A program made the translations under genes and the position numbers. Of a stretch of DNA of 64,000 bases, positions 1 through 64,000 are shown one piece after another. Under the pieces are notes generated by a model. That model made no database searches. It worked only from the letters and a program-made list of their open reading frames with translations, and was not told where the DNA came from. The stretch is taken from NCBI GenBank assembly GCA_038087875.1, contig CM075992.1:8186001-8250000 (forward strand). Direction: 5' to 3'. Numbering within the stretch: the stretch's first letter is position 1; every line of letters starts with the position of its first letter. The stretch comes from Malacoraja senta (lineage: Eukaryota).

Positions 1-170
1 GCTATCCCATCTTTAATAACTGACTCTAGCAGTTTCCCCACTACCGATGTTAGACTAACTGGTCTGTAATTCCCCGTTTTCTCTCTCCCTCCCTTCTTAA
101 AAAGTGGGGTTACGTTTGCTACCCTCCAATCCTCAGGAACTACTCCAGAATCTAAAGAGTTTTGAACACA
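1..170 (-). mobile_element. CR1-clade LINE RT fragment
   Basis: Minus strand translates to GNYRPVSLTSVVGKLLESVIKDGI, the motif at the start of the CR1 RT region. Confidence 0.8.
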
Positions 171-594
171 TTTGATCACAGATGATTCTCTTCATAACCC
201 TCTTCTCTGCAATTTAAACACGTTTACTCATTTTCCCAGTTCTGATGAAGGATCTTCACCTTGAAATGTTGGTTTTCATTCCACGGATGCTGCCTGTTTC
301 CAATATTATTTTAGCATATTTCAGATTTTCAGCATCTCCATTTATTTGCCTACATCATACTGAGATCTGGTGCACAGCCAAGGTACAGTAAAGCTCCGGC
401 AATCTACCACCGACCATACAGAAAGGCTCACCAGATGTTTGATGTGAACCCTCCGGACACCTCGCCGTCTCACCCACTCACCCCACCCCTTGTCCCAGTG
501 CCTATGTTGACCCTTACTCCCTGCCCCCACCCTCCCTTCACTACCGGGGCAATATTTCCCATGCTTCCTTTATATTCACTAAACTGTTATTTCG

Positions 595-870
595 TTTAAT
601 TTAGAGAAACAGCACAGAAACAGGCCCTTTGGCCCACCGAGTCTGCATCGACCAGCGATCCCCGTTACACTAGCACACACTAGGGACAATTTACAATTTT
701 ACCAAGCCAATTAACCTACAAACCTGCATGTCTTTGGAATGTGGGAGGAAACCGGGGCACCCGGAGAAAACCCACACGGTCACGGGGAGGACGTACAAAC
801 TCTGTACAGACAGCACCCGTAAGTCAGGATCTAACCCAGGTCTCTGGCACTGTGCCACTGTGCCGCCCAT
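595..870 (-). mobile_element. HE1-type (V-SINE) tRNA-derived SINE, interrupted at its head by the ribozyme element
   Basis: GGGCGGCAC head, V-domain (CTCCCCGTGACCG.GTGGGTTTTCTCCGGGTG..CCGGTTTCCTCCCAC) and GGGCC.AAGGGCCTGTTTC tail shared with CR1 3' ends. Confidence 0.8.
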
Positions 871-1009
871 CTTCTTCTTCTTTCGTGTGGCGTGCACCGC
901 CTAAAGTTGTAGGACAACTTGTTCTATTTGATCTTCCGTTTGTGCACGTCGAGTTGATTGCATTAGTCGAAACAGGGCGGACCACGTGAAGGTTGCAATC
1001 TTCCACCCC
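871..1009 (-). mobile_element. 139-bp ribozyme-headed SINE-like retroposon with (GAA)n tail
   Basis: Exact 11-bp direct repeat GTGCCGCCCAT at 860-870 and 1010-1020; 3' tail GAAAGAAGAAGAAG; 5' end coincides with ribozyme G1. Confidence 0.85.
956..1009 (-). ncRNA. Minimal HDV/CPEB3-like self-cleaving ribozyme (predicted, 54 nt)
   Basis: Minus strand reads GGGGUGG-AA-GAUUGCA-ACC-UUCACGU-GGU-CCGCCCU-GUUUCGA-CUAA-UGCAAUC. P1 has a G1-U wobble, P2 is a perfect 7 bp, P3 is 3 bp, L3 is UUCACGU and J4/2 is CUAA with the putative catalytic C at 966. Confidence 0.85.
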
Positions 1010-3728
1010 GTGCCGCCCATGTTACTGTGTGACATCTTATAAAACAAACAAATTAAAAGCATTTTGGAGTATTATTCTGGAACAGAAAACAGAAAACCTG
1101 TTAATCCAGCACCACTAAGGCCCCAGGTTATCAGAGTTTTACTGTACAGTTCACTGGTGCATTGTCTTGCTACACACTGCACCCTACAGGCCTCAGCTCC
1201 CGAGCACTGGATTGAACTCCCCGCACAGGGTTGCTTGAACGCTGATTGGAGTCTCCTGCTACACATAGCTTATCACTGCCTCAAATTACCAGTTGTGCAA
1301 GGCAGTGTTTCACACGCAGATAATTAGGCAACCTTTTAAATATCTAATTGGCATTGAAGTCGACTCCGGGTGAGGTTTAAATAAACAGACACCAGACTCC
1401 ACAGTGGGCTAAAGCATCTTATTCAGAGACATCGAACATCTGGTAAAATTACACAAAGACAACAAAATGCTATTTATAACAAAATGACTCTTTTTAAAAA
1501 ATACACCTTTCTATCCATACAAAATAGTCAAATTTCCTAAATAAGCTATGCTATCGGTACAAATGAGAGAAATAAAACCCATGAAGTGAAAAGTAATACT
1601 AACAGCTTCAGCAACCCTTCCGTACTTCAGTAGCATGTTCAGCCCTTAGGCCTTCAGTCAAATCTGTTCCTCTGATAACCTCATTTGAAGTGGTTCATGC
1701 TTTCTTTGTGGCTGACTAAGCAATGGCTGACGTTCCATGGAAAGACTCAGGCAGTTCGCTGGATCTGGGATCATATTTCAGACCATTTGACTCACAAAAG
1801 ATAATGAGAAAATCCTTCAAAATACACGATTTCCTACCCGTTGGCTCATTTCAAAGTAACCTCTATAATAATTAGTGACATGTATTCCGCGCGACACTGG
1901 AGCAGGTTTGAGCAACAAAGTGGCTTACTCTTGCGACATGATTCCAGCAAAATGGAGGGTCTCGATAGAGAAATGACGACAATAGTCTTACAAGAAATGC
2001 ACTTCGGAAAACCTCCTTGACCCAATCAGGAAAGAAGCTTTATTACACTTAGTTCTTGGGGATCTGTGAAAAATATTGTCAGTGGGGAACACTTGAGGAG
2101 CAGCAATCATCAAATAAACTTTGGGAATACATTTTCTATCATAGAAAAGATGTTGAATCTTCATGGATGCCATTGAGCTGGAAAGGGCACAGTGAAGATT
2201 TGCAAGGATGTTGGCAGGACTCAAAGACCTGAGCTATCGGGAGACATTGGGACAGCCAGGACATTATTCCTTGGATTGCAGAAGGCTTCGTAACTTAGTC
2301 GACGACCTATACGTGGCGACTCTTTGCATACTTTGTGTATGGTAGCAAAACAAAGAATTCCACTGTGCCTTGTCACACGTGATAATAAAGTATCAATCAA
2401 AAGGGAATAGAGGGACAGGGGACACTCAGAAATAGAACCTGTACATTGGAGGTCTAACATCCACAGGATGAGCAAGGATCCATCCAAGGTATAGTGGAAC
2501 CAAATATTGGCAGGTAAAAGTGTGGAGGAGCAATGGATGAACAGATGCTTTAGGCACAAGCTAAATACATTCAAACAAAGGGGGGAGTAGGGAAGCCAAA
2601 GCTCCTGGAGAAGCGAGTCAGAGTAGATGATGCAAGAAAAAGTATATGATGGTGCTGTAATTTAAGAGAAGCGAAGAGACAAAAAAAAAAAAAAGAGATT
2701 ATGGTTAGAAAGTGATGGTATACAAAAAGGGCTCCTGAAGTCTCCTGTAGATGTGCAAACAGTCAGGGAAAATGTATTGGGGGAGGGATAGGATTGATTG
2801 ATGTAAACAAAGTGTTCCTTCCATATAAACTGAAGGCTTGGCTCAAATATGTATGGGGTGACAACTGCTAAGTTTTACAAAGACTAGCTATCCCTAAATC
2901 AGTCACCTGGTTAATGCGGGATGCAAGCTCAGTTCCTGAGGAAGTTCAGTGGAGGTTGTGGGCGAGCTGGGCACAATCTTTCAATCCTCCCCTGACATAG
3001 GAAAGATGCCACAGGGTTGAAAAATGAGAACTATTCAGTCAGGCCAGGCAACTATGGATCAGTTAAATTAATCTCAGTTGTGGGGAAACATGTTAAAAAC
3101 AATGACCAGGGAGACAGCAAAAGGCACATGGAGACATTTGAGAAGATACGAGATCCAGCACAATGTTGTTAAAGGCAAATTGTGTTTGACTAACCTGATT
3201 GAAGTTGCTGCAGGAAAATCAGCAGTGGTTGTTTACACAGATTTTTATGAGATATTTCACAAAGTTACTGAACACAAAGCAAAACTGAACTCAATAGAGT
3301 GAAAGAGCAGCATGATAACATTTTAAGGCAGAAAGCAGACAGTAGTGGTAAGTGGTTGTTTTATGCAACCGGGAGATTGTGGTGCTCCCCAGAGTCAATG
3401 CTAGAACCACACCTTTGGATATGGTTTAGTTTAGAGACACAGCATGAAAACCAGACCCTTCGGCCCACCGGGTCCATGACGACCATCGATCACCCATTCA
3501 CACTCGTTCTATGTTATCCCACTCTCTCATCCACTCTCTACACATTGAGGGGTCAATTAACCCACAAACCTGCAAGTCCTTGGGATGTGGGAGGAAACCC
3601 ACATGATCATAGAGAGAATATGCACACTCCACATGGACAGCTTCCAAGATCAGGATTGAACCTGGAACTCTGCACTATGAAGTAGCAGCTCTACCAGCTG
3701 CGTCATTGTGGCTCACACATACACACAC

Positions 3729-3743
<15 letters not shown>

Positions 3744-3764
<21 letters not shown>

Positions 3765-3765
3765 G

Positions 3766-3850
<85 letters not shown>
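3744..3850. repeat. (GA)n microsatellite flanked by (TA)n/(CA)n
   Basis: Directly visible. Confidence 0.98.
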
Positions 3851-3853
<3 letters not shown>

Positions 3854-3865
3854 TATATATATATA

Positions 3866-3988
3866 TCCCATACTCCATTGTCCAGTATGGATAAGGGTAG
3901 TGTGTGCGCGCGTGTGTGCGTATATATATATAATATATATAGACACACACACACAGCCGTTATACATACTGGACAATGGAGTATGGGG
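3866..3988. mobile_element. Small palindromic MITE-like hairpin with microsatellite centre
   Basis: CCCATACTCCATTGTCCAGTATG (3867-3889) is inverted at 3965-3987; TA on both flanks. Confidence 0.55.
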
Positions 3989-6097
3989 TAATATTTGCAA
4001 GGCGTTTGGCATAAATAGAGACAATATTGACTGTACGGCACAGGTTTAGCAGATTATCTGGAACAGCAACACCTGAATGAACCTGTGAATAAATGCTTGG
4101 AATTGCTAGAAGATGGTGAGAGAGGTGGGCAGAGCGCACGCAATCCCACGATTCACAAACTACAAAAGGCAAGAGAGACATGTAGAACCCGTACAAACCA
4201 CTGGTTAGGCAACAACTGGAAAACTGGTCACTGATTCTGGTCACTGCACTCTCCGAAGCAAGTACAAATCCCAGGGAGGATGTGGAAAGCATTAAATTGA
4301 ACGATTCCAGGATGGAGTTATTCCTGCTGCTAAAGTAGTTTGCATCAACCAGTATTGTTCGTCTTGGACTGCAGTAAATTACAAGAGGGAACAATGATGG
4401 AGCCGGCGTGGGGGGGGCGTTGAGAACAAGGAGGGACCTGGCGGGGGGTGGGCCGAGAGGAGGGACCATCGCGACCATATTGAATACTTTGAATATTGAA
4501 TATATTATAACTTTGTCGCCGCCCTAACCATGGCGACTCTTTGCATACGTGAATTGTTTGTAAAACAAAGAATTTCACTGTACCAAGTACATGTGACAAT
4601 AAAGTATCAATCTATTAAGATTTGACAAGTTTCTATAACGCATAAGAAAGAAATAGTTTCAATTTGAAGATGATTCAACAGCATGGGGTCCCAGATTTAA
4701 AAGTTTGGCCAGTAAGGTCACAACTAATAGGAAGGTAGAGTCGAGGGGAATATAGGGAAAATAAAGTGGGATCAGTGTAGGTTTAGTGTAGAAGGTACTT
4801 GGTAGTTGGCATGGACTCAGTGGGGCAAAGGGCCTGTTTGGCTCAAGAATGTGAGATGTACTTTTATGCCAAGGCAGCAAACGTGGAATTCGCTGCACCT
4901 TCTGGTGGAAATGAAAGCAGTTTGAGCTTTTAAAAGTCAACTGGATGGGTGGAGAGAGAAGAATCTGCAGGAGTGTGGGGAAAGAGTGGGGCAACGGGAC
5001 TGATGAACTTGGTCTACCAGCAGGAGGCAAAATCTCACACAGCTTAAAGCCGCCATTTACTGTTCACTTCATACAGCTGCTGCACAAATGTTGGTTTATG
5101 GGTTCAGAGAAAAACTGAACATCTAGCTGTCTGACCACTCCAGTGCATTGATCTATATTTGTTTCAGGCGTAGAAATTTATACATAACGTCAGCAGGACT
5201 AGAACAAGATTACAGCCTTGTGAACGTAGGAAGCTGACATCAGGAACCGTGGCCCTCCGTACAGCAATCGTGGCCCTCTGTGACACTATAATGTGCTAAG
5301 AGTCGCAGTACAGCAGTTTTACAGCATACCTGGAGTGAGGGAAGCCCAGGACAGAGTCAAGGTTTGTAGAGGAGCACAGTGGCAAGGTTAGTGCACTGAT
5401 GGCCGGAGATACAGACCACAGATCCAGAGACCCAAGGATCAATCCCATTACGGCAGATGAAGAATTTAATTCAAGTCACAGGGTCCATTGCATAGAAGCA
5501 GGCCCTTCATCCCAACACGTTCATGCTGACCATCAAACCAATATCTAGACTAAATACCTGTCTGAAAAAGGGTCTCAACCCGAAACACCACCTATTCCTT
5601 TTCGCCCGAGATGCTGCCTGACCCTCTGAGTTACTCTAGCATTTGGTATCCATCTATACTAAACCTATTTACCAACTCTCAGCCCCAATGTGGAAGCTAA
5701 AGCAGTTTCCTCTGCTTATTGCCATAAACAGTCGTCTAGTTCACTGAAGCCCTGAAGGGCAAGAGTTATGTTGTTACTCCACTCTGGCATAGTGTCACCT
5801 CAGACCAAGAATGACCCTTGTGCAACTTCTCTGTTAAGTGGAATTGGGAATGGACAACAAAACTGGCGTGGTGTCCTCATCCAGTGAAGAATAAAATAAC
5901 ACTGACAGGGATTCGATTCCCTCAGTGCAACCAGCAGAGGTGTGATTCCTTCAGATGAGTGGGCCAACTGATGCTACAAGAGGAGAAGTCTCTTTCCCCA
6001 CGGACGATGGTGTGAATGGCAAGTACCAAATGGATGGGACATTCAGCACTGTTTATGAGAGACAAGGCACTCAGTGCAGCAAGCTAAACAAACAAGG

Positions 6098-6325
6098 GTG
6101 TGTACGAAGGAACTGCAAATGCTGCTTTAAACCAAAGATAGACACAAAAAGCTGGAGTGACTCAGCGGATCAGATAGCATCTCTGGAGAAAAGGAATAGG
6201 TGATGTTTCGGGTCATAACCTTTCTTGACAGGTCATGACAGGTCTCGACTCGAAACATCACCTTTTCTTTTTCCCCAGATATGCTGTCTGACCTGTACTC
6301 CAGCTTTTTGTGTCTATCTTCGTCT
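6098..6325. mobile_element. Penelope-derived inverted-pLTR hairpin insertion
   Basis: Inverted arms GACACAAAAAGCTGGAGT...ACTCCAGCTTTTTGTGTC; TSD TAAACAAACAAGG at 6085-6097 and 6326-6338. Confidence 0.75.
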
Positions 6326-9300
6326 TAAACAAACAAGGCATTGGATTAGCCAGAGTGACTATGGGAATGACAAAAGGCCAAGGCATTCCATTGACTAATG
6401 AGGGATAAGATACACTGCAGCAGTGACGGCTCTCTGAAGCTGTCCATGACTCACGGGCATTACAAGGCCTGGTGTTTAAATTAACACCATGTCCACGACA
6501 ACCTCTGGACCTCTAAATCTCATCTCATTTACCCGCATTAGCTCTGAAGCCTCTCACAATATGGACATTCAAGTACCAGTCTCCCAATGTACTCATGTAT
6601 AGTATGACATGATTTTTACTGTTTAATTTAGTATAGAGATATGGCGTGGATAAAATGTTACATTTTAAAGTTTTGTACCAAATAAAATTATTTTAAAACG
6701 TCCATTAGGGAGACAATGTGACTGACGAGGGGAAAGCTCTTCAGAACTTTCACTGGTGTGGGATGTTGGGGGGGCGGGACCTCACAGGCTGGCTCCTGTG
6801 AGGATATAGAAATAAGGCTCTGCAGATGCTGGTTTACAAAAGAATGCACAAAGTTCTGGAATAACTCGTCGGGTCACGCAGCACCCTGAGAACATGGAGA
6901 TTATAAAAACAGTGCAGGGGTGGGGAACATTAAGGTTGGAGGCTGTGGAGGAGAGATCGCCAGAGGTGATGAGATGAGTCTGGGAGATGGTCTTGCGTTC
7001 ATCTGTGGGGTCATGGCCAAGGGGTAGGTATCAGGAGGTGTCCGAGAGCTGGCTCTTGGCCATCAGCAATTCCTTCCTGCAACTGACCTGTCCCGTCCTG
7101 TTTCCATTTTATAGGCACTTTCCACAAACCTCTTCAGTGCAGCCTCATCAATGTTTTGTACAGCTGCAACGTGACATCCCATATTTTATACTCAATTCCT
7201 CAGCCTATCAAAGCATGCATCAAATGCCCTTTTCATTACCCGACTGACCTGTGTCACTACTTTCAGGGAGCTATGGACATGTACCCCAAGGTCCCTCTGT
7301 ACATCGACATTCCTCAGGTCCCTATCATTTGTCCTGTGGAATTTGACTTCCCAAAATGTATGACCTTGTGTTATTTAGATGTATTTTATCTAGATTAAAA
7401 TCCATTTGCCACCACTCTGCCCAACATTCTAACTGATCTAGGTCCCACTGTATTCTTGGACACCCTATTTCTTTACCACAACTCCACCAGATTTTGTGTT
7501 GTCTGCAAAATTTCGAATTAGTTCACCTCCATTCTCATCCAATTTAAAAGACATTTGGACGTACATGGGTAGAAATGGTTTATGTGCCAAATGCGGGCAG
7601 GTGCGACTAGCATAGATGGGGCATCCTGATCAACATGGGCAAGTTGGGCTGAAGGGCCCGTTTCTGTGCTGTATGAATCTATGACTCTAAGTCATGTAGA
7701 TATGCCACAAACAGCAAAAGTTCCAGGACCGATCCCTTCCTTCAAATCTCCCTCAGAACTGCTACAATCTTCTCGACCTGAAACGTCACCCATTCCTTCT
7801 CTCCAGAGATGCTGCCTGTCCAGCTTAGTTACTCCAGCATTTTGTGTCTATCTACAATTTTCTCTCTTCCTCGCTTAGCACCCTGGCATACACCTCTTCT
7901 GGTCTTGGAGATTTATGCACCCCAAATGCGCTCCACGCATCAGTCAGTTCCTCCTTTCCGATACGGTCCCGCACCAGAATATCACCTCACCCTTCCTGCA
8001 TCCTAACTCTGCAGTCTCCACCTCCTTCCCACTAGCAAATACCAATAAAAAGGAATTGGGAATGTAGGAACTCTCTCAGAGCCCCTGCCTGGTTCCATGG
8101 ATAAATTACCCCTTTGGTCCCCGAGGAGGCTTATGCCTTCATTAGCCACCCTCTTATTTCAAATATACATATAAATGAAGTTATGATTATCCTTAATCCT
8201 ACATGCAAAGGTTACTTCATGCCCCCTTTATGCCCGACTAATGTTTGTTTTCTCCTTAAACCTCATATGCCTCGTTCAGTACCAATTTCCTCTACCTGAC
8301 TCCAGCTTCCTTTTGGTTTTCCATTGACTAAACCTCCAATAACCTTCATTAACCAGGTTTCCTCAAACGTACCATCTCGTTGCACCTCACCTTTTCTCAT
8401 GGCCATTCAGATAATTATCTGTCCTCTCGTGACTGCTACCAAAGTGGATCACCACACACTTACCGACATTCTGCTGCATCTACCATATATAAGTACACTC
8501 GCTCTCTTTGCGTCCTCCTCAAGGCTCACCCTCCTCCCAGTTCGGGATGAGTGGAGCTGCTCCTGCACCTTCCCATCACATGCAGGTCAGACACAGGCTG
8601 GAGTTGTGTCTGCACTCTATCCTGAACACTCCCAGCTCAGGGACAGCACTGGGTTTTGACTTGTTTAAAACAAAAAGGGGAAATAAAATTCACAAGTAGT
8701 AAACCAGACAAAGAACGTTCAATAAACGGAGCAGGCACGTCCCATTGAGGGAATATAGACATGGAAGAAGTGCAAGGTTGTAGCAAAGGGAGCAGAGGAA
8801 TGGAGGATTGAACTGGGAAGTTGCTCTGGTAAAGAGCCAGTACAACACGATGGGCCAAATGGCCTCCTGCGCTGTTACTGTTCCATCAAACATTAACCCC
8901 TGCTCCTCTTTCCACTGATTTTGCCTGACCTGCTGTGCCTAAGTTCATAACTGATAGGAGCACAATTGGGCCATTCGGCCCATCAAGTCTACTCTGCCAT
9001 TCAATCATGGCTGATCTATCTTTCCCTCTTAACCCTATTCTCCTGCTTTCTCCCCATAACCCCTGACAGCTGGATGAGAGTGTGTAGGAGAGGGGGTACA
9101 AGGAGTTCAGTACAGGGAGACTACAGTGTGACCGGCAAAGAGCTCGCTATAGCAAGCACGCAGTATTACTGGTGAGGAGCAAGGAGCTGGGTACAGCAGA
9201 ACAGAAGGTGATGCAGCACAGGTGATACAGCCCACAATATCTATCCACACCACCAATCAAGTTCCTCACCACGAGATCCATATACCAGCACTCTATCGCT

Positions 9301-10332
9301 CTGCCTTGACGATTTAAGAGCTCGTCTAGATGTATCTTAAATGTTGCAACACTCTCTACCTCCACCACCCCCTTAGGCAGTCTGTTCCAGATCCCAAACA
9401 CACTCTGGGTGAGAGTTCTTCCTCAGATCCTCTCTAAACTTCATCCCATTGCCTAAACCTACAGATTTTTGTTTTAGGCGCCCCGGATATCTTTTGAGAT
9501 ATCTTTCCTACTCTCCACTTGATCTAATGCCCATCATAATTGTTATGCCTCCTCAACCTCCAAAGGAAGCAAATCCAGCCTCTCGTCAGCTGAAAGAGAT
9601 GAGACAGTGGCACAGCTGGTGGAGCTGCTGCCTCACAGCTCCAGAGACCCAAGTTCAACTGGAAGGGCCTGTTTCCATGTTGTATCCCTCATGGAACACT
9701 CCATCCCAGGCAGCATCCTGGTGAATCTCATCTAAGCCTTCTCCAGCGTAATCACCTCCTTCCTACCGGGCGGCGATCAGAACTGCACAGCATAACTATC
9801 ATGAGGTAACATTGACCTGACCAATGTTTCGTAATGCAGAAACAAAAAAACTGCAGATGTTGGGTTTATTAAAAAAAAGACACAAAGTGCTGGAATAACA
9901 ACGGGTCAGGCAGCATCAGTCTGAAGAAGGAAAAATCTGACTGGAAACATCACCTATCCATGTTCTCCAGAGATGCTGCCTGACTCGCTGATTTAATCCA
10001 GCACTTTGTGTCTTTCAATGTTTTCTAATGTTGTATATATCCTCCCTGCTCTTATATTCTAGGCCCTGACAAATGAAGAAATATATCCTTTATGCTATCT
10101 TTGTAATTTTATCTACCCATGTTTTATGAATCCTTGGACTTGTATACTGAGAGCCCTCTGTTCATCAATACTCCCTAGGGCTTTTGTATGCATTTTGTAT
10201 GTCCTATCTAAATTAGTCCCCACACAAATCCCATTTTCCAGAAGGATTAGAGTGTGATAGATGATAGACAAGGAGCCGTCATCAAGATGACAGTGTCACT
10301 GGTGTGTTGTTAATGAGCTGAATAAAGGACAA

Positions 10333-10637
10333 GTTTAGTTTAGAGATACAGTGCGGAAATAGGCTCTTCGGCCCACCGAGTCCGCGCTGACCAGCGATCC
10401 CTGCACACTTACACTATCGTACACACACGAGGGACAATTTGCAATTATGCCAAGCCAATTAACCTACAAATCTGTACGTCTTTGGAATGCGGGAGGAAAC
10501 CGGAGATCACAGAGAAAACCCACGCAGGTCACAGGGAGAACATACAAACTCCGTACAGACAGCACCCGTAGTCAGGATCAAACCCGTATCTCTGGCGCTG
10601 TGAGGCAGCAACTCTACCGCTGCGTCGCCGTGCCACC
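10333..10637 (-). mobile_element. HE1-type SINE, near full length
   Basis: tRNA-like head, V-domain and CR1-type tail ending in (CTAAA)n. Confidence 0.85.
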
Positions 10638-10907
10638 CCTGAAAGCAACTCTGGAAGCAAGATGGGAGTGGAATGCTTGGCCCTGCTAGAAACAATGGGA
10701 CAGTGTCAGGTAAGGACACAACAGACCTTCCATATGGGAAGGTGACAGTGCAACTTGCTCAGAGGATGTGCGGCTGCAAGTATCCTCGGGACACAGTGCA
10801 GACTGACAAGATGGTCTTGGTTCCTGGTACATCTGGACAGTTTGCTGCCAAGATCTTACTTTGAAAAGCCTTTTAAAAGTATAAAGTGTGCTACGAAATA
10901 CACACGA

Positions 10908-10909
<2 letters not shown>

Positions 10910-10968
<59 letters not shown>

Positions 10969-11113
10969 ATGTGTATGTATATATATACAAACACACACAT
11001 ATATATATATATATACACAGATATATATATACACACACATACACATATATACACACACACATATATACACACACACACACACATACACACACACACATAT
11101 ATATATATATATA
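10910..11113. repeat. Compound (TA)n/(TG)n/(CA)n microsatellite in the presumed PKN1 3' UTR
   Basis: Directly visible; begins about 130 nt downstream of the stop codon. Confidence 0.95.
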
Positions 11114-11242
11114 CTTTTTTTTTTTTTAAGGCAAATAATTGCACCCGGAACACTCTCGCATTGCCGCTGCTTTTAAGGCTTAACGCTTTGTAAATATGAA
11201 ACCAGTCTCTCGCACGGTTTGGAACAAGGAGGCCACTTAACA

Positions 11243-11455
<213 letters not shown>

Positions 11456-11710
11456 TTAAGCAGCCAGGGAGTTCAACGTTATTTTCAACGTAGGAAACAA
11501 GAGTGGAAAATCAACATCCATTTGAAATATTCGGACAAACATTTCTCCAAAATTGAAAGACTAATTAATGCCGGCCACATAACTTCATGTCTATTTTTGG
11601 AGTAAACCAGCATCTGCAGTTCCTTCCTACACATAACATCATGCACTACCCATGCACAGGATTTTTCATTGGAGAGTTTTAAAGCCAACAGATTGTTTTA
11701 TGGAGCAGAA

Positions 11711-12030
11711 CAGGTCCACCATCAATTTTCCGGCACCCTTGGTTCCAGAGCCTTGCCGGATTACCCATTTTGCCAGACCAACAGAGGTGACGTAATAATA
11801 ATAATTCAATACACCTCTGACCCACTAACTGCGCTCCCCGCCCCGCAACCGTCTCTAAAGCTAGAAACTTGAATTTAAAAATAACAATGAACAAAGAAGC
11901 AAACAATTAACTCTTTCAGCACAGAGGCATGGAAAGAGTGTGTACCACAAGCAATGCTCTGGTAATTTAGTCTGGATTAAAGGAAGTGTCGGACCATCAG
12001 TTGCTGGAGAATTGGTGGTGGGTGGACCTG
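11711..12030. mobile_element. Old MITE (Tc1/pogo-like termini)
   Basis: CAGGTCCACCATCAATTTTCCGGCA at the left end and a degenerate inverted copy ending GGTGGACCTG at the right; TSD unclear. Confidence 0.5.
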
Positions 12031-13339
12031 TTGTACTTAGATCAGGATAAATTCAACACCAAGGTTACACATTATAAACATACATCCAGGAAAGACCTGT
12101 GGTAAGAGGCCAATTATAGATAAAATTTGTTAAACCCAGAATCACTATACAGGCAAATGTATTAAATATTTAAAATAAAACAATAATTGTTAATATTTAT
12201 AGATATCTCTTGCAGGGTCAACATTAAACATAGCTAAAAGTGAGATGTAGAAACAAGGAACTGCATATACCGTTTATAAAAAAGACACAAAGTGTAGAGT
12301 AACTCAGCTTCTGGAGAGTACTGATAGATGGCGTTTGGGTCGGGACCCTATTTCAGACTGATTGTAAAGAGAAGGGGGAGGGAAGAAAGCTTGAAGAGGA
12401 CATGGGCAGGACAAAGCCTGGGAAGTAACATAGGTTCCCGAAACCCTGGGGAAAAAGACTACGTGTATTCACACTATCTGCACCCATCATGATTTCTCCA
12501 CCTCTATGAGATCACCCCGCAGCTTCCAGCACTCTGCAGAATAGAGCCCTAGTCCCTCCAATCCTCTAAGAGGTCACTCCGCATCCTCTGATGCTCCAGG
12601 GAAAACAGTCCAAGGTTGTCTATCCTCGTCTTTCAGCTATTTCTCTATAATCCAGGCAGCATTCCAATAAACCTCTTCTGCTGTCACTCCAAAGCATCCA
12701 CATCCTTCCTGTTTTGGAGTGACCAGAGCTGCACACAAATACCCCAAATGCAGCATAACCAAAGTCCTATAAATGTGCAACATGACTTCCTGGATCTTAC
12801 ACACAATGCATCAACTGATGAAAACAAACCTACCATGTACCTTCTTTACCAATCTTACGTTGCTACTTTCAGGGAGCGATGGTCTTAGATTCCAATATCC
12901 TTCTACACACCAATGCGGTTAAGGGCCTTGCCATTAAATGTATACCTTCCCCTTACATTCAACCTCCCAAAGTGCAACTTCTCACACTTGCTCAGGTAAA
13001 ACTCCATCTGACATTTCTCTGCATATTTCCGTAGCCGATCTATATCCCCCTGTACATTTCGAAAGCTTTCCTCATTGTTCACAACTGCACCAATTTTGGA
13101 GTAACTCAGCGGGCCAAGTTGGAACCCTTCTTCAGAAGAAGGGTGACGACCCAAAACGTCACCTATTCCTTTTCTCCAGAGATGCTGCCTCACCCGCTGA
13201 GTTTCTCCAGCATTTTGCGTCTATCTCTGGTATAAACAAGCATCTGCAGTTCCTTCCTACATATCATATCTACTAATTCTGGTGTGGTCTGTAGATTTAT
13301 TAACCCATCTACATTTACATCCAAGTCATTTATGCAGAT

Positions 13340-13538
13340 GGTAGACAAAAGTGCTGGAGAAACTCAGCGGGTGCGGCAGCATCTATGGAGCGAAGGAAAT
13401 AGGCAACGTTTTGGGCCGAAACCCTTCTTCAGAGTCTATTTCCTATTTCCTTCGCTCCATAGATGCTGCTGCACCCGCTGAGTTTCTCCAGCACTTTTGT
13501 CTACCTTCGATTTTCCAGCATCTGCAGTTCCTTCTTAA
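13340..13538. mobile_element. Penelope-derived hairpin insertion with degenerate hammerhead motif
   Basis: Long inverted arms; TSD TCATTTATG(C/T)AGAT at 13326-13339 and 13539-13552; inserted in a CR1 fragment. Confidence 0.8.
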
Positions 13539-14058
13539 TCATTTATGTAGATCACAACAACAGAAGTCCCAGCACAAATTAGCTGAGGAACTCCACAGGT
13601 CAGACCTCTCCCGCCAGAATAACACCCTTTCACCATAACCTTGTCTTCTATGAGCAAGTCAATTTGGAATCCAAAAGACCAAGTCACCATCGATCTCATG
13701 CATCTTAATCGTGTAGATCAGTTTACCATGAGCGACTTTATTGAATGCCTTGCAGTAATCCATGCAGACATCCGATGCCTAACCCTCATCGATTATCTTC
13801 GCCTCCTTAAAAACTCAATCAATTTATCAAACTCAGTCATATCATCTGCTATAATATTGTAATTCCCCCCTCATGGAAGAGGTCGATAAGCCTGTCGATC
13901 CACTGAAAATCAAGGTGTCTGGAACAGATAAAATCTCTGACAAAAGTATTGTTCTTTAAATTCAGAACCTCATCTCATTCCATCTGTTTTTCCCAGTGAA
14001 ATAATGTGGAAACAGGTCGCACTTTCAGAAGTTTGATTTGACTCATTTAAAATTTTTA

Positions 14059-14250
<192 letters not shown>

Positions 14251-15514
14251 TCAGTTCCAAAATCAGCAACCCGTCTTTAAAACCCGATTCTTCCTTACGC
14301 ACTTTTGTGCGTCAATACAGTAAACCCTCATTTTTACACCTTGTTGGTATGAGTAATACTATCAATACTGTCTGATTGACAATAGACAATAGGTACAGGA
14401 GTAGGCCATTCAGCCCTTCGAGCCAGCACCGCCATTAAATGTGATCATGGCTGATCAGCTACAATCAGTACCCCGTTCCTGCCTTCTCCCCATAACCCCT
14501 GACTCGGCTATCTTTAAGAGCCCTATCTAGCTCTCTCTTGAAAGCATCCAGAGAACCGGCCTCCACCGGCCTCCACCGCCCTCTGAGGCAGAGAATCCCA
14601 CAGACTCACAACTCTCTGTGATTGCTGGCAGAGTCTCTCATGGAGTTATACAGCATGGAAACAGGCCCTTCAGCCCAACTTGCCCATGCCGACAAACATG
14701 TCCCACCTGCTGGCATTTGGCCCATATCCCTCTAAACCTGTCCTACTCATGTACATGTCTAAATGTTTCTCAAACGTTGCGATTATACCTGCCTGAACTA
14801 CATCCTCCGGCAGTTTGTTTCATACACCCATCACCCTTTGTGTAAAAAAGTTACCCATCAATTTGCTTCTCGATTCCCCTACTCTGGGCAAGAGACTCTG
14901 TGCGTTTACCCGATCTATTCCTCTCATGATTTTATACACCTCTATATGATCACCCCTCATCCTCCTGCGCTTCAAGGAATAGAGTCCCAGCCTGCTTAAC
15001 CTCTCCCTACAGCTCAGGCCCGCGAGTCCTGGCAACATCCTCGTAGATCTTCCCTGCACCCTTTCCAGCTCTCCATCCATTTAAAGTCCTGCTGTGCCAC
15101 AAGGTCACAGGGTGAAGGCATGCACACACTATCAGAGATCAGGATGGAACCAACCCTATTACATCACATCATGGGGAATGGTGAAAGAGTGGGAATGTGA
15201 TAACACAAGAGGATCTGCTATGATTGTCATAGAGTTGTACAGCACAGAAACAGGCCCTTCGTCCCACCACATCCATGCTGACCATTTTGGCCATCTACAC
15301 CAATCTCATCTGCCCACATTAGGTCTGTGTCCTTCTGTTGAATCAATGGCACAGACGGCTCAAAGGGCTGAATGGCCTGGGCCTGTTCCTTTTCCTAGAC
15401 TCCCATGTCATAAGGCAAGGAAATTGGCCCTACGTCTATGCCGGACATTGAGTACATATCTTCACTAAAGCCCATTTTACAGTAGCTGGCTCCTAGCATT
15501 CTACTGAATGCTAA

Positions 15515-15827
15515 TGGGCCTGTCCCACCTAGGCGACTTTTTCGGCGACTGCCGGCACCCGTCATAGGTCGCCGAAAATTTTCAACATGCTGAAAATTCA
15601 GCGGCGACCAGAAAGACTCTTTGGGCGACTGAGGAGACTACTCACGACCATACAGGCGACATGTCGCGGGGTGAAGCCTGTATGATCATGAGTAGTCGCC
15701 CAAAGAGTCGTACCTTGTTCTGGTCGCCGCTGGATTTTCAACATGTTGAACATTTTCGGAGACCTGTTGCGACTATGACGGGTGCCGGCAAGTCACCGAA
15801 AGAAATCGCGTAAGTGGGACAGGCCCA
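15515..15827. mobile_element. Palindromic MITE, probably PIF/Harbinger-like (313 bp)
   Basis: TIR TGGGCCTGTCCCAC...GTGGGACAGGCCCA; almost fully self-complementary; same family as 32255-32567. Confidence 0.8.
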
Positions 15828-16407
15828 TCTCAAGTAGTCAGTCATCTAATGTGCATCAAACAAGAGCAAGCACATTCATAATCATTTGTTTTATGGAATT
15901 CATGCAAGAATTCATGAGGTAATATCACCACCGCGAAAAATTAATTGCTCCAATTATTCAAGTAAAGCACTGCCTTCACATTGTCCTACTTCAACCTCTC
16001 TATATGAAATGACCCAGTTAAATCCTCCACATCTCCTTTATAAATCTAGATCAGGGTAGACAGTCACAATCTTTTTCCCAAGGTGGAAATGTCAAAGACT
16101 TGAGAGCATTATTTGAAGTGAGAGGGGCAAAGTTTAAAGGGCATGTACAGGGCAAGATAAAGTCCTCTCTTTATACAGAGAGTGGTGAAGACCTGGAACA
16201 TGCTGCCATGTTTGGTGGTGGAGGCAGATACAGGTGGTAAGTGGCGTTGAAGAGGCTTTTAGATAGGCACATGGATATTCAGGGCATGGAGGAATATGGA
16301 CCACATGAAGGCAGAGGAGATTAATTTAATTTGGCATCATATTCAACACGGATATTGTGGGCTAAAGGTCCTGTTCCTATATTGTGCTGTTCTATGTTCT
16401 ATATTGC

Positions 16408-16837
16408 AAGTCAAGTCAAGAGAGTTTATTGTCATGTGTCCCAGATAGGACAATGAAATTCTTGTAAGCACAAATACAGAACAGTTCAGTGTGGCTATAT
16501 TGCATAGACCGTATATATACACACGTAAATAAACAGATAAAGTGCAATAGGCTGTTATAGTTCAGAGTTTGTCTGATGGCGAGTTTAATAGCTAATGTCT
16601 GTGGGGAAGAAGCTGTTCCTGAACCTGGATGTTCCAGATTTCAGGCTCCTGTACCTTCTACCTGATGGCAGCAGAGAGATGAGTGTGTGGCCAGGATGGT
16701 GTGGGTCCTTGATGATGTTGGCAGCCATTTTGAGGCAGCGACTGCGATAGATCTCTTCGATGGTGAGGAGGTCAGAGCCGATGATGGACTGTGCAGTGGT
16801 CACAACTTTCTGCATTCTTTTTCGCTCCTGGACGCTC
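16408..16837 (-). mobile_element. Rex1/Babar-like LINE 3' fragment
   Basis: ORF 16585..16839 (RKRMQKVV...KDPHHPGHTLISLLPSGRRYRSLK...RFRNSFFP), then AATAAA and a (TTGAC)n tail. Confidence 0.75.
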
Positions 16838-16947
16838 ATTTAGGACAATAATCCAATCAATCGCCCCAATTACAGCTCTATACCCCTTCCCTATTTCATT
16901 TTTGTTTACTCCTCATCATCTGCTCACTCTGTCCTTGAATTGGCTCA

Positions 16948-17133
<186 letters not shown>

Positions 17134-17172
17134 TTAATAGCTCTATCAAAAGAATTCAATATGGCTTTGTGT

Positions 17173-17320
17173 TGGAAAGAACTGCAGATGCTGGTTTACA
17201 TCGAAAGTAGACACAAAATGCTGGATTAACGTCAGAGTAAAAGACACAAAACATCACCTATTCCTTCTCTCCAGAGATGCTGCCTGTCCCGCTTAGATAC
17301 TCCAGCATTTTGTGTCTAGC
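17173..17320. mobile_element. Penelope-derived hairpin insertion next to a PKN1 acceptor
   Basis: TSD TTCAATATGGCTTT(G/A)TGT at 17155-17172 and 17321-17338. Confidence 0.75.
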
Positions 17321-19113
17321 TTCAATATGGCTTTATGTAGATTGATAGTGCATGGTCACTCAGTTCACCAGGTAAATGCTGACCATTGGGTACCCATCCA
17401 CACTAATTCCATTCAGTGTCATGGGGCCATGCAGCATGGAAAGAGGTCCTTTAGCCCAACTCGTCCATGCCAACCAAGTTGTTTAATTGAGCTAGTCCCA
17501 ATTGTCTGCAGTGGGACCATATCCTTCCAAACCTGTACTGATCCAGTGTCTTAATTGTACCCCCTTCTGCCACTTCCTCTGGCAGCTCGTTCAAAGCACG
17601 CACCATCCGCTGTGTGAAAAAGTTCAGTCTTAACTGGGTGGTCTTTGCAGATTCCTCCTGAGACTACGTAGGTTTCCCTAGGTATTCTGGTTTCCTCCCA
17701 CATCCCAAAGACATGCGGGTTGGGAAGTTACTTGGTCCTGGCATATAGAGAGGATTTTAGGAGGGGTGAAATTGATGGTAATGTAAGAACAGAATACTGG
17801 AGAAATTCATGTTCATAAGTTATAAGACATAAGTTATAGGACATTATTGGGACATAATGGATAGGACAGGCTTGGAGGGATATGGACCAAAAGCAGGCAG
17901 GTGGGACGAGTGCAGCTGGGACATGTTGGCCGGTGTGGGCCAGTTGGGCCAAAGGGCCCGCTTCCACACTGTATCACTCTGTTACTCTATGAGGAGCAGA
18001 ATTAGGCCATTCGGCCCATCAAGTCTACTCTGACATTCAATCATGGCTGATCTATCTTCCCCTCTCAACCCCATTCTCCCCATCCCTGACAACCATACTA
18101 ATCAAGAATATATCTATCTATCTCTGCCGTAAAAATATCCATTGACTTGGCCTTCGCAACCTTCTGTGGCAAAGAATTCCACAGATTCACCAACCCTCTG
18201 TCAACATCAATTCCTCCTCATCTCCTACCTGAAGGAACGTCAATTAATTCTGAGGCTAGGATGTCTGGTCCTAGACTCTCCCACTAGTGGAAAAATCCTC
18301 TCCACATCCACTCTATCCTGGCCTTTCACTATTCGTTAAGTTTCAATGAGGTTCCTCCTTATCTTTCTCAATTCCAGCAAGTAGAGGCCGAGTGCTGTAA
18401 AACGCTCATCATAGGTTAACCCACTCAGTCCTAGGATCATTCTCATAAACATCCTCTGGACCTTTCCAGCTCCAGTACAACCTTCCTCAGATATGGGGGC
18501 TGATGAGGAAGTTACTTACTACACATCTTCCTTGCTAATTAATCTACTCCATACGACTGCGCATTATAGTATAGTTATAAATATCAACTGCATAATCATC
18601 ATCTAATGTTGCACAATCGTAAAGCAATAGGGAGTTACAATCAATAATTGTGTGGTATTTAAGTGCCACTTAATCAAATCCATGGTGATTTATCAGCAGA
18701 GAAGGCAGAACACTGGAATTCTCAGTAAGTCTCATCTTACCTTCACTTTAGGAGATTACTGAGTGAATGATTAATGAATTCAAGCAATGGTGCCTTGGAC
18801 TAAAACTACACCTTTGACTTATTTATGACTCCAGGCACCAGCCGGTTCTTTAATTGGGGTCCTCTGTTCCACAGACAAACTTTACTCTTATATTGGAGAG
18901 AAAAGACACAAAGTGCTGGAGTAAACTAAGGGTCAGGCAGCATCCCTGGAAAACATTGACAGGTGCCGTTTTGGGTCGGGACCCTTCTTCAGGCTGATTC
19001 ACTCCAATATTGTTCACCCTTTTTACCTCTCACTTCCACTTCGTCACTGGCATCCAGAATATATTGATTAAGGAAAGAACATATGGGAAAACCTAAATTG
19101 AGAATTTTAATTG

Positions 19114-19568
19114 AGGCGGCATGATGGCGCAGCGGTAGAGTTGCTGCCTTACAGCGCCAGAGATCCGGGTTCCATCCTGACCATCGGCGTTGTCTGTATG
19201 GAGTTTGTACTTTCGCCCCACGACCTGCATGGGTTTTCGCCGTTGCTCCGGTTTTCTCCCACATTCCATACAGATTGTACGTTAATTGGCTTTGGTAAAA
19301 TTGTAAATTGTCCCTTGTGTGTAGGACAGTGTTAGTGTGCGGGGATCGCTGGTTGGCGCGGACTCGGTGGGCACTATCCTATACACTGGGGACAATTTAT
19401 AATATTACCGAAGCCAATTAACCTACACACCTGTACGTCTTTGGACTGTGGAAGGAAACCGGAGCACCCGGAGAAAACCCACGTAATCACAGGAAGAAAG
19501 CACAAACTCCGTTCGGACAGCAGCCTTAGTCAGTATTGAACCCGAGCCTCTGGTACCACTGTGCTGGC
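19114..19568. mobile_element. Two HE1 SINEs fused in inverted (tail-to-tail) orientation
   Basis: Plus copy at about 19114-19372 directly followed by a minus copy at about 19373-19568. Confidence 0.8.
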
Positions 19569-19747
19569 CTAAAATTATTATTATTGGCCCAAAATCCTTA
19601 CTTACTTAGTACTTTGATTACTCAACACTGCGTGATTATGTGCAGTTGACATCTGCATGAATGGCATAACAAACAAACATCTGCAATAGATTTATTAGCA
19701 AGGAAGACGCTGAGAACTACCTCGTCCTCCGAAAAAATTGTAAATTA

Positions 19748-20032
<285 letters not shown>

Positions 20033-21904
20033 CTATTTGGAATCTGTATTGCAACTTATGGAATAGTGAAAGGCCTGGACAAAATTGGATGTGGAGAGGA
20101 TGTTTCCACTAGTGGGAGAGTCTAGGACCACAGGTCATAGCCTCAGAATAAAAGGACACTCCTTTAGGAAGGAGATGAGAAATAATTTCTTCATCAGAGG
20201 GTGGTGAATCTGTGGAATTCATTGCCACAGAAACAGTGGAGGCTGTCAATGGATATTTTTAAGGCAGAAATAGATAGAGTCTTGATTAGTACGGTGTCAG
20301 GGGTTAGGAGAATGGCATTGAGATGGAAAGATAGATCAACCATGATTGAATGGCGGAGTAGACTTGACGGACCAAATGGCATAAATCAAGAAAAGGCTGA
20401 AAGGGAGTTACTACAGGACAGAGGAAGGGACAGTCATCACATGTGTAGCAGTTAGAAACTCATAGACTCAGAATTAAAGGGCGCTCTTTTAGAAAGGAGG
20501 CGAGGAGAAATTTCTTGAGTCAGAGTGTAGTTAATCTGTGGAACTCATTGCCACAGAGGGCTGTGGAGGCCGTCAGTAAATATTTTAAGGCAGAGATAGA
20601 CAAATTCTTGATCAGAGCGGGTGTTAAGGGTTTTGGGGAGAAGGCAGGAAAATGGGATTATGAGGCAGAGATCAGCCATGATTAAATGGTTGACGATGGG
20701 CCGAATGGCCTAATTCTACTATAACTTGTGAACATGTAAACTCACATTATTCTACTTAGATTAAAGCACATAATTCAGGCTCTCTAATCAAACCTCGGGT
20801 AGACCAATGTCACTGGAATAAATCTGAGTATCAAATTACTGTTTGTACAAATTGCTAAAGGTAGGATAAGATATTTTGTGTGTATCTTTGGTATAAATGA
20901 GCATCTGCAGTTCCTTTTTATTACATGCTGAATTTATGCTTCATCTCAGATGGATGCCAATAGAAAATCAATAGGATTATTTCAAAGATTTTTTTTTCCT
21001 GGCATGCCAGTCACTTATAATCTGTCTGAATCTTGCCAGAATGTTGAAGTAAATGATTAATTAATTTACTTCTGACTTATTTATGTCAATAGTCAACTTA
21101 ATTTTATATCTACATTGTAGCATTAAAGTACATGTCCACAGTGAACTAGATACTGGTCCTCCTTGGGTTATGACATGGTTCCATTATTGAGAACTAATAG
21201 AGTGGCGCGGAGGGGCAGGGGTAGAGTTGCTGTCTTACAGCGCCAGACACCCAGTTTCCATCCCGACTCTGGGTGCTGTCTGCATGGAGTTTGTACGTGT
21301 TCCCCATAACCTGTGTGGGTTTTCTCCGGGAGCTTAGCTTTCCTCCCACACTCCAAAGATGTACAGATTTGTAGGTTAATCAATGTGGTAAAAATCGTAA
21401 AATTGTCCCCAGTGTGTTAATGTTAGTGTGCGGGGACTGCTGGTCGATGCGGACTCGGTGTGCCTGTTTCGCGCTGCATCTCTAAACCAAACTACTTGTA
21501 TCCCAAAGAGTTTGCAAATGGGAAATATGGCCTCCCGCCAATATATTTAAACAAAAATATCGGCCAACCATGGGTAACATAGTTAAACCAAGGGTGTTTG
21601 CTTCATCCATTCAGATATCGCTTTGAACCGAGTACCCAGCCAGCAGAACATGCCTGCAGCCCCGCAACAGATCCATCCATCTTCCAAATGCTTGCTCCAA
21701 TGTGTGGGTCGTACATAAATCAGGCGTTGGTGACCTATGGAATACTTGTACCTTCAGCTGAGACAATAATAGATGTTGTAAATAGCTAAAACCTTGGCCA
21801 TGAGGTATTCCACCAAGGGCCAAAAAGGGCCATCAATTATATTGGCGGGACGGATTCCACGTACTATTCCACCTGCTGTTTCACCAACATCCAGGAACAT
21901 CGGG

Positions 21905-22298
21905 CCTCCGTAGAGGCAACTGTGGTGGCCTCGATGGGCCTGACTCTGGGGAGAACTGGGCTGGGGACTGGACATTGTGCCTTCCCCCACAGTGGTGGTC
22001 ATTGTGGGGGGATGATTTTGTGTGCTGTGCCTGTTAGTCTGTGTGCAAGATGGCGGTCGGAGGGGAGAGTGGACGCTGGCGCGAATTGGTCACCGCTGCT
22101 CTCTCCTCAAATTGTGTTTCTTATTTTCTTTTTGTGCTTTTGAAATTGAATTCTGTCCTTGATTTGTGTACTGTGGTGTTTTTATATTTAATTTATTCCG
22201 ATAATGTGTTTTGTATTTTTGTGATTCTATGCCTTGTAAGGTGTCCTTGGGTTTTAGAAAGGCGCCAGTAAATAAAATGATTATTATTATTATTATTA
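21905..22298 (+). mobile_element. Retroposon with L2-type 3' tail
   Basis: Ends GTAAGGTGTCCTTGGG...GAAAGGCGCC...AATAAAATG(ATT)n, resembling fish L2-family tails; 5' boundary uncertain. Confidence 0.5.
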
Positions 22299-22532
22299 TC
22301 TTGTACAACTGCAAAATTAAGCTCCAACTCATATTGAATGCTCCAACTAAGAAGCCAAGCGAGCCATTCTTCACCACTCTGTCTATCTTCATCACCATTT
22401 TGGAGGAACTAGAAACTTCTACCCCTGGGTCTCTCTTCTCCACAACACTCTCCAGGGCCCTGTCATTCACTATAAATGGCAGATACTGACCCAGGTCTGA
22501 AGAGAGGGATCGTTTTAGTAGAAGTGACACTA

Positions 22533-22631
<99 letters not shown>

Positions 22632-22829
22632 TTAATGTTGTCTAACATGAAGTCGCAATAATTTGGGAATAGTTTGAAGTAAAAAATAAGCAAAACATTC
22701 AGTGTTATTAAAAAATACAACCGGCGAAGGCAATTAATTTAAATAGCCCCGAGTAAGGAAATGTCCTAACGGTCAGCAATTGTGCCCTACTTCTGTTCCC
22801 CAGCCTGTTGGTGTCTCTCAGTAATGTCT

Positions 22830-23140
22830 TTAGTTCAGTTTAGTTTAGTTTGGAGATACAGCGCGGAAACAGGCCCTTCGGCCCACGGGTCCGCGCCGAC
22901 CAGTGATCCCCGCGCACTAACACTATCCCACACACACTAGGGACAATTTTTACATTTACCAAGCCAATTAACCTACAAACCTGTACGTCTTTGGAATGTG
23001 GGAGGAAACCGAAGATCTTGGGGAAAACCCACGCAGGTCACGGGGAGAACGTACAAACTCCGTACAGACAGCACCCGTAGTCGGAATCGAACCCAGGTCT
23101 CTGGCGCTGCAAGCGCTGTAAGGCAGCAACTGTGCTGCCC
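22830..23140 (-). mobile_element. HE1-type SINE
   Basis: V-domain and (CTAAA)n tail, same family as the other copies. Confidence 0.85.
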
Positions 23141-23919
23141 TATCTGTCCAGTCTGTCTCAACATCTCTCATTCTTCAAGCTACACAGTGGTGGACCTGGA
23201 TGGAGCAGCAACAGGTGGAATTTAATCCTGGTGGGCGCAAGGTGATGCATTTTGGAAGGATTAATGAGGTGGAGAAGACAAACAGGTTTTGAGAGGAGAA
23301 GAACAATGAGTGCTCGGGCCCGAGAGGGTACTGAGAAACAGAGGGACCTTGGTGTACAGCTCCAAAGATCCTTGATGGTGGCAGTACAGGTAGATTAATT
23401 GGTGAAGGAGGCACACAGAATAGTGGCCTTTATTAGCTGGGGCACATGGAGGTCATGGTACAAATTAGACAAGGCATTGGTTGAGCCACAACTGGAGTGC
23501 CGTGCAGGGAGAGAGGCCGAGAGGACAGAGCGATGGGAGGAGGAGGCGGGAGTGGTCAAGCGGGAAGCAGACAAAGTCACCACCAACAGCAAGAAGAGCA
23601 GCAAGTGAGAGGGGAGTAAGCCCCAAGGTGCCCTGTGTGTCCTGTCAGTGGTCGCCCCGGAGCCTACAATGTGAGCAGCAACAAGAGCCGTGTCACTGGA
23701 CTGTGTGGTGGGTGAAGAAGGGCTCGCTGGTGCGCCTTGCAAGTCGGTGGTGGGTTCAGAAGCCGGCACCCTAAACGGCCGGGGAGACGGCGCGAGCCAG
23801 GAGTGGCATCGGCAGCTCCGCCGCTATATCCAACATCCATTATAAAGGGTCCGTTAAAACAAGGGTTTACTGTATTAAATTGAACCTCAAACTTGTTGAT
23901 AAAGTGCTGGAGTAACTCA

Positions 23920-24099
<180 letters not shown>

Positions 24100-25214
24100 T
24101 TATCTTTAATTGTCGTCACATTGCATTATCAAACATCAAGTTTGTTGACAGACTAATCCCCACAGTTTCTTCCATTACAGTCCTATGATGCAACTCAATA
24201 AGACTTTGGTTGGGCCACATTTGGAGTATTGCGTACAGTTCTGGTCACCCCATTACAGGAAGGATGTGGAGGCTTTGCAGAGAATGGAGAGGAGGTTCAC
24301 CAGAATGCTGCCTGGATTAGAGCGGATCAGGTACAAGGAGAGGTTGAATAAACAAATTGTTTTCTCTGGAACGTCAGGGGGTTGATGGCTTTATAATAAA
24401 AGTATATAAAATTATGAGAGGTAATTAGGGCAGACACTAGAGGGCATAGCTATAAAGTGCGAGAGGGAAAGTTTAATGTTGCGCGGGGCGCAAGAGTGGT
24501 GGGGGCCTGGAATGCATTGCCAGGGGTGGTGCTGGAGGCAGATATGATAGTGCCGTTCAAGAAGCTTTTAGATAGGAACAAGGTGAATCTGTGGAATTGT
24601 TTGCCACAGAAGGCTGTGGAGGACAAGTCAGTGGATACTTTTAAGGCAGAGATAGATAGATTCTTGATTAGTACAGGTTTTTGGGAGAAGGCAGGAGAAT
24701 GGGGTTAGGAGGGAGAGATAGATTAGCCATGGCAGATTGAATGGCAGAGTAGACTTGATGGGCCAAATGGCCTAATTCTATTCCTATTCCTTATGATGAT
24801 GTGACCTTATGAAGTGCCAGGAATAGAGGGGTATGGATCATGTACAGGCAGATGAGATCAGTGGCGTCATGTTCGGCACAAACATTGTGGGCCGAAGGGC
24901 CTGTTTCTGTGCTGTACTGTACTATCTTCAATGTTCTATACATATCCAATCAAGAGAATATTAAAAAGATTTAAGCGCTCATGATGCACACAGGCCAGGC
25001 CAGCTATGGGAGGCATATTTCACATCAAGGAGACCCAACTGTACTCAGCTTCCTTCACAGATATAAAACTCTCGGGTCTGTATCATCTTTTCTCATATTG
25101 CGCTCCTCCTAATACCATTCAATTGTTCTAAATTTCTCTCAAGGCTGCTTTGTTTGATCAGTTTGCATTTGTGATCATCCAAGGACAAGGACATGGAGGA
25201 TAGCGAGATCACAC

Positions 25215-25620
25215 AAACCAACATTTACACCTCACGCTGCCTCGGCAAGGCCAGTAGCATAATCAAGGACCACTCACCCCGGTCACTCCCTCTTCTCCCC
25301 TCCCCCATCAGGCAAGAGGTACAGAAGTGTGAAAACGCACACCTCCAGATTCAGGGACAGTTTCTTCCCAGCTGTTACCAGACAAATGAATCATCCTACC
25401 AACAGCTAGAGAGCAGTCCTGAACTACCATTTACCTCATTGGAGACCTTCAGACTATCTTTGATCAGACTTTACTGGCTCTATCTTGCACTAAACGTGAT
25501 CCACGTTATTCCTTTATCATGTGGACGGCTCGATTGTAATCATGTATTGTCCTTCCGCTGACTGGTTAGTAGGCAACAAATGCTTTTCACTGCACGCCAG
25601 TACACGTGACAATAAACTAA
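25215..25620 (+). mobile_element. Rex1/Babar-like LINE 3' fragment
   Basis: IYTSRCLGKASSIIKDHS..., frameshifted; tail TTCACTG...GTGACAATAAA. Confidence 0.7.
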
Positions 25621-26057
25621 TCAGTGCAGAGAATACTAATATGCAGGTGCAGTTTGAGATCAAGGGGGTGGTGGTGTTGGGGCTCTTGAAGAGCATTATT
25701 GTGGATAAATCCCCATGGTCTGATGCGGGTTAGCAAATAGAAAAAAATTATCTACAAAAGAGTCTTGTGAATCTAACAGCACCACCACTGGGAGGAGGGG
25801 GTTCTGGTGCTGTAAGGCTTTTGGGTTTGTTTTTAAGGCTTGGAAGGATTTTCTTTTCTCAAGCAGCACTGCGGGCAAAACTACCCCACTTTGCAGGGAT
25901 TTCTTTACTCTTGCATTTTATGAACTGGAATGGCAAATACCAACAACACAACAATGTTGAGGAATGAACTGTAGATGCAGGTTTACATTGAAGATCGACA
26001 CAAAATGCTTGAGTAATTCAGTGGGACAGGCAGCATCTCTGGATAGAAGGAATGGGT

Positions 26058-26085
26058 GACGTTTCGGGTCGACACCCTTCTTCAG
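26058..26085 (-). ncRNA. Minimal type I hammerhead ribozyme core (best-preserved copy)
   Basis: CUGAAGA-A-GGGU(GUCG)ACCC-GAAAC-GUC on the PKN1 sense strand; stem III reduced to the ACGU palindrome; stem I poorly supported in this copy. Confidence 0.65.
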
Positions 26086-26259
26086 ATGGGTTTCAAACAA
26101 TGTTTACTAGTTTCTCACTGTTTAAAAAAATTCTAACCTGGCAGCCTACTTTAGTACACATTATATACACATGAATGACTGACACAGGGAGCCAAACTGG
26201 GAGAACAAAGGCACAACTGCCAGTCTGTGAATCGCTCGTTTAAAACCATTTATAGGAAA

Positions 26260-26960
26260 TTGGTGCAGGAGTAGGCCATTCAGCCCTTTGAGCCAGCACC
26301 GACATTCAATATGATCATGGCTGATCATCCTAAATCAGTACCCTGTTCAAGCTTTTTTCCCCAGAGGATTGTTCTACGAAACAGCTTTTTTCCCAAAATC
26401 CCTTGATTCCCTTAGTCTGAAGAGCTTAATCGAACTTTCTCATGAAAACATTAATTGAATTGGCCTCCATTTCCTTCTGTGGCAGAGAATTCCACAGATT
26501 CACAACTCTCTGGGTGAAAAAGTTTTTCCTCATCTCAGTCCTAAATGGCCTTATTCTTAAACTGTGTCCCCTGGTTATGGACTCCCACAACATCGGGAAC
26601 ATTTTTCCTGCATCTACCCTGTCCAATCCTCTAAGAATTTTATATGTTTCTATAAGATTCCCTCTCATCCTTCTAAATTCCAGCGAATACAAGCCCAGTC
26701 AACCCATTCTTTCATATGTTAGTCCCGCCATCCCGGGAATTAACCCGGAGAACCTACGCTACACTCCCTCAATAGCAATAATGTCCTTCCACAAAGTAGG
26801 AGACCAAAACTGCACACAATACTCCAGGTGAGGTCTCGTCAGGGCCCTGTACAACTGCAGTTGGACCTCCTTGCTCCTAAACTGAAATCCTCTCGCAATG
26901 AAGGCCAATGTGCCATTAGCTTTCTTCACTGCCTGGTGTACCTGCATGCTTACTTTCAGT
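26260..26960 (-). mobile_element. CR1 (HER1-like) LINE 3' fragment
   Basis: ORFs with LYRALTRPHLEYCVQFWSP and YSLEFRRMRGNLIETYKILRG...FFTQRVVNLWNSLP. Similar fragments occur at about 18000-18500, 20055-20730, 24185-24930, 27650-28090, 38870-39260 and 52207-52675. Confidence 0.9.
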
Positions 26961-28235
26961 GCCTTTCATTTACCATCCATTTTAACCAACACTCTTTCTA
27001 TGAACTCAATCATTTTTTATGCACATCTTTAGGGAATGGTTCCTGGAATTTTGCATACATATTCTCCAGATATTCCATTAATTATACTATTTTTCCAAAA
27101 ACTCAAATTTCTCAAAGCTTTCGTTTAATATTTTTGATTTTCCCAAGGCCTTTCTAAGACATCCAGAAATCTCTTATTATTTTGAATAGCTAAGCAGTTA
27201 CAAGTTGCCAATTCTCGTCACAAGTATAGATATTAGTAAACTATGTACTTTTACATCTTATATACACTAGCAATTTGCAGAAGTTCAGGTTTACAGTATG
27301 CTGCATTCTAATCTACTTTTTAGGTTTTCAGTTCAATGCCCAGTGGAATTTTGAAAGAGCAGAGGATTGTTCTACGAAACAGCTGCAAATTAGTCCCTTC
27401 CCCTTTGACCTCAACACTTATCTTTTTTTTACCGGCAGAAAGCCAATTCCCATCTGAATCTGCTGCCATCTCCATTTTCAGCAGTTTGCAATTGATTATT
27501 TTTTGTCCTCTGTTCACCATGAATGGAATTGCTTTCTCCCAATATAAAAAGCACATAGTCCTGAATGCTTTTACAAATCTCAATGGTCCTTTAACCCTTT
27601 ACTGTTGAACAAATTAGTTATGCACTCCTCAAACTTTCCCCAGGAATCCCAGGATTGAGTAGCTTAACATATGATGAGCGTTTGACAGCACTGGGCCTAT
27701 ACTCGCTGGAGTTGAGGGGGGTACCTCATTGAAACCTACCGAATAATGAAAGGCCTGGATAGAGTGGATGTGGGGAGGATGTTTCCACTAGTCGGAGAGT
27801 CTAGGACCAGAGGTTATTGCCTCAGAGTTAATGGATGTTCCTATAGGAAGGAGATGAGGATAAATTTCTTCAGTCAGAGGGTGGTGAATCTGTGGAGTTC
27901 ATTGCCATGGAAGGCTGTGGAGACCAAGTCAAAGGATATTTTTAAAGTCGGAGATAGATTCTAGATTAGTATGGGTATCAGTTGTTATGGGAAGAAGGCA
28001 TAAGAAGGGAAAGATAGATCAGCCATGATTGAATGGCAGAGTAGACTTGATGGGCCAAATGGCCTAATTATGCTCCTATCACTTATGAACAAACTTTCTA
28101 TCAAAGTGAACAATCAGATTAATTATCAATTTGAAAAGTAACTAAAATCAGGCATTGCTAAATGAAGATTTGGGAATGAATATCACTTGCAACAACAGAT
28201 TAACGTTCATGAAATGTGAAAGCTACCATGACTCA

Positions 28236-28433
<198 letters not shown>

Positions 28434-28452
28434 TTAAGTAGATTGTTTGTTT

Positions 28453-28455
28453 TGT

Positions 28456-28489
<34 letters not shown>

Positions 28490-28507
28490 ACGTGTGTGTG
28501 TGTGTGT

Positions 28508-28554
<47 letters not shown>

Positions 28555-28703
28555 TGTGTGTGTGCGTGTGTATGTGTGTACGCACGTGTGTGTGTGTGTG
28601 TATGTACGTGTGTGTGTGTGTGTAGGTGTGCGTACGTGTACGTGTGTGTGTGTACGTGTGTGTGTGTACGTGTGTGTAAGTGTGTGTAAGTGTGTGCGCG
28701 CGC

Positions 28704-28730
<27 letters not shown>
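28453..28730. repeat. (TG)n microsatellite punctuated by TACG units
   Basis: Directly visible; begins about 40 nt from the acceptor at 28414. Confidence 0.97.
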
Positions 28731-28734
<4 letters not shown>

Positions 28735-29132
28735 ATCGAGATATGTGTAGGAAAGAACTGCAGATGTTGGTTTGAAGGGAAGGTAGACACAAAAAGCTGG
28801 AGTAACTCAGCGGGACAGGCAGCGTCTCTGGAAAGGCGGAATGGGTGATGTTTCGGGTTGAAACCCTTCTTCAGACTTTGATCTATATATGTATATATAT
28901 ATATGTGTGTGTGTGTGTATTTGTGAGTATGTGTATATATACACACTGAACTTTTTTTCTCTTGTTTATTATATTGTTTACAGTGTACTGTTTACATATT
29001 CTGTTGTGCTGCTGCAAGGAAGAATTTCATTGTTCTATCTGAGACGTATGACAATAAAACACTCATCTTGACTCTTGTCTAGATAGACACAAAAAGTTGG
29101 AGTCAAAGAAAGAAGTTGGGTCCCACTTTAGA

Positions 29133-29670
29133 CGTGTCGGAAAGAAGTGCAGATGCTGGTTTACACCAAAGATAGACACAAAATGCTGGAGTAACTCCGC
29201 GGGACAGGCAGCATCTCTCGAGAAAAGGAATTGGTGACGCTTCGGGACGAGACACTTCAGACTGAGAGTCAGGGGAGAGGGAACCGAGAGATATGAAACG
29301 GTACATAGAACAAATTAATGAAAGAAAGAAAGCAAAAAGAAAGATCAAAGCCAGCAACAATGACCAAGGAAAGATTATGGAGCCCACAATGGTCCATTGC
29401 TGGCTGTGGGGAAGGTGATAACGAGTAATACAAACTGAAACTCAGTAGGACGACTGTGAAACTAGTACGATGACTAGGGTGGGGGAGGGATGGAGAGAGG
29501 GGATGCAAGGGTTACTTGAAGTTAGAGAAATCGATATTCATACCGCTGGGGTGTAAGCTGCCCAAGTGTAATATGAGGTGCTGTTCCTCCATTTTGCATT
29601 TGGCCTAACTCTGACAGTGGAGGGGGGCCAGGACAGAAAGGTCAGCATGGGAATGGGATGTGGAGTCTTA
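29133..29670 (-). mobile_element. Penelope-like element 3' end: GIY-YIG C-terminus, 3' UTR and hammerhead-bearing pLTR
   Basis: Minus strand gives SHSHADLSVLAPLHCQS*AKCKMEEQHLILHLGSLHPSGMNIDFSNFK*, followed by the same CAGTCTGAAG...CGAA.CGTCACC...CAGCATCTGCA repeat found in the hairpin insertions. Confidence 0.85.
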
Positions 29671-30803
29671 GATCACAAAAACAGCTTCTTGTCAGGATGA
29701 ACAAAAGGACACACATCGTGGCCTCACCAGGTTGTGAGAACATCTCTCCCACTTCACACATTGGACCTCCCCGACATTCACCAGGATGGTTATGCTAGAT
29801 CAATTGGACTCTGCCGCGTCCAGTTCGCTTCCTGGATGCTCCACCTAGGTTTATCCTTCCACTGTTCCAGCATAGCATCACGATGAAACCAAGTGACTTG
29901 CGAGGCCATTTCTGAATCAACATCAGTGACTCTATCGTCACACATGAGTCAGAGCTGGAAAAGGGGGTTGGGGCAAATTTCTTCATTTCCTCTCTGAAGG
30001 AGATTAGTGAACTGGGTGGCATTACAATGGATAGTTCTAAAAATAAAATCTCACAGGGTGGGGTTTTGAAGCCAGGACCCTGGATTACTCGACTGCAGCA
30101 CCTCATCACCATCAACTGAGAAGGGAGAGAAATCAAAAGCTGAATACTTTAAGTGTGAATTACAGGACTAGAAAGACTGGATGGAGTGGATGTTTCCACT
30201 AGTGGGAGAGTCTAGGACCAGAGGCCATAGCCACAGAATCAAAGGACGTACATCTATAAAGGAGATGGAGGAATTTCTTTAATCAGAGGGTGGTGAATCT
30301 GTGGAATTCATTGCCACAGAAGGCTGTGGAGGCCATCAATGGATATTTTTAAGGCAGAGATTTACAGACTCCTGATTAGTACGGGTGTCAGGGGTTATGG
30401 AGAGAAGGCAGGAGAATTGAGTTGAGAGGGAAAGATACGTCAGCCACAATTAAATGTAATCTGAATTAGGCCATCAGTCTGAAGAAAGGTCTCATCCCGA
30501 AAAGTCACCCATTCCTTCTCTCCAGAGATGCAGCCTGTCCTGCTGAGTTACTCCAGCATTTTGTGTCTAGCCACAGTGTGCAGCTTTGCACTCTCTGATG
30601 AGGTAGGAAGGAGAGTCAACAAACAGAGCAGAACCAAACCATGCACCTGTGGGGTGGGAACCAGCAGCTAAAGCTACAAGACTGAAAGGAGAATGATGAG
30701 TCACGCGTAAAGAATGCCAGAGTGTGAACGTAATGAAACCATGGGCGTCACTGCTTTCATCACATCCCACGATCGAGATTCACAATCAAAAACAATTTCC
30801 AAA

Positions 30804-32116
30804 ACAGAATTTAAAATTAAGAAACCTATCATCTCAATACCAATAGTTAATAACCCATCGTTTAAACCTTCAACCATAGACAAATCATTTATACAATGGG
30901 AAAGAATGGGAATCAAAACGCTCGAAGATCTGTATGAATTGGGAAAATTACTATCATTTCAACAACTACAACTGAAATATAATCTGAAAAATAATCAATA
31001 TTTTAAATATCTACAAATTCGTGATTACCTGAAAAAATACACAAAAGACTATCATAATATGCCTTCCGACTTACTAGATGAAGCAATGAAGACAAAGGCG
31101 GAATCAGCTAATTAATATCGTACTTATATAATATCATTTTAAACATAGAAATACCCACAACAGATGGAATTAGAAGAGGCTGGGAACAAGAATTAGCTAT
31201 AAAAATTTCAAAAGAGAGCTGCGATAACCACTTACTACAGGTGCATAAATGTTCGATCAACGTACGACATACGCTCATCCAATTCAAAACATTACATAGA
31301 CTATATTATTCAAAAACTAAATTAAATAAAATCTTTCCTAATGTTTTACCAATCTGTGATAAATGTCTATGTCAAGAAGCTACCATAGCGCATTCTTTTG
31401 TTTTTTGTACAAAAATCCAAAAATTCTGGTATGAAATATTTGATATTTTCTCAAAATTAATTAAAATAAAACTGGTACCAAAACCAGAATGGATCATTTT
31501 TGGAATATCGGAAGGTATCCCTGAATTAAACGTGTATCAGAAGAACTTATTCAATTACGGGCTAATAATGGGAAAAAGGCTCATACTTAAATTCTGGAAA
31601 AATGCGCCCACACCAACAATAAAAATGTGGACATCAGATATGTTGGAAACATTACATCTGGAAGAGATGAGATTCCTCTTAGCAGGTAAAGCAGACCAAT
31701 TCCAAAAGACGTGGTCTACGTTTTTGGACCTATTACAAGCATGAGGTGCAATAGTAATTTAAAAAATAAATAAATAAAGAAATGGTATCAGGACCTGGTA
31801 ATGGGAGGTAAAACAATAAAAACAGACTTGGTTGGTGGTTCCCTTTCTGCGATTGTTCCTACTTTCTTTTTCTTTCTTTTCTAGGATCTACTTTCTTACT
31901 TTACTTCCTTCTCTAACTTCTTTTCTAAGGGGCTTTCTTTTCACAACACTCTCTTGCACCTCACGACTCTTGCGCACTTTCTTTACTTTTCTTACTTCTA
32001 TCTTTCTCTTAAAGCTCAAAAAAATGAAGCGGTACAAAAAATGTATTAAGATATAAGTGTTGTGTATTACTGTCATTTACCGTACTTCTAATAAAAATAA
32101 AATTAAAAAAAATAAA
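30804..32116 (+). mobile_element. 5'-truncated L1/Tx1-clade LINE
   Basis: ORF2 C-terminus with CCHC knuckle CDKC..QEATIAHSFVFC; AATAAA and A-rich tail; TSD AAAAACAATTTCCAAA at 30788-30803 and 32117-32132. Confidence 0.9.
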
Positions 32117-32254
32117 AAAAACAATTTCCAAAGTTACGAATCAAATCAAAGAAGGATGAACTATCTGAGGCAAATAATGCAGCTTTGTTTAAAGGGAAAT
32201 GAGACAACCTTATGTGAAAAAGACATGAAGACCAGTGTGATGATGACAGAGTAA

Positions 32255-32567
32255 AGGGCCTGTCCCACTTAAGCGACTTGCCGGCACCCATCATAGTCGC
32301 AGCAGGTTGCTGAAAATTTTCAACATGTTGAAAATCCAGCGGAGACCAGAAAAAGGTTGAACTCTTTGGGCGACTACTCACGAACATACAGGCGTCATGT
32401 GTCGACATGGGTAACGCCTGTATGGTCGTGAGTAGTCGCCCAAAGAGTTGTACCTTTTTCTGGTCGCCGCTAGATTTTCAACATGTTGAGAATTTTCAGC
32501 AACCTTCTGCGACTATGACGGGTGCTGGCAAGTCGCCGAAAAAAATCGAGTAAGTGGGACAGGCCCT
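32255..32567. mobile_element. Palindromic MITE, PIF/Harbinger-like (313 bp)
   Basis: TIR AGGGCCTGTCCCACTT; TAA on both flanks (32252-32254 and 32568-32570), consistent with a TWA target-site duplication. Confidence 0.85.
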
Positions 32568-32672
32568 TAAGCAAATACATCTGCTCGTCCGAAGGACAGT
32601 TATGCTCTATTTCATTCTTCAATTGTGAATGAAATACAGTGCACCTGTGATTAAATAGGAAATAAAATTTCA

Positions 32673-32783
<111 letters not shown>

Positions 32784-35532
32784 CTATGGTGACAAATGCT
32801 AAAGTGCAAAGAAAACAGACTGTTCACTTCTTTCACCTCAAGGTCTGAGGTGATAATTATGTGTAAATCAAAGTGCTGGAGGAACTCAGCAGGTTAGGCA
32901 GTATTTGTGGAGGAAATGGACAGATAACATTTCGAGTCAGGACCCTTCTTCAGACTGACATGATAACATTGTAGTTCAATGGTTGAAAGTCTTGGTGAAT
33001 GTCTATATTAGACTAGAGAAACTAGGAACTGCTGATTAATACACAAAAAGACATAAAGGGCCGGCGTAACTGTGGGCCAGACAGCATCTCTGGAGTACAT
33101 GGATTGGTGATTTTGAGTTGAGACCCTTATTCAGACTCGAATAAGGGTCAACCCAAAACGTCACCTATTCATGTTCTCCAGAGATGCTTCCTGACCTGCT
33201 GAGTAACTCTTCCATTTTGTGTCATTTTTCTATCTTACTTCCTTTCATGAGTGACGACTAAAGAGTTTGGTAGTTCAAATTTTTATTACTAATCAAAAAA
33301 AGTATAGCAAACAAAAAATATAGTTTGCTTTCATTTATCTGTAGTAGAAAGACAATAACTCACCATTACTGGGTTAAGATATGCTGAATACAATAATTCT
33401 AAATAGGTAATAAGTCGTCCGACCTATCACTTTCACCTTGAAGGGTCCAGTCATCCAGAAATATCATGCTCATAAATTCATATGTCATTGGAGCAGAAGT
33501 AGATCATTCGGCCCATCGAGTGCACACCGCTATTCAATCATGGCTGATCTCTTTCCCTTTCAACCCCATTCTCCGTCTTCCCCCCATAAACCTTGACACA
33601 CGTACTAATCAAGAATCTGTTAATCTCCACCTTAAAAATATCCATTGACGGCCTCCAAAGCCTTCTGTGGCAATGAATTCCAGAGTCACCACACTCTTGA
33701 CTAAATAAATTCCTCCTCATCTCCTTTCTAAAGATGCATCCTTTTATTCTGAGACTGTACCCTGTGATCCTAGAATCTCCCACCAATGGAAAGATACTCT
33801 CTGCATCCGCTCTGTCCTTTCACTATTCGGTAAGTATCAGATGGATACACTTCTAGAACATTTTAGAACTCTATTAGATTAAAAAATGGCCACAATCAAA
33901 AATGTACTCAATGATTATGACATAAGATGTCCACTTCTGCATTGTGGCTTGGCTTCTCCTTGACACAACAACCACAATTAATTTACTGCATTAAGCTACC
34001 ACATCAACTGACACTGAAGCAGTGAATTTTAGACAGAATGTTCCTTTTCACCGAGAATATCCAGTGTCAGAAATGTATTAGAAGCAACAAACTGATCAGA
34101 TGCTTCTGACAATAGACAATAGACAATAGGTGCAGGAGTAGGCCATTCGGCCCTTCGAGCCAGTACCGCCATTCAATGTGATCATGGCTGATCATCCCCA
34201 ATCAGTACCCCGTTCCTGCCTTGTCCCCATATCCCCTGACTCCGCTATCTTTAAGAGCCCTATCTAGCTCTCTCTTGAAAGCATCCAGAGAATAAATGTC
34301 CAATCATAAAGATGTCTTAAGCTTCTGTCCATAATAATCAGTGTAAACAGTTCAATTCTACAGTCATGTGAAGACTTTACTTCAGGCTCTATTAGAAGTA
34401 GAATACTAATAACGAATGTGATGTGCACAAATGTTTTTTTTAACTGTACAGGGTTTTCATGTTCTTCCAGTGACTGCGTGGGTTTTCCCCGGGTGCTCTG
34501 GTTTCCTCTCACATTCCAAAGACATGCAGGTGGCTTCTGTAAATTGTTCATTCGTTGCAACTTCCACTCCAAATCAACCATCATACCAGCATGTTAAACA
34601 TTTAAGTTCAAGTTCGTGTTTATTGTCACTTAACCAATTAAGGTACAGTGAAATTTAAGTTACAATTTCATGTTCAATATTACCCACTCATTTTCAGGAA
34701 TATATGAACAGGAGTTTTCACACTCTCTCTAATGGTTGGCAGGCTTCTAATTGTGATCATGCATAGACTAAGAGCCTGAAACATCCCCACTGCTTTTTGA
34801 CAACCTGCCTTGAAGTTTCTACCAATTTTCAGAACTATTCCATTAATTGTAAAGGCCATTACAAGATCAATTTTAAGAAATTAATTATTGAACATCAAGG
34901 ATCAGAATTTGTATTAAACATTCAGACACAAAGATCATTTCACTGCACTTCTTGTCTGTGTATGTGACAAATAAAGTTGACTTGATTTGAAATGTTTTGA
35001 AGGCCACCACAATGAGACAACTAACCAGAAGGACAGAATTTTGTAACAATGGGAACTTCCCATCTCATAACACCTTCCGCTTACAAACATCCCCCAGTGC
35101 TTCACGAGGGTTTAAGGATAATCAAAGCAATGTGATAACCTTTTGATACCAGAAATCGATTTGAAGTGAACGTTTTTGTTTGTAAATGTATTTTCAAAAT
35201 ACTTTTGGACAACTTTAAATCACACAACGCAAAAGGAGATCACCCAATGTACTGTGGTCAGCGAGGAAGAGTTGGGAAGAAGGGTCTGTTTCCCTGCTGT
35301 ATGATTCTATGACTCTAAAGTGCTTTTACCACCTCATCCAATGATGAAAATGAAGACAATACTGCAAAATGAGAGACAAGGTTTTTTCAACCAGCCCAAT
35401 ATCTCAAAGTGATCCCACTTCACGGCTATCCTATTTCTGTGCATTCATAGATCCCACTCCTCCCTCCTTTCCTCATTACTGTTTGTTCAATTCCTGCTTA
35501 CTGCAATCTCTCCCTTACCTGCACTTTTCCAC

Positions 35533-36037
35533 CGGGTGACGCCATCAGCAATGGCAGCCTCGCCAATGGTCTGTCTGTCTTTTCGTCTTTTTTGTTATTT
35601 TTTGTGTGCTTTAAAAGTACGTGTTAATATGCTCTGGTCTGTTTTTATGTGGGGGATGGGGAAGGGGGTCGGGGGAAACTTTTTTTCAATCTCTTACCTT
35701 GCCGGAGATGCGATTGTTTTCCGGATCGTATCTCCGGTCGCTCTGCGGCCTAACTTCATGGAGCTGGCAGCCTTGCTCGGGACTGACTTTGAGCCCCACC
35801 GCGGGGACGTGGACTTACCATCAGAGCCTGCGATCCCTTACCTGGGATCAACGCTCCAACCGTGGCCTGCGGATTTCACCATCGAGGAGCTCGCAGTCTC
35901 GGGTAGAGACTGATGTCGGGAAGCTCCAAAGTCGCAGAAGGTTTTGTTGCTTTTTATTGGTATGACAGTATGGCAAATCAAATGCCTTGTATGTTGCAAA
36001 ACATACTTGGCTAATAAAGTAATTATGATTATGATTA
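35533..36037 (+). mobile_element. GC-rich non-autonomous retroposon with Rex1-like tail
   Basis: GC-rich head, T-tract, G-tract and hairpin 35701-35738; tail CCTTGTATGTT...ATACTTGGC.AATAAA shared with the LINE fragment at 53580-53915; ends (ATGATT)n. Confidence 0.65.
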
Positions 36038-36467
36038 CAAAATTACTGGCGTTGTGGGCAATGAGAAAGGTTATCTAAGATTACAACAGGATCTTGATCA
36101 ACTGGTCCAATAGACTGAGGAACAGCAGATGGAATTTAATTCAGATAAATGCGCAAGGTGTAGCATTTTGGTTTAGACAAACCAGAGCAACTCTTACATA
36201 GTTAGTAGTAGGGCCACTGGGGATGAAAAACTCAAGGGATTGGGTACAAAGTTCTATGAAAGTGGCGACACAGATAGAGAGGGTGGTGAAGAAGGCATTT
36301 GGTATACCTGCCTTCTTCAATCAATGTGCTCAATACACGAATTGGTATGTAATGCTACAGCTGTAGAAGACATTGGTAAACCCACATTAGGAATATTCTA
36401 ATTGCCCTGCTATGGGACGGATGTCATTAAACAAAAAAGAGTGATAACAATATTTACAAGGATGTTT

Positions 36468-36650
36468 AAGAAGGAACTGCAGATGCTAGAAAGTTGAACG
36501 TAGGCAAAAATGTTGGAGAAACTCAGCGGGTGAGGCAGCATCAATGGAGCAAAGGAAATAGGCAACGTTTTGGCCCGAAACGTTGCCTATTTCCTTCGCT
36601 CCATAGATGCTGCCTCACTCACTGAGTTTCTCCAGCATTTTTGTCTACCA
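36468..36650. mobile_element. Penelope-derived hairpin insertion in a CR1 fragment
   Basis: Near-perfect inverted arms; perfect 14-bp TSD TTACAAGGATGTTT at 36454-36467 and 36651-36664. Confidence 0.85.
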
Positions 36651-37430
36651 TTACAAGGATGTTTCCTGGTTTGAATGGTTTGAGAGGAGAAGCTAGATAA
36701 TCTGGGTCTTTTTTCCCTTGAGGATAGGAGGTTGACGGGTGACCATATACTGGCATATTAAAATATGCAAGGCACAGATATGATGAATGACCACAGGATT
36801 TTTCCAAGGGTATGGAAACCAAATACAAGAGGGTTGAGATTTAAGGCAAGAGGGGAACGATTTAAAAAGGGACCTGAGGGGGACATTTTCACACGGAGTG
36901 TCGTGCGTGCTTGGACTGAGCTACCAGAGGAAGTGGAAGAGACGGGTACAATTATGACATTTAAAAGACACGAACAGATCTATGGATAGGAACATTTTAG
37001 AGGGAAAATAATAAAAATGAACCACATATTCTGGTTTATACCAAAGACAGACACAAAGTGCTGGAGTAACTCAGCGGGTCAGGCAGCATCTCTGGAGAAC
37101 ATGGACAGGTGATGTTTCGGATCGGGACCCTTCCTCAGACTGAACAGATGACCTGAAACTCCACCTGTCCATTTTCTCCAGAGATGCTGCCTGACCCACT
37201 GAGTTACTCCAGCTCTTTGTGTCCATCTTAAGTTTCGGAGGGATATGAGCCAGCCACAGGCAACTGAAGAAAGGGGTATTTGTAGATCAGGACCTCAGAC
37301 CTGGCACAAAAACCATGACTAGAGAGGCGATCCCTGCCTTATAATATACTTCTGAACTCAAGCAATCTCCAGCAAGCATCTCAAGGTAATGGAAAATTGC
37401 CACATAATTCCACATAAAATGCCAGATAAA

Positions 37431-37770
37431 GCGAGACCAAGCGCAGGCTCGGCGATCGCTTCACCCAACGCCTCTGCTCAGCGTATACTAACCAACCTGA
37501 TCTCCCGGCAGCTCAGCACTTCAACTCCCCTCCCATTCCCAATCTGACCTTTCTGTCCTGGGCCTCCTCCATTGCCAGAGTGAGGCCCAGCCCAAATTGG
37601 AGGTACAGCACCTCATATTTTGCTTGGGTAGTTTACACCCCAGCGGGATGAACATTGACTTCTCTAACTTCAGATAGTCTTTGTTTTCTCCCTCCTTCCC
37701 CTCACCTTTCATAGCTCTCCCACAAGCCTACTGTCTCCGCCTCTTCCTTCCTTTTTCCCGCCCCCCCTCA
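37431..37770 (+). mobile_element. Penelope-like GIY-YIG endonuclease remnant
   Basis: ETKRRLGDRF...PDLPAAQHFNSP, one frameshift, then SDLSVLGLLHCQSEAQPKLEVQHLIFCLGSLHPSGMNIDFSNFR* (stop 37675-37677). Confidence 0.85.
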
Positions 37771-37882
37771 CGGGAGCACAATTTACAGGGGCCAATTAAC
37801 CTGCAAACGTGCGTGTGTGTGGGGAAAGATTTACAAAACAAACCACAGACCAGTGGCAATCCTACCCAATTTGAGTGCTTAC

Positions 37883-37958
37883 CTTTCCAAAGTGTCCCCT
37901 GCCCAAGACTGCAATGAGTTTGAAATCATGTAGGCTCAGTGAGGTTTTGAGAGGTATG
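37883..37958 (-). CDS. PKN1: PKN exon, start of kinase domain: IPLKTSLSLHDFKLIAVLGRGHFGK
   Basis: atacag|C acceptor and AAG|gtaagc donor; 76 bp; glycine-rich loop LGRGHFGK typical of PKN kinases. Confidence 0.95.
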
Positions 37959-38356
37959 CTGTATGAAGGAAAAGGAATACATTAATGCGAATGACAATCA
38001 AAATTTACAGTTCAGTCTTTGTTAAGGATGCAATGGTATTTAGATTCATAGAAGTTTACAGTACACAAGGGCATTCAGTCATAGGCATAACCCAAAAGCA
38101 TCACCATTGAATTCTCCAATTTCAATTAACCAGAAAACCCCTGTCTCTTTCTCCTCCTATTTATCCTGATCCTCGCTCACATGCCCTGTGAGAAGGCAGG
38201 AGAATGGGGGTGAGAGGGAGAGATAGGTCAACCATGATAGAATGGCAGAGTAGACTCGATGGGCCAAATGGCCTAATTCTGCTGCTATGACTTACGGACT
38301 TATGAACTTCCCACAATACCGTCAGTCCCCAATCAAACTATTTCTTTACCCTACAT

Positions 38357-38634
38357 TAGGGGTGGGGAACCTTTTCATGTTGGAATGCCGCATTAAGTTA
38401 GCTGCAATCTAATAAGGCCGCATCCAAGAAACTTCAATTAGATATAGGATTATTTTGTTGAATCTTCTTGTACTCTTTGGTATTTTAAATACGTTCATTT
38501 TAAGATTAAAATTAAAATAATAAAAGACGAACAAAAACATATTAATAAAAATAAAAGGATTTGTTCTACAAAATTTGGATTCATTCAAAAGGCCGCACTT
38601 AATGGCCTAGAAGGCCGCAGGTTCTCCACCCCTG
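38357..38634. mobile_element. hAT-family MITE
   Basis: TIR (T)AGGGGTGGGGAACCT...AGGTTCTCCACCCCTG; 8-bp TSD CCCTACA(T/C) at 38349-38356 and 38635-38642. Confidence 0.85.
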
Positions 38635-39820
38635 CCCTACACAGATCTAGCCTATCTGCTCAACACCGACACACACCTCCCACTGAATAATCCGCTTCCC
38701 CACCCCACCCTACCACTGCTCACCCCTCCCCGCCCACTGAAACTCTTGATTGGGTTCCACTCTTCACCTTCCTAATTTAGTAGTTAAAGGAACTTCAGAC
38801 AAGAGTGACCAAAATGTGGGAGAATTTCTTCTGAAGACTGAAGGCAATTTATTTCAATCTGAGCCAGCATGTTAAAGGAGCAGAATTGGGCCATTCGCCT
38901 CTCAACCTCATTCTCCTGCCTTCTCCCCATAACCCTCGACACCCTCGAATCTGCCAATCTCTGCCTTAAAAATACACAACGACCTTGACTCCACAGCCGT
39001 CTGTGGCCATGAATTCCACAGATTCACCGCCCTCTGACTAAAGAAATTCCTCCTCATCTCCTTTCTAAAGGTACGTCCTTTTATTCTGAGGCTGTGCCCT
39101 CTGGTCCTAGACACTCCCACGAGTGGAAACATCCTCTCCACATCCACTCTATCCAGGCCTTTCACTGTTCGGTAAGTTTCAATGAAGTTCCCCCTCATCC
39201 CTCTAAACTCCAATGAGTAGAGGCCCACTGCCGTCAAATGGTCATCATACGTTAAATCACAACGTCAAATTATCAAGATACAAGGCATAGGTTGACTATA
39301 GTTGATTGTGCAATTAGTTTAAAAGGTATAGATGACTGTAAACAATCACAAACATTTATAATTACACACTGAATGCCACGGTACCAGAGAGTAGTGAGGA
39401 ATACAGGGATCTTTCTTGAACCAGTTCATAGATCACTAAATGGGCAGCCCAGGCAGATGGATGGTGGTGACAGTATCTATGATACGAGCATTCATCAGCC
39501 GGGCGACGCAGAATACACGGACAGTGAGGTCTTGGTACAACTTTATAGATTTTGGTTAGGCCACAGCTAGATCTGGTCACCACACTGGCAGAAGGATGCG
39601 ACTGCATTAGAGGGAGCGCAGAGGAGACTCGCCAGGATGTTGCCTGGGGTGGAGTGTTTTAGTTAGGAGGAGGTTGGATAGGCAGGGCTTGTTTTTCTTG
39701 GAGCATAATGTTTGGGACACAGGGCGTCACAGGCATTTGTAATTGCTCAGGTGTGTTTAATTGCTCCTTAATGCAGGTATAAGAGAGTTATCTGCACCTA
39801 GTCTTTCCTCCAGTCTTTCT

Positions 39821-41536
39821 TTTTTAAAATATTTTTATTTTATTAGAAGTAAGTACAATTGTATACAATCATATTTTCATAATACCTTTTATGTACAGCT
39901 TCTTATTTAAAAAAAAATTTGTAATAAAGAAGAAAAAGAAAAAAGTTAGATAATGAAAAATAGAAAAATGTGAGATATATAGTGTGTGAAAAAGAAAAAT
40001 AGAGAGTGAAAAAAGAAAGTTGAGACAGAAAATAGAAGAAAGAGAGTAAAAGAAGAAAAGAGAAGAAAAGAAAATAGAAGTAAGGAGATCATTTATAATC
40101 TTGACCATCCCCAGTCACGGATTAGCTGTGTTGCACCATATGTTTCCAAAAAGACGACAAATGGAGACCAACTCGTTATGAATTGGTCAAATTTATCTAT
40201 TAGGAGGAATCGCATTTCCTCAAGATGTGCGGTATCCAACATACTTGCAATCCACATTTTGAGCGTTGGTATTGGTGTATTTTTCCAAAATTTAAATATT
40301 CATTTTTTTGCTATTATTAAACCATAATTAAAAATTGACTTTTGAGATGCTCAATATGTTCCCGTCTTCCATTACCCCAAATATAATCAATTCGTTATTG
40401 GGTTCCATTTTTGTCTTAAATAATTTTGTAAATATTTCGAAAATATCACTCCAAAATCCATGACGTTTTTTGCAAGAAGCAAAAGAGTGTGTTATAGTTG
40501 CGTCTTGGGTTAAACATTTATCGCAAATGGGCGATATATTTGGATAAAAATTTATTTAATCTTATTTTTGAGTAATATAATCTATGTAAAATTTTAAATT
40601 GGATTAGATTATGTCTTGCGTTAATCGAACACTTGTGAATGTATGTCAAATACTTTTCCCATGTAGCCTTCGTAAATTTTATCAATAATTCCCGTTCCCA
40701 CTCTTCTCTAATTACCTCGGTCACAGGTAAATCTATATTTAAGATAGTATTATATAAATATCATATTATTTTTTGTGTATCAGCTTTTATATTCATTACT
40801 TCTTCTAGTAAATCAGGAGTTATTTTTTGATATCCCTGTATGTATGTCTTCAAAAAATTACAAATCTGAAAATATTTAAAATGAGTGTTTTTCAGTTTAA
40901 ATTTTAATTGTAATTGTTGAAATGATAATAAATCTCCCATTTCATACATGTCCCCGATCCTTTTAATTCCTAAACTTTCCCATTGATTATATATTTTATC
41001 CATCTTAGATGGTTTAAATAAAGGATTATTCGCTATCGGTGTTAACAATGATAGGTTTCTTAATTTTAAGGATAATTTTATTTGTTTCCATATTCTTATT
41101 GTATCTTGTATAATTGGGTTTTTCTTATATATTGTATTGTTCATTTTTTTCGGGGAGAAGAGGATTGTTCCTATATTACAAGGATAACAATCCTCTTTCT
41201 CCATTTTTATCCATTCTGTCTGTTGAGTTGAACTATCCAACCAGTAAATTATATTCTTAATATGTATTGCCCAATAGTAATACAAAAAATTTGGGAGTGA
41301 AAGTCCCCCGACATCTTTTGGTTTACATAAGTGTTCTTTTTTAATTCTATGTGATTTATAATCCCAAACAAAATTAGTAATATTAGCGTTCAGTTTAGAA
41401 AAAAAATATTTTGGTGTATATATACTGGTATAGATTGAAATAGGTATAATAACTGTGGTAGGAAGCTCATTTTAATAGCATTTATTCTGCCTATTAATGA
41501 TAGAGTGTTTTCCAAAATTTTATCATTATATTAAGT
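39821..41536 (-). mobile_element. 5'-truncated L1/Tx1-clade LINE inserted in the Tc1 5' UTR
   Basis: ORFs 40761..41285 and 40518..40724; CDKCLTQDATITHSFASC knuckle; TSD TTTCCTCCAGTCTTTCT at 39804-39820 and 41537-41553. Confidence 0.9.
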
Positions 41537-41947
41537 TTTCCTCCAGTCTTTCTATCACCTTTGGAAACTTTTATTGCTGTTTATCAACATGAGGACCGAA
41601 GTTGTGCCAATGAAAGTCAAAGAAGCCATTCTGAGACTGAGAAACAAGAATAAAACTGTTGGAGATGTCAGCCAAACCTTAGGCTTACCAAAATCAACTG
41701 TTTGGAACATCATTAAGAAGAAAAAGAGCACCGGTGAGCTTACTAATCGCAAAGGGGCTGGCAGGCCAAGGAAGACCTCCACAACTGATGACAGAAGAAT
41801 TCTCTCTATAATAAAAAGAATCCCCAAACACCTGTCCGACAGATCGGAAACACTCTTCAGCTGTGGAATTGTTAAAGACCACTGTCCGCAGAAGACTTCA
41901 TGAACAGAAATACAGAGGCTACACTGCAAGATGCAAACCACTGGTTT

Positions 41948-42467
41948 GACTCAAAACTGACTCGTTGCATCGTGGCTTGGTTCGGCAACTTGAGCGCCCT
42001 GGAGAGGAAAAGACTACAAAGAGTAGTAAACACTGCCCAGTCCATCATCGGTTCTGACCTCACTTCCATCGAGGGGATCTATCGCAGTCGCTGCCTCAAA
42101 AAGGCTGGCAGTATCATCAAGGACCCACATCATCCTGGCCACACACTCATCTCCCTGCTACCTTCAGGTAGAAGGTACAGGTGCCTGAAGACTGCAACGT
42201 CCAGGTTCAGGAATAGCTACTTCCCCACAGCCATCAGGCTATTAAACTTGGCTCGGACAAAACTATGAACATTAATAGCCCATTATCTGTTATTTGCACT
42301 TTATCAGTTTATTTATTTATTCATGTGTGTATATATTTATATAATGATATTGGACACACTGATCTGTTTTGTAGTCAATGCCTTCTATGTTCTGTTGTGC
42401 TGAAGCAAAGCAAGAATTTCATTGTCCTATCAGGGACACATGACAATAAACTCACTTGAACTTGAAC
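41948..42467 (+). mobile_element. Rex1/Babar-like LINE 3' fragment interrupting the transposase
   Basis: CIVAWFGNLSALERKRLQRVV...LLPSGRRYR...FPTAIRLLN; AATAAA and (TTGAAC)n tail. Confidence 0.85.
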
Positions 42468-43509
42468 TAGGATGGCCAGGTTACAGTTTGCCAAGAGGTA
42501 CTTAAAAGAGCAACCAAAGTTTTCGAAAAAGGTCTTGTGGACAGATGACACGAAGATTAACTTATATCAGAGTGATGGCAAGAGCAACGTATGGAGGAGA
42601 GAAGGAACTGCCCAAGATCCAGAGCATACCACCTCATCTGTGAAACACGATGGTGGGGGTGTTATGACCTGGGCATGTATGGCTGCTGAAGGTATTGGCT
42701 CACTTATCTTCATTGATGATACCACTGCTGATGGTAGAAGCATAATGAATTCTGAAGTGTATAGACACATCCTATCTGCTCAAGTTCAAACGAATGCCTC
42801 AAAACTCATTGGCCGGCGGTTCATTCTACAGCAAGGCAATGATCCCAAACATACTGCTAAAGCAACAGTTTTTCAAAGAAAAAATGGTAAATTCTTGAGT
42901 GGCCAAGTCAATCACCCAATCTGAACCCAATTGAGCATGCCTTTTATATGCTGAAGAGAAAACAGAAGGGGACTAGCCCCCAAAACAAGCATAAGCTAAA
43001 GATGGCTGCAATACAGGCCTGGCAGAGCATCACCAGAGAAGACACAGAACACCTGGTGATGTCCATGAATCGCAGACTTCAAGCAGGCATTGCATGCAAA
43101 GGAAATGCAACAAAATACTAAACATGACTACTTTCATTTACATGACATTGCTGTGTCCCAAACATTATGGTGCCCTGAAATGGGGGGGGGGGGGGGGGGG
43201 GGACTATGTATAAACACTGCTGTAATTTCTGCATGGTGAAACCAAAATGTATAAAAATGGCCTTTATTAAAATCTGACAATGTGCACTTTAACCACGTGA
43301 TTTTTTCTATTACAAATCTCAAATTGTGGAATACAGAGGCAAATAAATAAATAACGGGTCTTTGTCCCAAACATTATGGAGGGCACTGTATATCTCAGAG
43401 CAAGGACAGTAAATAAACACCAGCCTTACCTGCAACACCCACATCCTGAGAACAGAAAAAAAAAATATTTACGTTAAACGGATTTAATGGCAATTCAAAG
43501 CAAATGTAC

Positions 43510-43589
43510 CTGTGTTGCTTATCTTCTGTGTCTGATGATAAACTGCACCTTTCTGGGGAAACAGTTTGATTTACATCAGTTTCGTCCAG
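43510..43589 (-). CDS. PKN1: PKN linker exon: LDETDVNQTVSPERCSLSSDTEDKQH(S)
   Basis: ttgcag|CTG acceptor and AG|gtacat donor; 80 bp, phase 0 to 2, which exactly bridges the neighbouring exons; sequence poorly conserved. Confidence 0.78.
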
Positions 43590-45401
43590 CTGCAATGGAG
43601 AAACCAATGAATACGGAAATATCATTAGACATGAACAGAAACAGTTCATTATAAAATAGATAAAAGTAAACATTTAAGCTTTTGAAAACCTAAACCAGCA
43701 GTATGATAATGTCATAAATTGTGGAATTAAATATTTTCAGAATTCATTGAGGCCTTTGGTTTGCCAGGAGTTTACTTTTTTTGAAATGGACTTTCAGGGT
43801 CTTCTTCCAACGCGTACCATAGAATATCACGTGATGGAAGCTAAATCATGAGTTTGGCTGCAGTTCTGTGCCTGACCACAAACAGAGCCCTACTAGAAGA
43901 CTGGGATACATTTATAGCATTAATGACACATTCTCAAACATTTTGCTTCCAAGAATAGATTTCCCAGGCATGCAAGACAAGAGTGGAAAGAAATCTAAGC
44001 ACTACAGCTATGTACAGCCAAGAAAATAGGGGAAGCTGATAATAGTCTTAACTCTTTACCACGTGATTGCATCAGCCACTTAAACAGTGACCACGAGAGC
44101 ATGTTGATACCAGGTACGAACAGCAGGTACTGAGTAACACCCCAGGGACCCATCTAATCATCTACAGAGCTCGATTCAGGAATGTGATGGAATATTCACT
44201 AAGGGACACAGAGTGCTGGAGTAACTCAGTGGGTCAGGCAGCATCTCTGGATAACATGAATAGGTTTTGGGTCGGGACCCTATCCATGTTTTTTTATACA
44301 AATGTTGGTGGGTATATGGAACGAGCTGCCAGAGGAGGTATTTGAGGCAGGTACTATCGTTACGTTTAAGAGACATTTGGGCAGGAACATCGGTTGGATA
44401 GGTTTGGAATGTTATATGCCAAGTGTGGGCAGAGGGCACTAGTGAGAAGGGGCATGGGTGTGGGTTAGTTGGGCCAAAGAGCCTGTTTCCACGCTGTATG
44501 ACATGTTCTCCACAAATGCTGCTTGATCTGCCTCGTTACTCCAGCACTTTTGTGCCCTTTCGTGTAAACCGTCATATGTGCCTCCTTGTTCCCACTGTGG
44601 AATATTCTCTATTTGCCTGGCTGAGAGCAAGTAGGTTGACGTGAATCAGGAACAAGAAACCCCATTGATCGATGGTCCCTCCACACCCGATGCATTCCCT
44701 TCACCGCCCACACACAAAGGCTGCAGTGAACAACCATCAACAAAATACAGTGTATTTACTCAGCACCTCCCAAACCCACACACTCCACCACTAACAAGAG
44801 CGGCAGGCGCGGGGATCACCATAATCTACAGCTGTTTCCCCAACCACACAACCTTGCAATCATGTACATACCTAGCCAAACACACCGACAGGCAGGCCTT
44901 TCACCAGAGAGTGGCTCAGCCACACATTCCCAAGAGTAATAATGGATGAGAGATAAATGCTTGCTTTACCAGAAATGCCAGCAAGCCAAGAAAGAACAAG
45001 TAAAATAATGTACTGGAACAGCAGTCAGTTGCTTAACAAGCAAAGGCCTCGATGCCTCTCTACCGAGCACAGTCCCAAAGATGGGCAGAAATGGCAGAGC
45101 ACACTGAGGAAAGGAGTTGATGTCCGATAGGGAACACGCCACAAAGGCAATTTCTGTTTGACAACAGCCACAGTACACAGAGGAGCGGGAATAGGGCGGC
45201 ACGGTGGTGCAGCGGTAGAGTTGCTGCCTTACAGCGCCGGAGACCTGGGTTTGATCCTAACCACGGTGTTGTCTGTGCAGAGTTTGTACGTTCCGCTTTT
45301 ACCATATGGGTTTTCTCCAGGTGCTCCGGTTTCCTCCCACTTTCCAAAGCCGTAAATGTTTGTAGGGTAATTGGTATAATTGTAAAATTGTCTCTAGTCA
45401 G

Positions 45402-45846
45402 CAGGGGTTGGCAACCTTGTTCTGCATAGGGGCCTGGACACATGTCTGTGAGCGGGATGGTGGGCCACATCTATCACGTGTACACATGGATCCCGTCCCG
45501 CCCCGGAATGCAGGCATCAAATCACGTGTTCACAGAAGGTAAACAAAAATGCTGAAGAAACTCAGTGGTTGAGGCAGCCTCGTGCAATCCTTGCATGTCT
45601 CACCCGCTGAGTTTCTCCAGCATTTTTGTCCACCTTCGATTTTTCCAGCATCTGCAGTTCTTTCTTAAACGTGTTCACAGAAGGTGCGCAGCCGTGCCGG
45701 CGGCTTTGCGCAGGATGCATTACAGCCAGAGCTCGGCGCTCGGCGGGCCGGATGATTACGGGAAAAGAAATCCACCTGCGGGCCGGATGATTTTGGGTTA
45801 CCGGCTGCATTCGGCCCGGGCGGGGGCCGTAGGTTGCCGACCCCTG
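45402..45846. mobile_element. hAT-like MITE inside an HE1 SINE (about 45194-45920), itself holding a Penelope hairpin (45541-45668)
   Basis: TIR CAGGGGTTGGCAACCT...AGGTTGCCGACCCCTG; inner TSD ACGTGTTCACAGAAGGT at 45524-45540 and 45669-45685. Confidence 0.8.
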
Positions 45847-47994
45847 GTGTACAGGGTGATCGCTGGTCGGTGCAGTCGGCAGGCCGAAGGGCCTGTTTCC
45901 ACGCTGTATCTCTAAAGTCTAAAGGTAGGGCAGGATCTCTGGAGAACATTGGATATCCGTGTCCTCCAGAGATGCTGCTTGACCTGCTGAGTTACTCCAG
46001 CACTTTGTATCCAGGAGAAAGTAGGGCATAATCAATGAAGCAGCCGTCAACAAGACCTACAGTGAGCAGCAGTTTGTCTAATAGCAGGTACAGCTGATGG
46101 ATTGTCAGCAGCAATGGTTTGTCATACTTGGGAAAGGCACAAGTAACTTGACAGCAGACATAATAGAGAGCGGGCATAATCGATAGGCAGCTGCAGGTCT
46201 GACAACAGGCACCAAAAATAAATGAGACGTGGTGAATGGAGAGCAAGTTGTCTGACAGCGTGCACAGTCAAAAGAAAAATGAATGTATCAATGGGCACAA
46301 TCAGTGGAAGAGCAGTCAGTCTATCTATGAGCACATCTGTCAGAGTGGCAATCTCTCTCCCAGCAGAGATGTTTATACTGGAGCATTGGAACCCAGGTCC
46401 TACCATTTTTCCAGCTTTCTTCCACCCCCCCCCCCCCCCGCCACAATCAGTCTGAGAAAGGGTCCTGACCCGACCCGAAAAGTCGCCTATCCATGTTCTC
46501 CAGAGATGTGTAGCAAGGAACTGCAGATGCTGGTTTACACTGAAGATACTCAAAATGCTGGAGTAACTCAGCGGGACAGGCAGCATCTCTGGAGAGAAGG
46601 AATGGTAACATTTCGGGTCGAGATCCTTCTTCAGACTGAGAGTCAGGGGAGAGGGAGACACTGAGTTGTGGAAGGGCAAGGTGTGAAAACGAGAGATCAA
46701 AGGGGACATAGTTCAAGGAAAATATGGAATAGATCATTGTTATCTGAGGGGAAGGCGACTCGACCCGGACTTCACCCATTCCTTCTCTCCAGAGATGCTG
46801 CTTGTCCCGCTGAGTTACTCCAGCTTTTTGTGTCTATTTTAGGATGGAGGAGGGATGGAGAGAGAGGGAAAGAGATACTCCAGCACTTTGTATTATGCTG
46901 GAGCAATTGGTCTCTTGACAGACAGTTTCTGGGTGAGGAGTCAGTAACATCAAAGGAAGCGTTAGTCAAATCAGTCAACAGTCAACATATCGTAAAAATA
47001 GTCAATTCGTTAGCAACTGCAGTGATGATGTAGCAATTAGTCTGACATCACGCACAATCCAGGGAGGAGTGGGGAGGTATGATGCAGTCACAACTGACAG
47101 GGAAATGATCAGTCTGTCAACTAGCACATGAAAAATCAGTGTGAAATCACGGATAGTCCACAAATTAGGGATCTGAGTGTCAACTAATACAATCAACAGA
47201 GGGCTAGTCAGTCTGTCAGCTGTCACATTACAAGTCTAAAGGGAAGCGTTCAGAATAAGTGCAGCACAATCTTTACAGCAGTCTAACTGAGAACAGAAAG
47301 AGTCCCTAAAGAAGCAATCAACATTGGGAACATTTGACAGACAAATTATTTGACTTTTATTCAGCAGTATAAATGTTGGAGCCGTCAGTCTGACTGTGCA
47401 CGGCTGAGACCCTCTCTCACTACTCCCCCTCTGTGATACCCACTGCTCTCCGGTTCTAAGACCATGTTTTAACCCGGTCTCGCTACCACAGTCTTGTGTT
47501 TCCTCAGCCCTAGCCTGCGCCTCCATCTTGTGCCTCGTGGCTTATGAGAGTCTGAAGAAAGGTCCCGATTCGAAACGTCACAGAAGTATTTTCCCCAGAG
47601 ATATGGCTCGATCCGTTGAGTTACTCCAGCATTTTGTGTCTATCTTTGGTATAAACCAGCATCTGCAATTCCTCGTTTCTACTGATTATATATCCTGTCT
47701 ATTCCTCTCATCATTTTATCTACCTTTAGAAGGTCACCCCTCCATCCCCTACATATCAATGAGAACAAACCCAGCTTGAATGGCCTGTTCTTGGGCTAGC
47801 ACATAGTTGCAATCATGGAGATGCTTCAGCGCCTTTACGTTTTGAAGTTCAAAAACATTTGGCCCAACAAACCGCTACAGATGTACTGTACAAAGTACAG
47901 CACTTCACTAAGTTACTTCAGCACTTGTTTAGTAAACCAGCATCCGCAGTTCTTTGTATCCATTCTGTAGAAAGTATCCTGTCTGGTAGCATCA

Positions 47995-48855
47995 TATAAA
48001 TGATTTGAACGAGGGGATTGTGGCAAAGTTTGCAGATGAACTTAGTGTCGCAAAGTGTGGAGTCATGCATTTTGGTGGTAGGAATAAAGGCATAGACTAT
48101 TTTCTAAATGGGGTGAGAATCCAGAAATCGGAGGTGCAAAGGGACTTGGGAGTGCTGGTGCAGGATTCTCAAAAAGTTAATCTGTAAGTTGAATCAGTAG
48201 TAAAGAAAGCAAACTCAATGCGAGCGTTTATTTCAAGACGGCTTGTATACAAAAACAGGGATTTAAAGCTGAGGCTCTATAAGATGATGGTAAGGCTACA
48301 TTTGGAATATTGTGAGCAAGTTTGGACACCATATCTGAGAAAGAGTGTGCTGGCTCTGGAGAGGGTCCAGAGGAGGTTTACAAGAATGATCCCAGGAATG
48401 AGAAGGTTAACATATGATGAGCATTTGATGGCACTGGGCCTGTACTCGCTGGAGTTTAGATGAATGAGGGGGGACCTCATTGAAACGTACAGAATATTGA
48501 AAGGCTTGGATAGAGTGGATGTGAAGAGGATGTTTCCATTAGTGGGAGAGACTAGAACTAAAGGTCAGCCTCAGAATGAGATGTTCTTTTAGGAAGGAGA
48601 TGAGGAGAAATTTATTTAGTCAGAGGGTGGTGAATCTGTGGAATTATTTGCCACAGAAGGCTGTAGAGGCAAAGTCAGTGGATATGTTTACAGCAGAGAT
48701 AGAAAGATTCTTGATTAGTACATATGTCAGGGGTTATGGAGAAAAGGCAGGAGAATGGGATTAGGAGGGAGAGATAGATCAGCCATGATTGAATGGCAGA
48801 TTAGACTTGATGGGCCGAATGGCCTAATTCTGCTCTTATCACAGATGACCTTATG
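47995..48855 (+). mobile_element. CR1 LINE RT/3' fragment
   Basis: KFAD(E) motif, KCGVMHFG, HLEYCEQVWTPYL and the conserved CR1 3' UTR. Confidence 0.85.
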
Positions 48856-51806
48856 CTCATGGCCAGGTTAAGGCAATTCCAACACACAGGGATGCAAGAG
48901 GCTACAGAGTGGTGGACTAAGCTCGGTCTATCAAAGGCACAACCCTCCCCTCCATCAAAAGCACTCTCTCCTTGTAATTAAACCCCTCCATTCCAGGCAA
49001 CATCCTGGAGCACCTTTTCTGTGCTCTTTCTCATGCTAACATGTCATTTCTGTGCTCTTTCCAATGCCACAACATCCTTAGGTGCAGGAACAGTCTGTGC
49101 GAAGGCCGAGTAGTCCATGAAGGAGCAATCTGTCTCGGGCACAATTGACAGGGATAGCGACGAGCACAGTGATGCAGCGGTAGAGTTACTGCCTCACAGC
49201 GCCAGAGAACCGGGTTCAATCCTGACCACGGGTGCGGTCTGTATGGAGTTTGTACGTCGTCCCATGACCGCGTGGATTTCTCCGGGTGACCCGGTTTCCT
49301 CCCACACTCCAAAGACGTACAGGTTGGTAGGTTAATTTGGCTTGGATAAAAATTGTAAATTGACCCTGGTGTGTAGTGTAGGATAGTGTTAGTGTACAGG
49401 GATCAGCATGGACCCGGTGGGCTGAAGGGCATGTTTCCACGCTGAATGTCTAAATTAAACTAGGTATTGCTGAGAGCACATAGTCCAGCAGAGGCACAGG
49501 ATGAGTCTGGAACTCCTGACCACAGCACAAGGAGGAACAGAACGACCAGGATAGACCGTCATGTTCACATCGAAGCATCATTAACCAAAGATTGAAAGAT
49601 AAACATCACGAGACTACAATGTAAAAGAAAAATAACTAGATAGGCAGGATTTGAAAAGAGATATCTTGAGAAGTACACATCAATAGCCCAAGATAGAAAG
49701 AAGAAAGGTGGCACAAGTATGAAAGAACGATGCACCCACACCAGAACTACTTTTTATAGACAGCTAACACGGACCAAAACAGAAGCTGTACAGGATTGAG
49801 GGCATTAGCTTTAGTCCAGCCTTGCCCGAAGAAGAGTGGGACTAGAGCAGTGGGACAGTGGGGCCCATACCTGAAGTTGCCTGTAACACTGCAATATGAC
49901 AGACTGCATTGAAGAATAGAAGATATTAAGAAAATAACATGAGTATTGTATTCACATATACAATACCGCATTTCAACCAGATTTTTTTTCCCTTCCCAAT
50001 AGCTCACTATAAAACAACGTAACTGTAAGCTGACCTTGGGCAGACTGGAATCTTTCAAGTGGGATACTTTAAACTAGGAGAGCGTCACTGTGTTGTAGTT
50101 TAGAGAAACCGGTCTTAACCCCCCCCCCCATCCATTCCAACTGTTGCACTCCTTTATACAAATCCCATTTATCTGCACGAGGCCCACAGCAGTGTGGTGA
50201 AGTTTGGAAAAAAATAGGCATGGTAAATGAGGCCGCCATGATAAGATAATATGAGTTTCAGTTTGAAAGAGGGAGATTAAGTCTTTCACTGATGGAACTA
50301 ATACTGTGCGTACAACGAAGACCCTGATCTCATGGTGAAATGGCTCTGGTCCTGGACTCAATAGATCTTGAATAATCTCAGGAACCAACAGTTCAAACTT
50401 CTTCAAGGGAATTTTAAGTCAGACAATTAAGTGTATGGAACATTATCTAGCATTGCTAACACAGCATGGAAACCGGTTCTTCAGCCAGTGTTGATCAGCA
50501 AAGACTCAATACACCAATCCCATATTAATCCTATTTTTACTACATCTCCATAAACTTAACAAAAAGTAGGGAAATGTTTGAGGAAAGTCCAGAACTCAGG
50601 GCCTCTGCAGCAGAAGGCAAAGCAGCACGGTGGTGCAGCGGTAGAGTTGCTGCCTTACAGCGCCATAGACCCGGGTTTGATCCCGACTACGGTTGCTGTC
50701 TGTGTGGAGTTTGTACGTTCTCCCCATGACCTGCGTGGGTTTTCTCCGGGTGCTCCGGTTTCCTCCCACATTCCAAAGATGTACAGGTTTGACTTGGTAT
50801 AATTGACTTGGTATAAATGTAAATTGGCCCTAGTGTGTGTAGGATAGCGTTAGTGTGCGGAGATCGCTGGTCGGTGTGGAGTCAGTGGGCCAAAGGGAAA
50901 CCAGAATGCTAAAAAAGGTTGAAGCGATGGTTCTGGCATCAAATAAGCTGAGGCAATTGGAACTGGGTAATGTTAATGGAAAAGCTGAAAATAGGCAGAT
51001 GTAGTGATGGTAGACAAAACTGCTGGTGAAACTCTGCGGGTGAGACAGCTTCTATGGAGCGAAGGAAATAGGCAACATCTCGGGTCGAAACCCTTCTTCA
51101 GACTCAATGATGTAGTGATGGCATGGATTTGTGATCGGCAACTCTCCTTGGGATTAAAGTTCATAGAGCAGCTGAGAAGAGGTGATGGACATCAGTTTTA
51201 CACACACACAATATCATTCATGAATTTGGATTTTGATTGTGGAATCTGCTTCAGGGCTATAGTTGGACAAAAATCTAATTGCAGATATTCAGAATTATAG
51301 GAAAGATGGCCAAGGCCTTGGGAAACAGCAAGTCCCTATCCATTCTCTTCACAGACGCTGCCTGACCCACTGAGTACCTCCATTAACTTGTGCTTTGCTC
51401 AAGTCTCGAGCTTACTGCGGTAGCTATTCTTTGAAGTGTACAATGTCCTCCTACTATAAAATTAGGCACGAACAAGCAAGGGGCGGGACGGAGGTGCTGC
51501 TGATAGAGCTTAATCACGGCACCTGAGACCTGGGTTCAATTCTAACCTCGAGAGCTGTCTGTGTGGAGTTTACACGTTCTCCCTGTGACTGCATGGGTTT
51601 TCGACAGGTTTCCTCCCACATGCGAAAGACATGCAGGATTGTAGGTTAATTGGCCCTCTGTAAATTGCCCCCTAGTGTGTTGGGAGTGGATGAGAAAGTG
51701 GGATAACATAGAACTAGTGTGAACCGATGATTGGTGGTCGCCATGGACTGAAGGGCCTGTTTCCATGCTGTGTCTTTCAATCAATTCAAACAGAAAGGTT
51801 TCCAAC

Positions 51807-51918
51807 CTGCATTGGCTTTTCACCGTTGTGGCTGCTCCTCGACTCCAAAGAAGCTTTTCGGGGCGTACTTGACTGTTCATCTCCCAAATCTAACGTCAAC
51901 TTCTCAAACGATAGGTCT
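51807..51918 (-). CDS. PKN1: PKN linker exon: DLSFEKLTLDLGDEQSSTPRKASLESRSSHNGEKPMQ
   Basis: tttcag|A acceptor and CAG|gttgga donor; 112 bp, phase 2 to 0; open frame resembling the PKN1 linker (DISVEKLNL...PIQ). Confidence 0.85.
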
Positions 51919-53054
51919 CTGAAACAAGAGAAGTTCCGTCATGTAGTGATTTAATCAGCCAGGACAGATTTCATTCATATTCTCCAAATCATTAACTCTG
52001 AGCACAGAAAACGAACAATCAGCCTGACACCGGAGTCAGTCACAGTTCTTGCTCACTGTTCCTTTTAAAATATTTCCACATCATATTAAAAAATATATTT
52101 TCTGCATCTGCATCGCTGATATCAACCACAAACAGCAATGGGCCTGGTACCGATCTCTAGTATGCCTCAGGGATTGGTGTAGCTATTTGTAGTTTGTAGT
52201 TTGTAGTTAATTCTCAGGATGGCGGGACTGTCATATGCTGAGAGAATGGAGCGGCTGGGCTTGTACACACTGGAGTTTAGAAGGATGAGAGGGAATCTCA
52301 TTGAAACATATAAGATTGTTAAGGGCTTGGACACGCTAGAGGCAGGAAACATGTTCCCGATGTTGGGGGAGTCCAGAACCAGGGGCCACAGTTTAAGAAT
52401 AAGGAGTAAGCCATTTAGAACGGAGACGAGGAAACACTTTTTCTCAGAGAGTGGTGAGACTGTGGAATTCTCTGCCTCAGAGGACGGTGGAGGCAGGTTC
52501 TCTGGATGCTTTCAAGAGAGAGCAAGGTAGGGCTCTTAAAAATAGCAGAGTCAGGGGATATGGGGAGAAGGCAGGAACGGGGTACTGATTGGGGATGATC
52601 AGCCATGATCACATTAAATGGCGGTGCTGGCTTGAAGGGCCAAATGGCCTACTCCTGCACCTATTGTCTATTGTATCAATGATTTGGATGAGAATGTGCA
52701 AAGCAGGATGAGTAGGTTTGCAGATGACATTAAAGTGGGTGGTATCGTACATGGTAAAGATGGGTATCAAAAATCACAGGCCAATTCAAGGAGAATGTGC
52801 AATCTCCACAAACAGCACCAGAGGTCAGGATTGAACCTGGTTCACTGGAAGTGTGCGGCAGCAACACTGCTAGGGGCACCGTTGTGCCATTGTTTAAAAA
52901 CTATTATGGATTCTATTCTTAGAAGGCATCCCCTTTCATAAGAAGCCCTTGAGCATGATAACCTTTCCAAATTTATTTACAAATCATTGATCAAGTGTTA
53001 TTTTTCGGTTCGTTCATCAACGTTTTCCCCCTATGTGTGGTCCTTCCCCCAAGA

Positions 53055-53280
53055 GACAAGAGACATTTATTGTCACTTGTACCCATTGGTACAGTGAAAT
53101 TTGTGATCACCATACAGCCATACGATTTTTTTTAAAAGAGCACAGAACACGATAGTCTTTAACATAGACATCCCACACAGCGGAATCAAAGTTTCTCACG
53201 GTGAGGGAAGGCACCAAAGTTCAGTCATCCTCCTCTGTTGTCCTCTGTTGTTCACCCGTGGTCGGGGGGCTCCGACCCTT
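53055..53280 (-). mobile_element. 3' fragment of the GC-rich retroposon family seen at 61322-62179
   Basis: Reverse complement matches about 61965-62175 (GGTGCCTTCCCTCAC...GTATGGCTGTATGGTGA...GTGACAATAAAT). Confidence 0.75.
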
Positions 53281-53579
53281 GCAACTTAATGCCTCCCTCC
53301 TAATGCCATGCTGTTTGCCATCAACATGAACAATTTGATTGACAACGCAGTTAACATTGTTGGTAAATTTGCAGAAGGTATAGCGGACAGTGAGGAAGGA
53401 TATCCAAGTTTATAATAGGATCTAGATCAGTTGGGAAGGCGAGCTATGAAACGAAAAATGGAATTTAACTCTGACAAGTGTGAGGTGTTGTGCTTTGATG
53501 TGTCAAACCATTGCAGGACTTAGACAGTAAATGGTAGAGCCCTGGAGAGTGTTGCAGGACAGCGAGATCTGGGAGTGCA

Positions 53580-53915
53580 GCTGCACTCTGACCCCTCTCA
53601 CAATGGCCACAAACTCTTTGAATCACTTCCCTCTGGAAGGCGACTCCGGACTGTCAAAGCTGCCACAGCCAGACATAAAAACAGCTTTTTTCCCCACGAG
53701 TAGCAGCTTTACTCAATAACCAAAAACCTGTAGTATCCTTCTGCTCTGGTATTTTATTTAATTCACATGGTTGATCGATAATGTTTTATTATTAATGTTT
53801 AATGTTTTATGTGTCATTCCTAACTGTATGTCATGTTGTCACTTGCAGGCGGAGCACCAAGGCAAATTCCTTGTATGTTAATATACTTGGCCAATAAACT
53901 TATTCATTCATTCAT
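53580..53915 (+). mobile_element. Rex1/Babar-like LINE 3' fragment
   Basis: DPSHNGHKLFESLPSGRRLRTVKAATARHKNSFF; (ATTC)n tail. Confidence 0.75.
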
Positions 53916-54428
53916 GGTTCCCTGAAAGCAGTGATCAGGTGGACAATGTGGTGAAGAAAGCATTTGCCTTCATTGGGAATAGACAGAGTGAATGAATGCA
54001 TAGTCCTTTTCCCAGGGTTGGGGAATCAAGATCTAAAGAGCATAGGTTTAAGGTGAAAGAGGAAATATTTTAAATGAACCTGAATGGGAGGGGGCAATTG
54101 TTTCATTCAGAGGATGGTGGGTATGTGGAATAATCTGCCAGAGGAAGTAGTTGAGGCAAGTACCATAACAACATTTGAAAGTCCTTTGGACGAACATGGA
54201 TAGGAAAGGCCAAGAGGGTTAGGGGTCAAATGTGGGTAAATGAGACTAGCTTATATAGGATGTCTTGTTCAGCATGGATGAATTGGGCCAAAGGATCTGT
54301 GTCTGTGCTCTATGACTACATGGCCTCCCTCTTAAGTTGGAACTGTGAGCACAGCTTCTAGATTTGGCAACCAGGAAAACCCTGGTTGAAGCGCCTTGTT
54401 GAGTTCTTCAAGAACTGTGTACCTTTTA

Positions 54429-54889
54429 AGGGCCTGTCCCACTTGGCCGTCATTTGCGCGCCATTTACGTGACTTCCAAAAATGTGGTCGTCACGTTGTG
54501 ACGCACGGGTAGCATGTGGGTAGCGCAGGACGGGCGCATGCAGAGGCGTGGAGTAGTGTGGAGTTGCGCGCGGTATCGCGCGGCACTCCAGGATTTCATG
54601 CTGCACTAAATCCTCGCGCGCCACCTGCGCATTAGGTACGCACGCTGACGCATTGGCGTCGCATGCTGGCGTCCCGACATCTCACGTGTATCACGTGGTG
54701 ACGCATGGTTACGTCACCATGCGTAACCATGCGTCACCGCGCGCCGCAGGGTATTCTAATGACGTCACGCGCACCAGACGGCATGATGACGCGTGATTTG
54801 CGCGCAACGTCGTGCGTAACGACGCATCGACCTATTTTACATATGACGCGTAAATGAGGCGCAAATGACGGCCAAGTGGGACAGGCCCT
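54429..54889. mobile_element. CpG-rich MITE sharing termini with the Harbinger-like MITEs
   Basis: About 31-bp perfect TIR AGGGCCTGTCCCACTTGGCCGTCATTTGCGC; interior unrelated to the 313-bp copies. Confidence 0.85.
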
Positions 54890-57103
54890 TAAATGACATC
54901 GCCTTGCGTTCTTCAAAACTCTTGGGAATACAGCCCTCTGTCAAATTAGTGAATGTTCATTGAACTCCCTGGACAATAAGAATAACTTTTACTCAGGAAA
55001 GGAACCTAAAACGACACAATATTCTAGGTGTAGTATTACCAACACCGTGTTATGAACATTTCGTTCTGTAGAGAAGAGGAAAGGAACAGTGGAAAATGAT
55101 GGGAAACAACATGTTCATCCCAATCATGCAACATTTCTGTGACTTTTACATAAACTGTTAAGTGTTCAAACAATGATTTGCTGTAGTAAAAGTGGAAATT
55201 AGTTTCGCATTTCCTTAACAAATTAGCCCAAAGCTCTTATCTGAAGGACAATGTACAAACATTTGAACAAAGAGGAAGAGAGGTTGGCATGGATTCAGCA
55301 GCTAATTGTTATCTGTTGCAAGCAGCTATTGCCAGCTGCTCAAAATTAAACAAAATTGAGAGAAACAATCAGACCTTGACGATAAATAAGAATATCCATG
55401 TAATCAATGAAGGGAAATTAATTTTAAAGAAACATAAAATGCTGGAAAGGCAGCATGTTAAATATATATCATTAGATCTCTCATCAAAACTGGAAAATTG
55501 GTTTAGTTCAGTTGAGAGATACAGCATGGAAACAGGTCCATGCCGACCATTGATCACCCGATCTCACAAGTTCTATGTTATCCACTCGCCGAACCCATGC
55601 AGTCACAGGGGGGAATGTGGCAACTCCACACAGACAGGACCTTAGATCAGGAGCAAACCCGGGTCTCTGGCGCTGTGAGGTAGCAAGTCTAGCAGCCGTA
55701 GTTGTTGAACTTGAAGGTGAACAGACTCTGAGCAAATTGAGAATTGGGGGAGGAGGGGAAGAGTTCAGTCATGGGGGAGGACAGAAAAAGGACAGTGAAA
55801 CAGTCAACATCTCAACCAAAGATAAGCACAAAATGCAGGAGTAACTCAGCACGTTAAGCAGCATCGCGGGAGAAAAGTAGGTGACGTTTCGGGTCGGAAC
55901 CCTTCTTCATTCCGACACGAAACGTCACCTTTTCCTTCTCTCCAGAGATGCTGCCTGACCCGCTGAGTCACTCCGGCATTTTGTGCCTATCATCGATGTA
56001 AACCAGCATCTGCAGTTCCTTTCTAAACATCTCATCCAAGACTTTGTGATGCAAGTATCTGCCACAACCTCGATGCGACACCAGTTTGCAAATAGTTTGG
56101 AAAAAGCTGTCAACTGAAATTAAACATCACTTCTGGAGGAGATAAAATCTCTGCTGAATACTAAAATATGGCAGTGGTGATTCTGACATTAATTCATGAC
56201 ATCATCTCCCTCTTGAGGGAAAATAATGACATCCCAGGGGATCACAGCCACCTTACTAATCGTGGCCTTCAAGATAGGAGACGAAGCCGCTGCAGTAATT
56301 GCAGAGTGTGTCCGTATTGACACAGCAAAAAAAATATTTCAAGGATCTGACTCAACTCCCTTGGCTACTAGGTTCCTCCTGCCCTTACATTGCAGATTTT
56401 ACCTGCAAGAGGCTAAATAGGCAACAAATTCAAGCAAAGTGCTGGGAGCAGCATCAACCATGTGAGCTCTGGAGCAGAGCAAATCCAAGCTAGGACTTCA
56501 CAAAAGTACTGTCAACAGAGAATACAAGATCTTTTTCAAAATCAGCTCTCCCTAAAAATCCATCATGGATCACACACTAGGGAACAATGTAATTTTACAG
56601 AAGCCAATTAACCGACAAACCTGTACGTCTTTGTATGGGAGGAAACTGGAGCGCCCAGAGAAAACCCTCGCGGTCACAGGAAGAACGTACAAACTTCGTA
56701 CAGACAGCACCTGTGGTCAGGATCGAACCAGTATATCTGGCGCTTTAAGACAGCAACTCTAATGCTGCAGCACTGTTCTGTCTGTACAGAGTTTGTACAT
56801 TCTCCCTGTGACCGCGTGGGTTTTCTCCGGATGCTCTGATTTCCTCCCACACTCCAAAGACATACAGGTTTCTGGGTAAATTGTCTTTGGTAACAATTGT
56901 AAATAGTCCCTAGTGTGTAGGATAGTGTGAGTGTATGGGGTGATCGCTGGTCAGCGTGGACTCCGTGGGCCAAAGGGCCAGTTTCCGTGCTGTATCGGTA
57001 AAGTAAAGTAAGAATTGGACAGAAAACCATTCCAATTATTTAAAAACTCTACGGGTATATTACGATGGGAAACTCAGCACAGTGTACACAGTTACAATCT
57101 TAC

Positions 57104-57269
57104 CCTGGCATGTTGGTGGATAGTGGCTGCCGACCCTCAGAGGCAGCAGTCGTGTAAGACGAGGGACTGTATGTCCCAGTGGAGTTAACTGTGGGAAATG
57201 CTTTCCTCAACAATCGACCCCAAGTGGCAATGTTGATATTCATCTGAGGAGCTCGAAGAAAAGTCTTCC
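57104..57269 (-). CDS. PKN1: PKN exon: (G)KTFLRAPQMNINIATWGRLLRKAFPTVNSTGTYSP...TNMP(G)
   Basis: ttttag|GG acceptor and GG|gtaag donor; 166 bp, phase 1 to 2; contains the PKN-family GKTFLRAPQMNINIATWGRL motif; inside ORF 57100..57318. Confidence 0.93.
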
Positions 57270-57379
57270 CTAAAACACAATTAGGCAGAGAGTTAGTGGA
57301 ATTGAAGAGCAGGTACATTTACCACGGCAAACAGTTCGGCAAGAATGGATTTCACTCCAAAATATACCCACCAGCAAAG

Positions 57380-58890
57380 CAGAATAGTGGGAACTATAGG
57401 TCGGTTAGTCTGACTTTGGTGGTTAGTAAGATTTTAGAGTCCATTTTAAAGGATGAGGTTACGGAGTACTTCGACGTTCACCATAATATAGGCCAAAGTT
57501 AGCATGGCTTTGTGAAGGGGAGGTCTTGTCTGACAAATTTGCTGCATTTCTTTGAAGAAGTAAATAGCAGGACAAAGGAGAGGCAGTAGATGTTGTTTAC
57601 CTGGATTTTCAGAAAGCCTTTGATTAGGTGCCACACGGGAGGCTGCTAAGGAAGATGAGAGCCCATGGTATCAAAGGGCAGATACTTGCATGGATAGCAG
57701 GTTCGCTGAATGGCAGAAGACAAAGAGTGGCAATAAAGGGGATTTTTCTGGTTGGCTGCCAGTGACTAGCGGAGTTCCGCAGGACTCGGTGCTGGGGCCG
57801 CTGCTCTTCACTTTGTATATAAAAAACTTGGCTGAGGGGATTGAAGGCTTTGTGGCCAAGTTTGTGGATGATACAAAAATAGGGCGGATGGGGCAGAGAG
57901 TGTAGAGAAAGCAAGGACTCTGCAGAAGGATTTGGACAGGTTGGGAGAGAGGGCAGAGAAGTGGCAGATGGAATATAGTGTAGCAAAGTGTGGAGTCATG
58001 CATTTTGGTAACAGGAATAAAGGCATAGATTATTTTCTAAATGGGGAAAGAATCCAGATATCGGAGGTGTAAAGGGACTTGGGAGTGCTGGTGCAGGTTC
58101 CCAAAAAGTTCATCTGAATTGATAGTAAATAAAGCAAATGCAATGCTCGCATTTATTTTGAGGGGGCTTGTATACAAAAACAGGGGTGTCATGCTGAAGC
58201 TCTAAAGTGCTGGTCAGGTCACATTTGGAGTATTGAGAGCAATTTTGTGCACCATATTTGAGGAAGGATATGGGGGGAAAAAAAGCAGGAATGGGGTACA
58301 GATTATAGATGATCAGCCATGATCATATCGAATGGCAGTGCTGGCTCGAAGGGCCGAACGGACTACTCATGCACCTATTTTTCTATGGATGTGCTGACTC
58401 TGGAGAGGGTCCAGACGAGGTTTACAAGAATGATCCCAGAAATAAGAAGGTTAACATATGATGAGCGTTTGACGGCACTGGGCCTATGCTCCCTGGGTTT
58501 AGAAGAATGAGGGGGGACCTCATTGAAACGTATAGAATAGTGAAAGGCTTGGATAGATTGGATGTGGAGAGGTTGTGTACACAAATGCAAGAGTCTCGGA
58601 CTAGGTCATAGTCTCAGAATTAAAGGACGTCTTTTAGGAAGGAGGTGAGGAGGAATTTCTTCAGTCAGATGGTGGTGAATTTGTGGAATTCTTTGCCACA
58701 GAAGGCTGTGGAGGCCATCAGTGGATATTATTAAGGCAGAGATAGATAGATTCTTGGTTCGTACAGGTGTCCGAGGTTATGGGGAGAAGGCAGGAGAATG
58801 GGGCTAGGAGGGCGAGATAGATCAGCCATGATTGAAAGGCGGAGTAGACTTGATTTGCTGAATGGCCTAATTATGCTCCTATCACTTACG
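57380..58890 (+). mobile_element. CR1 LINE fragment covering most of the RT domain, degenerate
   Basis: GNYRSVSLTLVVSKILES, SGVPQDSVLGPLLF and KFVDDTK, with stops and frameshifts, followed by the 3' UTR. Confidence 0.9.
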
Positions 58891-60790
58891 ATCGGAGCTC
58901 TCAAAACTCATCTCAACCACTGCTCTAATACATATCTGTATATCCACCCGTTTCACAAGTACATGAGTGTTGTTAACAACTTAGGCCAAGAGATCTATGT
59001 TGTCAGGATTGCTGATGACGCTGAGATGATATTGTAAAAGTGTAGGTGTGAGCAGAAAGTTGCAAAGGGACACAGATAGATTAGGCAAGTGGGAAAAGTT
59101 GACATTTAATGGTGGAAAACAAGTTGGAGTGATGCTTCAAAATTTCTTCATGGAGATAGAATTCTGAAAGAGCAGATACATTTATGGTTTCATGATAAGC
59201 TGGTGGACAGGTATTACTTGTATTGAAGCATTTCCAAGCTTCTGCGCAGAAACGACATCAGGAAAAATCTGACATCGAGCCACAGAAAGAACTGTTAGGA
59301 CAAATGGATAAAAGTGTTCATGAAGAACACAGGAAAGAAGGATAAAGCATCAGGAATTGAGGAGAAACTTATTTAGCCAGAGGATGGTGAAACTGTAGAA
59401 TGCATTATCGCAGGTGGCTGTGGAGATCACGCCATCGTGTATTTATAAAGCGGAGATTGATAGGTTCTTGATTAGTAAGGGCGTTAATGATTGCGAGAAG
59501 GCAGGAGAATGGGGTTGAAAGGAAACTGTACATCAGCCATGATCGAATGGTGGAGTAGGCTCGATGGGCCGAATGGCCTAAATCTGCTCGTATGTCTTGT
59601 GGTTGGAGCTGAGGGTCTTGTTCGCTGCGTGAAGTAAAAATAGGGAAACGCCAGAAATCAGGAGTGCAACAGAAGCCACAATTGGAAAAGCTTGGACACT
59701 ATGTGGAATAGAGTCATAGAATGATACAGTGTAGAAACAGGCCCTTCAGACCAACTTGCCCACACCGGCCAACATGTTCTAGCTACACTAGTCCCACCTG
59801 CACCCGTTTGCTCTATATCCCTCCAAATCTATCCTATTCATGTACCTGTCTAATTGTTTCTTAAATGTTGGGATAGTCCGTGCCTCAACTACCTCCTCTG
59901 GCAGCTTGTTCCATACCCTTTGTGTGAAAAAGTTACCCCTCAGATTCCTATTAAATCTTTTCCCCTTCACCTTAATGTCCTCCAGTCCTCGATTCACCTA
60001 CTCTTGGCAAGAGACTCTGTGCATCTACCTGATCTAATCCTCTCATGGGGAGAATAGGGAGATGCAATCCCCAAGGGATTTCAACAAAAGGATGATAATT
60101 TATAAATCAAGATCGTAAATCTATAGGAATGCCCTTTGCCTCCAGAAGACAGGAGTACAAATGGATTGTAGATACGTTATAGTTATATAGAGCTCTGGGT
60201 CGACAGCGTTTTAATTATACACAAGGAGTTCAAGACACATATTGAGTTTTAAAGAGTCGTCATATAGGATCTATAAAATATATAAAATGAGTACATTATA
60301 TTTTGGTTGTGGAGGCCAATGGATATTTTTAAGGTAGAGATTGATAAGTTCTTGATTAGTAAGGTTGATACGCGTTATGGGGAGAAAGCAGGAGAATAGG
60401 GTTGTGATGCAAATCATGCCATGATCAGCCATGATCTAGGGGCTGGTGGAATCAAGGGATATGGGGAGAAGGCAGGCACGGGTTATTGATTGGGTACGAT
60501 CAGCCATGATCACAATGAATGATGGTGCTGGCTCGAAAGGCCGAATGGCCTCCTCCTGCACCTATTTTCTATGTTTCAATGACTGAATGGTGAAGTAGAC
60601 GTGATGGGTCGAATTCTTTTTCGCTTTTGAATTAAATGTAGCATTAAAAAGATGAATGGTTTTCAAATTAACCCTGTTCAGAACATTTTAACTTGGACAT
60701 TGTTAATGGGATGAAAACTCAACATCGAATGCAACAAAATCAGCAGAGGAACAGCCTGATGAGACTGACACTGAAACAAATTTGCTTTAC

Positions 60791-60866
60791 CTTGCTGTTT
60801 GGAGAAGATCTTCTTCTGTCGACGCAGCTTGGTTATTCTTTCAATCACTGGGTTGGAGAAAGTGAC
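60791..60866 (-). CDS. PKN1: PKN coding exon (first in window): [25 protein letters not shown](G)
   Basis: ttggcag|GTC acceptor and G|gtaaag donor; 76 bp, phase 0 to 1; recalls PKN1 [26 protein letters not shown]. Upstream exons lie beyond the window. Confidence 0.93.
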
Positions 60867-61215
60867 CTGCCAAATAACAATTGATAGCAGAGTGTAGAAG
60901 CAGTTATAGTGCAGGAGGGCAGCACAGTGGTAGAGTTGCTGCCTTATAATAGACAATAGACAATAGGTGCAGGAGTAGGCCATTCGGCCCTTCGAGCCAG
61001 CACCGCCATTCAATGTGATCATGGCTGATCATCCCCAATCAGTACCCCGATCCTGCCTTCCCATATCCCCTGACTCCGCTATCTTTAAGAACCCTATCTA
61101 GCTCTCTCTTGAAAGTATCCATAGATCCGGCCTCCACCGCCCTCTGAGGCAGAGAATTCCACACTCACAACTCTCTGTGTGAAAAAGTGTTTCCTCATCT
61201 CCGTTCTAAATGGTT

Positions 61216-62889
61216 TAGATTAGATTAGATTAGATAGCCCTTTATTGTCATTCAGACCGAAGTCTGAACAAAATTGCAACAGTCATACATAAAACAACAA
61301 TAAACACATATTAACATCCACTAGGGGCGCCGCATTGACGGCAGCCACTGCCTACAGCCTGATTGTCTTTTCAATCTTTTTATTTTTTATTTTTAGTTAG
61401 TTTAAAGTCTGTTTTGGGGGGAAACTTTAACTTTTCTATGTGGGGGAGGGGGGTAGGGTAAGGGGGAAACTGTTTCCCAGTCGCTTCCTGGCGGGGACGC
61501 GACTATTTCTCCAAGTCGCGTCCTCGCCCCCCTCCTCGTGGCCTACCACCTGGATCGGAGCGGCCTTTCCTGCCGGGGGCCGGGAACCGGACCAGAGCTG
61601 CAACAGCGGCGGCGCAGCGCTGAATTCACCGCGGAGCGGGCGATGCCGACCTGGATCGCGGTTTGGAGCTCCGGAGCGTTGGGCCGCTGCTCCAACATCG
61701 TGGAGCTGCGGTATGGGAGAGCTTCCAGCGTGGCCGGTGCTGAACAACATTGCGGAGTCCTGGGGCCCTTTACCGAGGGCCGCCAACGTTGAATCTCCGC
61801 CCAGCGCGGCCTGCGGACTTTGGGAGCCGCGGACTCCAGTAGGAGGTGGCCGACTCTGATGTCCAGGCCGCTGAGGACCCCAGCCCCGACGTCGGACTTA
61901 CATCACCCCGGCGAGCGGGCCTGAACATCGGGCCGCCCGTAGCGGCGACTGCGGTGGGCTCGGGGAGGCCCCGACCACGGGTGAACATTGGGGAACATTA
62001 GAGGAAGATGACTGACTTTGGTGCCTTCCCTCACAGTGGCTAACTTTGATTCTGCTGTGTGGGGATGTTTTATGTTGAACTCTATCGTGTGTTGTGTTCT
62101 TTATTTTAATTGTATGGCTGTATGGTGACCACACATTTCACTGTGCCAACTGGCACATGTGACAATAAATGTATCTTGTATCCACCACAGTGAGTCCACC
62201 CAGCATCTCCTCACTGTGATGGAGGCAAAAGTCTTAGGTCTGCAGTCTCTTCCCTCCTCTTCTCCCTCTGCGCTGAGGCGATACCCCCCGGGCGATGTTT
62301 CCCGCGGCTCAAACACCGCGGCCCGGGGTGGTCGAAGCTGCCGCCCACCAGTCCTGCAAACGCAGCCGCTGGCCCGCGGCCGAACCCCGGACTCAGGCCA
62401 CCACCGCCAGAACACCGTCCCAGCCACTCTCACGTGAGTACCGTGCCGTCTTCAGCCTCGGGCTGGGCCGCCCCGACATGGGCGCCGAACCTCCCCCGGG
62501 CCGGGCCGCCCCGACATGGGCGTCGCTTCTCCCTCGGGCCGGGCCGCCCTGACTTGGGCGCTCACGGGAGCACTGTTCCAGCCCTGAGCCGGATCACCCT
62601 CACGGGAGCGAGCTTAGGGCGAGTCCTGACGGGCTCTGCCTCCGGAGCCTCGAGGTCGCCACCTCCATTAGGCCTCAGCGCAGACGGAGGCAGAGAAGGG
62701 GAATACGACAAAAAGTCGCATTCCCCCGCAGGGAGAGACTGCAAACCCCGTTACAACCCCCCACCCCCCCAAAACACAAACTAAAAACCAAAAACTAGAC
62801 TAACCAAAACGAAATAAACAACACAAAAAACACAAACAAACAGGACTGCCGATGAGCCGCTGCAGCCAGTGCCGCGCCGCCACTTCCGG
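61216..62889 (-). mobile_element. GC-rich non-autonomous retroposon (element B) nested in a CR1 3' end
   Basis: Starts CCGGAAGTGGCGGCG at 62889 and ends AATAAA...(CTAAT)n near 61216; the CR1 sequence continues on both sides. Confidence 0.7.
61322..62179 (+). mobile_element. GC-rich non-autonomous retroposon (element A) nested in element B
   Basis: TSD ATCCAC at 61316-61321 and 62180-62185; tail TTTCACTGTG...GTGACAATAAA resembles the Rex1-like fragments. Confidence 0.75.
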
Positions 62890-64000
62890 AGTAATTCCCC
62901 TTATTCTTAAACTGTGGCCCCTGGTTCTGGACTCCCCCAACATCGGGAACATGTTTCCCACCTCTAATGTGTCCAAACCCTTAATAATCTTATATGTTTC
63001 AATAAGATCCCCTCTCATCCGTCTAAACTCCAGTGTGTACAAGCCCTGCCGCTCCATTCTCTCAGCATATGACAGTCCCGCCATCCCGGGAATTAACCTT
63101 GTAAACCTACGCTGCACCTACAGCACCAGAGACCCACCTACGATCCTGACTATGGGTGGTTTCTGTATTGAGTTTGCACGTCCTCCCTGATTTTTCTCTG
63201 GGTGTTCTGGTTTCCAAAGACGTACAGGTTTATAAGTATAAGAAAGAACTGCAGATGCTGGAAAAATCAAAGGTAGACAAAAATGCTGGAGAAACTCAGC
63301 GGGTGAGGCAGCATTTATGGAGCGAAGGAATGGGTGATGTTTTGGGTCGAGACCGGAAACGTCACCTATTTCCTTTGCTCCATTGAGCTGCCTCACCCGC
63401 TGAGTTTCTCCAGCACTTTTGTCTACCTTCAGGTTGATGAGTTAATCAGCTTCAGTAATATTGTAAATTGTCCCCAGTGTGTAGGATAGTGGAGGTGTAC
63501 GGGGCGATTGCTGGTCGGCATGGACTCGGTGGCCGAAGGGCCTGTTTCCAAGCTGTATCTATAAAGTCTAAAGTAAAGAATCAATCTTTCAATCATTTGA
63601 GCACTGGAGCTGGTTGCTGTTCAACTCTGGGGTCACATTTCCAAACCAACATCCATGTGTTTCCCTACTTAACCCTCATTCATTTACGTATTAACACTGA
63701 AGAAGACTGTGTTCCCAATCAAACACTTCAGGGATGCCAAGGAAATCCAAAAATCTGAACTCTGATGAATTTGAGTTTGAAGAAGGGTCCCGATTCAAAA
63801 TGTCACCCATCCATGCTTTCCAGAGATGCTGCCTGACACTCTGAATTACTCCGGAACTTTGTGTTCTTTTGTATATTAACCAGCCGTTCCTCGTTTCTAC
63901 CTTGTGTACATGGTGTGTGAGAGGTTGCTACCCTGTTTGGATCTCTGAAGGGGGCTGCTTCTTAACTTTTGGCTGCATTTCAGGGTTTTTTTTGTAAACC

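What the first reader, a model, noticed from the sequence alone, without database searches (positions are those of the whole stretch)
956..1009. Complete minimal HDV/CPEB3-like ribozyme fold downstream of PKN1
Seen in sequence (minus strand): P1 GGGGUGG (1009-1003) pairs with CCGCCCU (980-974), including the G1-U wobble. P2 GAUUGCA (1000-994) pairs perfectly with UGCAAUC (962-956). P3 is ACC/GGU around loop UUCACGU. This is followed by GU, a P4 shrunk to a U-A pair closing UUCG, and J4/2 CUAA with C at 966. Established knowledge: this is the element order of the HDV nested double pseudoknot; L3 UUCACGU followed by GU after P1' is what the mammalian CPEB3 ribozyme has; CUAA occurs in the antigenomic HDV J4/2; P4 is dispensable in minimal HDV-like ribozymes. 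Inference: a 54-nt self-cleaving RNA that cuts between 1010 and 1009. An alternative G973-C966 pair could sequester the catalytic C and slow cleavage.
Basis: partly seen in the sequence, partly recalled or inferred. Interest (0 to 1): 0.92.

Follow-up and report, generated by a model that had tools for sequence, protein, structure and literature searches.

The report
Self-cleaving ribozyme heading a SINE
A 54-base RNA motif shaped like the hepatitis delta virus self-cutting ribozyme forms the exact first bases of a short jumping-DNA element present in thousands of copies in this animal genome, and most likely cuts the element's RNA free from whatever transcript it lies in.

Summary
A generic HDV-like descriptor expects 0.03 such sites per window.

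The motif is not a lone locus. It is the first 54 nt of a ~140-nt SINE-like retroelement made of ribozyme, ~70-nt body, (GAA)n tail and 6-15 bp target-site duplications. 4,259 ribozyme heads lie within 3 mismatches, and 5,343 bodies belong to an older subfamily.

In 52 of 63 copies with a 5' end, the duplication abuts nucleotide G1, the predicted cleavage site. In one single-cell cDNA run, most sense-strand reads carry a template-switch oligo joined directly to G1, so RNA 5' ends lie there in vivo.

The two subfamily consensuses differ at 1 of 54 ribozyme positions and 10 of 83 body positions.

Weak points:
- Rfam scores are below threshold (21 bits against 50).
- No covariation was found and no cleavage assay exists.
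- A start of transcription at G1 is not excluded.
- No partner LINE was found.

Verdict: probably a working, P4-less HDV-like ribozyme with a CPEB3-type core. Ribozyme-headed retroposons are a known kind; this is a new variant.

The parts
1010..1019 (-). 5' copy of the target-site duplication (TGGGCGGCAC), abutting G1
1003..1009 (-). P1 5' strand GGGGUGG; G1 (1009) is the first nucleotide of the element and the predicted 3' side of the scissile bond
1001..1002 (-). J1/2 (AA; A8 is G in 8 of 20 older-subfamily copies)
994..1000 (-). P2 5' strand GAUUGCA
981..993 (-). P3 (ACC/GGU) with loop L3 UUCACGU (990-984): U20, C22, A23 and G25 as named for CPEB3
974..980 (-). P1 3' strand CCGCCCU
972..973 (-). 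J1/4 GU: partners of C22/U21 for a one-G-C-plus-U-U P1.1
   Evidence: inference by analogy
967..971 (-). UUCGA linker in the place of P4 (P4 effectively absent)
   Evidence: P4 shown as deleted in both Rfam alignments
963..966 (-). J4/2 CUAA with the putative catalytic C966 (CGAA in the older subfamily)
956..962 (-). P2 3' strand UGCAAUC
885..955 (-). SINE body without coding capacity; contains inverted repeats (CGUGCACA...UGUGCACG; AAGUUGU...ACAACUU) read by eye
870..884 (-). GAAAG(AAG)n tail, the 3' end of the element
860..869 (-). 3' copy of the target-site duplication (TGGGCGGCAC)

Best explanation
Window 1009..870 (minus strand) is one intact copy of a ~140-nt non-autonomous non-LTR retroelement (SINE-like). 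Its first 54 nt are a minimal, P4-less HDV-like self-cleaving ribozyme.

Proposed mechanism:
1. The element has no recognisable promoter of its own and is transcribed as part of host transcripts. Co-transcription is shown.
2. The ribozyme folds into the nested double pseudoknot and cuts immediately 5' of its own G1. This releases an RNA that starts exactly at G1. The RNA 5' ends at G1 are shown; cleavage chemistry is inferred.
3. The 3' stem-loops and the (GAA)n tail are used by an unidentified LINE reverse transcriptase for target-primed reverse transcription (inferred).
4. [quoted passage not shown]
For: (1) Fold. All helices and core letters are present. The nested part, P1+P3, is itself the minimum-free-energy structure and leaves 37-54 free for P2. 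The only Rfam families up to E=10 are two HDV families, both aligned in register. My descriptor expects 0.03 sites per window, about 2e-7 per position.

(2) Copy number. There are 2150+2109 = 4,259 matches to the 54-mer with at most 3 mismatches, and 0 in the reversed control. The older subfamily has 5,343 bodies. The two counts overlap to an unknown degree.

(3) The element starts at G1. Homology in 40 of 40 scored BLAST matches begins 1-5 nt upstream of G1 (query positions 17-21; G1 is position 22).
- Subfamily A: of 50 loci, the script found a 5' end in 43. The duplication abuts G1 with 0 extra nt in 36, with 1-2 extra nt in 6, and was not found in 1.
- The other 7 of the 50 are 5 truncated copies and 2 internally deleted copies, judged by eye.
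- Subfamily B: of 20 copies, 16 abut with 0 extra nt, 1 has 1 extra nt, and 3 have no duplication found.
- Upstream sequence is unrelated between copies.

(4) RNA 5' ends at G1 (run X21, a single-cell cDNA library).
- Reads are mostly on the element's sense strand: depth 591 against 144 at 1000-1008.
- 634 reads have loose ends just beyond 1009, with median length 31.
- Their consensus (agreement 0.75) is the reverse complement of a template-switch oligo ending GGG. That oligo is printed as such in a methods section.
- The reads therefore carry 3 oligo G plus the element's 4 G. That fits a switch at a true RNA 5' end at G1, whereas invasion at the internal GGGG would leave at most 4 G (my inference).
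- The reads carry copy-specific variants, for example 911 A>T in 204 of 470, so they are not one molecule.

(5) Conservation. The A and B consensuses differ at 1 of 54 ribozyme columns (an unpaired J4/2 position) and at 10 of 83 body columns (Fisher p 0.05).

(6) No Pol III-type head. ARAGORN finds no tRNA, and Rfam shows no tRNA, 5S or 7SL match up to E=10 in 900-1060.

(7) Precedent.
- HDV-like ribozymes at the 5' ends of LINEs and non-autonomous elements: review PMC6765202, passages; abstracts of PMC3414825 and PMC3383444.
- P4-less minimal HDV-like ribozymes: PMC10879173, passages.
Against: - No cleavage assay exists.
- Rfam scores are far below gathering (21 against 50 bits; 16 against 44), and RF00622 (CPEB3) gives nothing up to E=10.
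- There is no covariation: P1, P2 and P3 are identical in both subfamily consensuses.
- The fold energy of the nested part is ordinary (z -0.04).
- Bulk oligo-dT runs do not show cleavage. In X23 and X24, 492 and 344 reads run on past 1009 into varied flanks, against summed depths of about 590 and 462. The tool flags no place where molecules begin or end. These libraries give equal depth in both orientations, so sense read-through cannot be separated from antisense transcripts, but efficient cleavage is not shown there.
- The template-switch reading rests on a consensus line, not on single reads. It comes from 'organism C', which need not be the window's species.
- A 5' end at G1 would also arise from an internal promoter.
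- P4 is absent, and only a 5-nt linker precedes the catalytic C.
- No partner LINE was found.
Confidence: 0.75

Rival explanations
1. The RNA 5' end at G1 is a start of transcription from an internal promoter (Pol III-like, or an internal Pol II promoter as in L1Tc Pr77). The HDV-like fold is then non-catalytic or coincidental.
For: Ordinary SINEs start at their transcription start. The template-switch junction at G1 does not tell a cleaved end from an initiated one. The element has no run of four or more T on its sense strand (read). In L1Tc/NARTc the same 77 nt are both promoter and ribozyme (abstract of PMC3383444).
Against: No tRNA, 5S or 7SL-like head was found. A complete HDV-type fold whose cleavage site coincides with nucleotide 1 has a chance of about 2e-7 per position. 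The ribozyme is the most conserved part between subfamilies. Abundant co-transcripts exist.
Confidence: 0.1
2. The head descends from an HDV-like ribozyme that lost P4 and is now catalytically feeble. It is kept as a structured 5' module, for binding of the reverse transcriptase, RNA stability or 5'-end definition during reverse transcription.
For: P4 is absent, with only a 5-nt linker. Scores against HDV models are low. Many bulk reads cross G1. 5'-end RNA structure is said to influence R2-mediated insertion (title of PMC11331408 in the listing; paper not read).
Against: Natural P4-less HDV-like ribozymes are reported to self-cleave (PMC10879173 passages). All core letters are kept: G1-U, U20, C22, G25 and the catalytic C. 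In X21 most sense RNAs end at G1. Of 20 old copies, 19 keep C44, although dead copies decay neutrally.
Confidence: 0.12
3. It is a chance match to a permissive secondary-structure pattern.
For: The descriptor was written after seeing the candidate. It also hits one unrelated GC-rich site in the window (54805..54731). The fold z-score is about 0.
Against: Shuffles give 0.03 sites per window. The site coincides with a repeat boundary, with the target-site duplications and with RNA 5' ends.
Confidence: 0.01

Closest known systems
R2 SIDEs and NARTc (non-autonomous derivatives of R2 and L1Tc with a 5' HDV-like ribozyme)
   Same: Short non-coding retroelement. An HDV-like ribozyme forms the very 5' end and releases the element RNA from a co-transcript. 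Flanked by target-site duplications. Sources: abstracts of PMC3414825 and PMC3383444; review passages in PMC6765202.
   Different: This element is dispersed rather than rDNA-specific. It is in a vertebrate-type genome carrying a PKN gene. Its ribozyme lacks P4. It has a (GAA)n tail. No autonomous element sharing its 5' or 3' end was found.
Minimal (P4-less) HDV-like ribozymes: metagenomic drz-Mtgn and phage theta ribozymes
   Same: Nested double pseudoknot without the P4 domain, about 50-55 nt (PMC10879173 passages).
   Different: Those come from metagenomes and gut phages, often next to tRNA genes. This one heads a eukaryotic retroposon with thousands of copies.
Mammalian CPEB3 ribozyme
   Same: The same element lengths up to nt 38. 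The letters U20, C22, A23 and G25 match. P1.1 has one G-C plus a U-U pair. J4/2 is 4 nt and starts with the catalytic C; the older subfamily has CGAA, matching C57, G58, A59 and A60 as named in PMC4836649. Full identity of the 7-nt L3 is recalled, not checked.
   Different: CPEB3 is single-copy, intronic and mammalian, and has a full P4. Rfam RF00622 gives no match up to E=10. P1 and P2 sequences were not compared here.
HDV ribozyme family (Rfam RF00094) and the single-copy HDV-like site in this genome (L031)
   Same: Same order of elements. The RF00094 consensus reads G-C-u-A-A at J4/2, as here. L031 shares P3 (ACC/GGU) and the same P1, J1/2 and P2 lengths. It differs by two-sided changes in P1 pairs 4 and 7 and P2 pairs 4, 6 and 7 (read by eye).
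   Different: 21 bits against a gathering score of 50. The SINE lacks P4. L031 has a full P4, a different L3 and is single-copy. Homology between the two is not shown.
Hammerhead-bearing SINE-like elements of Schistosoma (Sm-alpha)
   Same: A SINE-like retroposon carrying a small self-cleaving ribozyme (review PMC6765202).
   Different: A different ribozyme class. Those have a Pol III promoter upstream of the ribozyme.

Membership tests
HDV-like (delta-like) self-cleaving ribozymes | Nested double pseudoknot in the order P1-J1/2-P2-P3-L3-P3'-P1'-J1/4-(P4)-J4/2-P2' | tested here: met
   Direct reading, my descriptor, and in-register alignment to RF00094 and RF02682
HDV-like (delta-like) self-cleaving ribozymes | G1-U wobble at the cleavage-site end of P1, and a catalytic C in J4/2 three nt before P2' | tested here: met
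   G1009-U974; C966 followed by UAA and then P2'
HDV-like (delta-like) self-cleaving ribozymes | L3 letters for the G25-U20 metal site and for the P1.1 pair with J1/4 | tested here: met
   U20, C22, G25, G37 and U38 are present; their roles are taken from PMC4836649 passages
HDV-like (delta-like) self-cleaving ribozymes | Score at or above the Rfam gathering threshold of an HDV-type model | tested here: not met
   RF00094 21 bits (threshold 50); RF02682 16 bits (threshold 44); no hit at gathering in the window. Both models carry P4.
HDV-like (delta-like) self-cleaving ribozymes | Covariation supporting the helices | tested here: inconclusive
   Helices are identical in the A and B consensuses. 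Two-sided differences appear only against L031, whose homology is unproven.
HDV-like (delta-like) self-cleaving ribozymes | Divalent-ion-dependent self-scission 5' of G1, giving a 5'-OH product | not testable with these tools
   Indirect only: cDNA reads with a template-switch oligo joined to G1
Minimal P4-less HDV-like ribozymes | No P4 domain | tested here: met
   5 nt (971-967) lie between J1/4 and the catalytic C; definition from PMC10879173
Theta ribozymes (phage subgroup of minimal HDV-like ribozymes) | Phage context with the cleavage site next to a tRNA gene | tested here: not met
   No tRNA in 700-1200; the context is a dispersed eukaryotic repeat
CPEB3 ribozyme | Match to Rfam RF00622; single-copy intronic locus | tested here: not met
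   No RF00622 match up to E=10; 4,259 copies
Ribozyme-headed non-autonomous non-LTR retroelements (SIDE/NARTc type) | Dispersed repeat whose 5' end coincides with the ribozyme cleavage site, flanked by target-site duplications, with a 3' tail | tested here: met
Ribozyme-headed non-autonomous non-LTR retroelements (SIDE/NARTc type) | An autonomous partner sharing the 5' ribozyme and/or the 3' end | tested here: not met
   No P4-bearing or longer version. No other context for the 3' terminal 24-mer or 16-mer. 14 RT-bearing loci show no similarity. These searches are partial, so absence is not shown.
Classical Pol III SINE | tRNA-, 7SL- or 5S-derived head with internal promoter boxes | tested here: not met
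   ARAGORN finds none. The Rfam E-value scan of 900-1060 lists only HDV families.

The most novel reading that the evidence does not exclude
This would be a promoter-less SINE defined at its 5' end only by a 54-nt P4-less HDV-like ribozyme, the smallest natural eukaryotic member. It is mobilised without sharing recognisable sequence with any LINE. Its CPEB3-type active-site loop, P1.1 and J4/2 (CGAA in the older subfamily) would mean that the mammalian CPEB3 ribozyme descends from the head of such a retroposon.
Probability: 0.12. Interest if true: 0.8.

Novelty: new variant of a known kind. Interest (0 to 1): 0.6.

Why it matters
HDV-like ribozymes at retrotransposon 5' ends are known. P4-less minimal ones have been tied only to metagenomes and phages, and a 2024 paper calls their origin and function open (PMC10879173).

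This case gives a minimal form a clear eukaryotic setting and a likely job: cutting a promoter-less SINE out of host transcripts. It offers thousands of natural copies and in vivo 5' ends to work with.

Thousands of identical potential cleavage sites also sit inside host transcripts in either orientation. If active, they could cut host pre-mRNAs wherever a copy lies in the sense orientation. The window's copy lies on the same strand as a PKN-family gene.

The CPEB3-like core gives a testable lead on where that mammalian ribozyme came from.

Tried and rejected
- Conserved C at -1. The 29 best BLAST loci all had C at -1. The unbiased sample showed t/c/a/g, so this was selection by the query's own flank.
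I used patterns and Rfam families instead.
- A P4-bearing version of the same ribozyme. The gapped patterns gave 1 and 5 matches, all idiosyncratic duplications or insertions in SINE copies.
- A partner LINE sharing the 3' end. The terminal 24-mer in another context gave 0 matches. The terminal 16-mer gave 4, against 1 in the control. The 3' pattern (3,633) is not in excess over the heads.
- RT loci. Of the 150 best RVT_1 matches I fetched 14. None resembles the SINE. The one that had (GAA)3 nearby ends in a (GAAA)n-like tail.
- Other families with the same P3/L3 core gave 4 matches against 7 in the control.
- Twenty window ORFs of 133 aa or more gave no Pfam family.
- Run X8 laid 0 reads.
- The fold z-score is uninformative for a pseudoknot.
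- The papers of Ruminski 2011 and Webb 2009 are not held. What they list for vertebrates or SINEs could bear on novelty.
- The literature search for HDV-like ribozymes in cartilaginous fishes returned only fish papers. I do not claim the organism, nor that the element is unpublished.
- Repbase and Dfam could not be consulted.
- Earlier notes of this scan held nothing on this genome or sequence.

Full report
**Observation**

On the minus strand, 1009..956 reads GGGGUGG AA GAUUGCA ACC UUCACGU GGU CCGCCCU GU UUCGA CUAA UGCAAUC.
- P1 has 7 pairs, with G1-U and U5-G wobbles.
- P2 has 7 Watson-Crick pairs.
- P3 has 3 pairs around a 7-nt loop.
- C966 lies 3 nt before P2'.

The only slip is P4. Five nucleotides separate GU from C966, so the 'U-A pair closing UUCG' reuses a U, and P4 is in effect absent.

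The nested part (P1 plus part of P3) is the minimum-free-energy structure and leaves the 3' 18 nt free for P2. The z-score (-0.04) says nothing either way for a pseudoknot.

**Chance and Rfam**

Rfam at gathering thresholds finds nothing in the window. A local E-value scan of 900-1060 lists only two families up to E=10, both HDV-type:
- RF00094: 21 bits, E 0.3, gathering score 50.
- RF02682: 16 bits, E 0.59, gathering score 44.

Both align in register, with P4 deleted. RF00622 (CPEB3) is not listed.

I wrote a generic HDV-like descriptor after seeing the candidate. It finds this site and one GC-rich site at 54805..54731 in the window. In 100 dinucleotide shuffles it finds a mean of 0.03 sites per window.

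**What it belongs to**

The window lies in a 1.94-Gb assembly. A 91-nt query around the motif gave 410 first-look candidates. All 40 that were scored were 99-100% identical, with homology starting 1-5 nt before G1.

Pattern counts in the genome:

| Pattern | Mismatches allowed | Matches | Reversed control |
|---|---|---|---|
| 54-mer ribozyme | up to 3 | 2150+2109 = 4,259 | 0 |
| 36-nt 3' end | up to 2 | 3,633 | 0 |
| 35-nt body of a second subfamily (B) | up to 3 | 5,343 | 0 |

These sets overlap to an unknown degree.

Each copy consists of the ribozyme (54 nt), a ~70-nt non-coding body and a GAAAG(AAG)n tail. It is flanked by a 6-15 bp target-site duplication. The window's copy spans 1009..870, with TGGGCGGCAC at 1019-1010 and at 869-860. 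It is inserted in another repeat.

**The 5' end**

| Sample | Copies | 5' end found | Duplication abuts nt 1 (0 extra nt) | 1-2 extra nt | No duplication found |
|---|---|---|---|---|---|
| Subfamily A loci | 50 | 43 | 36 | 6 | 1 |
| Subfamily B loci | 20 | 20 | 16 | 1 | 3 |

The A sample combines 30 loci from BLAST with 20 chosen on contig C1 for an exact 3' end but an inexact head. It includes four segmental-duplicate pairs. The remaining 7 A loci, by eye, are 5 truncated copies (one a duplicate pair) and 2 that start at G1 but carry internal deletions.

Sequence upstream of G1 is unrelated between copies. The apparent invariant C at -1 was selection by the query's flank. The family's first nucleotide is therefore the predicted product end of the ribozyme.

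**RNA**

Runs of at least nine coded organism labels in 12 studies hold the stretch. I laid four runs on 820-1060.

Bulk oligo-dT runs X23 and X24:
- The element is covered at about 220-390 reads in each orientation.
- 92% of laid reads run on into unlike flanks.
- 492 and 344 reads run past 1009 into varied sequence.
- The tool flags no place where molecules begin or end.
- The element is thus widely co-transcribed in both orientations. These unstranded data do not show cleavage.

Single-cell run X21:
- Reads lie mainly on the element's sense strand (591 against 144 at 1000-1008).
- 634 reads have loose ends beyond 1009, with median length 31.
- Their consensus (agreement 0.75) is the reverse complement of a template-switch oligo ending in GGG. 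A methods section prints the oligo as such.
- The junction therefore has three oligo G plus the element's four G. I take this as template switching at a genuine RNA 5' end at G1, because invasion at the internal GGGG would leave four G at most.
- About three quarters of 634 is close to the sense depth, so most sense RNAs primed at the A-rich tail end at G1. Poly-T loose ends at 881-888 mark that priming.
- Variants typical of different copies show that many molecules are involved.
- The X24 consensus at 1009 (agreement 0.42) resembles a second, recalled version of the oligo at 22 of 30 places, compared by eye.

Caveats: I saw consensus lines, not reads. Organism C need not be the window's species. 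A 5' end alone does not tell cleavage from initiation.

**Conservation**

The consensus of 44 A copies and that of 20 B copies differ at 1 of 54 ribozyme columns and at 10 of 83 body columns (Fisher p 0.05). The single ribozyme difference is the second letter of J4/2: U in A and G in B.

In B, J4/2 is CGAA in 15 copies, CAAA in 4 and UGAA in 1. A8 is G in 8 of the 20. The helices do not vary, so there is no covariation.

**Comparison with known ribozymes**

Passages of PMC4836649 name, for CPEB3:
- U20, C22, A23 and G25.
- A P1.1 of one G-C plus one U-U pair.
- A 4-nt J4/2 holding C57, G58, A59 and A60.

The SINE head has the same letters at the same numbers up to nt 38, and subfamily B has CGAA. 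Full identity of the 7-nt loop to CPEB3 is recalled, not checked.

PMC10879173 states that minimal HDV-like ribozymes lack P4 and were first found in metagenomes. It adds that their origin and function were undetermined before the phage theta group.

The review PMC6765202 states that LINEs and non-autonomous SINEs use HDV-like ribozymes to free themselves from co-transcripts. It also reports that hundreds of intergenic copies with conserved downstream and varied upstream sequence had been seen. The kind is therefore known. The combination here is what I have not seen described in the papers I could reach. That combination is a P4-less head with a CPEB3-type core on a vertebrate-type SINE present in thousands of copies. 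The primary papers (Webb 2009, Ruminski 2011, Riccitelli 2014) were not available to me.

**Partner**

I found no autonomous element sharing either end (14 RT loci). I also found no other family with the same P3/L3 core. These searches are partial.

**Verdict**

The motif is most likely (0.75) a working minimal HDV-like ribozyme that defines the 5' end of a SINE RNA.

Rivals:
- A start of transcription at G1 (0.10).
- A catalytically decayed structural head (0.12).
- Chance (0.01).

Noticed in passing
L031:1501-1583 minus strand (G000:C1:320228970-320229052): This is the only hit of Rfam RF00094 in the whole genome: 43.8 bits (gathering 50), E 2.4e-5 locally. It is a full HDV-like fold with a complete P4, and it has the same P3 and the same P1, J1/2 and P2 lengths as the SINE head. 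It is single-copy (1 candidate, 1 match). It is followed about 170 nt later by an (AAAACT)-like run and a possible degraded target-site duplication, read by eye. It may be an old solitary ribozyme-headed insertion or a domesticated ribozyme.
   Followed up: partly
window 19748-20032 minus strand: An AGC-kinase exon (..[11 protein letters not shown]..) matches PKN1 and PKN2 about equally (E 3e-29 and 5e-29). The SINE copy lies about 19 kb further on, on the same strand, so it could be co-transcribed in the sense orientation if the transcription unit reaches it.
   Followed up: partly
window about 700-869 and 1010-1060; also L011: The SINE copy sits inside another abundant repeat; the flank shares long stretches with the flank of L011. 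Reads cover 820-855 at up to about 190 in X24, with a fixed difference at 832.
   Followed up: no
window 54731-54805 minus strand: This is a second match to my loose HDV-like descriptor, in a GC-rich palindromic stretch (GCGCGC...GCGCGC). It is probably chance; no Rfam hit was seen at gathering.
   Followed up: no
G000:C2:75442194, 75444460, 75446726: Three exact ribozyme copies lie 2,266 bp apart on one strand, so a tandemly triplicated segment carries the SINE.
   Followed up: no
genome-wide; L054-L067: RVT_1 gives 159,857 first-look candidates. Many of the 150 scored have long open frames, and a 1,271-aa frame recurs, so at least one LINE family looks young. L065 carries a LINE ending in AATAAA plus a (GAAA)n-like tail.
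   Followed up: partly
window 881-888 (run X21): Poly-T loose ends (82+41+60 reads) occur at the start of the (GAA)n tail. They show oligo-dT priming on, or polyadenylation at, the element's own tail. Which of the two was not resolved.
   Followed up: no
L091 (G000:C12:26256189-26256248): One SINE copy has a ~23-nt insertion flanked by a duplicated TTTCGAC, exactly where P4 would sit. It is a single case.
   Followed up: no
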